DNA of 64,000 nucleotides. Source: Chthoniobacteraceae bacterium. Lineage in GTDB: Bacteria; Verrucomicrobiota; Verrucomicrobiia; Chthoniobacterales; Chthoniobacteraceae. The notes under the pieces were generated by a model, which did not search any database, had not been told where the DNA came from, and worked only from the letters and a program-made list of their open reading frames with translations. How positions within the stretch are numbered: the first letter of the stretch is position 1; each line of letters opens with the position of its first letter. The position numbers were made by a program, and so were the translations under genes. Shown piece after piece: positions 1 to 64,000 of this stretch. Location: positions 1-64,000 of the forward strand of contig JBBCKI010000019.1 in NCBI GenBank assembly GCA_037190965.1, read 5' to 3'.

Positions 1-405
1 CAGCAGCAGATCGTTTTCGATATCTCCGTTTACAGTAGCGGCTATTCTTATTCCAGAATCGATGGGATAACCGACGGGGGAGTGGCTTATGGCTTCTACT
101 GGCTTTTCGACGGAGAAGATGTTAGCGATCGGGCATTCATCTGGAGCGCGGAACTTGGTGTTATTTCTCTTGATGAATCGATAAGTGAAGGTGTTTCCCA
201 ATATGGATGGAGTAGCTTTACTGATGTAAAATTGGTCACGGAGGGTGGGGTGATTGTTGGCTCAGGCGGCATCACGGGGTCTCTTGGCAACGGCGTCTAC
301 ATCGTTGCCGTAGTTCCAGAGGGGTCGACTTACGTCTTCATGATTATCGGCTCGAGTGCAATCTCCTGGGTTGCGCGGCGCAAGCGAACCAAGCTGGCAG
401 CATAA
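1..405 (+). CDS. PEP-CTERM-sorted exoprotein, C-terminal part (5' truncated by the window edge)
   Basis: Frame 1 is open from base 1. It ends VPEGST + hydrophobic helix + RRKR, the PEP-CTERM pattern, and contains a HAF-repeat-like RAFIWS motif. Confidence 0.8.
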   Translation, partial: QQQIVFDISVYSSGYSYSRIDGITDGGVAYGFYWLFDGEDVSDRAFIWSAELGVISLDESISEGVSQYGWSSFTDVKLVTEGGVIVGSGGITGSLGNGVYIVAVVPEGSTYVFMIIGSSAISWVARRKRTKLAA

Positions 406-492
406 GGTTAAAAAAGCCCCTGGGATTTCTCTCATTTTAGGCCGAGGTCCTGACCGTTAGCGAGAGCTCTCCGCGCTGCATGCGCGGACAAC

Positions 493-527
493 AAAAAGCG
501 GAAAGCCTATTTTCAGGCCTTCCGCTT
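493..527 (-). terminator. Intrinsic terminator of mdh
   Basis: Hairpin aagcggaaagcct/aggccttccgctt with a T-run on the minus strand, just downstream of the mdh stop. Confidence 0.75.
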
Positions 528-553
528 GTAGATTTGATTTTTTCTTCAGGTAT

Positions 554-1534
554 TTAGATCAACTCTGCAACGAGGCTCTTTTCTTCCTTCAACTCGCCGA
601 CGGTCGCGTCGATCTTGCTCTGCGAGAACTCGTTGACGGGGAGGCCCTGCACGATTTCGTAGGTCGAGCCGTTGCTGCGGATCGGGTAGCCGCAGATGAT
701 CCCCGGTTCGATCCCGTAGGAACCGTCCGAGGGAACCGCGACGCTGAACCAGTCGCCCGCCGGGGTTGGCGTGGTGAGGGAGCGCACGGTGTCCACCACG
801 GCGTTCGCGGCGGAGGCGGCGGAGGAAAGCCCGCGAGCCTTGATGATCGCCGCGCCGCGCTGCTGCACGGTCGGGATGAAGACGTCCTTAAGCCACGACT
901 CGTCGGTGATGACTTCCGTGGCCGGTTTGCCGCCGATCTTGGCGTTATAGAAATCGGGATACTGGGTGGCCGAGTGGTTGCCCCAGATGGCGAGGTTGGA
1001 AACGTCCGTCACGTGGGTTCCGGCGCGGAGCGCGAGCTGGCTCTTGGCGCGGTTTTCGTCCAGGCGCGTCATGGCAAACCAGCGGTCGGCGGGGATGTCC
1101 TTGGCGTTGGACTTGGCGATCAGCGCGTTGGTATTGCACGGGTTGCCGACCACCAGCACGCGAACGTCGGAGGCGGCGTTGGCTTCGATCGCCTTCCCCT
1201 GGCCGATGAAAATCTTCCCGTTGATGCTCAGGAGGTCCTTGCGTTCCATCCCAGCCTTGCGCGGGACGGAGCCCACCAGCAGCGCCCAGTTGACACCGCG
1301 GAATCCTTCGTCCAGATCCGCCGTGGCGACGATGCCGCTCAGCAGGGGGAAGGCGCAATCCTGAAGCTCCATCACCACGCCCTGAAGCGGGTCAAGGGCC
1401 TGCGGGATTTCAACAAGGTGCAGTTCCACCGGCTGGTCGGGCCCGAACATGGAGCCGGAAGCAATACGGAAGAGAAGGGAATAGCCGATCTGACCGGCAG
1501 CACCGGTCACGGCCACTTTGATGGGAGTTTTCAT
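554..1534 (-). CDS. mdh: Malate dehydrogenase (NAD, cytosolic-type)
   Basis: Motifs [35 protein letters not shown]. Confidence 0.97.
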
Positions 1535-1583
1535 AACTTGCCCGGATTAAAGACGGAGAGGGCGCAAGGGAAAAGAGAAATTA

Positions 1584-1638
1584 CGGATTGCGGAATGCGG
1601 CTTTCTTTCCGCATCCCGCAATCGCAAATTCGCAATCC
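1584..1638. repeat. Inverted heptamer-repeat hairpin at the pilC stop
   Basis: cggattg-cggaatg-cgg followed by tccgcat-cccgcaa-tcgcaaa-ttcgcaa-tcc. Confidence 0.6.
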
Positions 1639-2855
1639 TATTTGGACCCCGAGACGACGTCGCTGAGCTTGAAGATCGGCAGGAACATCGCGATCACGAT
1701 GCCGCCCACGACGACGCCCAGGAAGCAGATAAGGAACGGCTCGATGAGCGAAGTCAGCGCGTCGAGCATCGCCTCGATCTCCTCATCCCAGAAGTCGGCC
1801 ATCTTTTCCAGCATGGTGTCGATCTTACCGGTGGCCTCGCCTGCCGAAACCATCCGCAGCATCATCGGCGGGAAGATCGGTTGCCGGGTCATGGCCGCCG
1901 CAAGGCCATCTCCTTTTTCAACGTCGAGCGCGACCCCTTTGATCGCTTTTTCCACCATGGAATTCCCGGAGGTTTCGCCGACAATTGACATCACTTCCAG
2001 AATCGGCACGCCCGAGCGAATCAATTGTGCAAACGTCCGGGCAAACCGGCTCATGCAGATCTTATGAATCAACGGCCCGAAGACAGGGAGTTTCAATTGG
2101 TAACGGTCCCACCATTCGGTTCCGCCCTTCGTCTTCAGAAAACTTTTGATACCGTAGAAAATGCCGCCCAGGGTCAGAATAATCCAGTACCAACGGGCGC
2201 GAATGATATCGCTCAGGTCGATCAGGAACTGAGTGGGAGCGGGGAGCTTTGCGCCAAAATCCGCGAAAATATCGCCGAAAACCGGGACGATCTTCACGAT
2301 CAGGAAGGTCGTGATAAGGAGCGCAATGCAGATGACGATAACCGGATACGTCATCGCGGACTTCACCTTCTTCTTGAGCCGGGCGCTCGCCTCCAGGAAG
2401 CCCGCCAACCGGTCGAGAATCTCCGAAAGCATACCTCCCGTTTCCCCCGCCTTCACCATCGAGATATAGAGACGGGAGAAAACAATCGGGTGCTTGGCAA
2501 TTGCTTCGTTGAAGGTATCACCTTGTTGCACTCGGGCCGTCACCTCTCCGACGACCGCTCTCAGGGCCGCCTGCTTGCGGGGGTCGGACTGCTCATAGAG
2601 CGCGGTCATGGCCGACACCAGCGGCAATCCCGCCTCCACCATGGTGGCAAGCTGCCGGGTGAAGAGGACCAGATCGGTATCGCTCACCTTCTTGGTCCGC
2701 GCGGTGGAACTTTTGAGCGCCCGTTGCTGGATGGAGATCACCATCAGGCCCCGGCTCATCAAGGTGTTGATGGCATTCTCTTCGTTGACAGCCTCGGCAA
2801 CGCCGGAAATGATTTTTCCCTGGGCGTCGCGCGCTTGGTAGGCAAAGGTGATCAT
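1638..2855 (-). CDS. pilC: Type II secretion F / type IV pilus platform protein
   Basis: Motifs FTRQLATMVEAGLPL, AGETGG, KVKSAMTYP, SLIEP, AMFLPIF. Start placed at MITFAYQARD (ATG 2855). Confidence 0.93.
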   Translation of the reverse strand: MITFAYQARDAQGKIISGVAEAVNEENAINTLMSRGLMVISIQQRALKSSTARTKKVSDTDLVLFTRQLATMVEAGLPLVSAMTALYEQSDPRKQAALRAVVGEVTARVQQGDTFNEAIAKHPIVFSRLYISMVKAGETGGMLSEILDRLAGFLEASARLKKKVKSAMTYPVIVICIALLITTFLIVKIVPVFGDIFADFGAKLPAPTQFLIDLSDIIRARWYWIILTLGGIFYGIKSFLKTKGGTEWWDRYQLKLPVFGPLIHKICMSRFARTFAQLIRSGVPILEVMSIVGETSGNSMVEKAIKGVALDVEKGDGLAAAMTRQPIFPPMMLRMVSAGEATGKIDTMLEKMADFWDEEIEAMLDALTSLIEPFLICFLGVVVGGIVIAMFLPIFKLSDVVSGSK

Positions 2856-3008
2856 AGAAAGGGACAGGTAAAGATAACGTTCTTTCTGGGAAGGTTCCCG
2901 CATCCTAGGGGAGCGGAGGGTTCTGCCGCGAGGAAAATGCACGAACCGTGCCAAGGTGCGAACGGGAGCGGAATTGGGACGATCATTTGCGGACCGGGGA
3001 AAAACCGC

Positions 3009-3036
3009 TTGCCATCAAGACGATCTCGTTGATACT
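3009..3036 (+). promoter_or_regulatory. Putative sigma70 promoter of rpsO
   Basis: TTGCCA-N16-GATACT, ending 22 nt before the rpsO ATG. Confidence 0.4.
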
Positions 3037-3058
3037 GACCCTTCCAAAAACAGAATTT

Positions 3059-3316
3059 ATGGCAACGATGACGAAAGAAATCCAGGGTTTCGGGCAGCAC
3101 GACAAGGACACGGGCAGCGCCGACGTGCAGATCGCCCTCCTTACCCAGCGTATCTCGCAGCTGACCGAACACCTGAAAGTACACAGCAAAGACCACGCTT
3201 CCCGCCGTGGGCTCCTGATGATGGTGGCCAAGCGCCGCAGTCTTCTCGACTACCTCAAGCGGACGGCCGGCGAACGGTATAAGACCGTCCTGGAGAAGCT
3301 GAATCTCCGTAAGTAA
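3059..3316 (+). CDS. rpsO: 30S ribosomal protein S15
   Basis: [13 protein letters not shown]...[13 protein letters not shown]; lies upstream of pnp as usual. Confidence 0.97.
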
Positions 3317-3673
3317 TTTTTCCGAGCGATCCCGGGCCGGGTTTTCCCCTGCCCGGGTTTGTTTCATGGTGGGGAAACTCCGCCGACTGAAGAAGGGGCT
3401 CGGAAGAAAATCAAGACCCCTCTTCAACCCAAGCTCTCGCGTGGTGATAGAGCCTTAGAGCGCAAAGCCTAAGAGCCTCGGAACCGCAGCAGGGCATCCA
3501 AAGAAAAACACGCGGCACTGGCAGGCGTTGCCGGAGATTAGATGAGATGATGAAATATGAATTAAGAAGTAAGGGCGGGGCTCGTCCCCCGTTTCGTACT
3601 TCCTACTTCATACGTCGTCATTTCTCTGCGCTCCGGTGATGACCAGAACGGTGCCGCATTTGCAATTGCAAGT
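3317..3673 (+). promoter_or_regulatory. Highly structured rpsO-pnp intergenic leader
   Basis: Stems ttccgagc/gctcggaa (3320/3398), gcggcac/gtgccgc (3512/3651) and ccggag/ctccgg (3531/3631); the latter two enclose a long irregular hairpin. Confidence 0.6.
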
Positions 3674-5803
3674 ATGCACCATACCATCTCAGTAGAAGTG
3701 GGCCCTTCGCCCATCGTATTCGAAACCGGCAAACTCGCCAAACTCGCCGACGGAGCCGTTACGGTCCGCAGCGGCGACACCATCGTTCTCGTTTCCGCCG
3801 TCTCCGCCACCTCGTTGAAGGAAGGCCAGGACTGGTTTCCGTTGACTGTCGATTACCGCGAAAAAGCGGCTGCCGTGGGCAAGTTCCCCGGCGGTTACTT
3901 CAAGCGCGAAGGCCGTCCCACGGAAAAGGAAATCCTCACCGCGCGCATGACCGATCGTCCGCTGCGCCCGCTCTTCCCGAAAGGCTACCTCTATGACACG
4001 CAGATCATCAGCGTGCTCCTGAGCGCCGACGGCGAACACGATCCCGACATCCTCTCCATCAACGGCGCTTCCGCTGCCCTGATGGTTTCCGACATCCCGT
4101 TTGCCGGCCCCATCGGCGCGGTTCGCATTGGCCGCATCAACGGCGAGTTTGTCGTCAACCCCGGCCACTCGCATCGCGTTGAAAGCGATCTCGACCTCGT
4201 TTACGTCGGCAATGAAAACGACGTGATCATGATCGAGGGTTCCGCCGACGAGCTTCCCGAAGCCGACTTCATCAAGGCGCTCGAATTCGCGCAGCCTTTC
4301 GTGAAGCAGATTGTCCAGGCCCAGAGGGAACTCGCCGCTCTCGTGAACAAGCCCAAGCGCCAGCTCCCGCTGCTCATCGTCAAAGACGAGCTGCTCGAGA
4401 TCGCCTACAGCGTCGCCGGCGACCGCATCGAGGCCGCCATTTACACGCCGAGCAAAGTGGCGCGTGGCAAGGCCGTGGAAGCCCTTCGTGCCGAAGTGAA
4501 GGCCGCGATCCTTGCGAAGTTCCCTGAAGCCACCAGCTTCGACATCAACCAGGCGTTCGACTACCTCCAGAAGAAGGCGTTCCGCATCAGCACGCTCGAT
4601 CGCGGGGTTCGTCCTGATGGTCGCGGCGCTCGCGATCTGCGTGTCCTCACCGGGGAAGTCGGGTTCCTCCCGCGCTCCCACGGTTCGGCGCTCTTCTCGC
4701 GTGGGGAAACCCAGGCGGTGGCGCTTGCCACGCTGGCTCCCGCCGACGAAGCCCAGATGCTCGACGCCTACACCGGCGGCGAAGCGGAAAAACGCTTCAT
4801 CCTGCACTATAACTTCCCGCCGTTCTCGGTCGGCGAAACCGGCCGCACCGGCAGCCCCGGCCGCCGCGAAATTGGCCACGGCGCCTTGGCAGAGCGCTCG
4901 ATCCTTCCGGTCATCCCGAAGGAATCGAACTTCCCTTACGCCATTCGCGTCAGTAGCGAGATCATGGAATCCAACGGTTCCACCTCGATGGCCAGCGTTT
5001 GCGCCGGCATCCTCGCTTTGATGGACGCGGGCGTTCCGATCACGAAGCCCGTCGCGGGTATTTCCGTCGGTCTTGTCACCGAGTTTGACGGCGATCACCT
5101 CGCCCGTTATTCCACGCTCACCGACATCCTCGGTTCCGAGGATCACTTCGGCGACATGGACTTCAAGCTCTGCGGCACCGACACCGGCATCACCGGGTTC
5201 CAGCTCGACCTCAAGCTCCCCGGCATCAGCCACAAGATCCTCGCCGAAGCGATTTACCAGGCGAAGGAAGCCCGCACGACCATCCTCGGCGTGATGGAAG
5301 GCGCATTGGCGGCTCCGCGCGCGGAAATGAGCGTCTATGCCCCGCGCATCGAGACGATCAAGATCCCCGTCGACAAGATCGGCCTCCTCATCGGGCCTGG
5401 TGGCAAGACCATCAAGGGCATCGTTGCCGAGACCGGCGCCGAGATCAACATCCAGGACGACGGCTCCGTCAACATCTACTCCAACAACGGCGAAAGCCTC
5501 AAGCGTGCCAAGGAGATCATCGCCGGCATGACCAAGGAGATTGAAGTGGGCGAGCTCTACCAGGGCACGGTGGTTTCCACCAAGGAGTTCGGCGCGTTTG
5601 TCGAAGTCCTCCCCGGCAAGGAAGGCCTCGTTCACATCTCCGAGCTTGCCGACTTCCGCGTGAACAAGACCGAAGACGTCGTCCGCGTGGGCGACGCGAT
5701 TTGGGTCAAGTGCATCGGCATCGACGAGAAAGGCCGCGTCAAACTCAGCCGCAAGGCCGCGATGAAAGATCGCAACGAGGTTGCCGCCGCTGGCCAAAAC
5801 TAA
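3674..5803 (+). CDS. pnp: Polyribonucleotide nucleotidyltransferase (PNPase)
   Basis: Motifs [33 protein letters not shown] and S1 domains. Confidence 0.98.
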
Positions 5804-5824
5804 GCCGCTCGGTTAGACACTATC

Positions 5825-5864
5825 AAAAACGCCGCACCGGATTTTCCGGTGCGGCATTTTTTTT
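5825..5864. terminator. Bidirectional intrinsic terminator between pnp and the YciF-like gene
   Basis: aaaaac-gccgcaccgga-tt-ttccggtgcggc-atttttttt. Confidence 0.85.
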
Positions 5865-5894
5865 CTATCCGGTATCCGCTTTCCGGTTTCGAGT

Positions 5895-6395
5895 TCAGGC
5901 CATTTCGTGTTCGCGGGCCTTCACATTGATTTTTTCTGCAAGCGTGGTGAGCTTTTTATCAGTCGTCGCCTCCTCCTGCAGCGTCTCGGAAAGCAGCGAT
6001 TCGTCCTGGCTGTGCCCCAGCAGGTTCGCATAGGTGCGGGCGCAGCCGTACCCTGCCATTTCATAGTGTTCCACGCGCTGGGCGGCGGAGATGATCCCCG
6101 CATCCATCACGTCGGCCTGAGCGTCTTCATCCAACCAGTTTTCGCCTTCTTCGATGATGCCTTCGATGCCCTTGCATTTCGCGCCACGAGTCGCTTTACC
6201 ATGCCGTTCGAAGATCTGCTCCAGCCGCTCCGCATGAACGCGCGACTCTTGCAGGTGCTTTTCGAAAGCCTGCCTGAGTTCCGGCGAGGTTGCATGCTTG
6301 GCCATCTTCGGCAGGGCTCTGATAATCTGCTTCTCCGCGCTGTAGAGATCTTTCAGCTCGTGAAGATAGAGGTCTTGAAGTGTTTCGTAGTCCAT
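5895..6395 (-). CDS. YciE/YciF (DUF892) ferritin-like stress protein
   Basis: Motifs LKDLYSAEKQ, KCKGIEG, AQRVEHYEMAGYG. Confidence 0.92.
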   Translation of the reverse strand: MDYETLQDLYLHELKDLYSAEKQIIRALPKMAKHATSPELRQAFEKHLQESRVHAERLEQIFERHGKATRGAKCKGIEGIIEEGENWLDEDAQADVMDAGIISAAQRVEHYEMAGYGCARTYANLLGHSQDESLLSETLQEEATTDKKLTTLAEKINVKAREHEMA

Positions 6396-6460
6396 TTACT
6401 TTCGGTAACGGAACGATGGAGCCGCATGGCTGTAGTCGGACAACCCCTATTATTCCCCTT

Positions 6461-7666
6461 ATGAAAGCACTTTTTCTGACCAACGAATACCCTCCCAACG
6501 TTTACGGCGGCGCGGGGGTGCACGTCGATTACCTGAGCCGAGAATTGGCGAAGCTCATTGACGTGGAAGTGCGCGCCTTCGGGACGCAGGATGAGACCTT
6601 TACGGATGGCCACACGTTGCGCGTGCGTGGGTTTGGCGTCGACACAAGCGGCTACACCTGCCCGAAGCCTTTGCAATCGGTTTTCGGAGCCCTCGAGCGC
6701 TGTACCGCCTTCAATACGACCGGCATCGATGCCAGCCTGGTGCACTGCCACACCTGGTATTCGAACTGGGGCGGCATCCTCGCAAAACTCAACTACGGCC
6801 TCCCGCTCGTCCTCACCGTCCACTCGCTCGAGCCGTTGCGCCCTTGGAAACGCGAGCAGCTCGGCAACGGTTATGACTTCACCTGCTGGCTTGAAAAGAC
6901 CGCCATCGAAATGGCCGACGCCGTCATCGCCGTCTCCGCTGAAACCAAGGCCGATGTGCTTCGCCTCTTTAACGTCCCGGAAGACCGCGTTCATATTATT
7001 CATAACGGCATCGATCTCGACGAATATCGCAAGACTTCCTCCCGCGATGCGCTCGTGCGGCATGGGGTGGATCCGAACGTTCCTTACCTGCTCTTCGTCG
7101 GGCGTATCACGCGGCAGAAGGGGATCATTCATCTCCTTAATGCCATCAGGTATTTGAATCCCGGCTTCCAGGTGGTGCTCTGCGCCGGTGCGCCCGACAC
7201 TCCCGAGATCGCGGCGGAAATGAAAGCCGCCGTCGCCGCGCTGGATCGCCCGGGGGTTGTCTGGATTCAGGAGATGCTCGATAAAAAATCGGCCATCGAG
7301 TTTTACTCCCACGCCGCGATTTTCTGCTGTCCTTCCATTTACGAGCCCTTTGGTATCATCAATCTCGAAGCCATGGCGTGCGAAACGCCGGTGGTCGCCA
7401 GTGCCGTGGGCGGCATCAAAGAGGTCGTCGTCGATGGCGAGACCGGTTATCTTGTGCCGGTGCGCCAGATGAACGAAAGTCCTTTCGAACCGCTGGACCC
7501 GGACGAGTTCGCCCGCGCCCTCGCGGCCCGCATCAACGAACTGATGGCGGATCCCGCGTTACGCGAAAGAATGGCCAAAGCCGGACGCCGTCGCGTCGAA
7601 CAAAAATTTGGATGGAACGCCATCGCGCGGCAAACGCTGGAGCTTTATCGTAGCTTGTCGCGATAG
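6461..7666 (+). CDS. glgA: GT4 glycosyltransferase, actinobacterial GlgA/GlgM-like (glycogen or maltose-1-phosphate synthase family)
   Basis: Motifs EYPPNVYGGAGVHV, HTWY, HSLEPLRPWKREQLG, YEPFGIINLEAMAC. Confidence 0.85.
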   Translation: MKALFLTNEYPPNVYGGAGVHVDYLSRELAKLIDVEVRAFGTQDETFTDGHTLRVRGFGVDTSGYTCPKPLQSVFGALERCTAFNTTGIDASLVHCHTWYSNWGGILAKLNYGLPLVLTVHSLEPLRPWKREQLGNGYDFTCWLEKTAIEMADAVIAVSAETKADVLRLFNVPEDRVHIIHNGIDLDEYRKTSSRDALVRHGVDPNVPYLLFVGRITRQKGIIHLLNAIRYLNPGFQVVLCAGAPDTPEIAAEMKAAVAALDRPGVVWIQEMLDKKSAIEFYSHAAIFCCPSIYEPFGIINLEAMACETPVVASAVGGIKEVVVDGETGYLVPVRQMNESPFEPLDPDEFARALAARINELMADPALRERMAKAGRRRVEQKFGWNAIARQTLELYRSLSR

Positions 7667-7728
7667 GAACGCCGGGCTTGCGAGTGTGGCGGTGTTCTCT
7701 GAGTGAACGGCGAGAGGTGGTCTTTCTT

Positions 7729-7880
7729 CCTCGTTACCAATCTCCAGATTGGTAATGCCATTGTCCCCGAATCTCTGATTCGAAAGCCTCGTCATCCCGT
7801 GCAGGGTGTCGGAGCAAACACAGTTTCGAAACTGGAGTTTCGAAGACACGGGCATTCCCAAACAGAGTTTGGGAACGAGG
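7729..7880. repeat. REP-doublet (REPIN-like) element, CGTT-tagged family
   Basis: Imperfect ~30 bp terminal inverted repeats, each itself a hairpin (cctcgttaccaatctccagattggtaatgcc / ggcattcccaaacagagtttgggaacgagg), plus two inner hairpins. Confidence 0.7.
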
Positions 7881-7946
7881 GAAACACTAACTCGGTCGGG
7901 GATGACCTAAAATGGCATTCAGCTTGGTAGACGACGTCGATATATA

Positions 7947-7982
7947 CAAAATGGGAGGAGAAACAAGTTCTCCTCCCATTTG
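7947..7982 (-). terminator. Terminator-like hairpin downstream of the histone-like gene
   Basis: aaatgggaggagaa/ttctcctcccattt 14 bp stem. Confidence 0.7.
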
Positions 7983-8067
7983 GAATTCGCAATTCACCAC
8001 TTTCTTAATGGCCGTTGCGTCGGGTTGACATGGCGGCCACGGTTGAAAGTGAAGTGTCGGGGTCTGG

Positions 8068-8400
8068 TTAGCCCTTCTTGCTCGCCGCCGGTTTGGCAGC
8101 GGCTTTTGCCTTGGGCGCAGCCTTGGGTTTTGTCGCCGGTTTCTTGGCGGCAAGCTTCTTGGCGGGTGCCTTGGTGGCAGCCTTTGCAACTGCCTTCTTA
8201 GCAGGAGCCTTTGCCTTCGCAGCTTTCGCGGCGGGCTTGGCAGCCGCTTTAGGTTTGGCAGCAGCCTTGGGCTTTGCAGCAGCCTTGGCCGCGGTGGCCT
8301 TGGCGGCCGGCTTTTTGGCAGCCAGCTTTTTGGCTGGTGCTTTCTTTGCCGGAGCCTTTGCTTTGGATGCTGGTTTTTTGGGCGCAGCTTTAATAGCCAT
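8068..8400 (-). CDS. Histone H1-like Lys/Ala/Pro-rich nucleoid protein (PAKK/AAKP repeats)
   Basis: 110 aa, almost only K, A and P. Purine-rich RBS-like gaaagggggaa before ATG 8400. Confidence 0.8.
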   Translation of the reverse strand: MAIKAAPKKPASKAKAPAKKAPAKKLAAKKPAAKATAAKAAAKPKAAAKPKAAAKPAAKAAKAKAPAKKAVAKAATKAPAKKLAAKKPATKPKAAPKAKAAAKPAASKKG

Positions 8401-8525
8401 TAAAAATTCCCCCCTTTCAAACCGCAGTAGCGGATGGAAAAAATGTGATCCGAACAATCCGAGCGGTGTGGATGTAATTAATCATCACTACCTATCGCGG
8501 TGAGTAACGAACTACGGATTTTAAG

Positions 8526-9167
8526 TCAACGCTTTTCTCGCGGCGCGCACAAAATATTTACGAGCGCGTGCGCGAGATCGCGTTTGTTTGAGCGCGGTAA
8601 TACTCTACTCGGTAAGTGGGGATAAAAAATGACCACTTCGTTGTCGTCGCTGTCAAATCCAAGGCCGGGCGCGCTCACGTCGTTCGCGATGATCGCGTCA
8701 CACGCTTTTTCGCGCAGTTTTTTTTGCGCGTAGGCGGCGAGATTTTCGGTTTCCGCGGCGAAGCCGACGAGAAAAAATTTCCTCTCCCGGATCGCGCCCA
8801 GCGAAGCGAGGATGTCGCGCGTCGGCACCAGCGCGATCTGCGGAGCGCCCTCGTGTTTCTTGATTTTCCGCGGCGCGCAGACTGCCGGTTTGAAATCCGC
8901 GACGGCGGCGGCAAGCACGGCGATGTCGATTCCATCGAGGTTCGCGTGGACCGCGTCATACATTTCATCGGCGGTGTTCACGCGCACGACGCGAACGCCG
9001 GATGGTGGCGCGAGGCAGACGGGGCCGCTCACCAGCACGACTTCGTGGCCCGCCGCGCACGCCGCTTCCGCAATGGCGTAGCCCATTTTGCCTGACGAAC
9101 GATTGCTGAGAAACCGGACGGGATCGATCGGTTCTCGTGTCGGCCCGGCGGTGATCAAGAATTTCAT
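8526..9167 (-). CDS. coaB: Phosphopantothenate-cysteine ligase (stand-alone CoaB)
   Basis: Motifs ITAGPTREPIDPVRFLSNRSSGKMG, AAVADF, VGFAAET. Confidence 0.93.
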   Translation of the reverse strand: MKFLITAGPTREPIDPVRFLSNRSSGKMGYAIAEAACAAGHEVVLVSGPVCLAPPSGVRVVRVNTADEMYDAVHANLDGIDIAVLAAAVADFKPAVCAPRKIKKHEGAPQIALVPTRDILASLGAIRERKFFLVGFAAETENLAAYAQKKLREKACDAIIANDVSAPGLGFDSDDNEVVIFYPHLPSRVLPRSNKRDLAHALVNILCAPREKR

Positions 9168-9180
9168 GACGGCTGAAACT

Positions 9181-9711
9181 CTACGCGAGCAATTCTTCCG
9201 CGCGCGTCACGATGCCATCCACATTCCAAAGCCGTCCGACGCCTTCGTAGCCGCATGCGAGCATTCCCTCCTCCGGGCCGATGAAATGGACGCCGCGCGA
9301 GCGGAGTGTCTCCGCGTTGGCTTGCGTGGCGGCATGCAGCCACATCTTGCCGTTCATCGCCGGGGCGATGAGCACCGGCGCGAGCGTGGCGAGAGCGATC
9401 TCCGTCAAAGGATTCGCGGCGGTGCCATGCGCGAGATCGGCAAGCGTGTTGGCTGTCGCGGGCGCGACGAGAAGAAGATTCGCGCGGTCGGCAAGATCGA
9501 TATGCCCGGGCCGCCAATCGTTGCGCGCAAAAACATCCGTGAGCACGGGATTGCGCGATAAAGTCTGGAACGTCAACGGAGTCACGAACTCGCGCGCGCC
9601 CGATGTCATCGCCACATGCACCTCGTGGCCGCGCTTGACGAGTTTGCTGACGAGATCGGCGGCCTTGTAAGCCGCGATGGAACCGGTCACGCCAACAATG
9701 ATCGTCTTCAT
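9181..9711 (-). CDS. coaC: Phosphopantothenoylcysteine decarboxylase (stand-alone CoaC)
   Basis: Motifs GVTGSIAAYK, APATAN, PAMN, LACGYEGVGRL. Confidence 0.93.
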   Translation of the reverse strand: MKTIIVGVTGSIAAYKAADLVSKLVKRGHEVHVAMTSGAREFVTPLTFQTLSRNPVLTDVFARNDWRPGHIDLADRANLLLVAPATANTLADLAHGTAANPLTEIALATLAPVLIAPAMNGKMWLHAATQANAETLRSRGVHFIGPEEGMLACGYEGVGRLWNVDGIVTRAEELLA

Positions 9712-10337
9712 AAGTCGATAATCAGCCGTCGGCTCGCCGAGCGTTCCGCCCGCATGATCGCGCGGAATCCCGCGAGCACTTCTTCAATGGAACCGGAGAG
9801 AGTGTAGCGATAAAGCGGCCATTGGGCCATCTCTTCCTTCGCGTTGCGTAGCCGCGTTTCCATTTGTTCCTCCGTTTCCGTGCCTCGCTCGGCAAGACGG
9901 CGGCGGAGTTCCTCAAGACTCGGCGGCATCAGAAACACATCGGCCAGCGCCTCGCGAATCTCCGGATGCTCATTGGCTCGAATCATTGCCGCGCCCTGCG
10001 TGTCCACATCGACGAGGACATCGTTGCCTTCGCGCAACGCTTTCAGCACGAGGCTGCGCGGTGTGCCGTAATAGTTGCCATGCACCTCCGCGTATTCGAG
10101 AAAGTCTCCTTCCGCAATGCGTCGTTCGAATTCCGCATGCGTGAGAAAGTAGTAATCTTTTCCGTCGACTTCACCCGGGCGCGGCTTTCGCGTCGTGCAG
10201 GAGATGGAGTAAACAAAATCGGGAGGGGTCGCCATCAACCCTTTGTAGAGCGTCGATTTGCCGCCGCCCGACGGAGCGGACAGGACGAAAAGGACGCTAC
10301 GGCGACGGAGCGGCGAGTTTGCCAGACGATCGGTCAT
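9708..10337 (-). CDS. gmk: Guanylate kinase
   Basis: Motifs SAPSGGGKST, TTRKPRPGEVDGKDYYF, GNYYGT. Confidence 0.96.
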   Translation of the reverse strand: MTDRLANSPLRRRSVLFVLSAPSGGGKSTLYKGLMATPPDFVYSISCTTRKPRPGEVDGKDYYFLTHAEFERRIAEGDFLEYAEVHGNYYGTPRSLVLKALREGNDVLVDVDTQGAAMIRANEHPEIREALADVFLMPPSLEELRRRLAERGTETEEQMETRLRNAKEEMAQWPLYRYTLSGSIEEVLAGFRAIMRAERSASRRLIIDL

Positions 10338-10352
10338 GAAAAGGAAAGGGGG

Positions 10353-11228
10353 CTACTCGATGTTCTGGATCTGCTCGCGGATTTTTTCCATCTCCGCCTT
10401 GCAACGCACGACAAGCTGCGAGATCTCCACGTCGTTCGCTTTTGCGCCCAGCGTGTTGAACTCGCGGGAGATTTCCTGCGTCATGAAATCGAGCGTGCGG
10501 CCCACCGGTTCCTCGCGGCGAAGATGATGGGCGAATTGCGCGAAGTGACTTTCGAGCCGGGTGAGTTCCTCGGTGATGTCGGATTTGTCGGCGAAGAAGA
10601 CCACCTCTTTGACGAGCCGCTCGTCGTCGACAACCAACTCCAGCCCTGCCTTTGAAATCCGCTCCTGCAAATTCAACCGATAGCGTGTCACCACGTGCGG
10701 CTGTTGATCGCGGATCTGGTGCAGCCATTCGCGCACGGTCTTGAGCCGGTGAATCAAATCCCGCGCGAGATTTTTCCCCTCATGCTCGCGCATGGCGACG
10801 AGTTCGCGCAGCGCCTCCTTGAGCGCCGTCTCGACGTGTGGCCACGCTTCTTCGAGGGTGATCTGCTCCTCGGGCACCCGCAGCACGCCCGGCGCGCGCA
10901 GCACGGTGTCGATGCTGATTTCACCCGCCGCGCCGATCTCCGCCTGCAAGTCGCGCATCGCGGCGTAGTAGACCCGGGCGAGCGCGGTGTCGATGGCCAC
11001 CTTTTGCGCGTTGGCGGAGTTGGTATGATAGGCCACCACCACGTTGAGCCGCCCCCGGGAGACGGAGGCGTTGATCAAGTCGCGCACACGCGGTTCCAGT
11101 TCCGCCAGTTCACGCGGGAGCGTGACGGTGACGTCGCTTTGTTTTCGATTTACCGAATTCAGTTCCACACTGAACTGGGTTCCGTTGGTGCCGCTCTGGC
11201 CCCGGCCATACCCGGTCATGCTTCTCAT
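10353..11228 (-). CDS. yicC: YicC/YloC family endoribonuclease
   Basis: Motifs MRSMTGYG, SVNRK, DITEELTRL, GRTLDF, REQIQNIE; adjacent to gmk. Confidence 0.92.
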   Translation of the reverse strand: MRSMTGYGRGQSGTNGTQFSVELNSVNRKQSDVTVTLPRELAELEPRVRDLINASVSRGRLNVVVAYHTNSANAQKVAIDTALARVYYAAMRDLQAEIGAAGEISIDTVLRAPGVLRVPEEQITLEEAWPHVETALKEALRELVAMREHEGKNLARDLIHRLKTVREWLHQIRDQQPHVVTRYRLNLQERISKAGLELVVDDERLVKEVVFFADKSDITEELTRLESHFAQFAHHLRREEPVGRTLDFMTQEISREFNTLGAKANDVEISQLVVRCKAEMEKIREQIQNIE

Positions 11229-11305
11229 CCGAGGCAGATTCGGGAATCGCGGTGCAAAATACAATTAGAAATCATGCGGACAATCAGTTACATCAACACG
11301 CTGCT

Positions 11306-13486
11306 ATGAGTACGCACTTGTCCCCGCTCGAGTCTCCGCCCCCCGTTTTGGTGACCCGGCCTCCCGCAGTCCCCAACGTATTGGAAGTGCGTCTGCTCAT
11401 GGCCGTCGTCTTCGGGTTGATCGGGATCGCCCTCGGTTCCATCGTTTCCCTGAGCGAGGTGGAAACGGCAACCTTCGGGACGTTCCTGACCGGGCAGATT
11501 CCCTGGGGAGAGGCTCTGGGATCGGTGCTGTTCTGGAAACTATTCGCCGGTTTTGCAGGCGGCGCAACTGCCGGATATTTCATTTCTTTCGAAATTCCCT
11601 GCGAGGACCTGCGCCGGAGCGTTTCCTTCAGCCGTGGGCTTGCCATTTTCCTCCTTGCGGTGGCGGTCTACATCCCGGCCATGTCCGCCGATTACCTTTG
11701 GGACGACGACCAGGAGATCACCGCCAACCCGTCGCTCAGGACGTCCTACGGCCTTTTTGAGATGTGGACGGGGGGAATCACCAACGAACCCGCTCCGGGG
11801 GCCAGCGACCCGCTGCTCGCGAAAATGGTCCGGCCTCCCTTGCAGTGGGTGGAGAAAATGATTTGGGGCGGCACGTGGGGACCGGAGGGACGTCCCAAGG
11901 CGCACGAAAGCGCGGACTATTTCCCGCTCAAGACCACGATGCTCTGGATCGAATATCAACTTTGGGGGTTGAATCCTTGCGGTTACCATGTCGTCAACAT
12001 CGTCCTCCATGCCTTCAACGCGGTCGTGCTCTGGTTGCTTCTGCGGCAGTTGAGCGTTCCGGGAGCCTGGCTGGGCGCGCTTCTTTTCGCGCTGCACCCG
12101 GTGCATGTCGAGTCGGTCGCCTGGATCGCAGAGCGTAAGAACACGCTCTCGCTGCTGTTTTATCTTCTCTCCATCCGCGATTGGCTTCGCTTTGAGGAGA
12201 CGGGCCGGCGGGGCTCCTATGTTTGGGCGCTCGGATTTTTCGCAGCCTCGGCGCTTTGCAAAACTTCCGTGGTCATGCTGCCCGTCGTGCTGCTTCTGAT
12301 CACCTGGTGGCGGACGGGGCAGATGCCCGGGATCGCTTTCTTGATGAGTTTGAAAACCGGCAAGATCAACTGGCGCGATATTGCCCGGTTCATTCCCTTT
12401 TTCGCCGTCGCCGGTCTGCTGGCCGCGATCACCATCTGGTTCCAGAACGGGCGCGCCATCGGCGATGAGGTGATTCCCATCGGCAATTTCTGGTCCCGCC
12501 TGGCCGGCGCTGGCATGGCTGTCTGGTGGTATCTGGGCAAGGCGATTTTGCCGTTGAACCTGACGACCATCTATCCGCGCTGGCCCATCGACCCTCCGCA
12601 AGCGATCCAGTTCGGCGCGGGAGCCTTGGTGCTGGCGTTCGCGTGGCTGCTTTGGGTCAAACGCCAGCAGTGGGGCCGGACACCCTTGTTCGTCTTCGGC
12701 TATTTCGTCGTGACGCTTTTCCCCGTCCTCGGGTTCTTCAAAATGTCGTACATGCGGCTCACGCTCGTGGCGGATCACTTTCAATACTTGAGCGATCTTT
12801 CCATCGTGGCGCTGGCGGGAGCCGGTGCCGCAATGGCCTGGGAGCGGTCCCGCAAAACCGCATTAAGGCCGGTGGTCTTTTCCGTATGTTGCTTGGTTGC
12901 CATTGCGTCTTTTGCGTATAGCTGGGTGCGCGCCGGGGTACATCTTACGCCCAAGACGCTCTGGACCGACGCGCTCAAGCACAATGACGATTCATGGCAG
13001 GCGCATAATCATTTCGGCGCGGTGACCTTCAGTGAAGCAAGGTTGCGCAATGGGGAGGTGGACGAGAAGAAAATGGCGGAAGCGATGAAGCACTTCTATC
13101 GCGCCGTACAACTCAAGCCCGATAACCCCGAAGTCCACAACAACTACGGGCTGACGCTCGCGCATTATGGCCGGTGGGACGAGGCGCTTGCCGAGTATCG
13201 CGAGGCGGTTCGGATCAAGGGTGAAGTACCCGCGATCCGGCAGAACTACATCGGGGCCTTGATGACGGTGGGGCGCTTCAATGACGCCATCGCTCAAATT
13301 GAAATCATGTTGAAAGACCACCCCTACGACCCGGGGGTCCGTGGTCTTTATGGGCAGGCCTTGATGCGGGCGGGGAGTTTCTCGGAAGCGCGGATCCAGC
13401 TTGAAAAGGCCCTGGAGCTCAATCCTGCCGACGGGACGGCGAGGCAGCTCCTGGAGCAGATCCGGAAGAAACACTCGCATTTTTAA
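11306..13486 (+). CDS. TMTC-like GT-C membrane glycosyltransferase with C-terminal TPR repeats
   Basis: Motifs WDD, YFPL, GYHVVNIVLH, FALHPVHVESVAWIAERKN, ADHFQY; TPR tail. Confidence 0.82.
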   Translation: MSTHLSPLESPPPVLVTRPPAVPNVLEVRLLMAVVFGLIGIALGSIVSLSEVETATFGTFLTGQIPWGEALGSVLFWKLFAGFAGGATAGYFISFEIPCEDLRRSVSFSRGLAIFLLAVAVYIPAMSADYLWDDDQEITANPSLRTSYGLFEMWTGGITNEPAPGASDPLLAKMVRPPLQWVEKMIWGGTWGPEGRPKAHESADYFPLKTTMLWIEYQLWGLNPCGYHVVNIVLHAFNAVVLWLLLRQLSVPGAWLGALLFALHPVHVESVAWIAERKNTLSLLFYLLSIRDWLRFEETGRRGSYVWALGFFAASALCKTSVVMLPVVLLLITWWRTGQMPGIAFLMSLKTGKINWRDIARFIPFFAVAGLLAAITIWFQNGRAIGDEVIPIGNFWSRLAGAGMAVWWYLGKAILPLNLTTIYPRWPIDPPQAIQFGAGALVLAFAWLLWVKRQQWGRTPLFVFGYFVVTLFPVLGFFKMSYMRLTLVADHFQYLSDLSIVALAGAGAAMAWERSRKTALRPVVFSVCCLVAIASFAYSWVRAGVHLTPKTLWTDALKHNDDSWQAHNHFGAVTFSEARLRNGEVDEKKMAEAMKHFYRAVQLKPDNPEVHNNYGLTLAHYGRWDEALAEYREAVRIKGEVPAIRQNYIGALMTVGRFNDAIAQIEIMLKDHPYDPGVRGLYGQALMRAGSFSEARIQLEKALELNPADGTARQLLEQIRKKHSHF

Positions 13487-13524
13487 GGACGAAGGATCGG
13501 CAAAGAAGTGGGCATTCGGCCGTT

Positions 13525-13685
13525 ACGGCGTCGCGGAGCTCCGCCCTCCGATACTCGTGCGGCAAGTGCGTGATTGGCGTGGAAGCGCCTTCCCTCCGGA
13601 GCTCCGCCCTCCGATACTCGCGCGGCAAGCGCGTGATCGGCGCGGAAGCGCCTTCCGGCCGGAGGGCGGAGCTCCGCGACGCCGT
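13525..13685. repeat. REPIN-like element, GGAG-tagged family, copy 1 (with internal 63 bp tandem duplication)
   Basis: Perfect 26 bp inverted repeat acggcgtcgcggagctccgccctccg (13525-13550 / 13660-13685); direct repeat units start at 13534 and 13597. Confidence 0.85.
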
Positions 13686-13708
13686 GGCCCGTTTCAAATT
13701 GAGAGCGC

Positions 13709-16105
13709 TCACCCCTCCTCGCGGTGCGTCATCGAAGCAACCAGGGCGACGAGTTTCTCCGGCTGGATCGGCTTCGCAAAATGGATCTGAAAACCGGCTT
13801 CCCTCGCACGCCGGGTATCTTCCGTCGTAGCAAAGGCGGTCAGAGCGATAGCCGGAATGGTAGCTCCCTTGCCGGGCTCTTTCCGGATGCGCTCCAGGAG
13901 CCGGTAGCCGTCCTCTCCCGGAAGACCGATATCGCTCAAGAGCAGGTCAGGCTTGTTCTGACGGAATTGATCGACCGCTTCTGGGGAGTTGGTGGCGGTA
14001 AATACTTCGGCTCCGGCGTCCGCAAAAATCTGCCGGAGCATCTTCAGTGTATCATTGTCATCGTCCACCACCAGCACGCGCACTTTCTCCAGCGAATCGG
14101 GGGGGCGCGCATGGGCGGGTAGCGAAGGCGTTTCATAGAGGAGTCTTTCCGGTATCTCTTCGCACGATTTCATCGCGGGGAGTTCCACCGTGAACGTCGT
14201 TCCCTTGCCTTCTCCTTCGCTTTCCGCTCGGATCGTGCCGCCATGCAACTCGACCAGATGCCGGGCGATGGCGAGCCCAAGCCCCATGCCGCCGAAACGG
14301 CGTGTACTGGAGCTATCCACCTGCATAAATCGGGTGAAAATATTGCCGAGATGCTCGGGCTTGATACCGATCCCATTGTCGATCACCTTGAGAATGACGC
14401 GATTCTCCATCTCCTTCAATTCGAGGATCACGCGGCCCCCATCCTGAGTGAATTTGATGGCGTTATTGAGCAGGTTGAGAACCACCTGCCGCAGTCGGTT
14501 CCAGTCGCCCGTCACGCAGATATTCTCTGCGGGAAGGCGGGTTTGCAGCTCAATCTGCCGGGCCTGGGCCGCCGGAGAGACGGCATCGATGGCCTCCGCG
14601 ATGACTGAATCGAAGTCGAGCGCGTCGCGGTTGAGCGTGATTTTCCCCTGAGTGATGCGGGAAATATCGAGAAGATCGTCCACGAGCTGACTTTCCGCCC
14701 AGGCATTTCGCTCCACGACGGCGAGTCCTTCGTGAAGTTCCGCCTCGCTTGGGTTGCGCTTGAGGAGGTTGATCCAGCCAAGGATCGCCGTCAGCGGAGT
14801 GCGGAGCTCATGGGAAAGCGTCGCAAGAAAGTCGTCCTTGAGTTTGTTGGCCTGCTCGGCCTCCGCACGCGCTGCCTGTTCGCGGGAGAGCAGGAGATCG
14901 CGCTCCTGTTCACGCTCCTTGAGTTGGCGCGTCATCGCATTAAAGGTGCTTGCCAGAAGACCGATCTCATCGCTCGATTCCACCGGCACTTTGGCGTCGA
15001 GATCGCCCGTCGCCACGCGAGAGGCCATGTGGGTGAGATGCCGAAGCGGATCGAACAGAACGCGGGAGTTCCAGAACGCCACCAGCGCCACGGCGGACGC
15101 AATTCCCGCCAGCAGCAGCAGCGCCTGCCGGGCCTGCATTCGCACCGGCAGCATGAAGGAACTGGTCGGGATCAAAAAAGAAACACGCCAGGGGAGATTT
15201 CGCATCGGCGCCGTCACGGAAGCCAGGTCTCCCTCGGTGAACTCCGAGCCGAAGGCCGCCTCTTTGATGGTGGGGTCGTCAAAGGCCACCGGGTTCCCAG
15301 GGTCACGGGGAATGCGTTGGATCTGGCTAAGCTCCTGCCGCTGATATTCCGGAAGCGGCGCGGCGAAATGAAACAGAAACTGGTCGGCCTTCTGCCGTGA
15401 CTGGCCATACGCGAGAATGAGATTATTATCATCGAGCAGCACCGCGAAGGATTGAGGCCCCGCCAGCCCGGTTGTGCCCACGATGATTTGCTGGAGCACC
15501 CGCGCGCTGTAAAGCGTGCGAAGAACACCGACGATTCTTCCCCTATCCATCACCGGCGCGCTCAAGGCGATGAAAGGGTTGCCCGTTTTCGGACTGAAAA
15601 TGACCGGCGAGAAGGAGGGAAGCCCGGTTTCCATCGTATTGCGGAAGAAACTCGTTTTGGATTCGTCGTCGCTGGTAATCCTGGGGTTGGTGTCGAGGAT
15701 GTTCTTCCCGTGAATGTCGAGCAGCGCGGTGGAGACGATGAAAATCGGGTCCTGGCGGTTCATCGAACGCAGGCTCTCCAGGGTTTCGCGGGCGGATTCC
15801 GCTTTGGGAGAAAGCAGGAAATTGGTGAGCATCGGAAGTTTCGCCTCGATCCCGATGCTGGTCAGTTTTGCGGAGACGAAAGCATCCAGATTGAGGGCGG
15901 TTTCAGACGCTGCCGAGGCCAGCGATTGAGAGGCGGCTTGCTTCAGCGATCGGCTGGTCGTCCGATAGTTCAAGAACGTCATCAGGCTCAACGGAGCCAG
16001 TGAAAGCAGGAGCAGCATTACCATTACCTTCAGCCTGAGGCTCGGGGCACGGCGATTGAGCAGATCGCCGCCGGGGATTCTGGAGGCATCGCTGAACTTG
16101 GTCAT
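13709..16105 (-). CDS. Hybrid sensor histidine kinase (Cache-like periplasmic domain, HAMP, HisKA, HATPase, REC)
   Basis: Two TM helices; motifs [37 protein letters not shown]; receiver VDDD..SDIGLP. Confidence 0.93.
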   Translation of the reverse strand: MTKFSDASRIPGGDLLNRRAPSLRLKVMVMLLLLSLAPLSLMTFLNYRTTSRSLKQAASQSLASAASETALNLDAFVSAKLTSIGIEAKLPMLTNFLLSPKAESARETLESLRSMNRQDPIFIVSTALLDIHGKNILDTNPRITSDDESKTSFFRNTMETGLPSFSPVIFSPKTGNPFIALSAPVMDRGRIVGVLRTLYSARVLQQIIVGTTGLAGPQSFAVLLDDNNLILAYGQSRQKADQFLFHFAAPLPEYQRQELSQIQRIPRDPGNPVAFDDPTIKEAAFGSEFTEGDLASVTAPMRNLPWRVSFLIPTSSFMLPVRMQARQALLLLAGIASAVALVAFWNSRVLFDPLRHLTHMASRVATGDLDAKVPVESSDEIGLLASTFNAMTRQLKEREQERDLLLSREQAARAEAEQANKLKDDFLATLSHELRTPLTAILGWINLLKRNPSEAELHEGLAVVERNAWAESQLVDDLLDISRITQGKITLNRDALDFDSVIAEAIDAVSPAAQARQIELQTRLPAENICVTGDWNRLRQVVLNLLNNAIKFTQDGGRVILELKEMENRVILKVIDNGIGIKPEHLGNIFTRFMQVDSSSTRRFGGMGLGLAIARHLVELHGGTIRAESEGEGKGTTFTVELPAMKSCEEIPERLLYETPSLPAHARPPDSLEKVRVLVVDDDNDTLKMLRQIFADAGAEVFTATNSPEAVDQFRQNKPDLLLSDIGLPGEDGYRLLERIRKEPGKGATIPAIALTAFATTEDTRRAREAGFQIHFAKPIQPEKLVALVASMTHREEG

Positions 16106-16123
16106 GAATTTTGGAGGCGATAA

Positions 16124-17629
16124 CTATTGGTGCAACGTTGCCAACATGGCTGCCCTTTCCATGGCCCTTGCCGTTTCTTCCGCATTTTGCTGGCCGGTGG
16201 TCATCTGTCCAAGTTCCACGGCGAAGTTGTCCACAGCGAGGGTGGTGAACCCCGGTAACCGGGGGTCGGTACCCATTCGGTGCCGGATGGCGTCAAGAGT
16301 GACGGCGAAGTGACGCGTCACGCCATTGGCCCCCGCCTGTTTGAGGATCCGGGGATCCTGGTAATTGCTGAGGCGGATCGGATTGGCTCCGCCCATCAGG
16401 CAACTGCGCGTGGTGATCTCCCGGCTGGTAGCCCATTGGATGAAGATCCACGCGGCATCGCGGTTTTTGCTATAGCGCGAGATGCAAAGAGCCCCGCCAT
16501 GTTGGCGGCTGATACCCGGGATTTCCGAGAATCCGCATTCTTTTGCCGGGCGCAACGACGTCTCCAGAGGGCAGGGGGCGGCCTCTGCCAGCCCGGGGAT
16601 TTGGGAGTCCTTCGGGTCATCGAACATGGAGAACCACTCGCCCACCTGAAACATGATGGCAGCCTCGCCTCGTGCGAAACTCCGCGCTTCGCCAGCCCAA
16701 TCCCAAGTTGTTACAGCCGGAGGCATGTATTGGGAAAGTTCGTTCATATAATTCAAGGCGGCAACAGCGTTGTCGTCGCCCACCGCGGGGCTGCCATCCG
16801 CAAGAAAGATCGAGCCGCCATGAGCCCAGAGATAGCTGACAAAATCGGCATACAGGGAGATGTTGCCCGACTTCCACATCCCTGTGGTGCCATGGATGCG
16901 CGGGCTCAGTTCCCGATCGATGCGCCGGACGATTTGCAGGTATTCCGGCATGGTGCGAGGCAACGGCAACCCGAGTTTTTCGAAAATATCGCGCCGGTAG
17001 ATCATGATCTGGATGAGAATGTCGAAAGGGATCCCGACGAGTTGCCCTTTGAAAGTCGACATTGCATGGATCAGTTCCGGAAGAATATCGGAAAATTGGT
17101 AGCCCGGGTAGGCGAGATCGGACTGTTGGAGCAGCATTCCGATGTCGACCAGATCATTGGCAAACCGCGCAATCCATTGTTGATCCACGTAAAAGACATC
17201 ATGCTTGCCGACCTTTCGGGCCGTATCCGAACTCATTTTGGAGAGAAGCCGGTCAAGCGGCAGGAGTTCCCAGTCCAACCTGATGCCGGTCATCCGCGCA
17301 AACTCTTCCATCGCGAAGTTTCGGATGATGTAAGAGGGAGAGGTCGCTTCGCTGATGATATGGAGTGTGGTCCCCGCAAAACGGCGGCACGCCTCCTTGA
17401 AAAATTGCTGTTGTTCTTGCCGTTGGAGGGGGGAATCCGGTCCGACATCGTTCTTGATGTCGGCCAAAGGTAGGGACATCCCGCGCGGTCGTGTGCAGCT
17501 TGAAGCCATGTAGGCGCCGAACCCGGTGAGGATCGCCCGGCGGACAAACTCCCGGCGAGTGATTCGCCCCAGATGCCATTTGTCCACCGCTTCCGCGAAG
17601 CTGAGCCGCCGTCGCTGTTCCTCATCCAT
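16124..17629 (-). CDS. Sugar-type extracellular solute-binding protein with Tat/lipoprotein-like signal
   Basis: TRREFVRR...ASSC signal; SBP_bac_1-like motifs (GIPF, YRRDIFEKLGL, SKNRDAAWIFIQW). Confidence 0.82.
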   Translation of the reverse strand: MDEEQRRRLSFAEAVDKWHLGRITRREFVRRAILTGFGAYMASSCTRPRGMSLPLADIKNDVGPDSPLQRQEQQQFFKEACRRFAGTTLHIISEATSPSYIIRNFAMEEFARMTGIRLDWELLPLDRLLSKMSSDTARKVGKHDVFYVDQQWIARFANDLVDIGMLLQQSDLAYPGYQFSDILPELIHAMSTFKGQLVGIPFDILIQIMIYRRDIFEKLGLPLPRTMPEYLQIVRRIDRELSPRIHGTTGMWKSGNISLYADFVSYLWAHGGSIFLADGSPAVGDDNAVAALNYMNELSQYMPPAVTTWDWAGEARSFARGEAAIMFQVGEWFSMFDDPKDSQIPGLAEAAPCPLETSLRPAKECGFSEIPGISRQHGGALCISRYSKNRDAAWIFIQWATSREITTRSCLMGGANPIRLSNYQDPRILKQAGANGVTRHFAVTLDAIRHRMGTDPRLPGFTTLAVDNFAVELGQMTTGQQNAEETARAMERAAMLATLHQ

Positions 17630-17769
17630 GCAATGGTTTTCTTCGTTTCAAAGAGTCCAAGATGTTGTGGAAACGGACGTTATCATTACAGGGCTTCACC
17701 ATCAAGAGCGGCGAGGAGGGGGGAAGCGGATTGACGCCGTCGCCAAATCCGTTATCCTCGGCATCCTAA

Positions 17770-19875
<2,106 letters not shown>

Positions 19876-19904
19876 TCGGGCAAAATAGCGGGCCTGTGGC
19901 CGTG

Positions 19905-19997
19905 GCGGCGTCGTGGAACTCCTCCCTCCGACGACCGCGCGGCAAGCGCGCGCGGGACGTGGGCTCCTCCCCGGAGGGCGGAGCTCCGCGACGCCGT
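19905..19997. repeat. REPIN-like element, GGAG-tagged family, copy 2
   Basis: Right arm identical to 13660-13685; left arm degenerate; shared inner cgcgcggcaagcgcg hairpin. Confidence 0.85.
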
Positions 19998-20007
19998 GGT
20001 ATTGCGG

Positions 20008-21258
20008 CTATTCGCGCACCGTCACTTCCGAAGGCAGGCGTACGGTAAACTCGCTGCCGCAACCCAACTGGCTTTCGACGGTGATGTCGCCGCCCATCAT
20101 CCTGCAAAATTTGCGGCTGATCGCGAGCCCGAGCCCCGTGCCTCCGAATCGCCGCATGGTCGAAGTTTCCGCCTGGCTGAACTCCTGAAAGAGACGGCCA
20201 ATCTGCTCTTCGGTCATGCCGATCCCGGTGTCGCGCACGCGGAAGATGATCCACGCTTCCCCGTTCGTCTCCTCGCGCAACGCATGGAGCGTGAGCATTC
20301 CTTTTTCGGTGAACTTGGAGGCGTTGCTCAGCAGATTGAAAAGCGTCTGGCGCACCTTCGTCATGTCGGCCTTCATTGAGCCGAGATCCGGCGCGCAATG
20401 CAGTTCGAGGTGATTGGCGTTTTTCTGGACCAGCGGCTGGATCGTATCGGCGACTTCGCGGATGGTATTGACGACCGGGAAGGACTCCAAATGAAGCGTC
20501 ATCTTGCCTGCCTCGATTTTTGAGAGATCGAGAATGTCGTTGATGAGCCCCAGCAGATGCTTGCCCGCGGAGCGGATCTTCTCCAGATCGTTCACCGTCT
20601 CCGTCTGCTCCAGGTCCTGCGCGTCTTCGATCAGCATTTCGCTGTAACCGATGATGGCATTCATCGGCGTGCGTAACTCGTGGCTCATGTTGGCGAGAAA
20701 GGAACTTTTGGCCCGGTTCGCGGACTCCGCCATTTCCTTCGCGAGTCGAAGCTGGTTCTGCAATTCCAGCGCTTCCGCGAGATTCAGTTCCCGCTCGACG
20801 ATCGCCGCCAGATCGCGAAGGGTGGCGAGGTCGGATTCCGTGAATTCATGCGGAATGCGATCCGCGACGCAAAAGGTTCCAACGGGGAAACCGCCCGGTC
20901 CTTTCAAGGGTTGCCCTGCGTAGAAGCGGATATGCGGTTCGCCCGTCACCTGCGGGTTGTCTGCAAAGCGTGCGTCTTTGTGCGTGTCCGGGATGATGAG
21001 CGTGTCGTTCTTCATCACCGTATGCCCGCAGAAGGAAATATCGCGGGAAGTTTCAGGGACGGGGAGCCCGATCGCCGACTTGAACCATTGCCGGTTGGCA
21101 TCGACGAGGGCGATATAGGCAATCGGCATTCCAAAAAGCCGCCTGGCGATAAGGGTAATCCGGTCGAAGCGTTCTTCGGCCGGGGTATCCATCATGTGGA
21201 GCTCGTGCAACGAGCAGAGCCTTTGCGGCTCGTTGTCTGGAATGGCGGGCGTTTCCAT
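20008..21258 (-). CDS. Cytoplasmic GAF-sensor histidine kinase
   Basis: GAF motifs ([22 protein letters not shown]), [20 protein letters not shown]. Confidence 0.92.
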
Positions 21259-21260
21259 GG

Positions 21261-22400
21261 TTAGTGATCTTCGTAGAGGAAGTCGACATTGAGCGGGGTA
21301 GCGATTTCCTTGCCGCTTTCAGAGAGCAGCATCACCCTGCCATTACCCGGCGTGATTTTTTTAACCCGGTCGAAGCCCTTTGGAATCGGAGCCACGGCCA
21401 TGATGTTGTTGACGGAAAGCGGCTTTCCGGCTCGTAGGGAAAGGGTGGTTGCATAGCCTTCCTTGTTGACCGGGTTGGCTTTCGCCGATTCCGCGAGTCC
21501 ATAGTGGAAGTAAGAGGTAACCTCCTCCAGCCCCATGACGTTGACGTGCCTTCCATTCCACGGCGCATAGTGCCGTCCGCCGTTGGAAATCCAAAAGACG
21601 GTGCTTCGCAGCACGCGTGGGTCCTTGAGGGAGAACCAGACATAGCCTTCTTTTGGAAAGCTCACCGCCGTCCATGCGAAATTGGGCCGGGCTTCGTGAA
21701 CCAGCATCACCAAATCCTCAAAGCCGCGCCGCGCCGGATAGCGGGTGAGATCGGCGGTCCCACCAAAGGCGGATGGGACCTTGTCCAGCCGCGTGAATCG
21801 TGCTCCCGTTTTGAGGCTCTGGTAGCCGCGTTGCGCGGGTTCCTCAAACGTCACCGGCGCGACCTGCCCATACTTGATGCGGCTGGTGCTGATGAGGCCC
21901 GCGCCGGGTTCATCGGGAAAGCGAAGCATCGCGTGATGCCCGAGGTTCATTTTTCCTCTCATCCCGGAGAGGCGATGCCGACTATAGATTGCCGTCTCGC
22001 CGTTGCGAAGGGTGATCGATTTGTCCACCCTAACCGGGCGAATCGTGGTATTCAGTGAGAGATGGAGCGTGGAGCCGGAGCTGTCTTTCTCGAGCGATTC
22101 GAATGTCCATGCGTTTTCCGCCGTCTCGCCGTGGGCCGGATGCGCCTCGCCCCGGTAGGGAGTCGCGTTGCCACCGAATGGCATGCAGAAAAAATCGCCC
22201 CGCAGGGTATGGAGCATCGCGGGTACGCCCGGCTCCCGGGGTTCCTCCGCCCAAGGCGCGACGGAAAAGGGTTCCACCATCCCGCCGGGCAGACAGAAGC
22301 GAACCGGGGCGAGCTGGCCGCCTACTTGGGTGACGGCGGCCTCCACGGTGTCCGATGAAAACTTCCACGACGGCTGGCCTGACAGATTCGTTGGCTTCAT
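21261..22400 (-). CDS. Hypothetical protein, possibly galactose mutarotase-like fold
   Basis: [16 protein letters not shown] and NLGHH resemble aldose-epimerase-like motifs. Confidence 0.6.
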
Positions 22401-22512
22401 AAAAGGGATGAGCAGCGAGTTAGGGGGAGGATTGCAATTGTCCCCCCGGTGCGGCACGGTGCAAGATCAATCGCTCTTGTTAAAGAACGAGAACGCTCTC
22501 CAGTCAATCTCC

Positions 22513-22974
22513 ATGAAATCCCGCACCGCCGCTAACCCGAGTGATCCAACGGCCGCCGCCCTGGCGGAGGTGCGCGCGGTCTATATCGAACTGGCGGCGC
22601 GGCCGATTGAGAGGAATTGCACGCTGGAGACGGAATGCTGCCAGTTCAAGCTCACCGGGCTGACGCCCTATCTCACCAAGGGAGAGGCGCTTATGGCGGC
22701 GCGAGGGGTGCGCGCCTCGGGTCGCAAGGATCTACCAAAACGAAGCGACGGCGCTTGCCCGCTCCTGCATCCCAGGACCGGAAAATGCACCATCTACAAC
22801 GACCGTCCTTTCGGCTGCCGCACCCATTTTTGCCGCGCCGCCGGAGGGCCATACGCGCGCGGTGAGGTGGTCGATCTCATCCGGCGTCTGGAAAAGGTGG
22901 ACGCAACGCTTGGAGGCGACGGCGCAAGGGCGCTGCCGGGGGCCGTGGCGGCGGCGTTGGATGAAATGCGGTGA
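22513..22974 (+). CDS. YkgJ-family CxxCxxCC cysteine-cluster protein
   Basis: CTLETECC, CPLL, CTIYNDRPFGCR. Confidence 0.85.
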   Translation: MKSRTAANPSDPTAAALAEVRAVYIELAARPIERNCTLETECCQFKLTGLTPYLTKGEALMAARGVRASGRKDLPKRSDGACPLLHPRTGKCTIYNDRPFGCRTHFCRAAGGPYARGEVVDLIRRLEKVDATLGGDGARALPGAVAAALDEMR

Positions 22975-22980
22975 GATGGG

Positions 22981-23481
22981 CTAACTTGTCTTCCGGGCCG
23001 CGAGAATCGCCTGATCGATCGCCCCGGCGATTTTCTCCAAACGGGAGAACTCTTTCTGCAGTTGGCTCACCAGGGTTTCCGGTGTGATACAGACCTTGCG
23101 GATAAACGGTTGCATCGTATAGCTTTGCTTGATCGCGTACCCTTCCCATGAAGCGATGCGTTCTCCTTCATTTTCGAAGAGATGAGTGACTAGCGCCTTC
23201 CCGTTAATCCCGGTTCTCTCCTTGCTTGACTCGATATGAAGCACAACAGAGGCGGTTCCCCGGCCAATATCGGCATTGGTCATCCAGCTTTCGAAGTGAA
23301 TGCCTCGGCCCTCTTCATTGAACCACGTGTCCTTGTAGACCTGAATCCCGAGGCTTTTGGGTTGCTGGGAATCAGGATGCAGTCCGGTTTTCGCATCCCA
23401 TTTTTTGGTGAACCATTTCTCGCGCCTCAAAATGGCTTCGAGTTCCCGATACAAAGGTTCGTAGTCTTGAAGTGTTTTCAT
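22981..23481 (-). CDS. Hypothetical protein
   Basis: 166 aa ORF with globular-protein composition filling the gap; no motif recognised. Confidence 0.65.
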   Translation of the reverse strand: MKTLQDYEPLYRELEAILRREKWFTKKWDAKTGLHPDSQQPKSLGIQVYKDTWFNEEGRGIHFESWMTNADIGRGTASVVLHIESSKERTGINGKALVTHLFENEGERIASWEGYAIKQSYTMQPFIRKVCITPETLVSQLQKEFSRLEKIAGAIDQAILAARKTS

Positions 23482-23561
23482 GATTGGGGGCAGGCCATTG
23501 CGATGGCCCGTTGCTATCATTCAGGGGCATCGGCTAGCAAGTCTTGATGGCGGAGGATCTG

Positions 23562-23708
23562 CGGTAGCCCGCTCTCGCCGAGAGCGCGGGATCGGCGAAG
23601 AGTCGTATTTGACGCCCATCCCCGCAGGACGGGCTGCGGGTATTGGGATGAGCCTTCATGAAGCCGTGAGAGTCGAACCCCGCGCTCGACGGCGCGAGCG
23701 GGCTACCG
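23562..23708. repeat. REPIN-like element, GTAG-tagged family, complete copy
   Basis: cggtagcccgctctcgccgagagcgcggg ... cccgcgctcgacggcgcgagcgggctaccg: inverted REP pair around a spacer. Confidence 0.85.
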
Positions 23709-23732
23709 GTGCTGCCGCACCATTCTTGACCA

Positions 23733-24641
23733 TCAACCCGCCGTCTCAGCCTCAGGCGCGGCAATGGCTATCCTCTGTTCTTGCTTTCGTGTGGCCGCCA
23801 CGCAGCCGCAGACCAGCAGCGCGCAGGCGACGGTCGGCAGCGTTAGCGCCTCGTCGAGCAGCAGGGCGCAAAATCCAAGCGCCAGAAATGGTTGGAGAAG
23901 CTGCACCTGGCTCACCCGGGCGATTCCGCCGAGAGCCAGGCCGCGATACCAGAGGAAATACCCCACAAACATGCTTCCGAAGCCCGCGTAGAAAAAGCCC
24001 AGCCAGGCGGTCGGGGAAGCATGGGCTCCATGGATGGCAACGCTTTTCACTACGGGATAGAGAATGACTGGAGTCGCAATGACCAAGGCCCAGCAGGTGA
24101 CCTGCTATGAGCCGAGATCGCGCCCCACCCGGGTTCCCTCGGTATAGCCGACGGCGGCGGAGAGCACCGCGAGGAAGAGGAGGAGGTCATAAAAGGTCAG
24201 GGTGTGATCGCCGCCCGTGAAGATCGCATAAAGGATCACCGCGCTGCTCCCCGCCAGCGCCGCTGCCCAGAAAAGCCACGGTTGCCGTTCACGCTCGCGC
24301 CAGCTCCCGAACATCGCCGTGGTCAGAGGCATGAGCCCGCCGACAATCGCCGCGTGCGAAGCGTCAACATGGTTGAGCGCCATTGCCAGAAACAGCGGAA
24401 AACCGACCACTGCGCCCGCTGCGGTTAAGGCGAGCGGGACGAGATGATCGCGCCGGGGCAGCGGCTGTCGGGTGAGGATCAGCAGCAATGCCGCCGGGAT
24501 CGCCGCCAGAATGCCCCGCCCAAGCCCGACGGTGATCGGGTCCAGTTCTTTCACGGCTACTTTCATGGCCGCGAAGTTCAGGGCAAACAGGGCGACGGCG
24601 ATCAGGCCGAAAACATAGCCTTTGCGTGTTGAGGAAGGCAT
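23733..24641 (-). pseudogene. EamA/DMT transporter interrupted by one in-frame TAG (24105-24107)
   Basis: The two ORFs are in the same frame and read ...GRDLGS*QVTCWALV...; C-terminal WYRGLALGGIARVSQVQLLQP motif. Confidence 0.8.
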
Positions 24642-24652
24642 GAGGCAGCGGA

Positions 24653-25945
24653 TTAGGACGGAATGCAGGAGGTGGTATCGAGGCAAACCCCTTCCTTCGC
24701 GAGCCGCCGGTTAATCTCATCGATGTGTTCGCGGTCCCGCGTTTCCACCGTGCAAAGGACATGCACGGAGGAGAGATCCGGCCCGGCAAAGGTGCGGTTG
24801 TGGATAATCTCGGTGACATTCGCCCCTGCGGCGGCGAGGACCGCCGAGAGGTGAGCGAGACTTCCCGGACGATCGCCGATCAGCGCGTTGAACCGGTAAA
24901 TGCGCCCGTCGGCGGCGAGCCCCCGTTCGATCACGCGGCTGTGCGCCAGCGGGTCGATGTTGCCGCCGGTCAGCGGGATGACGACCCGTTTCCCCGCGAG
25001 TTCCGGCACTGCTCCGGAAAGCAACGCGGCAAGCGCGGTTGCCCCGGCGCCTTCCACCACTGCTTTCTCCAATTCCGCCAGGCGGAGGATGGCGAGCGCG
25101 ATGGCGTCTTCGCGGACTGTTACCACACGGTCGACCAGCCCGGCGGCAAGGCTGAGCGTCTGCGTCCCGGCCTTGGCCACGGCGAGACCGTCCGCGAGTG
25201 TAAATCGTGGGGTGATCGAAACCGGGTGTCCGGCGGTAAGGCCCGCTTGAAAGCAGGCCGCGTTCCCGGGCTCCACGCCGATGATCTCGACCCCTGGTTT
25301 TAGCGTTCGCAGCACCGTGGCAACGCCCGCGATTAATCCGCCGCCGCCTACGGGAACGAGGATGGCGTCCAGATCGGGCACCTGATCGAGCACCTCCAGG
25401 GCGAGCGTGCCCTGCCCGGCGATCACGTTGAGGTCGTCGAACGGATGGATATAGGTAAACCCGTGTTCCCGGGCAAGGTCGTCCGCGGCGGCGCGCGCTT
25501 CGTCAAAGGTATTCCCGTGCAACACGACGTTGGCCCCCAGGCGGCGGCAGGTGGCTACCTTGACCAAGGGCGCAAATCGCGGCATTGCGACGGTGACCGG
25601 GATCCCGAGCGCCCGCCCGTGCCATGCAAGCCCCAGAGCGTGATTGCCCGCGGAAGCCGCGACCACCCCGCGTTCACGCTGTTCCCTGGAAAGGAGCGCC
25701 AGCGCGTTGCGAGCCCCGCGCTCCTTGAAGCTGCCGGTGCGGTGCAGGTACTCCCGCTTGCAGAAAAGCGTGGTGCCGGTGATTTCGGAGAGCGCCGACG
25801 ATTCCGAACAGGGCGTCTCCGCGATCGCTCCGCTCAGTCGCTGGCGGGCCGCGAAAATTTCCGAAAGCGGCAGTCCGGGAATAATCCCATCCTTGTAGGA
25901 AGGGGGCTGCTGGCGGGCTGAAGGAGGCTCTTCGATGGTTTGCAT
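24653..25945 (-). CDS. ilvA: Threonine ammonia-lyase with a single C-terminal ACT domain
   Basis: Motifs TGSFKERGA, ASAGNHA, HPFDD, PVGGGGL, GGNID, DRPGSL. Confidence 0.93.
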   Translation of the reverse strand: MQTIEEPPSARQQPPSYKDGIIPGLPLSEIFAARQRLSGAIAETPCSESSALSEITGTTLFCKREYLHRTGSFKERGARNALALLSREQRERGVVAASAGNHALGLAWHGRALGIPVTVAMPRFAPLVKVATCRRLGANVVLHGNTFDEARAAADDLAREHGFTYIHPFDDLNVIAGQGTLALEVLDQVPDLDAILVPVGGGGLIAGVATVLRTLKPGVEIIGVEPGNAACFQAGLTAGHPVSITPRFTLADGLAVAKAGTQTLSLAAGLVDRVVTVREDAIALAILRLAELEKAVVEGAGATALAALLSGAVPELAGKRVVIPLTGGNIDPLAHSRVIERGLAADGRIYRFNALIGDRPGSLAHLSAVLAAAGANVTEIIHNRTFAGPDLSSVHVLCTVETRDREHIDEINRRLAKEGVCLDTTSCIPS

Positions 25946-25995
25946 ACGGTGTTGTTTGGAAAAATCGGGGTTGGATTCGGACGGATCAGGGCAAT

Positions 25996-26028
25996 AAAAA
26001 AAGCCCTGAGCGAAGGGCTCAGGGCTTC
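25996..26028 (-). terminator. Attenuator terminator upstream of ilvA
   Basis: Minus strand aagccctgagc-cctt-cgctcagggctt followed by a T-run, ~50 nt before the ilvA start. Confidence 0.85.
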
Positions 26029-26044
26029 GGAAAAAGCGGCGGTC

Positions 26045-26101
26045 TTAACAGCGACACGCGGCGATCCCTTGCCCTGAAGGGGCAATAATGGCAATCATCA
26101 T
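26045..26101 (-). CDS. Putative Ile-rich attenuator leader peptide MMIAIIAPSGQGIAACRC
   Basis: 18-codon ORF with three clustered ATT Ile codons; its stop lies ~17 nt before the terminator. Confidence 0.7.
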   Translation of the reverse strand: MMIAIIAPSGQGIAACRC

Positions 26102-26235
26102 AGCCGGAATCGCTGCGTAGAAATGGAACATCGTTCGGGCCAGAGGTTCCCATGCCGAAGCCCGCGTTGTCAATGGCGAACCGGAAAATCCGGGAAAATC
26201 CAAAATTTCACCCACGCGCCATTCCTGTTTCCATC

Positions 26236-26282
26236 GATCAGGATGTGTTGGTTTGGAAATTGACCACCACAAGATGTTGTGG
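26236..26282 (+). promoter_or_regulatory. Tandem NrdR-box-like operators
   Basis: ccacaagatgttgtgg (26267-26282) fits acaCwAtATaTwGtg; a weaker copy (gatcaggatgtgttgg) lies 31 bp upstream. Confidence 0.7.
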
Positions 26283-26313
26283 TAAATCGATTTCTGGCTT
26301 ACAGAATTACCCA

Positions 26314-26802
26314 ATGCGCTGTCCCAAGTGTGCCAACCAAGAAGACCGGGTGATCGATTCGCGTTCCTCCAAGGACGGCGCATCGATTCGGCGTCGGCGC
26401 GAATGCACGGAATGTCTCCACAGGTTCACTACTTATGAGGAGATCGAGCGGGCGGAACTGCGGGTCACCAAACGCGACGGACGCAGCGAACCGTTCGACC
26501 GCAACAAGCTCGTGGCCGGGTTGACCAAGGCCTGCGAGAAGCGGCCCATCTCCCTCGAAGTCATCGAAAAGGCGGTCGAGGAGATTCAGAACGTTCTGGA
26601 AGCCAATCATGGGCGGGAGGTTCCTTCCAGCCTGATCGGTAGCAAGGTCATGGAAAAACTGCACGGACTCGACGAGGTCGCCTACGTTCGGTACGCGTCC
26701 GTTTACCGTCATTTCCAGGACATTGGCGAATTTATCGACGAGATCCAAAGCCTGGAACGCCGCTCCAAGCCAAGCGTTCTTCAAACTGAACTCTTCAAAT
26801 GA
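26314..26802 (+). CDS. nrdR: Transcriptional repressor NrdR
   Basis: MRCPKC...VIDSR...IRRRREC zinc ribbon, ATP cone, VAYVRYASVY. Confidence 0.97.
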   Translation: MRCPKCANQEDRVIDSRSSKDGASIRRRRECTECLHRFTTYEEIERAELRVTKRDGRSEPFDRNKLVAGLTKACEKRPISLEVIEKAVEEIQNVLEANHGREVPSSLIGSKVMEKLHGLDEVAYVRYASVYRHFQDIGEFIDEIQSLERRSKPSVLQTELFK

Positions 26803-27359
26803 TCGCCCTAGCCGACGGAATTCCTCTCGTACAACTCGAAGACGGACAGGTCGTAGCCTTCGAGCGCGACTGGCTCTTGCGCGCGCTTCTGCAAGCCGCC
26901 GCCAAAGCAGGTTACCAGAAATGGTGGCTTGCGGAGCATGTGACCGAAAGCGTCATGGCCTATCTGGCGTTGCAGTTCGAAGAGAACGTCGTTTCCGTCC
27001 CTCGCCTTGTTCAAGCCGTGCAGTCGGTGCTTCAGGTGATCGGTTACGGGGAAATCGCCCCCTACGTCGCGCCCGGTGCGCCCGGGGTGCGCCTTTCGCT
27101 GGTGGACCTCGCCCGTGACGCAGGCACCGGCTATGAATTGGCCTTCTTCGATCAACTCGGGCGGCGCCTGCAAACGCTTCTTCGCGGCGGGACCACTTAT
27201 CTGGAGCTTGTCGGGTTGACTCCTTGCGTCAAGCAACTCCGCTCGCGCAAATGCTGGAGCCGGGAGTGCGACGCGCTCCAGGCGGAGATCGTCTCCTTCG
27301 TCAGGACACAGACCTGCAATGTGCCGGCGCAGGAGGAGATCAGCGTCAAACTGTTCTGA
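26799..27359 (+). CDS. Hypothetical protein with degenerate N-terminal ATP-cone-like domain
   Basis: ATGA overlap with nrdR; VQLEDGQVVAFERDWL aligns by eye to NrdR VTKRDGRSEPFDRNKL. Confidence 0.7.
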   Translation: MIALADGIPLVQLEDGQVVAFERDWLLRALLQAAAKAGYQKWWLAEHVTESVMAYLALQFEENVVSVPRLVQAVQSVLQVIGYGEIAPYVAPGAPGVRLSLVDLARDAGTGYELAFFDQLGRRLQTLLRGGTTYLELVGLTPCVKQLRSRKCWSRECDALQAEIVSFVRTQTCNVPAQEEISVKLF

Positions 27360-27364
27360 AGATT

Positions 27365-27814
27365 ATGTCATCCTTTGAGCCAACCATCGTTCCCGGCCTG
27401 TTGAGCCCCTACGTGGAGGTTCGGGGGCTGGTTTATTTTGCCAGGATGCTCTCAAAGATCCGCCTTCACGCCAGGGGCGAACTCCCGCAGGCGTATCATG
27501 AGAACCTCGGCGGCGGCTTCGATGGGCGTTGCGTCCGGTTTCTCGGCATCGATTTCGAAGCATTGAAGCAAGAAGTGCTCAAAGGGGAGGCTTCCGACGA
27601 AACTCTTCTGGACTGGTGTTTCCGGAAAGGCCGCAAGCCGAGCGAGGAGGAAATCGAGATCTGGAACGGCTTCCTGAGCAAGCGCGGCTGGAGGGACGCG
27701 GGCAGCGAGATATTGAGCCGCCGTTTGCGGGAAGCGGGCCTGCCTGAGGACGGCTCCATCCCGACGATGTTCGATTTTATCGACGCCGACGAAGGGCGCC
27801 CGCCTCGTTGTTAG
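27365..27814 (+). CDS. DUF5069-like protein
   Basis: Motifs SPY..GLVYFARMLSKIRL, GFDGRC, FDFIDADEGR. Confidence 0.75.
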   Translation: MSSFEPTIVPGLLSPYVEVRGLVYFARMLSKIRLHARGELPQAYHENLGGGFDGRCVRFLGIDFEALKQEVLKGEASDETLLDWCFRKGRKPSEEEIEIWNGFLSKRGWRDAGSEILSRRLREAGLPEDGSIPTMFDFIDADEGRPPRC

Positions 27815-28110
27815 CGCCAGTGCCGGAACCCGTGGTGGTGACGGTAATAATAAGGGTAATAGTACGAGTACGACGGGTAGTAAGGTGAGTAGTAGTAGGG
27901 TGCGTAATAGGGGTAGTAGTAGGGCGAGTAATAGTAAACGCGGCGGTGATGGTGCCTATGATGGTCCCAGTTAGAGCGTCCCCAATGGCCGCCGCCGTGA
28001 TGATGCCCCCAGTGGCCATGTCCGTGGCGAGCCGAAGCGACATCTGTAAACGCCAGCCCCATCAGAATCACGCTTCCATAAACAATTGATCTCAATGAAA
28101 GCAGTTTCAT
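27811..28110 (-). CDS. Small secreted His/Tyr/Pro-rich low-complexity protein
   Basis: Signal peptide ending ASA, then a His/Gly block and YYxP repeats. Confidence 0.75.
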   Translation of the reverse strand: MKLLSLRSIVYGSVILMGLAFTDVASARHGHGHWGHHHGGGHWGRSNWDHHRHHHRRVYYYSPYYYPYYAPYYYSPYYPSYSYYYPYYYRHHHGFRHWR

Positions 28111-28240
28111 GGATCAATATCGATAAGGAGTCCTGATAATTCAATAGGAACCTGATCCGTACCGACGGTACAGCAGCACCGGTAGACCGCCCGTGCCGCC
28201 GAACGCGGGTGTCGGTTTTCGTTTCTTCCTGCAAGCGAGG

Positions 28241-28280
28241 CGCAAGGGAGTGGGGGCTTTCGCCCCCTCACTCCTTTGGG
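28241..28280 (-). terminator. Hairpin between the two His/Tyr-rich genes
   Basis: aagggagtgggggc-tttc-gccccctcactccttt. Confidence 0.6.
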
Positions 28281-28291
28281 GTGGGTTTTTT

Positions 28292-28570
28292 CTACAGGTG
28301 GACCGAAAATCCTACCCGTGGCGCGTAGTACGGGTGGTACGGGGCGTAGTATGGGCTATAGTAGCGCGGATAATAGTGGCGCGGTGCGTGGTGATAATGA
28401 TGCCTGTGGTGATACTTGTGGTAGCTGCGGTGCGAGCGGTAGTGGCGTTCGCCACGGTGATCGTGCCGCTTTTTGCCGTGGTAACGGTCACGCGCGAGGG
28501 CTGAGTCCGCACCTGCCAGGCCCATCAGGACCACGGCTCCATAGATCAGAGGTTTTAATGAGAGATTCAT
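28292..28570 (-). CDS. Small secreted His/Tyr/Arg-rich protein, paralogue of 27811-28110
   Basis: Near-identical signal-peptide pattern (LSLxxxxYGxVxLMGLA..ALAR); YYSPYYAPY repeats. Confidence 0.75.
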   Translation of the reverse strand: MNLSLKPLIYGAVVLMGLAGADSALARDRYHGKKRHDHRGERHYRSHRSYHKYHHRHHYHHAPRHYYPRYYSPYYAPYHPYYAPRVGFSVHL

Positions 28571-28694
28571 GCAGTTATAAGACGGGCAAGGGTGAGGTTC
28601 TATTCACGCCGATTTTCCAAAATGCATTTTCTCATTCCGGCTCTGGTAGGTTTCGTGCTCTTGCCTTACCGTGGAAGGTCTGCTGGAAGCTTTC

Positions 28695-29870
28695 ATGACG
28701 GACGAAATCAAAATTCTCGTGGTGGACGATGACCCGCTTTTGCGGCAGATGCTCAGTCATGCGCTAGGGCGGCTTGGATTTTCCGTCGTGGAGTGCCCCG
28801 ACGGGGTGGAGGCCCTTCGTTCTCTGGAGGCTCTGGGTGGAAAAGCCCTGCTGGTGCTTGATTATGAGATGCCGAAACTCAACGGCTTACAGGTCTGCGA
28901 GGCCATTCGCTCCCATGCCAACCCCGAAATCGCGCAAACCCCGGTCATCCTGCTGACGGCGCACGCCGAGGGGATTCACGAGATTGAATGCCTTCGCGCG
29001 GGCGCGGACGATTTTGTGACCAAGCCGGTCAATCTCGCCGTGCTCAAGGTGCGGATTGAAACGCACCTCCGCCTGGCCTCATTGAGAAACCAGCTCCAGG
29101 AGCAGAACCGGCAACTGGAACAATGGCGCGATTCGCACGAGCGTGACCTCGAAGCCGCGCGGTTGATCCAGCAGGCCATCATTTCCCGGAAGATGCCCGA
29201 ACTTGAAGGGTGGGAGTTCGCCGCGCATCATCAATCGCTCATCCAGGTGGGCGGCGATATCTACGGCTGGCTCCGTCTCCCCGGGGGCGGGTTGCTTGTC
29301 TGGATTGTAGACGCCACCGGGCACGGCGCTTCGGCGGCTCTGTTGACGACCTTTACAAAACTGCTCTTTCGTTATGCCGTCCTCGAGGCCACCGAACCCG
29401 AGCAGATTCTCCAGTGTGTGAACCGCGATTTCCGCTCCATCTTCAAGGGACACTCCTTTTTGACGGCGGCCTGTGTCATTCTTGAGCCGGGTAGTGGCGC
29501 ACTGCGGGTGGCGGGTGCGGGCCACCCTCCGTTGATCATCTTTCGACGCGATGGGAGAATGACGACGCTGGCCTCCACAGCGCCTCCGGTCGGGGTTTTG
29601 CTGGATACCCAAAAACCCCAAGGCGTTGCCGACGCCCTGTCATCCGGCGACACTCTTCTGATGATTACCGACGGCCTTTACAGCGTGTTGGATCAAAACC
29701 AGGAGCGCATTTCCTTTGCCCGTTTCGCGGAGGCGATGCGGGGCTGCAAACCTGTCAGTGCGGAGGCTGCGATCAAAGAAGTGCTGGCGAGGGTGATGGA
29801 ACTGGCGGGGCCGGGGGAAACCTTCGACGACGACGTCGCCATCATCGCAATTCGGAAGACCTCCGATTGA
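28695..29870 (+). CDS. Response regulator fused to a PP2C/SpoIIE phosphatase (RsbU-like)
   Basis: Receiver ILVVDDD/LDYEMP/KP; phosphatase VGGDIY, DATGHG, AGHPP, TDGL, DDVA. Confidence 0.92.
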   Translation: MTDEIKILVVDDDPLLRQMLSHALGRLGFSVVECPDGVEALRSLEALGGKALLVLDYEMPKLNGLQVCEAIRSHANPEIAQTPVILLTAHAEGIHEIECLRAGADDFVTKPVNLAVLKVRIETHLRLASLRNQLQEQNRQLEQWRDSHERDLEAARLIQQAIISRKMPELEGWEFAAHHQSLIQVGGDIYGWLRLPGGGLLVWIVDATGHGASAALLTTFTKLLFRYAVLEATEPEQILQCVNRDFRSIFKGHSFLTAACVILEPGSGALRVAGAGHPPLIIFRRDGRMTTLASTAPPVGVLLDTQKPQGVADALSSGDTLLMITDGLYSVLDQNQERISFARFAEAMRGCKPVSAEAAIKEVLARVMELAGPGETFDDDVAIIAIRKTSD

Positions 29871-29881
29871 CCCTGGTACGC

Positions 29882-30997
29882 CTACTGCGAACACCCCCTA
29901 AGGTCGATCGGCCAGACATCTTGGACGTGTCCGTTTTCGACAAGGTAATAGAAGTCGAAGAGATTGACCGTCGGGTCGCAGTGGGAAACGGCGAGTGCCA
30001 GCCGGTCGCCCACCTTCAGTTGGCACGCCGTGGCGTCGGCGATTTGGATGCGTCCGTATTCGTCGCCGAACCAGTCGTAAGCGAGGCCTTGACCGGCAGG
30101 ATGGACGACTTGCGGCGTTGCGCCATCGCGATACAGGGACTTGAGCCCGGCGTCGACCGTCACGAATCCCCGCTGGTTCGTGCTGACGACCGTGGTTTGG
30201 AGCGTGAGGGCGGTCAAATAGGGCGGCTCGGTTTGCTCCAGGGCGAGGTAGTCGGCATCCATCAAAGCATAGCTCCCGGCCTGGATCTCCGTCACTTCCG
30301 GGAAGGCAATGTCGAATGCGCAGGAGCCGGTGCCGCCGACGGAAAAGACCTCGAGCCCGAAATCCCGCAGTTGATGGAAAACCTCGCGCGCCGTGCCGAC
30401 GCAGCGGTGGTTGACCTCCCGCCGCTCGGCCACGGAGATGAGGTGCTGGGCGTGACCGGCGTAGGCTTGCATCCCGATCAACCTCAGGCCGGGAAGGCGT
30501 GACAATGCTTTGGCGAAAGAAGGCGCATCGGCCGGGGCGACGCCGGTTCGCTGCTGCCCGATGTCCAGATCCAGGAGACACGGAAGGGTCAGTCCTGCCG
30601 CGACGAGCGCGTCGGAGATCTTTCGGGCGTTATCGAAATCGTCCAGGGTAATCAGGAAGTCGGGATCGGCCGCCGCACAGGCGACCAAGCGTCGATGAGC
30701 TTCGGGCGTGACAATGGGACCGGTGACGAGGAGGTTGCGAATGCCTTGCTTCTGGAGACCTTCGGCTTCGGAGAGCTTCGCGGCGCAGATGCCGATGGCT
30801 CCGGTTTCCACCTGGAGCCGGGCGAGACGGCTGCATTTGTGCGTTTTCGAGTGCGCCCTGAGGTGCTTTCCCGCACGCTTGAGGAACCCCTGCATCCGCT
30901 GGAGATTCGTGCGCAATGCCTGGGCATCGAGGGTCAGGCATGGAGTCGGCAACTGGTCGACCGTTCCGCCGATGGCCGCGTGAGGAAGCTCATTCAT
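29882..30997 (-). CDS. DSD1 / D-threonine aldolase family PLP-dependent enzyme
   Basis: Motifs LPTPCL, RAHSKTHK, YAGH, GGTG, DAGLKS, HCDPTVNL. Confidence 0.9.
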   Translation of the reverse strand: MNELPHAAIGGTVDQLPTPCLTLDAQALRTNLQRMQGFLKRAGKHLRAHSKTHKCSRLARLQVETGAIGICAAKLSEAEGLQKQGIRNLLVTGPIVTPEAHRRLVACAAADPDFLITLDDFDNARKISDALVAAGLTLPCLLDLDIGQQRTGVAPADAPSFAKALSRLPGLRLIGMQAYAGHAQHLISVAERREVNHRCVGTAREVFHQLRDFGLEVFSVGGTGSCAFDIAFPEVTEIQAGSYALMDADYLALEQTEPPYLTALTLQTTVVSTNQRGFVTVDAGLKSLYRDGATPQVVHPAGQGLAYDWFGDEYGRIQIADATACQLKVGDRLALAVSHCDPTVNLFDFYYLVENGHVQDVWPIDLRGCSQ

Positions 30998-31023
30998 GAT
31001 CCATTTAATTAAACCCGAAGAGC

Positions 31024-31057
31024 AAAAAAAAGCCCGCCTCTTTCGAGACGGGCTTTC
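31024..31057 (-). terminator. Intrinsic terminator of the RRM gene
   Basis: Minus strand agcccgtctc-gaaa-gaggcgggct followed by a T-run. Confidence 0.85.
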
Positions 31058-31077
31058 TAATTTGAACCGGAAGCCGG

Positions 31078-31707
31078 TTATTCGACGTTGCGGGCGTCCC
31101 GAACGTCGCGGACATCGTTGGTCTTGGCGCCGCTGACCACGAGACGCCGGCCCATGAATTCTTTATCATGGAGTTCGACCACGGCTCGTTTGGCTTCGTC
31201 GATGCTGCTCATCGTCACGAATGCGAAGCCCTTGGACTTCTGCGTCTCACGATGACTGACGACTTCGGAGTTCTGGACCGATCCCACCCCGGCAAACAGT
31301 TCGGTGAGGTCGCTCTCCGACGCGTCGAAAGAGAGGTTGCCGACGTAGAGCTTCGGCGAGGTGACTTCCGTCAGTTCGGGCTTGCGCGCCGGTTTGGAGC
31401 GCTGGGGCTCGGCGGCGGGCTTGCTGCGCCCGTTGCCGTTGGAATGCCCGTTGGAGGAAGCGGGAGCTTCATCCGTCTTGCCGAGCACACGGCCATACAC
31501 GTTGCCGGGAACCTCGGTTTTTTTGGGCTTCCCTGTGAAAAACGCCAGAAGGCGCTGGAAGAATCCCGGCTTGGAAGCCGATTTCGCGGGGGTGGAGGAT
31601 GAGGAGCCTTGGGAGCTGCGCGAGGAATGTGAGCCTTCGGAGCGAGGGCCACGATGACGGCGGCCACCGCGACGGCGGCGGCCTGCCTGCTGAGTTTCTG
31701 ATCTCAT
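31078..31707 (-). CDS. RRM RNA-binding protein with long Arg/Ser-rich N-terminal extension
   Basis: RNP2 LYVGNL and RNP1 KGFAFV. Confidence 0.9.
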   Translation of the reverse strand: MRSETQQAGRRRRGGRRHRGPRSEGSHSSRSSQGSSSSTPAKSASKPGFFQRLLAFFTGKPKKTEVPGNVYGRVLGKTDEAPASSNGHSNGNGRSKPAAEPQRSKPARKPELTEVTSPKLYVGNLSFDASESDLTELFAGVGSVQNSEVVSHRETQKSKGFAFVTMSSIDEAKRAVVELHDKEFMGRRLVVSGAKTNDVRDVRDARNVE

Positions 31708-32104
31708 AGAACGTACTTGAACGTACTTTAATGCGTACGGGTGTTTTTCTGTCGTACCGGCGAAGCGCATTCGAGATGCACAGATCAGCCAAACGGCGCC
31801 CGCGTTTTTCGGACGACGACGCTTGGCTAAAGGACTTCGCCAGGTCGTGTCGGGCGCGACAACGAGAGCAGCAGCGGCTGGCGCTAATCCTGTTTTTCGG
31901 CGAATAAGGCGGCGGACGAAGGTGCCGCAGACCGCGAGAAGGGCGATGGAACAAGTCCATCAAGGAACCCAAACGCCGCGAGCTGCAGGCTCAAGTCGAC
32001 AGGCCCAACAACCGTTGACCAATAAACGGAAAAAATCAGCCGTGCAAGGGGAAACTCGGGAGGGCGAGGTGACGGGAAAAGCGCCCGGTTTGAAGGATCA
32101 GACA

Positions 32105-32210
32105 GGTAGCCCGCTCTCGCCGAGAGCGCGGGATCGGTGAAGAGCCGCGTTCGGCGTCCGTCCCCCGCAGGACAGGCTGCTTCTGTTGGGATGCGGCCTT
32201 CCTGAAGGGT
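32105..32210. repeat. REPIN-like element, GTAG family, truncated copy (left arm and spacer only)
   Basis: ggtagcccgctctcgccgagagcgcgggatcgg is identical to the 23563 copy; similarity ends at the stop codon at 32211. Confidence 0.8.
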
Positions 32211-32786
32211 TCACTCTGGTTTATCGATCGTTGCCAATCCGTAGGCGGCGAGGTAGTTGCCTACGTCTGCCTTGGAATAGGCAGGCAAACGGTCGGGTAT
32301 GAAGGTCGGATAAAAGGTGTTGCCGCAGAAGTATTGATTGCGTCCCTGGAATACCGATCCGCTTGGGCTGGACGGGTCTGCCTGAATAAGCGTCACTTCA
32401 GAACTTCGGCTGAGAAATCGGTTCAACTCCTCGGTCGATAACACCAGGAGAGCTGGAGTGAATGTAACGCCGCGCACCTCAATACGAGAGCCATCGGTGG
32501 CGAAAATGAGGTTGGGCGCGGCGATCGATGCCAATTGCCGAGCTGAATCGAGCACCGGACGGTTGTCGTGAATGGTGGCGGAGCCGAAGAACTTATAGCC
32601 CGCAAAATGCGCGGTCAGAATGGCGATGCTGGCTGCTGCGGCTGCACCGCGAACGATGCGGCCACGCGACGGATCGATGGCAATGCGAACTCCCCAGATA
32701 AAAACCAGGATGATCCATGCCAATTCGCCCAGGCCGATCAAGGCGGCGATGATAAAGCATGCGATGCCGGTAAGCGTGAATTTCAT
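32211..32786 (-). CDS. Hypothetical membrane protein
   Basis: N-terminal hydrophobic helices followed by a soluble domain; co-oriented with the upstream genes. Confidence 0.6.
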   Translation of the reverse strand: MKFTLTGIACFIIAALIGLGELAWIILVFIWGVRIAIDPSRGRIVRGAAAAASIAILTAHFAGYKFFGSATIHDNRPVLDSARQLASIAAPNLIFATDGSRIEVRGVTFTPALLVLSTEELNRFLSRSSEVTLIQADPSSPSGSVFQGRNQYFCGNTFYPTFIPDRLPAYSKADVGNYLAAYGLATIDKPE

Positions 32787-32817
32787 GAGCGATTTCCGTT
32801 CACATCATGGCAGAAAA

Positions 32818-34245
32818 TCAATCAGGGCGGGCTGCGAAAAGACACTTGTGATGCCGGTACCAGTCGCTGGTGAAAAGTTCCCCGGGATCATGCTCCTGTT
32901 TGAGCCGGAGAAATTCCCTGAAGCGCGGATGGCATGCCTCGACCTGTTCGCGCGAAGCCCAGCGATGATAGGTCAGGTAGTAGCTTCCGCCAAACTGGAC
33001 GGCGAGGTCAATCAAGCCTCGGAACGCTTTCTGTGCAAGGGCAATGCCCGGTTCGGTGTGCTCCACGTGCAGGTTGAAAATGATGCAGGCCCACGGCTCG
33101 CGCGCCCATGCGAGGAAACTTTCCGTATCGCGTTCGATCAGCCGGATCGTTCCGTAGATGACGGGCACTCTTTGGCAGCGTAGCCACTCGGCGGCGTTCC
33201 CCATGAAGGCGGCGAGCGTGTCGCGCGGCACATAAATTTCGGTAATCATTTCGCTCCCCCGGCACGGCGCGCCGAGGTGGCAGTCGAGCTGTGCATGGTA
33301 GTCATCCACGTAGGTCGTCAACTGGTGTGTGTCGCTCCAGTACCGCTGGCCGTGCGTCGATAGATAGTAACCGGCGTATTCGTCGAAGACCCGGCGGCGG
33401 TCGGTGTGCGCGAGATAGAGCAGCCGGGTCCAGTCCTCGCCACGGAGTTCCTGCTGCCCGGCGGGAACCGGCAGATCGTCGTCGATCCGGTGGTAGGCCG
33501 AAAAAACACCACGTTGCAGGAAATCTGGCGAATTCTCGTCGATGGAGAACTGAAAGTCTCCAAAAAGCCACTCGGTCGTATCGCGCTCCTCGGGCACGCG
33601 GACCAATTCCTCCAGCGTGATGATCTCCACGCGCCGTTCGACTTTCCGGCGCTGCATCAGCCGCAGGGTGACTTCCTCGATGATCCCAAACATTCCATAA
33701 CCGCCGATGGCGAGGCGGAAGAGATCGGCATTCTCCATGCGGCTGCAATGGAGTATCTCACCCTGGGCATTCACAAGGCTGAACGCTTCCACATCCGAGA
33801 TGATGGGAGGCATTCGCAATCCCCGTCCATGGATATTGGCGGCTAGCGCACCCCCAAGCGTCAGTGAGTCCGCGCCCGTCTGCTTTTGCCGGATGCCCCA
33901 TGCCGCCGCACTTGTCCCGGAACTGTTCTGAATCGCCAGATAGCCTTCGATCAACTCACGCCACTGGATGCCCGCGCAGGCGGTGATCAGCCCGTGTTGA
34001 ATATCGAAAGCCCGGATCGCGGAATGCCGCCTCATATCGACCAGCCACGTTTCCTCCCCGAATTGCTGGCCCCCCATCGCATGGCGTCCTCCGCAAATGG
34101 AGAGCTTCGCTCCGGCTTTCCTTGCCGCATCGATGATCCTCGACAGGTCTTCTCGCTTTTCCGGCTCCATGACCCGGCGAATGCTGGTTTCGTTTAGTCG
34201 CGAATGAATGTCGTTGGCGATCAATCCATCGAGAAAGGCATCCAT
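32818..34245 (-). CDS. FAD-binding oxidoreductase (VAO/PCMH, GlcD/DprE1-like)
   Basis: Motifs GGRHAMGGQ, TLGGALAANIHGRG, IGGYGMFGII, GGSYYLTY, DP...F. Confidence 0.85.
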   Translation of the reverse strand: MDAFLDGLIANDIHSRLNETSIRRVMEPEKREDLSRIIDAARKAGAKLSICGGRHAMGGQQFGEETWLVDMRRHSAIRAFDIQHGLITACAGIQWRELIEGYLAIQNSSGTSAAAWGIRQKQTGADSLTLGGALAANIHGRGLRMPPIISDVEAFSLVNAQGEILHCSRMENADLFRLAIGGYGMFGIIEEVTLRLMQRRKVERRVEIITLEELVRVPEERDTTEWLFGDFQFSIDENSPDFLQRGVFSAYHRIDDDLPVPAGQQELRGEDWTRLLYLAHTDRRRVFDEYAGYYLSTHGQRYWSDTHQLTTYVDDYHAQLDCHLGAPCRGSEMITEIYVPRDTLAAFMGNAAEWLRCQRVPVIYGTIRLIERDTESFLAWAREPWACIIFNLHVEHTEPGIALAQKAFRGLIDLAVQFGGSYYLTYHRWASREQVEACHPRFREFLRLKQEHDPGELFTSDWYRHHKCLFAARPD

Positions 34246-34261
34246 GGAGGTGGAGGCTAAA

Positions 34262-35161
34262 CTAGGCTTGTTTCACTAGCAAGGCTACGGATTCCCCCTC
34301 GGCAAGCGGCTCCTTCTCAAGACCGTGTGGCAAAAGAAAGCGGCGGCGCAACTCATCGGGCGAACTAAGGGCCGAAAGATGCCAGCCGTGGGTCTCGACG
34401 AAGGTGGCGACCTCCGCACGCGGGAGTTCCCATTGGAAGGGTTCTCTGCGCCAGCGTAACCACCAGTCGATGGCGCGACCGCTCTGGTGGAAGGCTAGTG
34501 GTTTGTTAGGATGCGCTTCCATCCATGTAAAAGCGAAGCGGCTGCCGGGAACGGCGAATGCGGCCAGATCCCGGAAGATTTCCGAGACGCGGGCGGGCGG
34601 CAAATACATAAGAAGCCCTTCGGCAATGAAGAGGGTCGATTGAGTGGCGTCGTAACCAGGAATCACACTGAGTATCGACGACGGGGAGGCGTGCATCAAA
34701 TCCGCCGGTGCCAGAACGGGCGTCTCCTTCGGAGAGGCGTCGCGCAGTGCGGTCTTTGCCCCCTGGGTTGCGGGGTGATCGAGTTCGATGCAGAGAATGT
34801 CCGGGTTGGCCGCCTGCAACCTCCAGGCAAGCGTATCGAGCCCCGCTCCGAGAATGACGATTTGGCGGCAACCTGCTTTCAATGCTTCTTGTGCGATTTC
34901 ATCCAGCAGACGCTTGCGTGCGAAAAAGTGGAGGAAAATTCCCGGCAGGAAATAGCGTTCTGCCGCAAACAACCGCGCGCGCCACCACTTATGGCGTAAG
35001 GCGAAATTGAACCACCAGGCCGGGCCCGCCATCGCAAGGAGTTTCCGGGTCAGTTCCGCGCTTCCCGGCAGGAGCATTGGGCGAAGCGAAGGGGTAGCGT
35101 CGGCCAATAGGATTGCTCTTGCGATCAAGAGCGCGGTTGAACTGGTTCGGTTGGCTTTCAT
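34262..35161 (-). CDS. Class I SAM-dependent methyltransferase (LCM/YktD-like)
   Basis: Motifs QIVILGAGLDT, ELDHPATQ, IAEGLLMYL. Confidence 0.88.
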   Translation of the reverse strand: MKANRTSSTALLIARAILLADATPSLRPMLLPGSAELTRKLLAMAGPAWWFNFALRHKWWRARLFAAERYFLPGIFLHFFARKRLLDEIAQEALKAGCRQIVILGAGLDTLAWRLQAANPDILCIELDHPATQGAKTALRDASPKETPVLAPADLMHASPSSILSVIPGYDATQSTLFIAEGLLMYLPPARVSEIFRDLAAFAVPGSRFAFTWMEAHPNKPLAFHQSGRAIDWWLRWRREPFQWELPRAEVATFVETHGWHLSALSSPDELRRRFLLPHGLEKEPLAEGESVALLVKQA

Positions 35162-35205
35162 CCGTGGAGGCCCTATCACGTTATGTCAGAATCGCCCCGC
35201 CTTCA

Positions 35206-35369
35206 ATTATCCTGAATTCCGAAGTTGCTCGCGGCGATCTTGCACAACCTCTTGGGCATAAACGGTTTCGTCGAAGGCTCACAAAGATACGGCTACGCTT
35301 CTCCTCAACCGTTTCTGCACTAAGATTTTGCACAAGCTCATCCGCTCCAACATCGGAATTCAGGATAAT
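35206..35369. mobile_element. MITE-like element
   Basis: 22 bp terminal inverted repeat with 1 mismatch (attatcctgaattccgaagttg / caacatcggaattcaggataat) around ~120 bp of apparently non-coding DNA. Confidence 0.65.
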
Positions 35370-35435
35370 CGCGCAAAATGCAAACGATCGGGTGAGCTTC
35401 GCCCTGTGGGCCTAAAACACCCCTGTAAACACGAA

Positions 35436-35466
35436 GCTGGCGGAAGGAGGTAATCCTTCCGCCAGC
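35436..35466 (-). terminator. Hairpin downstream of secA
   Basis: gctggcggaagga/tccttccgccagc 13 bp stem. Confidence 0.7.
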
Positions 35467-35492
35467 CGTATCATAATCAATCAGGTGTCAGG

Positions 35493-38438
35493 CTACGCCT
35501 GTCTGCCGCAGCAGCTCTTATATTTCCGCCCGCTGCCGCAAGGGCAGGGATCGTTGCGGCCGATCTTTTCCTCTTCGCGGCGAGCGGTCACGCCTGCGAG
35601 TTCCCTCGGGGAGGGGGAATCCGAGAACGGTTCGCCCATCGGATCTTCCTGATGCAGGAGGTTCTGCGGAAGGCTCGTGAGGAACTGCTCGAAGGCTTGC
35701 AGGTTCGAGGTGCTGCGGAACAGATTGCCGAGAACCTCGTTTTTGATCCGTGCCATCAAATCGACAAAGATGTCGTAGGCCTCCGTCTTGTACTCGACGA
35801 GCGGGTCTTTCTGCCCGTAAGCGCGCAGGTAAACGGCTTCGCGTAGCGAGTCCATGGCGAAGAGGTGTTCCTGCCAGAGGCGGTCGATGGCGTTGAGGAT
35901 GATGTAGCGTTCCAGCCCGATAACGGCGGTCGGCTCCTCGTGCTTGATCTTGAGCCCGTAGGACTCTTTGACTTTCTCTACAACCCATGAGGCAATCTCC
36001 CCGGTTTCCATTTTCTCGAAATGCGCCTTGTCCGGCGTAATCCCGAGCGGGAAGGTAGTGTTGATCCAGTTCAACAACGCGCCGTAGTTCGGGGTGTTGT
36101 CGTCCGTATCGGGAGCGAGAAGTTCGTTGACCTTCACGGGAACGGCTTCCTCGATGATCTCGAAGATCAGCTTGCGCGGTTCGTCCGTGTCGATGGTCTC
36201 GTTGCGGAAGCCGTAGACGACCTCGCGCTGTTTGTTCATGACGTCGTCGAACTCCAGGGTGCGGCGGCGCATCTGGTAGTTGCGTTGCTCCACGCGTTTC
36301 TGGGCCGTTTCCACGGACTTGTTGAGCCACGGGTGTTCCAGCTCTTCGCCCTCTTTCATCCCGAAGCGCTCCATCATCTTCGTCATGCGGTCTGCCGCGC
36401 CGAAGTTGCGCATCAGATCGTCTTCGAAGGAGACAAAGAAACGGGAGAGACCGGGGTCGCCCTGACGGGAGCAACGGCCGCGCAGCTGGCGGTCGATGCG
36501 GCGTGATTCGTGGCGTTCGGTGCCGATGACGTAAAGGCCGCCGACCTCCGTGACGCCGGAGCCAAGTTTGATGTCGGTGCCGCGACCCGCCATGTTGGTG
36601 GAGATCGTGACCGATCCCGGCTGGCCCGCGCGGGCGACGATCTCGGCCTCCTGCGCGTGGTACTTCGCGTTGAGGACGGTGTGCGGGATCTTCTCGCGCT
36701 TGAGCATGCGGCTCAGGAGTTCCGAAGCCTCCACGCTGACCGTGCCGACGAGCACCGGTTGCTGGCGTCCGTGCGCCGCCTTGATTTCGTTGACGACGGC
36801 ATTGTACTTCTCCCGCCGGGTCTTGAAGATCAGATCGTTGAGATCCTTGCGAATGCAGGGCCGGTTGGTCGGGATGACCACGACGTCGAGCTTGTAAATA
36901 TCGTGGAACTCGTTGACCTCGGTTTCCGCCGTGCCGGTCATGCCCGCCAGCTTGGCGTAGAGGCGGAAGTAGTTCTGAATGGTGATCGTGGCGAGGGTCT
37001 GCGTCTCTTTGTCGATCTGCACGCCTTCCTTCGCCTCCACGGCCTGGTGGAGCCCGTCGCTCCAGCGGCGGCCCGCCATCTTGCGGCCCGTGAATTCGTC
37101 AACGATGACCACCTTGTTCTCCTCGACGACGTACTGAACGTCTTTCTCGAAGAGGCAGTAGGCGCGGAGAAGCTGCGAGATGTTGTGCATCCGCTCGGCC
37201 TGCCGGTCGCAGTATTCCTGTTTCTCGGCCTTGGCGGCGATCTTCTGCTCCTCGGTGAGGGAGTTATTGGTGTCGATCTCCGCAAACTGCGTAATGAGAT
37301 CGGGCAGCACGAAGGCGTCGGGATCGTTCGGGTTGAGGAATTCGCGGCCCTGCTCGCTCAGGTCAGCTTCGTGGGCGCGTTCGTCGATGGTGAAGAGGAG
37401 GCTTTCCTTCAGCGCGAAGAGCTCCGTTTTCTGCGAGTCGCCATGCATGGAGAGCTCGGCCTTGTCGATCGCTTTGCGTTGGTCGGGCTCCTCCATCGCC
37501 CGCAGGAGCGCCTTGTGGCGCGGCTGGGCCAGCTTGATCTTGAAGAAAATGCGGCCTGCCTCTTCGTTCTTCCCTTGTTTGAAGAGTTCTTCGCCCTCGG
37601 CGGCGAGGCGGTTGGTGAGAATCGCCTGCCGCTTGACGAGTTGCTCCACCAGCGGCTTGTACTTGTCGAACTGGTGGCTGGAGACCGTGGAGGGGCCGGA
37701 GATGATCAGCGGGGTACGGGCCTCGTCAATCAGGATCGAGTCGACCTCGTCAACGATGGCGAACGAGTAGCCGCGCTGCACCTGCAACTCCCGGCTCGTG
37801 GCCATGCCGTTGTCGCGCAGGTAATCGAAGCCGAATTCCGAGTTCGTCCCGTAGGTGATGTCGCAGGCGTATTGCTCGCGGCGGAGTTCCGGCGGCTGAT
37901 CGTGCTGGATGCAACCGCAGGTGAGGCCGAGGAACCGGAAGAGCGTGCCCATCCAGTCCGAGTCGCGCCGTGCGAGGTAGTCGTTCACCGTGACGAGGTG
38001 CGCGCCGCGCCCGGTCAGCGCGTTGAGATAAAGCGGGAGCGTGGCGACGAGCGTTTTGCCTTCGCCGGTGGCCATTTCGGAAATCTTGCCGTTGTGCAGC
38101 ACCATGCCGCCGATCAACTGCACATCGAAGTGCACCATGTTCCAGGTGGCGGGTACCCCGCAGACCATGACTTCCTGGCCCACAAGGCGGCGCGCGCCGT
38201 TTTTGACGACGGCAAACGCTTCGGGAAGGATCTCGTTGAGGTATTTCTGCTGCGCGTCGTAATCCTCGATTTTGGCGAGCGCCTCTTTCCAATTGGCCGT
38301 CTTGGCCCGCAACTGATCGTCGGAAAGCGATTGAAGTTGTTTTTCGAGCTCGCTGATCTTTTCCGCAATCGGTCGCAGCCGGCGGATTTCCCGCTGGTTC
38401 TTCGAGCCGACGATTTTCTTCAGGATCCAGTTCACCAT
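35493..38438 (-). CDS. secA: Preprotein translocase ATPase SecA
   Basis: Motifs EMATGEGKT, DEVDSILIDEARTPLIISG, QLRGRC; SEC-C motif GRNDPCPCGSG. Confidence 0.98.
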   Translation of the reverse strand: MVNWILKKIVGSKNQREIRRLRPIAEKISELEKQLQSLSDDQLRAKTANWKEALAKIEDYDAQQKYLNEILPEAFAVVKNGARRLVGQEVMVCGVPATWNMVHFDVQLIGGMVLHNGKISEMATGEGKTLVATLPLYLNALTGRGAHLVTVNDYLARRDSDWMGTLFRFLGLTCGCIQHDQPPELRREQYACDITYGTNSEFGFDYLRDNGMATSRELQVQRGYSFAIVDEVDSILIDEARTPLIISGPSTVSSHQFDKYKPLVEQLVKRQAILTNRLAAEGEELFKQGKNEEAGRIFFKIKLAQPRHKALLRAMEEPDQRKAIDKAELSMHGDSQKTELFALKESLLFTIDERAHEADLSEQGREFLNPNDPDAFVLPDLITQFAEIDTNNSLTEEQKIAAKAEKQEYCDRQAERMHNISQLLRAYCLFEKDVQYVVEENKVVIVDEFTGRKMAGRRWSDGLHQAVEAKEGVQIDKETQTLATITIQNYFRLYAKLAGMTGTAETEVNEFHDIYKLDVVVIPTNRPCIRKDLNDLIFKTRREKYNAVVNEIKAAHGRQQPVLVGTVSVEASELLSRMLKREKIPHTVLNAKYHAQEAEIVARAGQPGSVTISTNMAGRGTDIKLGSGVTEVGGLYVIGTERHESRRIDRQLRGRCSRQGDPGLSRFFVSFEDDLMRNFGAADRMTKMMERFGMKEGEELEHPWLNKSVETAQKRVEQRNYQMRRRTLEFDDVMNKQREVVYGFRNETIDTDEPRKLIFEIIEEAVPVKVNELLAPDTDDNTPNYGALLNWINTTFPLGITPDKAHFEKMETGEIASWVVEKVKESYGLKIKHEEPTAVIGLERYIILNAIDRLWQEHLFAMDSLREAVYLRAYGQKDPLVEYKTEAYDIFVDLMARIKNEVLGNLFRSTSNLQAFEQFLTSLPQNLLHQEDPMGEPFSDSPSPRELAGVTARREEEKIGRNDPCPCGSGRKYKSCCGRQA

Positions 38439-38469
38439 AACAATTTGAGGAGAGAGAGTCCGGAGTGGC

Positions 38470-39057
38470 TTACTTGCTGCCCGGTTTGGTGCCAGGGGTG
38501 GCTGCCAGGTCGGGTGGAAGTTGATCGGGCTCGAAGGTTTCTATATCCAATTTAACCAGACTGACAAACGGGGCGCCGAAGTCGGGTGTCTGGCTCCCGC
38601 TCCGATCCACCAGCGTCCCGACCGCCGCGACGATGCCGCCACGGCTTCGGACGATTTCCAAGGTTTCCTGCACGCGGCCACCGCGTGTCACCACATCTTC
38701 AAGAACCAGAAAGCGTTCGCCAGGCCGAATTGTAAAGCCCCGGCGCAGAACCAGCCGGCCCTCTTCCTTTTCGGCGAAAATATGGCGCTTGTTGAGGCTG
38801 CGCGCAACTTCATGTCCCACGATCAATCCGCCAAGCGCCGGGGAGATCACGCTCTCGGCTTCGAAGCCGCAGAGCTTGGCGGCCAGCGCGGCACATACGC
38901 GGGCGGCAATGGCCGGGTTTTGAAGAAGAATCGCGCATTGGAGAAACTGGCGGCTGTGCAGGCCGGAGCGGAGGACGAAATGCCCGTCCAGCAACGCGTT
39001 GGTTTCTTTGAAAAGAGCGACGACTTCCTCGGGATTCATGGTGCCTGGTGCGGTCAT
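38470..39057 (-). CDS. pyrE: Orotate phosphoribosyltransferase
   Basis: Motifs GHFVLRSGLHS, LEDVVTRGG, KPGSK tail. Confidence 0.92.
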   Translation of the reverse strand: MTAPGTMNPEEVVALFKETNALLDGHFVLRSGLHSRQFLQCAILLQNPAIAARVCAALAAKLCGFEAESVISPALGGLIVGHEVARSLNKRHIFAEKEEGRLVLRRGFTIRPGERFLVLEDVVTRGGRVQETLEIVRSRGGIVAAVGTLVDRSGSQTPDFGAPFVSLVKLDIETFEPDQLPPDLAATPGTKPGSK

Positions 39058-39101
39058 TGTAATCGTTCTGCGCGTTCTGCGTTTTGGTCGTGGCAGGCTC
39101 T

Positions 39102-39482
39102 TTACTCCTTGATGGCGAGCGCCTCGATTTCAACCTGCGATCCCTTGGGCAGTCCGGCTACCTGGATGGTGGAGCGGGCGGGGAAGGGCTCGGAAAAATA
39201 GCGCGCATAGACTTCGTTCATCGCGGCAAAGTTGGCGAGGTCGGTTAGGAAAACGGTGGTTTTTACCACATCGGCGTAAGTCATGCCGTTGGCGCGAAGT
39301 ACCCCGCCAAGGTTCTCCAGGACGCGTTCCGTCTGGGCTTTGACATCGCCCTCGATCAATTCCCCGGTCGCCGGGTTCAGCGGGATCTGTCCGGCGCAGT
39401 AGAGGGTATTCCCCACGGCGATGGCTTGAGAGTAAGGCCCGACGGCGGTTGGAGCTTCAGGAGAGGCGATTACTTTTTTCAT
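39102..39482 (-). CDS. ridA: RidA/YjgF family deaminase
   Basis: Motifs GPYSQA, GQIP, FAAMNEVY, PARS, VEIE. Confidence 0.93.
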   Translation of the reverse strand: MKKVIASPEAPTAVGPYSQAIAVGNTLYCAGQIPLNPATGELIEGDVKAQTERVLENLGGVLRANGMTYADVVKTTVFLTDLANFAAMNEVYARYFSEPFPARSTIQVAGLPKGSQVEIEALAIKE

Positions 39483-39614
39483 GGGAAGTGGCGACACTAC
39501 CAGAGACGTCCCCTGTGTCAACGCGTCGGCGCACTTGCTTTTTCGAAAGGGGCCTGGTCAAACGACCGCAAAAGATTGACGGGAGGTGAAGGGATATTGC
39601 AGAAAGCGGGAGGT

Positions 39615-40133
39615 ATGAAACGCTCCCTTCTTCTTGCGGGATTGTTATTGGCGCCATGGATTGTACAGGCAGCAGATAACTTTCAGGTCTCCGTTTTGCG
39701 TAAAAAGGCCGATGCCATTCGCGCGAAGGCGGCCCGGCCGGGGGAGGAGATCACGGCGACGGAGACAGTTTTTTATCAGGTCACCGTTGCCAACAGGGCT
39801 TTCAAGGAGACGGGGGCTGTGACGGCGAGGTACATTCTTTTCGTCGAACGGCAGGAACTCGGGGTGAAAGCCGGTTCAGAGCAAATCGACAAGGAAAAGG
39901 GGGAGAATGCCGTCGAAGCGCTCAAGCCTCAGGGGAAGGTGTCTTTCAACACTTCCGAGATCACTCTTCGCGAACAATCGCTGTCGGGGGGGAACTTTAT
40001 TTATCTCAATGGCGGGCGTATCAAGGCGAAGGACAGCCTTGTCGGGATTTGGGTCAAGCTCTTCGAAGGCGAGACCCAGGTGGGCGAGTACATCAACCCT
40101 TCGACCCTCTCCAATAAGTATAAGTGGAATTAG
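39615..40133 (+). CDS. Secreted hypothetical protein
   Basis: GGAGG RBS; signal peptide MKRSLLLAG...VQA; beta-rich mature part. Confidence 0.75.
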   Translation: MKRSLLLAGLLLAPWIVQAADNFQVSVLRKKADAIRAKAARPGEEITATETVFYQVTVANRAFKETGAVTARYILFVERQELGVKAGSEQIDKEKGENAVEALKPQGKVSFNTSEITLREQSLSGGNFIYLNGGRIKAKDSLVGIWVKLFEGETQVGEYINPSTLSNKYKWN

Positions 40134-40147
40134 CCTAATTCCCTTTT

Positions 40148-40936
40148 TTAGACCGTTCCCGACCAGATCAGCAGTCCCGGTAAAATTAGGAGGGCATCGG
40201 CGATCAACGGTCCCAGGATTTCCTGGCTGAGAAGCGCGGGAAACTGCGCCGCCAGAGCCAGTGCCGCTCCCGGGAGGGCGAGTTCCAGCGCGCCGCTGGA
40301 GGCCGAAAGGGCGATCGAGATCAGAAGAATCCCTGTGGCGATCCGGCACGCGGCGAGAGGGCCGAGCAGGACCGGAAGTGTCGGGACATGATTCTGCCGG
40401 TCGCGTTCCCGGTCTTTAAGGTCGCATAGGATCGCATTTGCCGCGATCATAAGGAACAGCGGCACCGGAATGGCAAGGATTGAGCTCAACCGGCCTGCGC
40501 CCGCAAAGGGAAGGGTGGCGCTTGCCCACGTCCATGCCAGGGCGATAGCCGCCGTTTTGGCCAGGGGCAGATGCTTGAGCCGTGGGTAGGCGAGGGAGAT
40601 TGCGGAAAGGATGAAGACGCCCGCCTGAAGGGAGTGCGGCATCTGGAGTGCGGCAAAGAGGGTGAGCCCCGCGAAAAGGATGGCAGCCTTCCAGAGGGTG
40701 CCTTGCAGCGGGGGCGGGTTCGAAGCCTGCGGCGGGTCAATCAGCCGATCCACCGTATAGGCGGCTCCGACGCCCGCCAGGAAAAGCGTCAACCCCCAGG
40801 AAGTAAACGGCGCACCAAGGGCGTGGCGCATGGTCTCCGCGAGTGACCACGCCACCGCGATGGGGAGCCCGCAGTAAACAAGCATCGCAAGGGAGCGTCC
40901 GCTCCGGCGCAAGCTGTCTTCAGAGGCGGATGGCAT
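40148..40936 (-). CDS. UbiA-like prenyltransferase family membrane protein
   Basis: Motifs YTVDRLID, RLK, CDLKDRERD...VPTLPV. Confidence 0.75.
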   Translation of the reverse strand: MPSASEDSLRRSGRSLAMLVYCGLPIAVAWSLAETMRHALGAPFTSWGLTLFLAGVGAAYTVDRLIDPPQASNPPPLQGTLWKAAILFAGLTLFAALQMPHSLQAGVFILSAISLAYPRLKHLPLAKTAAIALAWTWASATLPFAGAGRLSSILAIPVPLFLMIAANAILCDLKDRERDRQNHVPTLPVLLGPLAACRIATGILLISIALSASSGALELALPGAALALAAQFPALLSQEILGPLIADALLILPGLLIWSGTV

Positions 40937-40939
40937 CCT

Positions 40940-41788
40940 CTATCGGGCCTTCCCTGTTATCTTTTCGCTCGGGGAGGGGGAAGAGGAAGGTTTTGGAATC
41001 TTGGGCGGAGTCTTGGGATGGGCCGCCGCCATATATCGCTGCGCTTCCAGGTTGAACTCACGGACGGCCGCCGGATCGTTGAGATCGAGCGATTGCCTTC
41101 GTTGCGCAAGGGCGTTGAACCAGCGTTTGAGGTCGTCCTCGGTTTTGGCGACCCCCTCGGCGGCAAGGTTCTGGCTTCCATCGAAGAAACAGGCCTGGGT
41201 GACATAGAAAAGTTCACCGGAACCGGGGCCGGTATCGTCGCGGACCAGGGAGGAACGCCAGAGGAAACTTCCCTTTCGCGCCTCGACCAGGCCGCCACGA
41301 AAATCCACGAGGTAACCGGGCTTCAGCTGCCCGAAAAGCGCCGCGATTTCCCGATTGGCGGGGATGAGATGCAGATTGGCGCTCTGCTTCACCGCTTCTT
41401 CCGCGGCAAGAAGAGGCTTCGCGTTCCAGCGGAAGGAATATTCGCGGCTGCGCTGTGAGAAAGTGAGGTCAGACAGCACCTTGGTATCAGACATCGGGCC
41501 CCATCCCAGAACCAGGTCGAAGGGGGCCAGTGCAGACTGCGTATCGTGGTAGCGCTGTACCGAGAGAACCCGTCCCTGAATATGGAACCCCGCCAGGCGG
41601 GTCAACTCATACTCTTTGATGGAGGCGGGGATGGGAGTGGCGTCGCCATCGGTTTGGATCGGGGCGTTCTGAATCAGGATCCCCGGCGCGTGGCGCACCG
41701 GGCTCAAAGCGAACCAGAGCCAGACTCCCGCCCCCAGCAGGGCCAGAAGGAGAAGCCGGAAGAATATTTTGGCGGCAAGGCTTTTCAC
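40940..41788 (-). CDS. Membrane-anchored hypothetical protein
   Basis: GTG start, N-terminal TM helix; motifs DLVLGWGPMSD, SANLHLIPA, SLVRDDTG. Confidence 0.65.
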   Translation of the reverse strand: MKSLAAKIFFRLLLLALLGAGVWLWFALSPVRHAPGILIQNAPIQTDGDATPIPASIKEYELTRLAGFHIQGRVLSVQRYHDTQSALAPFDLVLGWGPMSDTKVLSDLTFSQRSREYSFRWNAKPLLAAEEAVKQSANLHLIPANREIAALFGQLKPGYLVDFRGGLVEARKGSFLWRSSLVRDDTGPGSGELFYVTQACFFDGSQNLAAEGVAKTEDDLKRWFNALAQRRQSLDLNDPAAVREFNLEAQRYMAAAHPKTPPKIPKPSSSPSPSEKITGKAR

Positions 41789-41888
41789 AACAGATCCGGA
41801 CACGGTTCTTTGCACAGCGATGGCGCAAACGCAATGGATTTCAGTGGAGTCCCCCGGCAAAAGCAGCCATGGTTGCCCACTTATTCTT

Positions 41889-43526
41889 ATGAACCGCACA
41901 GCGGCGCTCGCCGCGATCTTTCTGATTTGGGCCGCGATTTTTTTACCCGGCCTTGGGAGTCCCGAACTGAAGGGAGAGGAAGGTCGCCGGATCCTTCCCG
42001 CCCTTGCCATGCTCGACACCGGTAATTGGCTGGTGCCGTATCTCAATGGCGAGCCATATCTTCGCAAACCGCCGATGATCAATTGGTTGATCGCTGCTTC
42101 GGTCGAAGTGACGGGTGAACGGAGCGAGCGGGCCGCGCGGCTTCCCTCGGTACTGGCCGTGCTGGCTCTCGGGTTGACGCTGGTCTGGACCGGGAGTCGC
42201 TGGTTGCCGCCCGGCGGCGGATTCACGGCGGCGGTCTTCACTTTGACGAGTGTCGCATTTCTGGAGAAGGGGAGGCTGGCTGAAATCGAAGCCATTTATG
42301 TTTCATTGACGGGGATCGCTTTCGCTTTCTGGCTCGCAGCCTGGGCGTGCCGGGAGAGCGGGTGGCGGCTCTGGCTGATCCCCGGGATCGCTCTCGGGTT
42401 GGGCATGCTGACCAAAGGGCCGAGTCATCTGCTGCTCTTCTATGGAGTTATCATCCCGGTCCTGATCGCTTCGCGCGAGAAGCGGCAGCTCTGGAGCCCG
42501 GCGCATCTTGGTTCCTTCGCGCTGGCGTTGCTCATTTTCGCGGCTTGGGCCGTTCCGTATTTCCGGGCTGCGGCGGAGATGGGAGCCGGAGAAGTCTGGG
42601 CAAGCCAGGCGGGTAACGCGGCTGGGGGCGGTAGCCTCAAGTTGGGCGAATGGCTCCCCAACTTTCCCCGCGCGCTTTCCAACGGGCTCCCTTGGATCCT
42701 GTTGACGTGGCTTTGGTGGAACCGCCGCGCGCTTGAGGCTCTGGGAGCGCGTGATGAACGGCTCGTGCAACTCGTTCGGGCCGCTCGGTGGCCCTTGGTA
42801 ATCGGGTTTGTCGGGCTCATGATTATTCCGGGGGTGCTCCCGCGTTATACGCTCCCCCTCGTGCCCGCCGGCGCGCTTTTGCTGGCGGCGGTGGTCCCTT
42901 TCATTGCCCTTCCAGGGCTGAAGTTCTGGCAGTGGGCTAACCGGGTGTTGATGGGAGTGGTGCTGGTGGGGGCGGCGGCTTCTCCATGGATCGTCAAGCC
43001 TGCCGCTTTCCGGACTGAGTCGTGGCTCGACGTGGCAGTTCTGGTTGGGGCGGCGTTGCTGTTGCCGCCCACTGCGATCTGGATCTTTCGCAGGCGTGAG
43101 GCAAAAACTTCCACGTTGGCGGCAGAAAGTGCCTTATGCATCGCCGGGGCCATGATGGTCTATGCCATCGCCGTGCTCCCCAGGATGGACCTGCGGGACG
43201 ACCTGAGACCCATCGCAAAACAGATCAATGCGGCAGTTTCTGCCGGGCAACCCCTCCACGTGATCACCTCCGGCTACGAGCCGTTCTTTTTTTATCTGGA
43301 AATGCCCTGCATTTTCCAAAAGTCGCCAAAGAAAATCGCCGACAATGCCGAGCAAATCCTCTTCCCCGCAGGGGCGATGAAGAAAGTGAAATCGCGCTGG
43401 CCAGAGGCTTCGGATGCCATAAGGTTGGAACGTCGTGGCAAAAAAGATTTTTTCCTCTTGAAACTCTCGCCTGAAAGGGGGAAAAACCCCCGCCCAAAAC
43501 GGGACCATTCAGGCACTGGAGCTTGA
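41889..43526 (+). CDS. ArnT/PMT-like GT-C membrane glycosyltransferase
   Basis: Motifs EEGRR, WLVPYLNGEPYLRKPP, ARLPS, LTKGP, RYTLP. Confidence 0.85.
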   Translation: MNRTAALAAIFLIWAAIFLPGLGSPELKGEEGRRILPALAMLDTGNWLVPYLNGEPYLRKPPMINWLIAASVEVTGERSERAARLPSVLAVLALGLTLVWTGSRWLPPGGGFTAAVFTLTSVAFLEKGRLAEIEAIYVSLTGIAFAFWLAAWACRESGWRLWLIPGIALGLGMLTKGPSHLLLFYGVIIPVLIASREKRQLWSPAHLGSFALALLIFAAWAVPYFRAAAEMGAGEVWASQAGNAAGGGSLKLGEWLPNFPRALSNGLPWILLTWLWWNRRALEALGARDERLVQLVRAARWPLVIGFVGLMIIPGVLPRYTLPLVPAGALLLAAVVPFIALPGLKFWQWANRVLMGVVLVGAAASPWIVKPAAFRTESWLDVAVLVGAALLLPPTAIWIFRRREAKTSTLAAESALCIAGAMMVYAIAVLPRMDLRDDLRPIAKQINAAVSAGQPLHVITSGYEPFFFYLEMPCIFQKSPKKIADNAEQILFPAGAMKKVKSRWPEASDAIRLERRGKKDFFLLKLSPERGKNPRPKRDHSGTGA

Positions 43527-43752
43527 AACCAAAATTTGTCTGGAATCAGAAATTCAAATGATTGACAGATTTTCGGTTTTCCGGCACCAATGCGGTTGGC
43601 TGAAGGTACTTTTTTGCCGACGTTTTTATTGTCCATCAATGCCGTTGAACATGCCGAAACATTTCGAACCCATTGCTTCCGAGGCCCTTGGCTCCGAATC
43701 GGCGCAAAGTTTTAAAAACCAGCCCCTCAATTTGACCCTCTCGTAAGCGACC

Positions 43753-44402
43753 ATGGCGAATATTTTCCCGCGTTGGAGTAACCTCCTTCCGCTCAAGCTT
43801 TTGATCTGCGCCGCTGTTTTGGGTGCTGGCTTGACGGGGGGGATCTGGTACTACTTCACCCCCAAGTACACCCGCGTCGGCTACATGCCGGTGCAACCGG
43901 TGCCTTTCTCCCACAAGATCCACGTCGGCCAGTTGGGGCTCGATTGCCGGTATTGCCACAGCTTCGTTGAGGTGGCGGCGCACTCGAACATCCCCAACAC
44001 CCAGACCTGCATGAACTGCCACTCGCAGGTGCAGAAGGAAAACCCGAAGCTCAAGCCGGTTCATGACTCTTGGGCCACCGGGAAGCCGATCGACTGGGTG
44101 CAGATCCACAAAACGCCCGATTACGTCTACTTCAACCACTCCGTTCACGTGAATCGCGGGATCAGCTGCTACAGCTGCCACGGACCGGTCAACGAGATGG
44201 AGGTCGTCTATCACCGCGAACCGCTCAGCATGGCGTGGTGTCTGGACTGTCACCGCAATCCCGAAAACCACCTCAGACCACCCCAGGAGGTCTTCAACCT
44301 CAACTGGCAGCCACCTGCCGGAACGACCCAGAGGAATATTGGTCTGGAGTTGAAAGACAAGTGGAACGTGAACCCGCCTGAGAACTGCGCTGGCTGCCAT
44401 CG

Positions 44403-44406
<4 letters not shown>
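43753..44406 (+). CDS. actA: Alternative complex III pentaheme cytochrome c
   Basis: TM anchor plus five CxxCH motifs; QPVPFSHKIH. Confidence 0.92.
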
Positions 44407-47542
<3,136 letters not shown>

Positions 47543-47543
<1 letters not shown>

Positions 47544-49018
47544 TGGCTAACGGCTCCACAATTTCAGCTCCCGACGAGTACGAGCAGCAGAAAGCTGCCG
47601 TCACCCGGGTTCCACTGGTCACCAATGACCGGAACATCCCCTGGGTCACCCAGCATGTCTCCGACATCGTCGAATCCAGGACGCCCATCTGGTGGTGGGT
47701 GTCGATCTTCTTCACCAGCCTCGTCGCCGCGTTCGGTCTGTTCTGCATCGCTTACCAGATCTCCACTGGCGTCGGCGTCTGGGGTGAGAACCACCCGGTC
47801 GGTTGGGCTTGGGACATCACGAACTTCGTGTTCTGGATCGGTATCGGTCACGCCGGTACCCTCATTTCCGCGATTTTGTTCCTGACTCGTCAGAAATGGC
47901 GTACCTCCATTAACCGCGCCGCCGAGGCGATGACGATCTTTGCGGTCGTTTGCGCCGGTATTTTCCCCGGCATTCACGTCGGTCGCGTCTGGATGGCCTG
48001 GTATCTCGCGCCGCTGCCGAACGCGAACGCCATCTGGCCGAACTTCCGCAGCCCCCTCCTCTGGGACGTGTTTGCGGTCTCGACCTATTTCACGGTGTCT
48101 CTGTTGTTCTGGTACGTCGGTCTGGTTCCTGACCTCGCGACGCTCCGCGACCGGGCCAAGTCGAAGGTTTCCAAGTTCGCTTACGGGCTCTTCGCCCTCG
48201 GCTGGCGCGGCGGCAACCGTCAGTGGCGGCACTACGAGATGGCCTATCTGATCCTGGCCGGTATCTCGACCCCGCTGGTGCTTTCGGTGCACTCCGTCGT
48301 GTCGTTCGACTTCGCGACCTCCGTTCTCCCCGGCTGGCACGCCACCATCTTCCCGCCTTACTTCGTCGCGGGCGCCATTTTCGGCGGGTTTGCCATGGTG
48401 TTGACGATCCTTCTTCCCGCGCGGCTGCTCTATCCGCAGCTCAAGGACATGATCACCCCGCAGCACATCGACAAGATGTGCAAGATCATCCTCCTGACCG
48501 GCAGCATCGTCGGTTACGCCTACGCGATGGAGTTCTTCATGGCATGGTACGGGGCGAACCCTTACGAGATCTGGGTCTTCCTCCGCAACCGCGTGGCGGA
48601 TCCCTACGTGTTCGGTCCGCTTTTCAACGTGCCTCCGGCTCCCTACTGGTGGGCCTACTGGGCCATGATCGGGTGCAACGTGCTTGCCCCGCAGGTCTTC
48701 TGGTTCAAGAAAAACCGCCACAACCTGATTCTCGTTTTCATCATCGTCAACCTGGTCAACGCGGGAATGTGGTTCGAGCGTTTCGTGATCATCGTCACCT
48801 CACTGCACCGCGACTTCCTCCCTTCCTCGTGGGGGATGTTCCACCCGACCTGGGCCGAGATCGGCCTCTTCGTGGGCACCTTCGGGATCTTCCTGACTCT
48901 GTTCCTTCTGTTCATGCGCTTCCTGCCGATGGTCACCATCTTCGAAGTGAAGACGGTATTGCCTGAGGCGGACCCGCACCATCACCCCAACACGCATAAA
49001 GGGGAGGTTTCACACTAA
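47543..49018 (+). CDS. actC: Alternative complex III quinol-oxidising NrfD-like subunit
   Basis: Motifs [35 protein letters not shown]. Confidence 0.94.
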
Positions 49019-49563
49019 TGGCTGAGCATCGAAAAGTTTACGGTATCGCGGCGGAATTCGAGAGTTCCGCAGACCTCATGCACGCTGCCGAGAAGGTGCG
49101 CGACGCAGGGTTCAAACGCTGGGACGTCCACTCGCCCTTCCCGATCCACGGGATGGACGCCGCGATGGGGCTTGGAAAGTCATGGTTGAGCGCTCTCGTT
49201 TTTTGCGGCGGCGTCACAGGCCTGATTACCGCAGCGCTCCTGCAGTTCATTCCTTCGTCGATCATCTACCCGATGATCGTTCACGGAAAGCCGTATGACT
49301 TTATGACGGTCCCGGCGTTCTTCCCGATCATGTTCGAGTTGACGATTCTTCTCTCCGCTGCGGCTTGTATCTCCGGCCTCTGCGTGTTCACTCAACTGCC
49401 GAAGTGGTATCACCCGATGTTCAACTGGGATCGCTTCAACCGCGTGACCGATAACGGGTTCTTCCTCGTCATCGAATCCCGCGATCCGAAATTCTCCGAA
49501 TCAAAAACCCGCCAGTTCCTCGACGAACTCGGGGGATCGCATGTCACCCTGGTGCATGATTAA
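49018..49563 (+). CDS. actD: Alternative complex III subunit D (DUF3341)
   Basis: Motifs SPFPIHG, GKP, PIMFELTIL. Confidence 0.9.
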   Translation: MAEHRKVYGIAAEFESSADLMHAAEKVRDAGFKRWDVHSPFPIHGMDAAMGLGKSWLSALVFCGGVTGLITAALLQFIPSSIIYPMIVHGKPYDFMTVPAFFPIMFELTILLSAAACISGLCVFTQLPKWYHPMFNWDRFNRVTDNGFFLVIESRDPKFSESKTRQFLDELGGSHVTLVHD

Positions 49564-49590
49564 GCCCCGCAATAAGCGTCACTAAGACCA

Positions 49591-50277
49591 ATGCTCAGAT
49601 ATTTCTTTATCAGTTTTACTCTGGCCGTCATCGCAGTGATGGCGATCGCCGGGTTCCGGGGCGAAAAGAGCCGCAAGGCTCCGATCGAGATCTTCCCCGA
49701 CATGGATCGGCAGCCGCGCTATAACGCGCAGCACAAGAGCGACTTCTATGCCGACGGGCGCGCAGCCCGGCAGCATGTGGAAGGTACCGTGCCGCAAGGT
49801 TTTGTTCAGCCAGGGCTGTACTCCACGACCCAGGGAAACAACGCCCGTAAGCTGACGGGGCCGGCGGGATTCGGAAACTTCCCGACTTACGCCGACACCG
49901 GCAAGATCGGCGAAGTTTGGGGCGATGGGATTCCGCTTCCTGAGTTGAACGTTGCCGTTCTTGAACGCGGCCGCGAACGTTACAACATCAGCTGCGCCGT
50001 TTGTCACGGCGAAGTGGGCGATGGCAACGGGGTCGTCTCCAAGTACGGGTTCGGCGGCATCGCCAACCTCCAGGAGGCCCGGTTCCGCACGATGGCCGAC
50101 GGCCATATCTTCCAGACCATCACCCATGGTAAAGGCAACATGGGAGCTTACGGCTCGAACATCACCGTTGAAGACCGTTGGGCAATCATCGCCTACATTC
50201 GCGCGCTGCAGAAGAGCCAGAACGCCAGCATCAACGACGTCCCCGCTCAAATTCTTACAGATTTGGAAAAGCAATGA
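49591..50277 (+). CDS. actE: Alternative complex III monoheme cytochrome c
   Basis: Motifs PDMDRQP, GTVP, CAVCH, DRWAIIAYIRALQ. Confidence 0.9.
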   Translation: MLRYFFISFTLAVIAVMAIAGFRGEKSRKAPIEIFPDMDRQPRYNAQHKSDFYADGRAARQHVEGTVPQGFVQPGLYSTTQGNNARKLTGPAGFGNFPTYADTGKIGEVWGDGIPLPELNVAVLERGRERYNISCAVCHGEVGDGNGVVSKYGFGGIANLQEARFRTMADGHIFQTITHGKGNMGAYGSNITVEDRWAIIAYIRALQKSQNASINDVPAQILTDLEKQ

Positions 50278-51488
50278 GTGATCATTCTCACACACCGGAA
50301 CTTAAGTCCGACTTTTTTGACGGCAGGAAGGCGAACTCCCTCGCGGCCATTTTTGGCGGCGTAGGCGTGGCGGCCCTGATCATCTCGTTGTTTCTCGGGC
50401 TCTACACCGGGGAGGATCTGAGCTTCCGGCAACTCTCCTTTTCATGGCTGTTTGCGGTTGTCTATTTCTTCGCCATTGCTTGCGGTGCGCTGTTCTGGAC
50501 CTTCGTCCACTACGCCACCGATGCAGAGTGGTCGGTTGTCGTTCGCCGTCAGTTGGAGAATCTCGGAACGGTGATGCCGGTCCTCTGTGCGTTCTTCTTC
50601 GCGGGGATCATCTTCTTTGCGCCCTATCTCTTCAAGTGGTGGACCATCCCGCCAGGGGCCGACGAGCTTCTCGACAAGAAAATCGCCTACCTGAACCCGT
50701 CGTTCTTCCTTGGCCGCGCGGTGTTCTACTTCGTCGCTCTCAGTCTGCTCGGAATCTTTATCCGGCGGAACTCGATTAAACAGGACATCGATGGGCACCC
50801 CGCTTACACGGTCCGCAATCGCGTGCTCTCCTTCATCGGGATTCCCGCCGTCGGTCTTTCGCTGACCTTTGCGGCAGTGGACTGGCTCATGAGCCTGGAC
50901 TTCCACTGGTTTTCCACCATGTGGGGTGTCTACATCTTCGCCGGTGGCGTCGGGGGCGCAATGGGAACGCTCGTCCTTCTTGTGACGTGGCTCCGGTCCA
51001 ACGGGCACCTCAAAGGGGTGACCATTGAGCACTACCACATCATGGGCAAGCTGATGCTCGCCTTCTGCGTCTTCTGGGCTTACATCGGCTACAGCCAGTA
51101 TATGCTCATCTGGTACGCGAACATGCCGGAGGAAACGGTTTACTTCATCCGCCGGAATACTGAAACGTGGTGGTACCTGAGCTTGGCTCTCGTGATCTTC
51201 CGCTTTTTCCTTCCTTTCCCTGTTCTCCTCTTTCAGGCGACCAAGAAGAATCCAAAATGGCTCTGCCTCGTCGCGGCGTGGCTCCTCATCATGCAGGCCC
51301 TCGATCTCTACATCGTCATCATGCCGATGTTGCATGTGAAGGGTGTTGATTTCACCTTCCTCGACGTGACTTGCTTCGTGGCTGTAGGCGGCATCGTGGC
51401 GGCCTACTTCCTCTGGAGACTTCCCAAAACCAATTTGTTCCCGGCTCGCGATCCGCGTCTCCCGGAATCCCTCCGTCTTACCAATTAG
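50274..51488 (+). CDS. actF: Alternative complex III membrane subunit F
   Basis: Motifs DWLMSL, WFSTMWG, SQYMLIWYANMPEE, DPRL. Confidence 0.9.
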   Translation: MSDHSHTPELKSDFFDGRKANSLAAIFGGVGVAALIISLFLGLYTGEDLSFRQLSFSWLFAVVYFFAIACGALFWTFVHYATDAEWSVVVRRQLENLGTVMPVLCAFFFAGIIFFAPYLFKWWTIPPGADELLDKKIAYLNPSFFLGRAVFYFVALSLLGIFIRRNSIKQDIDGHPAYTVRNRVLSFIGIPAVGLSLTFAAVDWLMSLDFHWFSTMWGVYIFAGGVGGAMGTLVLLVTWLRSNGHLKGVTIEHYHIMGKLMLAFCVFWAYIGYSQYMLIWYANMPEETVYFIRRNTETWWYLSLALVIFRFFLPFPVLLFQATKKNPKWLCLVAAWLLIMQALDLYIVIMPMLHVKGVDFTFLDVTCFVAVGGIVAAYFLWRLPKTNLFPARDPRLPESLRLTN

Positions 51489-51489
51489 T

Positions 51490-51990
51490 ATGGCTCAACC
51501 AAGAACAGCGCGTATCGGCCTCGGCTTTATCTGGGGTATATTGGGCTTCTGCCTGCTCGGACTGCTTGTCGCGATCTTCCGCGGTGGGCCTACCCCCGGT
51601 GACGCTTACGAAGATCAACGTGCCGCAGAGCGGACCAAGCGGCTTGCCGAGCTGCGCGAGGAAGCGCATGCGAAGCTTACGAAGTATGCGGTCGATAAGG
51701 AGAAGAAGACCGCACAGATCCCGATCGAGCGCGCCATGGAGCTGACGCTCAAGGATCTGGTTGCCAAGGGAATTTCCCCCAGTGCCGAGAAGGCCGAGAT
51801 CGTCCCGAGCCTCTTGGTTCCTCCGTATCTGAAGCCAGCCGTCGCAACCGAAGCTGCTCCGCAAGAAGCAGCGCCCGCTGCTTCGGCGGCTCCCATCCCT
51901 GCCGCTGCCGAACCGACGCCCGCCAGCCAGCCCAGCCCGGCTGCCGAGCCCCAAACTCCCGCCACCCCGGCTGCTCCCAGCGAGAACTAG
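51490..51990 (+). CDS. ActG-like small membrane subunit with Pro/Ala tail
   Basis: One TM helix, LTKY..D...QIPIERAM motif, position directly after actF. Confidence 0.7.
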   Translation: MAQPRTARIGLGFIWGILGFCLLGLLVAIFRGGPTPGDAYEDQRAAERTKRLAELREEAHAKLTKYAVDKEKKTAQIPIERAMELTLKDLVAKGISPSAEKAEIVPSLLVPPYLKPAVATEAAPQEAAPAASAAPIPAAAEPTPASQPSPAAEPQTPATPAAPSEN

Positions 51991-52001
51991 AATTTTTTTC
52001 A

Positions 52002-53519
52002 ATGAGCGTGCCTTCCACAGTTACTCGACAGTCCTCCGGGAGAGAAGTGATCCCCGGCGAACTCGAACAGGTTGAACGGGCGTCAATCGATGCCTCCGCG
52101 CGGGTCCCCGTGCTAACCTTTTATGCCTCAGCGGTATTCTGGCTTCTGGTCCAGACCGTTCTCGGCGTGATCAACGCCGTCAAGGTCCAGTGGCCGGAGT
52201 TTCTCGACGGCTGCGCCTGGCTGACTTTTGGCCGACTCTTTCCGGTCCAGAACAGTCTGATGATTTACGGCTGGGCGAGCCTTGCCGGTATCGGCACCGC
52301 CCTCTGGATTCTTGCGCGCCTTTGCCGCGTTGCCCTTCCGAAGCCGGCGATGCTGCTCACGGGAACGATGCTCTGGAACGTGGCGCTGATCGCGGGCTCC
52401 CTCGAGATCCTCGCCGGGAACGGACGCGGGTTGATTTATCTGGAGTTTCCGAGGTACGTCTTCGGGCTTCTCTTCGTCGCCTATAGTATAGTGGCGGTGT
52501 GGGGAGTAATCCTGTTTTTCAATCGCCGCCCCGGGCATATCTACATTTCCGCGTGGTATCTCATCGCGGCGCTCTTCTGGTTCCCTTGGCTCGTCGGTGG
52601 CACGAACCTTCTGCTCGGCTCCGGGCTTCCCGGTGCGGCCGGTGTTCAGGGGGTGATGCAGGCGATCGTCAATGCGTGGTTCGCACAGAACGTGATCAAT
52701 CTCTGGTTGAGCGCGATTGGCTTGGGTGCCATTTACTACCTTGTTCCGAAGGTGGTTGGCCGCCCGATTCATAGTTATCACCTTGCTTCTGTCGGTTTTT
52801 GGTCGTTCGCGATCTTCTCGGTCTGGACCGGCGGCCAGCGCCTTGCCGGTGGCCCTGTTCCTGCCTGGGTCATCACCGTGGGGATCGTCGCGGCGATCCT
52901 GATGCTCATCCCCGTCGCCACCGTGACGGCCAATTACTTCATGACGATGAAGGGCAAGTTCAATCTTGTCTATCACAGCCCGACCATCCGGTTCGTGTTC
53001 TTCGGGGCCGTGGCTTACACGCTCGCCAATCTCGTGTTGGTGGCGGGTTCCTTCCGCAGCCTCAGCAACATCACCCAGTACACCTGGTTTACGGTGGGCA
53101 GCGATTACCTCTTCATCTACGGCTTCTACTCGATGGTGATGTTCGGGGCGATGTACTACATTATCCCGCGTCTGGTCGGCTGCGAATGGCTCTCCGCCAG
53201 TTTCATCAAGCTCCACTTCTGGGGCACCGCTTACGGATGGGGAATGACCATCGCCATGCTGCTGCTGGCCGGTTACTCACAAGGGCAGATGCTGGCGAAC
53301 GTGCATGAGGTTCATGCGACCAACGCCGGGGCTGACTTCATGCTTTCGGTATCCGCAGCGTTGCCGTTCCTCCGTGGACGCAGCATCGCCCAGATCCTAC
53401 TCTGCGTCGGCCAACTCTTCTTTGCCCTTAACTTCCTGCTGATGTTGCTGCGTCTTGGCCGTCCAAGCGGAGCCCAGCCCACCCTGTTCGCACCCATCCA
53501 CGAAGGAGCCAAGTCGTGA
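52002..53519 (+). CDS. CcoN-like (cbb3 subunit I homologue) lacking metal-ligand histidines
   Basis: CcoN scaffold motifs (LTFGRL, YYLVPK..RPIHSY, LHFW) present; ligand His positions replaced. Confidence 0.85.
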   Translation: MSVPSTVTRQSSGREVIPGELEQVERASIDASARVPVLTFYASAVFWLLVQTVLGVINAVKVQWPEFLDGCAWLTFGRLFPVQNSLMIYGWASLAGIGTALWILARLCRVALPKPAMLLTGTMLWNVALIAGSLEILAGNGRGLIYLEFPRYVFGLLFVAYSIVAVWGVILFFNRRPGHIYISAWYLIAALFWFPWLVGGTNLLLGSGLPGAAGVQGVMQAIVNAWFAQNVINLWLSAIGLGAIYYLVPKVVGRPIHSYHLASVGFWSFAIFSVWTGGQRLAGGPVPAWVITVGIVAAILMLIPVATVTANYFMTMKGKFNLVYHSPTIRFVFFGAVAYTLANLVLVAGSFRSLSNITQYTWFTVGSDYLFIYGFYSMVMFGAMYYIIPRLVGCEWLSASFIKLHFWGTAYGWGMTIAMLLLAGYSQGQMLANVHEVHATNAGADFMLSVSAALPFLRGRSIAQILLCVGQLFFALNFLLMLLRLGRPSGAQPTLFAPIHEGAKS

Positions 53520-54187
53520 AGCCTACGCCACTTCTTTTTGCCGGAATCTTTGCTTCGTTTGCCGCCGCCTGGCTTGGTCTGATCGTCGCGTCTGACACGC
53601 AGATCGGTAACCTCCAGCCGCAGGTTGACGAAGAGAACGCCGATGTTTACCCGATCAACGTAGCCGGACTCGCCGAGCAAGGCCGCCGCGTCTACATTGC
53701 CAATGGTTGCAACTATTGCCACACGCAATTGGTTCGCGAACCCCATGCCGGCCCGGACATCGCGCGGGAATGGGGCACCCGCCGCACGGTTGCCCGGGAC
53801 TACATTTACGAGAGCGGCGCTGTCATCGGGTTCATGCGAAACGGTCCGGATCTCGCCAACATCGGCGCTCCCAAGGCTGAGAATTCAAGACGGGGCTACG
53901 TCAATGATCCGAAGTGGCAGTACGCGCATCTTTACAATCCGCGCGCGACCACCCCGGCTTCAAACATGCCCGCCTATCGCTATCTCTTCGAGAAGAGGAA
54001 GATTAGTGGCGAGCGCTCCGAGAACGCGCTGAACCTGACGGAAGCCGACGGAGTTGAGGCCGGTTACGAAATGGTCCCCAACAATGACGCCAAGGCGCTC
54101 GTCGCCTACCTCCTCTCTTTGGATAGGAGCCATCCCTTAAAAGAAGTCAAAGGAGCCGCGCCTGCCCCCGCCGCTGCTGCCAAGTGA
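53516..54187 (+). CDS. CcoO-like membrane-anchored monoheme cytochrome c
   Basis: Motifs GRRVYIANGCNYCHTQ, RNGPDLA, HLYNPR, SNMPAY. Confidence 0.88.
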   Translation: MKPTPLLFAGIFASFAAAWLGLIVASDTQIGNLQPQVDEENADVYPINVAGLAEQGRRVYIANGCNYCHTQLVREPHAGPDIAREWGTRRTVARDYIYESGAVIGFMRNGPDLANIGAPKAENSRRGYVNDPKWQYAHLYNPRATTPASNMPAYRYLFEKRKISGERSENALNLTEADGVEAGYEMVPNNDAKALVAYLLSLDRSHPLKEVKGAAPAPAAAAK

Positions 54188-54906
54188 GCACGAAGAGCCC
54201 AGATCCTTTAATGCCCATGCAACCAGGAGAAGACGAAATTGATTATCGCGAAACGGCCGATGTGACGCGTGTCCACGGCGCAGTGAAGCGCGAGCACAAG
54301 GAACCGGAGGCGGGCATCGTCCCGGTGCCGGTCTGGTGGTTTGCCGTGGTCATCCTTGTGACCTTCGGAGCCGCCTTCTACTTCGGACAGTTCGGCGGCG
54401 GCTTCAGTGGGGAAGTCTTCAATGAACGCGAAGGTTCGCTGGCTGCCGGCGCGAAAGAAGGCGGTGCTGCCGCCGGGGCGGAAGCTGCCAAAGAGCAATC
54501 CCTCGCCGAGATCGGCAAAAAGGTTTTCAACCAGAACTGCGCTTCCTGCCATCAGGCTAACGGGCTGGGGCTCCCCGGCACTTATCCTCCCTTGGCGGCA
54601 TCGCACTGGGTCAGTGGTTCCACCAAGCGTCTGACGGCGCTCGTCCTTAAGGGGATGCAGGGGCCCGTTGTGATCGAAGGGAAGAGTTACAATGGAGCGA
54701 TGCCCGCCTGGGGCCGCGACTTCAACGACAAGAAGATGGCGGCCGTCCTGAGCTACATTCGCTCGGCCTGGGGCAACACGGCGGGAGAGATCACTCCCGA
54801 ACAGGTCGCCGTGGTTCGGGCAGAGTTCGCCAGCCGGACAGAGTCATTCGCTCCGCCGGAGTTGGAAGCCATTACGGAGGATATCCCCGCGGTACCCGCC
54901 CCTTAA
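54184..54906 (+). CDS. Membrane-anchored monoheme cytochrome c
   Basis: TM helix; motifs CASCH, YPPLA, YNGAMP, SYIRSAWGN. Confidence 0.88.
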   Translation: MSTKSPDPLMPMQPGEDEIDYRETADVTRVHGAVKREHKEPEAGIVPVPVWWFAVVILVTFGAAFYFGQFGGGFSGEVFNEREGSLAAGAKEGGAAAGAEAAKEQSLAEIGKKVFNQNCASCHQANGLGLPGTYPPLAASHWVSGSTKRLTALVLKGMQGPVVIEGKSYNGAMPAWGRDFNDKKMAAVLSYIRSAWGNTAGEITPEQVAVVRAEFASRTESFAPPELEAITEDIPAVPAP

Positions 54907-54909
54907 ATC

Positions 54910-54937
54910 TTGCCATAATTAGTAGAATTTATATAAT
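54910..54937 (+). promoter_or_regulatory. Sigma70-type promoter upstream of cox1
   Basis: TTGCCA-N16-TATAAT in an AT-rich patch. Confidence 0.65.
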
Positions 54938-55108
54938 CCCTGAAACCCCAGCCATCCCGGCGTCTTCTGCGCGGTATTCTGCAGCAAAAGCTCTCTCTTG
55001 AGCGAGCGTCTGGACGGCGTAAGTTCGCCCCGTCGAATTTGCTGCGGTCCTCAAAAGACCGCGGGTTTCACACATTTCAGCGTCGCCAAAGCCTCAGCAA
55101 TCACACCC

Positions 55109-56920
55109 ATGGAAATCTCAACGCACTCTTCGCACTCCGGTGCGGGACATGATGATGGTCATCACGACCATCACGAGCTCGGCTTTTGGAGCAAATATGT
55201 CTTCTCCACCGATCACAAGGTGATCGGTATCCAGTACGGGCTCTCCGGGCTTCTTTTCCTGTTCCTCGGCTTCTGCTTGATGATGCTGATGCGATGGCAG
55301 CTTGCCTACCCAGGCCAGGCACTTCCGTATTTTGGGGCCGTTCTTGCCAAGGTGTTTCCTCAAGAAATGCCCAACGGCATCATGACGCCGGACTTCTATA
55401 ACTCCCTCGGCGCCATGCACGGGACGATCATGGTCTTCCTCGGCATCGTTCCTGTCTCCTTCGCGGCGTTCGGTAACTATGTCGTCCCGCTCCAGATCGG
55501 CGCACCCGACATGGCGTTCCCCAAGCTGAACATGGCAAGCTTCTGGGTATTCTTTATCGGCGGCGTCATCATGCTCATCAGCTTCTTCGTTCCCGGCGGA
55601 GCGGCGAAGAGCGGCTGGACCTCCTATCCTCCTCTTGCCAACATTGCGGACACCGGCCCCGCGTTCCACCACATCTGGAACGGCCAGACGCTCTGGTTGA
55701 TGGGCATGGTCTTCCTGATCACCTCCTCGCTGCTTGGCTCGGTGAACATCATTACCACGGTGATCCAGCTTCGCGCTCCCGGGTTGACCTGGATGCGCCT
55801 CCCGTTCTTCACCTGGGCGATCCTGGTGACCTCCTATATTCTCCTCCTCGCGTTTCCTCCGCTTGAAGCCGCCGGCATCATGCAGTTGATGGATCGTGTC
55901 GCAGGTACCTCGTTCTTCAGTCCGAACGGCTTGATCGTCAGCAGCCTCGGTGGCCAGCTCGACATCAGCGGTGGCGGCAGCCCGCTTCTGTGGCAGCACC
56001 TCTTCTGGTTCCTCGCGCACCCGGAAGTTTACGTTCTTATTCTTCCCGCGCTAGGAATTGTGGCCGAAGTTATCGCCAACAACACCCGCAAGCCGCTCTG
56101 GGGCTACAAGGCGATGGTCTTCTCCGCCCTTTTCCTCGGGTTCCTCTCGTTCCTTGTCTGGGCGCACCACATGTATCTCACGGGCATGGGTACCAAGGTG
56201 AGCGCTTTCTTCCAGACGACCACCATCATGATTTCGGTGCCGTCGGTCATTATTCTCACGGCGCTTCTGATCTCGCTCTGGGGAGGGTCCATCCGTTTCA
56301 CCACGCCGATGCTCTTCGCGACGGCGTTCCTCCCGATGTTCGGCATCGGCGGTCTGACGGGTCTGCCCCTGGCGTTCAACTCGCTGGACGCCTACCTCCA
56401 CGACACCTACTACATCATCGGTCACTTTCACTATATCGTCGCGCCCGGTACGATCTTCGGCATCTTCGCAGGGGTCTACTACTGGTATCCCAAGATGACG
56501 GGCCGCACGATGAGCGACACGCTCGGTAAGCTCCACTTCTGGGGTTCGCTCATTACGATCAACGGCATCTTCTTCCCGATGTTCCTCCAGGGTATGGCGG
56601 GGATGCACCGCCGCTGGTATGACGGCGGCCATGTTTACGAACAGATCAGCGGGCCGATGCTCCACTGGAACAGCTTCATGTCCTGGTCGGCATGGTTGCT
56701 TGGCATTGTTCAGATCTTCTTCATCATCAACGTCTTCTGGAGCATCCGGAATGGCCGCAAGGTGAACACGAATCCCTGGGATGCGACGACCCTCGACTGG
56801 AGCACTCCGTCGCCCCCTCCTCACGGCAACTTCGACAAGCCGGTTACGGTTTATCGTGGGCCGTATGAATACAGCGTCCCCGGTGCCGCTAAGGATTTCT
56901 CTCCCCAGGCAGAAGCATAA
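55109..56920 (+). CDS. coxA: Cytochrome c oxidase subunit I, A1-type
   Basis: Motifs STDHK, MHGT, GWTSYPPL, HPEVY, WAHHM, HDTY, GHFHY; all six His ligands present. Confidence 0.96.
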   Translation: MEISTHSSHSGAGHDDGHHDHHELGFWSKYVFSTDHKVIGIQYGLSGLLFLFLGFCLMMLMRWQLAYPGQALPYFGAVLAKVFPQEMPNGIMTPDFYNSLGAMHGTIMVFLGIVPVSFAAFGNYVVPLQIGAPDMAFPKLNMASFWVFFIGGVIMLISFFVPGGAAKSGWTSYPPLANIADTGPAFHHIWNGQTLWLMGMVFLITSSLLGSVNIITTVIQLRAPGLTWMRLPFFTWAILVTSYILLLAFPPLEAAGIMQLMDRVAGTSFFSPNGLIVSSLGGQLDISGGGSPLLWQHLFWFLAHPEVYVLILPALGIVAEVIANNTRKPLWGYKAMVFSALFLGFLSFLVWAHHMYLTGMGTKVSAFFQTTTIMISVPSVIILTALLISLWGGSIRFTTPMLFATAFLPMFGIGGLTGLPLAFNSLDAYLHDTYYIIGHFHYIVAPGTIFGIFAGVYYWYPKMTGRTMSDTLGKLHFWGSLITINGIFFPMFLQGMAGMHRRWYDGGHVYEQISGPMLHWNSFMSWSAWLLGIVQIFFIINVFWSIRNGRKVNTNPWDATTLDWSTPSPPPHGNFDKPVTVYRGPYEYSVPGAAKDFSPQAEA

Positions 56921-56931
56921 TTTTCTCTACA

Positions 56932-57807
56932 ATGGAAATTCCATATACAGTCAAGCCGAGGCCGGACACGGGTCTCTGGAATGCGAAGATCGGCATCTGG
57001 CTCTTCCTCGCCTCGGAAGTGATGCTCTTCGGCGGTCTCTTTTCGGCATACATTTTCCTGCGTCTCGGCGCGGAACCGGGTTATTGGCCCAAGGGTCTTT
57101 TGAACGTTCCGGTCGGCACCATCAATACGGCCATCCTGATCGCCTCTTCGGTCAGCGTGGTTTTTGCCTGGGCGGCGCTCAAGATGCGGAACTTCAAGCG
57201 GTATCGCCTCTGCATGATGTTCACCCTGTTGTGCGGGGTGGTCTTCCTCGGGGTGAAGCTCGGTTACGAGTGGCCCGCCAAGTACCATCATTTCGGCGCT
57301 TTCATCAAACCGGAAGCCCGTGCCAAGTACGAAGAGTTCCTGGGCAACGAGCACCTGGCTGCGAAGGGGTTGCACCCCCGTGTCGAAATTAGCGGACACC
57401 TGGAGAACCACGACGCCCTGCATGACAAGGAGATCAAGGAATACCACATCCGGCTGGATGCGGTGAACGCGGACCCGACCTCTCCCGCCAACGATCACCC
57501 GCACTTCTGGCCTCGCCCGATGTCGGACAAGGTGGCGCACGTCGCGAAGGAAGACGTCCAGTGGGCAAGCATGTTCCTGCCCAAACACAGCACTTACTTT
57601 GCCGTATACTACACGATCACCGGTCTGCACGGGTTGCACGTCTTGGGCGGTCTGGTCATGTTTGCGTACTTCCTGCTTCCGGTCAGCACGCGCCTTTACC
57701 AGAAGGATCCCGATCATCTGGCGAACCGGATCGAAGTGGTGGGACTTTTCTGGCACTTCGTCGACCTCGTCTGGATTTTCGTTTTCCCGCTGTTCTATCT
57801 CCTCTAG
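56932..57807 (+). CDS. coxC: Cytochrome c oxidase subunit III with an internal soluble insertion
   Basis: Motifs FLASEVMLF, TGLHGLHV, FWHFVDLVW. Confidence 0.92.
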   Translation: MEIPYTVKPRPDTGLWNAKIGIWLFLASEVMLFGGLFSAYIFLRLGAEPGYWPKGLLNVPVGTINTAILIASSVSVVFAWAALKMRNFKRYRLCMMFTLLCGVVFLGVKLGYEWPAKYHHFGAFIKPEARAKYEEFLGNEHLAAKGLHPRVEISGHLENHDALHDKEIKEYHIRLDAVNADPTSPANDHPHFWPRPMSDKVAHVAKEDVQWASMFLPKHSTYFAVYYTITGLHGLHVLGGLVMFAYFLLPVSTRLYQKDPDHLANRIEVVGLFWHFVDLVWIFVFPLFYLL

Positions 57808-57826
57808 CCGATTTTAATCCATCTCT

Positions 57827-58180
57827 ATGAGCGATCCTCATCAACACGGCTCTCCCGCTACCGCGGCCGATCACCCGGTTCCGCATGACGCCGCGCATTT
57901 CCACGACCATTCCAAGCTTTACCTCGGGGTTGGGGCAGCCCTGCTGGTCCTGACGGCGGCCACGGTCGGACTGTCGTATGTTCATTTCGGCTCCGAAGAA
58001 ATGAACATTCTGATCGGCATGCTCCTCGCGACCTTCAAGGCCTCGCTGGTGGCGTTGATTTTCATGCACCTCAAGGAAGAAAAGATGACCATTTACCAGT
58101 TCATGCTCGCGACGATGGTGTTCGTCACCGGGCTGTTCCTTTTGACGCTCCTGGCGTTCAAAGATCACATCGTCCTCTGA
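57827..58180 (+). CDS. coxD: Cytochrome c oxidase subunit IV
   Basis: KASLVALIFMHLK; three TM helices. Confidence 0.88.
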   Translation: MSDPHQHGSPATAADHPVPHDAAHFHDHSKLYLGVGAALLVLTAATVGLSYVHFGSEEMNILIGMLLATFKASLVALIFMHLKEEKMTIYQFMLATMVFVTGLFLLTLLAFKDHIVL

Positions 58181-58225
58181 TCTCACCCACGAATCACGGA
58201 ACCAAACCAAAGAAGAACCCATTTT

Positions 58226-58429
58226 ATGTCACTTCGCGGAGTTCATATCCTCTTCATCCTCCTCAGTGTCCTGCTCTCGTTCCTGCTGGCAGCTTTCGAG
58301 CTGACAGTATACCGGCAGGGTCACGCGTTGGTTGACGGGGTGGTCGCTTCGCTCTCGGCTGCAATTGGGTTGGGTCTCGCGGCTTACGGAATCTGGTTCA
58401 TCCGGAAATCGGGGAAATCCACCGTATGA
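58226..58429 (+). CDS. Small two-TM membrane protein
   Basis: MSLRGVHILFI...; lies in the cox operon and overlaps the next gene (ATGA). Confidence 0.7.
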   Translation: MSLRGVHILFILLSVLLSFLLAAFELTVYRQGHALVDGVVASLSAAIGLGLAAYGIWFIRKSGKSTV

Positions 58430-58701
58430 ACCGCCCTCTGAACATCACGCTTCCTGCCCTTCTGATTTCCATATCGATGAAGGGGAACGCCCTTGCCTGC
58501 GCGGTATGCACCGGCTCGGCCGATGCTCCTATCGCCCCGGCGATGAACGCGTCGATGGTGTTTCTTCTCGCTGCCATCGCGGTTGTCGGCAGCATGTTTT
58601 TCGGTTTTTTAATCTATCTTGCCCGGCGGGACGGCCTGCCTGCAAACGTTAATCAAGAACTCTCCGGGGAGATGGAATCCCCTATCTCTCAACAAAGCTG
58701 A
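58426..58701 (+). CDS. Small membrane protein with CxxC after a signal peptide
   Basis: ALA-CAVC followed by a TM helix; stop is 1 nt before the cox2 start. Confidence 0.7.
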   Translation: MNRPLNITLPALLISISMKGNALACAVCTGSADAPIAPAMNASMVFLLAAIAVVGSMFFGFLIYLARRDGLPANVNQELSGEMESPISQQS

Positions 58702-58702
58702 T

Positions 58703-59518
58703 ATGTTGAATAAATTGTTAGGAATGCCCCTGAATGCTTCCGAGCACGGGTTTCAAGTCGACCAGATGCTCGAGTTTGTGCACTGGATCATGCTGGTGCT
58801 CTTCGTCGGGTGGTCGACATTCTTCATCTTTACTTTGATCCGCTTCCACAAGTCGCGGAACCCGAAGGCGGATTACCACGGCGTAAAATCCAAGGCTTCC
58901 ACTCACATCGAGTTCATGGTGGTGCTGGTGGAGTCGGTCTTTCTGCTCGGGTTCGGTATTCCCCTGTGGGGCAAGCGAGTTAATGGACCAAAGCCGGAAG
59001 GAGGCGACGTGGAACGTGTCCGCGTGGTCGCCGAGCAGTACAAGTGGAACTTTCATTATCCCGGCGCAGACGGGGTGATCGGCCGCCGGAAGACTGAACT
59101 CGTGAGTGCTTCGAACCCTGTAGGGCTCGACTACACGGATCCTGCCGCGAAGGACGATATTGTGACCGCCAACGAGATGCACCTCCCGGTCAACAAAGAT
59201 GTCATCCTGGAGATCAGCTCCAAGGACGTCATTCATAGCCTTTCGCTCCAGTTCATGCGCATCGGCCAGGACGCGACGCCCGGCCTGGTGAGCCCCATCT
59301 GGTTCAAGCCGGTCAGGACCGGCGAGTTCGAGATCATCTGCGGCCAGCTTTGCGGTTACGGTCACTACCTCATGCGCGGAAACATGGTCATTGATTCCGC
59401 CGAGGATTATCAGGCCTGGTTGAAGGAGAAGGCGGCAAATGCCGGCGCTCCTGCTGCACCGGCTGCCGGCGCCGCAACTCCTGCTCCTGCCGCCCCTCCC
59501 GCAGGGGCCGCGCACTAG
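58703..59518 (+). CDS. coxB: Cytochrome c oxidase subunit II (CuA, no fused cytochrome c)
   Basis: QYKWNFHY, DVIHS, CGQLCGYGHYLM CuA motif. Confidence 0.93.
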   Translation: MLNKLLGMPLNASEHGFQVDQMLEFVHWIMLVLFVGWSTFFIFTLIRFHKSRNPKADYHGVKSKASTHIEFMVVLVESVFLLGFGIPLWGKRVNGPKPEGGDVERVRVVAEQYKWNFHYPGADGVIGRRKTELVSASNPVGLDYTDPAAKDDIVTANEMHLPVNKDVILEISSKDVIHSLSLQFMRIGQDATPGLVSPIWFKPVRTGEFEIICGQLCGYGHYLMRGNMVIDSAEDYQAWLKEKAANAGAPAAPAAGAATPAPAAPPAGAAH

Positions 59519-59619
59519 CGGCGGCGTCCACGATGTGGGGCGCCATAGTCGCCCCATCTTCCCACCAGGGGGGAGGCACCGCTTGCTTTCCGCGAAACGT
59601 GTTGAATTATTAGATCTCC

Positions 59620-60588
59620 ATGCAACCGGCTAAACTCTGGCTATCCCGCTACGCAAAGTTCGTCGTCGTCTTCACACTGTTTCTGATTTCAGTGGGTGGC
59701 ACGGTGACGACCAAGAAGGCGGGGCTGGCAGTGCCGGATTGGCCCACCAGCTTCGGGTACAACATGTTCACTCTCCCGTTCCACTTTTGGGAGGGGGACG
59801 CTCTTTTGGAGCATTCGCATCGCCTGGTTGGCTCCGTGATGGGGATGCTGGTCATTGGCCTTTTGATCTGGACGGCCTGCGTGGAACGACGCTCGTGGGT
59901 CAAGCAGCTCACCTGGGTCGCGTTGGTCATGGTGATTGTGCAAGGGATCATGGGCGGGCTGCGCGTCACGGAGCTCTCCATTGCCTGGGCCATCGTCCAC
60001 GGCTGCACGGCTCAAGCCTTTCTTTGTCTTTTGCTCCTGATCGCGGTTGCGCTCTCGCCGGAATGGGACCGTCCTCTGGCTGCTTCGGTGAGCCCGGCGC
60101 GCGTGGCGAATTGGCGGCACTGGGCCTGGATCGTCGTCGGTGCCGTTTTTCTTCAGTTGTTTTTGGGGGCCTTCATGAGGCACATCGATGCCGGGCTGGC
60201 GATTCCGACCTTCCCTCTCACCCCCGAAGGGACCTTCATGCCGACCGTGCATAACAAGCACGTCGATATTCACTTCGCCCATCGTTTCTGGGCTCTGGTG
60301 GTGACGGTGCTTGTTGGAATCCTGACCACCAAGGTGCTCCGGTCCGCATGGGCGGAAAGGCGCTTCCGTCGACCCGCATTGGGCCTCATCGTGCTTCTGA
60401 TCGTTCAGATTGCACTTGGAGCCTCGATTATCTGGACCCAACGCGCTTCCCATCCGACGACTCTCCACGTGGTGAACGGTGCCGTGGTGCTGGCATTGAG
60501 CTTTCTTCTGGGCATTCGGGCGAACCGTTTTTCCAAGGCCCATAACGATCAACCTTTTTCGGCCTCCCCCACGCCGCTTCAAGCATGA
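59620..60588 (+). CDS. ctaA: Heme A synthase
   Basis: Motifs AGLAVPDWP, EHSHR, HFAHR, LHV. Confidence 0.9.
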   Translation: MQPAKLWLSRYAKFVVVFTLFLISVGGTVTTKKAGLAVPDWPTSFGYNMFTLPFHFWEGDALLEHSHRLVGSVMGMLVIGLLIWTACVERRSWVKQLTWVALVMVIVQGIMGGLRVTELSIAWAIVHGCTAQAFLCLLLLIAVALSPEWDRPLAASVSPARVANWRHWAWIVVGAVFLQLFLGAFMRHIDAGLAIPTFPLTPEGTFMPTVHNKHVDIHFAHRFWALVVTVLVGILTTKVLRSAWAERRFRRPALGLIVLLIVQIALGASIIWTQRASHPTTLHVVNGAVVLALSFLLGIRANRFSKAHNDQPFSASPTPLQA

Positions 60589-61520
60589 ACGAAATCACGC
60601 AATTAGAGGGGATGGAGGGTAATCAGGCCCAGCGGCAGGGCTCCATCGAGGAGGCTGGCCTCGCCGGTTTCGTCGGAGACGTCATGCTTCTGGTCAAGGC
60701 GCGTCTGACGCTGCTGGTGGTTATCACCACGTTTGTCGGTTTTTGCATGGCGAGCCGTGGCTCCCTCGACTGGGCGCAACTTGCCCATACCGTGGTCGGC
60801 ACCGCCCTGGTGGCCGCCGCCGCCGCCGCTTTCAATCAGGTGTTGGAGATCAACGTTGACCGCCTCATGGAGCGGACCCGTCAGCGTCCGATCGCCGCGG
60901 GCCGGATGACCAAGAAGACGGCAATCCTGCTCGGTTCGATCATGGCCATCGGGGGCTTTGCCCAGCTCGCCATCGCCACCACGTGGGTCGCCGCTTATCT
61001 CTCGGCGGCTTCATTCCTGATCTACATTCTTTTCTACACTCCGATGAAGCGTCACACGGCGCTTTGCGTGACGATCGGCGCGGTTTCCGGCGCCATTCCG
61101 CCGGTGATCGGCTGGACCGCGGTGGATGGCTCTTTTGGCATCGGCGCGTGGGTGCTGTTCGGGATTCTCTTTGCCTGGCAGATGCCCCACTTTCTTGCGA
61201 TTGCCTGGATGTACCGGGACGAGTATTCGCAAGCCGGGTTTGTCATGCTGCCCAGGAAGGATTTTTCGGGGGCGTGGACAGCGGCTCAGGCGCTTCTTTA
61301 CTCTGTGGCTCTCACGGCCTGCACGCTGGTTCCGTTCTTTACCGGAGAAGGGGGAGCTCTTTATCTCACGGGAGCGCTCGTGTTCGATCTTTTGATGGTG
61401 GCCTGTTCGATCTACTTCATGGTGCAGCGGACACGGCAGGCGGCGCGGCTTCTCTTTTTCTCATCGATCGTGTACCTTCCCGGGCTGCTGTTGTGCCTGA
61501 TGGTTTTTACCAAACCTTGA
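60585..61520 (+). CDS. ctaB: Heme O synthase (protoheme IX farnesyltransferase)
   Basis: Motifs DRLMERTRQRP, YTPMKR, GAIPPVIGW, WQMPHF. Confidence 0.95.
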   Translation: MNEITQLEGMEGNQAQRQGSIEEAGLAGFVGDVMLLVKARLTLLVVITTFVGFCMASRGSLDWAQLAHTVVGTALVAAAAAAFNQVLEINVDRLMERTRQRPIAAGRMTKKTAILLGSIMAIGGFAQLAIATTWVAAYLSAASFLIYILFYTPMKRHTALCVTIGAVSGAIPPVIGWTAVDGSFGIGAWVLFGILFAWQMPHFLAIAWMYRDEYSQAGFVMLPRKDFSGAWTAAQALLYSVALTACTLVPFFTGEGGALYLTGALVFDLLMVACSIYFMVQRTRQAARLLFFSSIVYLPGLLLCLMVFTKP

Positions 61521-61680
61521 TTCGGTCGGTTATAAGCCGGTTCTGAACCGGTCCGAACCTTGCCGCGGAAGGCGGCCTTTTGAAGTCCTGTCAGTGACAC
61601 AGGGGCGCGCGGTGAAACTGTGTGTAGACAGGGAGGAGGGGATCTTCTCCTCCTTTTAACCCTTGGGGAGTCAGCTTTTC

Positions 61681-62328
61681 GTGAAAAAAATCATCTACTT
61701 TATCGCGTTATTGGTGGCGGTTGGAGGGGTCTCCTTGCAGCTCTGGCTGACCAAGCTGAGCCGTGAGCGCTCTGATGTCATTGTGCGCTCCGTCCCCGCT
61801 CAGGAGGGTTTCAGGGAATACTCCACGGTGCCGGATTTCCAGTTTACCGACAGAAGCGGCAAGCCGGTATCGTTGGGCGACCTCAAAGGCAAGGTTTGGC
61901 TGGCGAATTTCATTTACACGACCTGCCCGACCACCTGCCCCATGCTCAGCAACCGGCTTTCGGCTCTTCAGGAAGCGGCGCTCGGAAAGGGAAACGGCGA
62001 CGAAGTCCGGTTGATTTCTTTTTCCGTGGATCCGGACAACGACACGCCGGAAGTGCTCCAGGGGTATGCCACTGCCCTGAAGGCGCAGGACCGCTGGCTT
62101 TTCCTGACCGGTCATAAGCAGCAAATCGAGCGCATCGCCCGGCAAGGGTTCCTGCTTGGGTTCGAGAAAGTCCCGGGAATTTCCAACGACATCAGCCATA
62201 GCACGAAGATCGCGCTGGTGGACCGGAAGGGAGTCGTCCGAGCTTTTTACGATGGGATCGGAGAGAACGACGAAACCCCGAAGATTCTGAAAGACATCGA
62301 CGCCTTGCTCAAGGAGGACGGTAAATGA
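61681..62328 (+). CDS. SCO1/SenC copper chaperone
   Basis: Motifs FIYTTCPTTCP, SVDPDNDT, WLFLTG, HS. Confidence 0.92.
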   Translation: MKKIIYFIALLVAVGGVSLQLWLTKLSRERSDVIVRSVPAQEGFREYSTVPDFQFTDRSGKPVSLGDLKGKVWLANFIYTTCPTTCPMLSNRLSALQEAALGKGNGDEVRLISFSVDPDNDTPEVLQGYATALKAQDRWLFLTGHKQQIERIARQGFLLGFEKVPGISNDISHSTKIALVDRKGVVRAFYDGIGENDETPKILKDIDALLKEDGK

Positions 62329-62768
62329 CGATCAGCGATCTCCCCGCGCTCAATGCCAGTCTCAACTCATTGAGCACACTGTTTCTCCTCTTCGGGTGGT
62401 GGTTCATCCGGAAGGACCGAAAGAAGCAGCACATCACGATGATGGTCTGTGCGCTGGTAACCTCCACGCTCTTCCTGGCCTCGTACCTTACCTACCACTT
62501 CAACGTCGCCGCGGTGACCAAGTTCGAAGCGGAGGGGATTATTCGCCCCATTTATCTGACGATCCTGGCGACTCATGTCGTCCTCGCCATGGTGATCGTG
62601 CCAATGGTGATCATGACCGTTGTTCCCGCGCTGCGCGCCCGATTCGATCGCCATCGGCGGATCGCCCGGTGGACCCTTCCGCTCTGGCTTTATGTTTCCG
62701 TGACCGGGGTGCTTGTCTACTTCATGCTCTACCAATGGTTCCCGCCATCGTCCGTCGCCGCTTCCTGA
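62325..62768 (+). CDS. DUF420 (CtaM-like) membrane protein
   Basis: Motifs LPALNASLN, FLASYLTYH, HRRIARWTLPLWLYVSVTG. Confidence 0.9.
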   Translation: MTISDLPALNASLNSLSTLFLLFGWWFIRKDRKKQHITMMVCALVTSTLFLASYLTYHFNVAAVTKFEAEGIIRPIYLTILATHVVLAMVIVPMVIMTVVPALRARFDRHRRIARWTLPLWLYVSVTGVLVYFMLYQWFPPSSVAAS

Positions 62769-62781
62769 CCCTTATCCCTGT

Positions 62782-64000
62782 ATGAGCGCACATTGGAGCG
62801 AAAAGACCTGGCGAGAACATATCGAGAATCGGCGGCAGCAGTCGGCAGTGTGGCAGTTCATCCATCTGTGCGGCTCGATGAGGCTGGCGATGGTGCTGCT
62901 TTTCACCATCCTCGTGGCGTGCGCGATCGCCACGCTTTACGAATCCAAGTTCACCGCCCAGATCGCCCAGGCTTATGTCTACAAAAGTCAGTGGTTCATC
63001 TTCTGGCTCGCGGTGCTTTGCATCAACCTGTTTTGCGTCACGCTGACGCGCTGGCCTTGGAGACCGAAGCATTGGGGGTTTGTGATCACCCATTACGGCA
63101 TCATTCTCCTGCTGATCGGCGCTGCCGTCGGGCAGAAGCTCGGGTTTGAAGCCAACGTCACGCTGCGGGTTGGCGGAGGGGCGACTCGGGACCTCATCAT
63201 CAACCGGACGATTCTCCAGGTGCAAAGCGGTCAGGACCGGCTGGCTTACAAGATCCCTGTCGACGTTCACATCCGGCCTCCGGTGCCGGAGCGCCCCAAG
63301 GCGATTGCCCTCCCGGCAAGCAAGCTCAAGTTGCGAATCGAAAACTACGCGGAACTCGGGGAAACCCCTGAGCTGGTGGAATCGCCCCTTCCGAAATCGG
63401 GCGCCGGGGTGGCGCTGGAGTTTTCTTCCGGCATGATGGCGCAGAGCGTCCCCGTCAACCTCACGCGTCTTCCGGAGACCGCCAGCAGCAATGACTTTTT
63501 TGGCCGGGCTCGGATCGAACTGGTCGATCAACTGCCGGATCGCTCGGGAGCGCAAGCCCCGGATCTCGCCTTTGAGGAATCGCAGATGGTCTTTGCGCAG
63601 TCCGAGCCGGTTATCTCCACCCGCAAGGGGAAGCCGAGCGGTTATCGGCTGGCGTTGATCATGGAGGGAGCCACGCCTCAGGTGGTCGTGGAATCGCCGC
63701 TTTCGACACCCGCCCCGGGTCACGGGGGCGGAGCGTCACCGCGCCGCGAGATGTTCGAGCTTTCCAAGATTCTCGGCAAGCCGTTCTCCCTTCAGGGGGA
63801 GGCGACGGAGATTCACATCCGGGAGTACTGGCCCGACATGGAATTGCGCGACGGCGTCCCTGTTTCGAAGTCCGACGAACCCAACAACCCCGCCATGCTG
63901 GTGTTGATTTCCGGACAGGGCGCAGGGGAGAAGCCGTTGTTGGAAATCGCAATGGCGGAAGGAGGCGGGATTGTCTATCAGATGAGCCGGGGTGGCGCGG
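62782..64000 (+). CDS. ResB/Ccs1-like cytochrome c biogenesis protein (3' truncated by the window edge)
   Basis: Read from ATG 62782 with no stop found (absent from the ORF track, which needs a stop): GSMRLAMVLL..ATLYES..VYKSQWF..GFVITHYGIILLLIG, then a large periplasmic domain. Confidence 0.8.
   Translation, partial: MSAHWSEKTWREHIENRRQQSAVWQFIHLCGSMRLAMVLLFTILVACAIATLYESKFTAQIAQAYVYKSQWFIFWLAVLCINLFCVTLTRWPWRPKHWGFVITHYGIILLLIGAAVGQKLGFEANVTLRVGGGATRDLIINRTILQVQSGQDRLAYKIPVDVHIRPPVPERPKAIALPASKLKLRIENYAELGETPELVESPLPKSGAGVALEFSSGMMAQSVPVNLTRLPETASSNDFFGRARIELVDQLPDRSGAQAPDLAFEESQMVFAQSEPVISTRKGKPSGYRLALIMEGATPQVVVESPLSTPAPGHGGGASPRREMFELSKILGKPFSLQGEATEIHIREYWPDMELRDGVPVSKSDEPNNPAMLVLISGQGAGEKPLLEIAMAEGGGIVYQMSRGGA

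What the first reader, a model, noticed from the sequence alone, without database searches (positions are those of the whole stretch)
52002..53519. Full-length cbb3 subunit I homologue that has lost every heme/copper ligand (pseudo-oxidase)
Seen: an intact 505-aa ORF whose motifs map onto CcoN but with the ligands replaced. FGRLFPVQN replaces FGRLRPLHT (heme b His); WFAQN replaces WYGHN (CuB His); SVWTGGQRL replaces YIWAGPHHL (cross-linked Tyr and two CuB His); TVGSDY replaces TIGHVH (heme b3 and heme b His); VGFW replaces VHFW in the proton channel. Established: those six His are invariant in active heme-copper oxidases and NO reductases. Inference: it cannot reduce O2, yet it has no frameshift and is translationally coupled to a CcoO with an intact heme site. 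It is probably retained as a membrane scaffold/adaptor or has another, non-redox role.
Basis: partly seen in the sequence, partly recalled or inferred. Interest (0 to 1): 0.9.

Follow-up and report, generated by a model that had tools for sequence, protein, structure and literature searches.

The report
Metal-free cbb3 oxidase subunit on ACIII
This intact, selected gene encodes a copy of the oxygen-reducing subunit of a cbb3 oxidase that has lost every haem and copper ligand, so it is most likely a structural part of the alternative complex III machinery and not the oxidase that databases call it.

Summary
ORF 52002-53519 (505 aa) aligns end to end with P. stutzeri CcoN. All six metal-ligand His, the cross-linked Tyr and two proton-path residues are replaced. 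The 12-helix fold is kept (pLDDT 91; TM 0.84/0.91 to 3MK7).

It is not decay. dN/dS is 0.12-0.20 against its closest orthologues, like the ACIII and aa3 genes beside it. It sits in a fixed operon, ActABCDEF-u166-CcoN'-CcoO'-cyt c. Among 72 distinct ligand-poor Chthoniobacterales loci, ActF lies upstream in 56 of 56 and CcoO' downstream in 65 of 66. Both partner cytochromes keep CxxCH.

Relatives with all six His occupy the same operon slot in other Verrucomicrobiota, Gemmatales and Burkholderiales. The loss happened in steps. The binuclear centre went first. Udaeobacter-like relatives still keep both haem b ligands. The window's sub-clade then also lost the haem b pocket. A second ligand-poor clade exists and probably arose independently.

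Best reading: a non-catalytic scaffold for c-type cytochromes on ACIII.

This scan has found the family before on other genomes. My eight literature searches found no description of it.

The parts
43753..44406 (+). ActA, pentahaem cytochrome c of ACIII
   Evidence: Pfam Cytochrome_C7/c3; five CxxCH and no sixth haem domain
44403..47543 (+). ActB, Fe-S subunit of ACIII with a TAT signal
   Evidence: Pfam Fer4 families and TAT_signal
47543..49018 (+). ActC, NrfD-like membrane subunit
   Evidence: Pfam NrfD, E 9e-18
49018..49563 (+). ActD
   Evidence: Pfam ActD PF11821, E 1e-57
49591..50277 (+). ActE, monohaem cytochrome c
   Evidence: Pfam Cytochrome_CBB3/Cytochrom_C; one CxxCH
50178..51488 (+). 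ActF-like membrane subunit. The start is uncertain; a likely ATG lies at 50274.
   Evidence: Named from its position after ActE and conserved synteny. No Pfam hit except a chance-level one.
51490..51990 (+). u166: a protein with a hydrophobic N-terminal stretch that looks like one transmembrane helix, and a Pro/Ala-rich tail. No known family.
   Evidence: Sequence read; no topology tool was run. No Pfam or NCBIfam match, even at E 5. 64 complete tblastn-matched ORFs among loci L001-L080. A hit between ActF and CcoN' in some six-His loci too.
52002..53519 (+). psN: a CcoN-like 12-helix protein without haem b, haem b3 or CuB ligands (the finding)
53516..54187 (+). CcoO-like monohaem cytochrome c. 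Its GTG start overlaps the psN stop (GTGA).
   Evidence: Pfam FixO, E 5e-21. CxxCH present in 72 of 72 homologues. C65, C68 and H69 invariant and M151 near-invariant. Predicted to dock on psN.
54184..54906 (+). Membrane-anchored monohaem cytochrome c, like the C-terminal part of CcoP. Its GTG start overlaps the CcoO-like stop.
   Evidence: Pfam Cytochrome_CBB3; TIGR00782 ccoP partial match to profile positions 195-280. CxxCH present in 64 of 64 homologues.
54910..54937 (+). Promoter-like site TTGCCA-16-TATAAT in the gap before the aa3 genes
   Evidence: 11 of 12 consensus matches; one of only 2 such sites in 17.5 kb. This is a consensus match only.
54998..56920 (+). A-type oxidase subunit I (CoxI) with canonical ligand motifs; start uncertain
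   Evidence: Pfam COX1, E 4.5e-135; TIGR02891; sequence read
56932..57807 (+). CoxIII
   Evidence: Pfam COX3
57827..58180 (+). CoxIV
   Evidence: Pfam COX4_pro; TIGR02229
58619..59518 (+). CoxII with a C-x3-C-x3-H-x2-M stretch that I read as the CuA motif (motif recalled), and no cytochrome c domain
   Evidence: TIGR02866; no CxxCH; C-x3-C-x3-H-x2-M present
59620..60588 (+). Haem A synthase-like gene (weak match)
   Evidence: NF045570, E 3.5e-10, far below cut-off

Best explanation
psN is a non-catalytic descendant of a C-family (cbb3-like) oxygen reductase that was already encoded in the ACIII operon. In the window's lineage it has lost the CuB-haem b3 centre, the cross-linked Tyr, two proton-path residues and, in a second step, the low-spin haem b pocket. 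It therefore binds no redox metal and cannot reduce O2 (shown from sequence). It is kept as a 12-helix membrane subunit that holds the CcoO-like cytochrome c, and probably the CcoP-like cytochrome c, next to ACIII (inferred). These two membrane-anchored haems c would then take electrons from ActA/ActE and pass them to a real oxidase (inferred). In this genome the obvious acceptor is the aa3 oxidase encoded directly downstream. Its subunit II has a CuA motif but no haem c domain, and the ACIII ActA has no sixth haem. The dead oxidase module would thus supply the linking haem that ActA supplies in F. johnsoniae and caa3 subunit IIc supplies in R. marinus.
For: Ligand loss: alignment to 3mk7_A and to the genome's own canonical CcoNO.

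Fold: kept, with pLDDT 91.1 and pTM 0.91. Foldseek's top hit is 3mk7_A at TM 0.84/0.91, rmsd 2.6 A, 25% identity.

Selection: NG86 dN/dS is 0.115, 0.137 and 0.195 against L001, L003 and L002. The family median is 0.154 over 1308 pairs with dS below 1.5. Comparable values are ActC 0.11, ActD 0.152, CoxI 0.175, ActB 0.196 and ActF 0.294.

Synteny in 72 distinct ligand-poor loci: ActF directly upstream in 56 of 56 with at least 2.5 kb of flank; CcoO-like directly downstream in 65 of 66.

Partners: CxxCH in 72 of 72 CcoO-like and 64 of 64 cytochrome c homologues. 4-nt GTGA overlaps join the three genes.

Ancestry: six-His, Tyr-bearing relatives occupy the same slot after ActF in Opitutales, Puniceicoccales, Limisphaerales, Pedosphaerales, Terrimicrobiales, Gemmatales and Burkholderiales. 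The ligand-poor proteins form one clade of 73 rows (support 100) nested among them.

Targeted change: 17 columns are at least 95% conserved in the six-His relatives but at most 20% kept in the ligand-poor set. They include H229, S262, Y273, H279, H280 and H367. Several are replaced by bulky or charged residues: H280 to R in 70 of 73, G233 to F in 58 of 73, H367 to Y in 56 of 73. In the window's 14-row sub-clade a further 14 columns are lost, including H83, H369 and R80, with G371 replaced by L/F and G464 by W/Q.

Docking: predicted psN-CcoO-like complex has ipSAE 0.89 (three runs 0.90, 0.88, 0.89; partner pLDDT 80-81; runs agree in at least 90% of contacts). The best of three controls is 0.01. 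That mark was reached by 116 of 157 solved complexes and 2 of 215 mismatched pairs. The psN loop 76-81 touches CcoO-like residues 61-68 around the CxxCH.

Need for a linking haem: ActA has five CxxCH and CoxII has none. Passages of PMC5928083 and PMC8552683 describe the extra haem c in the solved ACIII-oxidase supercomplexes.

Redundancy: the genome has a separate canonical fused CcoNO and two A-type oxidases.
Against: No experiment and no expression data exist. No RNA run was listed.

The complex prediction may pass from memory of solved CcoN-CcoO structures. The predicted interface residues are no more conserved than the rest of the protein: 0.763 against 0.791, Mann-Whitney p 0.82.

Contact between psN and ACIII or aa3 was not tested.

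The link to an adjacent aa3 oxidase is not general. CoxI lies downstream in 24 of 40 Chthoniobacterales-type ligand-poor loci, but in only 1 of 36 loci of the second ligand-poor clade. These counts are also not phylogenetically independent.

Both cytochromes appear from their sequences to have their own membrane helix (read; no topology tool was run). It is therefore unclear why a 505-aa anchor is needed.

dS is near saturation (1.0-1.8), so the dN/dS values are rough.
Confidence: 0.6

Rival explanations
1. psN has a new role unrelated to holding cytochromes. It could be an ion or proton conduit, or a conformational coupling or assembly subunit of ACIII. The cytochromes would then be merely co-inherited.
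For: 63 columns are at least 95% conserved in both the six-His and the ligand-poor relatives. Many of them differ from the canonical CcoNO, for example D30, S32, P65, E395 and W396. This points to a subfamily-specific surface or function that survived cofactor loss. The clade gained conserved residues, including R280 in 70 of 73 rows at a former CuB ligand site. Whether ACIII translocates protons is reported as open in the passages of PMC8498564 that I read.
Against: Two positions on the C-family proton path, by my recalled assignment of that path, are dismantled: S262 is Ala in 73 of 73 rows and Y273 is lost. H243 was already Gly in the six-His relatives. The CcoO-like partner stays translationally coupled, keeps its haem motif, and is predicted to dock as in cbb3.
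Confidence: 0.2
2. psN still carries a redox cofactor through non-canonical ligands and takes part in electron transfer or catalysis.
For: In the sister Udaeobacter-like clade, 42 rows keep both haem b axial His and 12 further positions shared with the six-His forms. Haem b was therefore retained long after the catalytic centre was lost. In some HCO families one active-site His is replaced, as in gNOR (PMC11214002, passages read).
Against: In the window's protein both haem b His are gone (Q83, Y369). R80 is replaced by F, and Gly residues of the pocket are replaced by larger ones (G371 to F, G464 to Q, G51 to Q). Only H405 is conserved in the 14-row sub-clade and beyond, and it is also present in the genome's own canonical CcoNO. 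No conserved Met or Cys pair replaces the ligands.
Confidence: 0.08
3. The gene is a slowly decaying relic with no function, carried along by the operon.
For: It evolves faster than the catalytic paralogue. Canonical CcoNO homologues are 78-93% identical to the genome's own copy in the 120 listed hits. psN homologues of the same order are about 46-52% identical.
Against: There are no frameshifts or stops in 77 complete orthologous ORFs. dN/dS is 0.12-0.20, equal to that of neighbouring functional genes. The clade holds 73 rows and is old (stem branch 0.24-0.34). The fold is predicted with high confidence from its own family alignment.
Confidence: 0.05

Closest known systems
CcoN, subunit I of cbb3-type (C-family) cytochrome c oxidase, e.g. 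Pseudomonas stutzeri 3MK7/5DJQ
   Same: The 12-helix fold (TM 0.84/0.91, rmsd 2.6 A). Sequence homology over residues 37-478 (E 1e-39). A CcoO-like haem c partner encoded directly downstream and predicted to dock in the same way.
   Different: All six His ligands, the cross-linked Tyr, S240 and H243 are replaced. It scores 173 bits against the 583-bit cut-off of TIGR00780. It is encoded at the end of an ACIII operon rather than in a ccoNOQP operon.
ACIII-linked C-family oxidase subfamily with all six His and the Tyr. This is the 'cbb3 next to ACIII' noted for verrucomicrobial methanotrophs and Opitutaceae in PMC8498564, citing Refojo 2010 (passages read; Refojo 2010 itself not seen).
   Same: The same operon slot after ActF, the same CcoO-like and cytochrome c partners, the same Gly at the canonical H243 position, and 63 shared columns at least 95% conserved. 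The window's clade is nested within this subfamily.
   Different: Those proteins keep the pattern HHGYHHHH in 82 of 82 loci and are presumably active oxidases. The window's protein has none of the ligands.
ACIII-aa3 and ACIII-caa3 supercomplexes of Flavobacterium johnsoniae and Rhodothermus marinus
   Same: An ACIII operon followed by A-type oxidase genes. A membrane-tethered haem c is needed between the ActA/ActE haems and CuA (passages of PMC5928083 and PMC8552683).
   Different: There the linking haem is an extra domain of ActA or of oxidase subunit IIc. Here neither exists, and a dead oxidase with two cytochromes c lies between the two gene sets.
Catalytically dead enzyme homologues kept as structural subunits of respiratory complexes, such as the peptidase-like core proteins of mitochondrial complex III (recalled, not checked here)
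   Same: An enzyme fold retained under selection after loss of its active-site residues, as part of a larger electron-transfer complex.
   Different: Here the dead enzyme is itself a former terminal oxidase, and membership in the complex is inferred from gene order only.
gNOR and other HCO families with altered active sites (PMC11214002)
   Same: Members of the haem-copper oxidoreductase superfamily that depart from the canonical ligand set.
   Different: Those families change one ligand or the Tyr and keep the metals. psN keeps none. The paper's passages and its section 5, which I read, do not mention a ligand-free family.

Membership tests
C-family haem-copper oxidase subunit I (CcoN) | 12-helix COX1 fold and detectable homology | tested here: met
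   PF00115 at 169 bits against a 34.8-bit cut-off. Foldseek 3mk7_A TM 0.84/0.91.
C-family haem-copper oxidase subunit I (CcoN) | Two His axial ligands of low-spin haem b (P. stutzeri H60, H347) | tested here: not met
   Q83 and Y369. The surrounding pocket columns are also changed.
C-family haem-copper oxidase subunit I (CcoN) | His ligand of haem b3 (H345) and three His ligands of CuB (H207, H257, H258) | tested here: not met
   S367, Q229, Q279 and R280
C-family haem-copper oxidase subunit I (CcoN) | Cross-linked active-site Tyr in helix 7 (Y251) | tested here: not met
   S273. Tyr is present in 82 of 82 six-His relatives.
C-family haem-copper oxidase subunit I (CcoN) | NCBIfam equivalog score (TIGR00780) | tested here: not met
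   172.9 bits against a cut-off of 583.15
C-family haem-copper oxidase subunit I (CcoN) | Adjacent CcoO monohaem cytochrome c partner | tested here: met
   PF02433 at 75.7 bits against 29.6. CxxCH and Met kept. ipSAE 0.89 against a best control of 0.01; 116 of 157 solved complexes and 2 of 215 mismatched pairs reached the mark.
C-family haem-copper oxidase subunit I (CcoN) | O2 reduction activity and bound haem b and Cu | not testable with these tools
   Needs purified protein
Alternative complex III operon (ActABCDEF) | ActA pentahaem, ActB Fe-S, ActC NrfD-like, ActD, ActE monohaem and ActF, in that order | tested here: met
   Pfam hits for ActA-E. ActF is named from position and synteny only.
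Subunit of the ACIII complex (physical membership of psN) | Co-purification or a structural contact with ActC/ActD/ActF | not tested
   Only gene order supports it: 56 of 56 loci.

The most novel reading that the evidence does not exclude
In Verrucomicrobiota, ACIII is built as a fixed unit with a C-type oxidase. That oxidase half has been converted at least twice independently into a metal-free supernumerary subunit. The conversion passed through a stage that keeps only low-spin haem b and still exists in Udaeobacter-like soil bacteria. ACIII plus a dead oxidase plus two cytochromes c would then be a new kind of quinol:cytochrome c module, and a natural series of stepwise cofactor loss in a respiratory enzyme.
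Probability: 0.35. Interest if true: 0.8.

Novelty: new variant of a known kind. Interest (0 to 1): 0.62.

Why it matters
Databases label these genes 'cbb3-type cytochrome c oxidase subunit I' (source names). The presence of cbb3 genes is commonly read as a capacity for microaerobic respiration; the abstract of PMC8407424 states this practice. My loci include more than 130 distinct ligand-poor copies in soil and freshwater Verrucomicrobiota, Udaeobacter-type bacteria among them. For those organisms that inference would be wrong.

Mechanistically, the family offers a natural experiment on what an oxidase scaffold does without its metals. It also bears on how ACIII hands electrons to its partners, which the passages I read describe as unresolved. 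The stepwise series is directly testable by spectroscopy on a few purified complexes: six His, then haem b only, then no ligand.

Tried and rejected
RNA evidence: no RNA holder was listed for window:50178-54906.

Interface conservation: residues of the predicted psN-CcoO-like interface are no more conserved than the rest (0.763 against 0.791, p 0.82; loops only 0.774 against 0.784, p 0.60). This gave no extra support.

The 'aa3 takeover' idea: I first thought that loss of the catalytic centre was tied to the arrival of an aa3 operon downstream, because CoxI follows in 24 of 40 ligand-poor loci against 1 of 51 six-His loci. The second ligand-poor clade has CoxI downstream in only 1 of 36 loci. 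Adjacency is therefore a feature of the Chthoniobacterales clade and not a general rule.

Number of losses: FastTree on 221 rows needs 2 changes. IQ-TREE LG+G4 on 59 rows joined the two ligand-poor clades with support 45. The careful LG+C20+F+G4 (PMSF) tree separates them at 99/99 and 99/98. The AU test does not reject a single clade at 0.05 (delta lnL 20.1, p 0.062). Two losses are favoured but not proven.

u166: no Pfam or NCBIfam family, even at E 5.

Alternative ligands: a search for conserved His, Met or Cys found only H405, which the genome's own canonical CcoNO also has.

Literature: eight searches (and this scan's notes) and passages of six papers. No description of a ligand-free CcoN turned up. 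Subscription-journal papers, including Refojo 2010 and Ducluzeau 2008, and the supplements of PMC11214002 were not seen and might bear on this.

Decay: considered and rejected on the dN/dS values and the absence of broken copies.
Full report

The ORF at 52002-53519 on the + strand is open and encodes 505 aa. It matches Pfam COX1 over residues 37-464 (E 2e-49). In NCBIfam it matches the cbb3 subunit I equivalog at only 173 bits against a cut-off of 583. Its best solved relative is P. stutzeri CcoN (3mk7_A, E 1e-39).

- H60 becomes Q83.
- H207 becomes Q229.
- H243 becomes G265.
- Y251 becomes S273.
- H257 becomes Q279 and H258 becomes R280.
- H345 becomes S367 and H347 becomes Y369.

The roles of these residues as ligands are established knowledge of the C-family structure, which I recall and did not test here.

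The genome is 97% complete. It encodes a separate canonical fused CcoNO of 808 aa on another contig, with every canonical motif intact, and two A-type oxidases. The organism therefore does not read or build such proteins oddly.

THE PROTEIN IS FOLDED AND SELECTED, NOT DECAYING

AlphaFold2, run with the family alignment, gives mean pLDDT 91.1 and pTM 0.91. I read the helices of that model as twelve transmembrane helices. Foldseek puts 3mk7_A first (TM 0.84/0.91, rmsd 2.6 A, 25% identity).

Nei-Gojobori dN/dS against the three closest orthologues is 0.115, 0.137 and 0.195. Over 1308 pairs with dS below 1.5 the median is 0.154. That is the same range as the neighbouring genes: ActC 0.11, ActD 0.152, CoxI 0.175, ActB 0.196, ActF 0.294. 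dS is near saturation, so these ratios are rough.

All 77 complete orthologous ORFs used were intact.

The protein does evolve faster than the catalytic paralogue. The 120 listed relatives of the genome's canonical CcoNO are 78-93% identical to it. psN relatives in the same order are about 46-52% identical.

THE CONTEXT IS FIXED

The window reads ActA-ActB-ActC-ActD-ActE-ActF-u166-psN-CcoO-like-cytochrome c. A gap with a promoter-like site follows, and then CoxI-CoxIII-CoxIV-CoxII and a weak haem A synthase match.

psN, the CcoO-like gene and the cytochrome c gene are joined by 4-nt GTGA overlaps.

I pooled 158 GTDB-representative loci from two searches and reduced them to 154 distinct proteins. 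Of these, 72 have at most two of the six His. Among those 72:
- ActF lies directly upstream in 56 of 56 loci with at least 2.5 kb of flank.
- A CcoO-like gene lies directly downstream in 65 of 66 loci with at least 1 kb of flank.

Every CcoO-like homologue (72 of 72) and every downstream cytochrome c homologue (64 of 64) keeps a CxxCH. In the CcoO-like alignment C65, C68 and H69 are invariant and M151 is nearly so.

ACTIVE-LOOKING RELATIVES SIT IN THE SAME SLOT

A search of 1.84 billion cluster representatives returned 150 proteins, all scoring 210-520 bits. P. stutzeri CcoN scores 140 bits against the same query in the separate PDB search. With the query itself that makes 151 proteins. Of these:
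- 79 have no His at the six ligand columns.
- 48 have one His.
- 14 have two.
- 5 have three to five.
- 5 have all six.

I then searched genomes with an alignment of the six-His forms. The search patterns contained the His motifs, so this set is enriched for them by construction. All 78 new loci show the pattern HHGYHHHH. Most Verrucomicrobiota, Gemmatales and Burkholderiales loci among them have the full ActA-F set upstream and the same two cytochromes downstream.

In the pooled set the distribution is bimodal. There are 82 proteins with six His, 43 with two, 13 with one, 16 with none, and none with three to five.

All six-His forms already have Gly at the canonical H243 position.

THE LOSS WAS STEPWISE

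In a FastTree of 156 rows the ligand-poor proteins form one clade of 73 rows (support 100), nested among six-His Verrucomicrobiota forms.

Seventeen columns are at least 95% conserved in the six-His set but at most 20% kept in the ligand-poor set. They include the three CuB His, the haem b3 His, the Tyr and S262 (Ala in 73 of 73). Several replacements are bulky or charged: H280 to R in 70 of 73, G233 to F in 58 of 73, H367 to Y in 56 of 73, and F76 to W in 56 of 73. I read this as filling of the emptied binuclear pocket. That is an inference.

Within the clade, a 58-row Udaeobacter-like branch mostly keeps both axial His of haem b (42 rows with the pattern HNG[SA]QRYH). The window belongs to a 14-row Chthoniobacteraceae branch that has lost them. 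Its own 4-row sub-clade (the window and L001-L003; support 100) has none of the six His.

Fourteen columns are shared by the six-His and the haem-b-only rows but lost in the window's branch. They include H83, H369, R80, W225 and a His pair at 312-313. Three Gly residues are replaced by larger ones: G371 to L/F, G464 to W/Q and G51 to A/Q.

So the binuclear centre went first and the haem b pocket second. The window's protein represents the end state.

A SECOND LIGAND-POOR CLADE EXISTS

A search with diverse ligand-poor representatives gave 65 new distinct proteins, 59 of them with at most two His. Most are from Limisphaerales/Pedosphaerales-type Verrucomicrobiia. Among the 59:
- ActF lies upstream in 51 of 51.
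- A CcoO-like gene lies downstream in 55 of 55.
- An A-type CoxI lies downstream in only 1 of 36.

The trees disagree on whether this is a separate loss:
- FastTree on 221 rows needs two losses.
- A quick LG+G4 tree of a 59-row subset, chosen by me, joined the two clades with support 45.
- The careful LG+C20+F+G4 PMSF tree places each clade with six-His relatives of its own host group, at 99/99 and 99/98.
- The AU test of a single clade gives delta lnL 20.1 and p 0.062.

Two independent losses are favoured but not proven.

HOW IT MOST LIKELY WORKS

Shown: psN lacks every canonical ligand. It has only one universally conserved His (H405), which the genome's own canonical CcoNO also has. It therefore cannot be a haem-copper oxidase.

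Supported by prediction: it still binds the CcoO-like cytochrome.
- Median ipSAE is 0.89 over three runs, which agree in at least 90% of contacts. Partner pLDDT is 80-81.
- The best of three controls scores 0.01.
- That mark was reached by 116 of 157 solved complexes and 2 of 215 mismatched pairs.
- The psN loop 76-81 lies against the CxxCH region 61-68.

Because CcoN-CcoO complexes are solved, this pass may show likeness only. The predicted interface is no more conserved than the rest of the protein.

Inferred: the module keeps two membrane-anchored haems c beside ACIII as its electron outlet.

In this window ActA has only five haems, and CoxII has a C-x3-C-x3-H-x2-M stretch, which I read as a CuA motif (recalled), but no haem c. 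In the two solved ACIII-oxidase supercomplexes an extra haem c bridges the complexes. It is a domain of ActA in F. johnsoniae and subunit IIc in R. marinus (passages of PMC5928083 and PMC8552683). The CcoO-like and CcoP-like cytochromes are the obvious candidates for that bridge here.

The aa3 genes probably form a separate transcription unit. A TTGCCA-16-TATAAT site lies in the gap at 54910-54937. This is a consensus match only.

COMPARISON WITH WHAT IS KNOWN

The passages I read in two papers on verrucomicrobial methanotrophs treat the 'cbb3' next to ACIII as a working C-type oxidase (PMC6688271 and PMC8498564). The six-His forms fit that description, but the ligand-poor ones do not.

The survey of new HCO families (PMC11214002; passages and section 5) lists families that lack the Tyr or one His. 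It lists none without any ligand.

My searches found no description of this family. Subscription papers and supplements were not seen.

Earlier notes of this scan describe the same family on at least ten other windows and reach the same scaffold reading. I formed my reading before seeing them, and I tested the claims independently here.

- the bimodal ligand census;
- the ordered two-step loss, with its coordinated pocket columns;
- the second clade;
- the finding that aa3 adjacency is clade-specific.

VERDICT

The scaffold or relay mechanism is the best-supported inference, and I hold it at about 0.6. This is a new variant of a known kind: a cofactor-free member of the C-family oxidases fixed in the ACIII operon.

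Noticed in passing
L083:514-2940 (- strand) = G000 contig C23: The same genome carries a canonical fused CcoN-CcoO of 808 aa with all ligand motifs. An ORF that ends with a CxxCH motif at the locus edge follows it, and I took this for a CcoP. The organism therefore keeps a real high-affinity oxidase apart from the dead one.
   Followed up: partly
window 54910-54937: The best sigma-70-like match in 17.5 kb (TTGCCA-16-TATAAT, 11 of 12) lies exactly in the gap between the cytochrome c gene and CoxI. This suggests that the aa3 genes are transcribed separately from the ACIII-psN operon.
   Followed up: partly
window 51490-51990: u166 is a protein with a hydrophobic N-terminal stretch and a Pro/Ala-rich tail. 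64 complete tblastn-matched ORFs were found among loci L001-L080, and some six-His loci have a hit between ActF and the CcoN-like gene. It matches no Pfam or NCBIfam family, even at E 5.
   Followed up: partly
psN alignment columns 312-313 (window residues Y312, F313): A His-His pair is at least 95% conserved in the six-His ACIII-linked forms and present in 42 of 42 haem-b-only forms. It is absent from the canonical CcoNO (G, L) and from the window's clade. Its role is unknown.
   Followed up: no
window 56932-57807: CoxIII (291 aa) matches Pfam COX3 in two separated stretches (reported stretches 19-110 and 218-291), with about 100 unmatched residues between them. There is also a weak DUF420 hit.
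   Followed up: no
L053, L100, L107, L184, L190, L205, L215 and others: Several loci with typical Verrucomicrobiota ACIII-CcoN' operons carry record titles such as Dormiibacterota, Akkermansia muciniphila, Bifidobacterium or Saccharimonadales. These are probably mis-binned or mislabelled MAG contigs.
   Followed up: no
L102, L113, L122, L130, L145 (about 12900-13000 in the 21-kb loci): In six-His Terrimicrobiales/Chthoniobacterales loci a CoxII-like gene directly follows the cytochrome c gene. L055 (same contig as L108) and L056 also have a weak CoxI-like match (44-45% identity) after the CoxII-like gene. This may be an intermediate gene arrangement.
   Followed up: no
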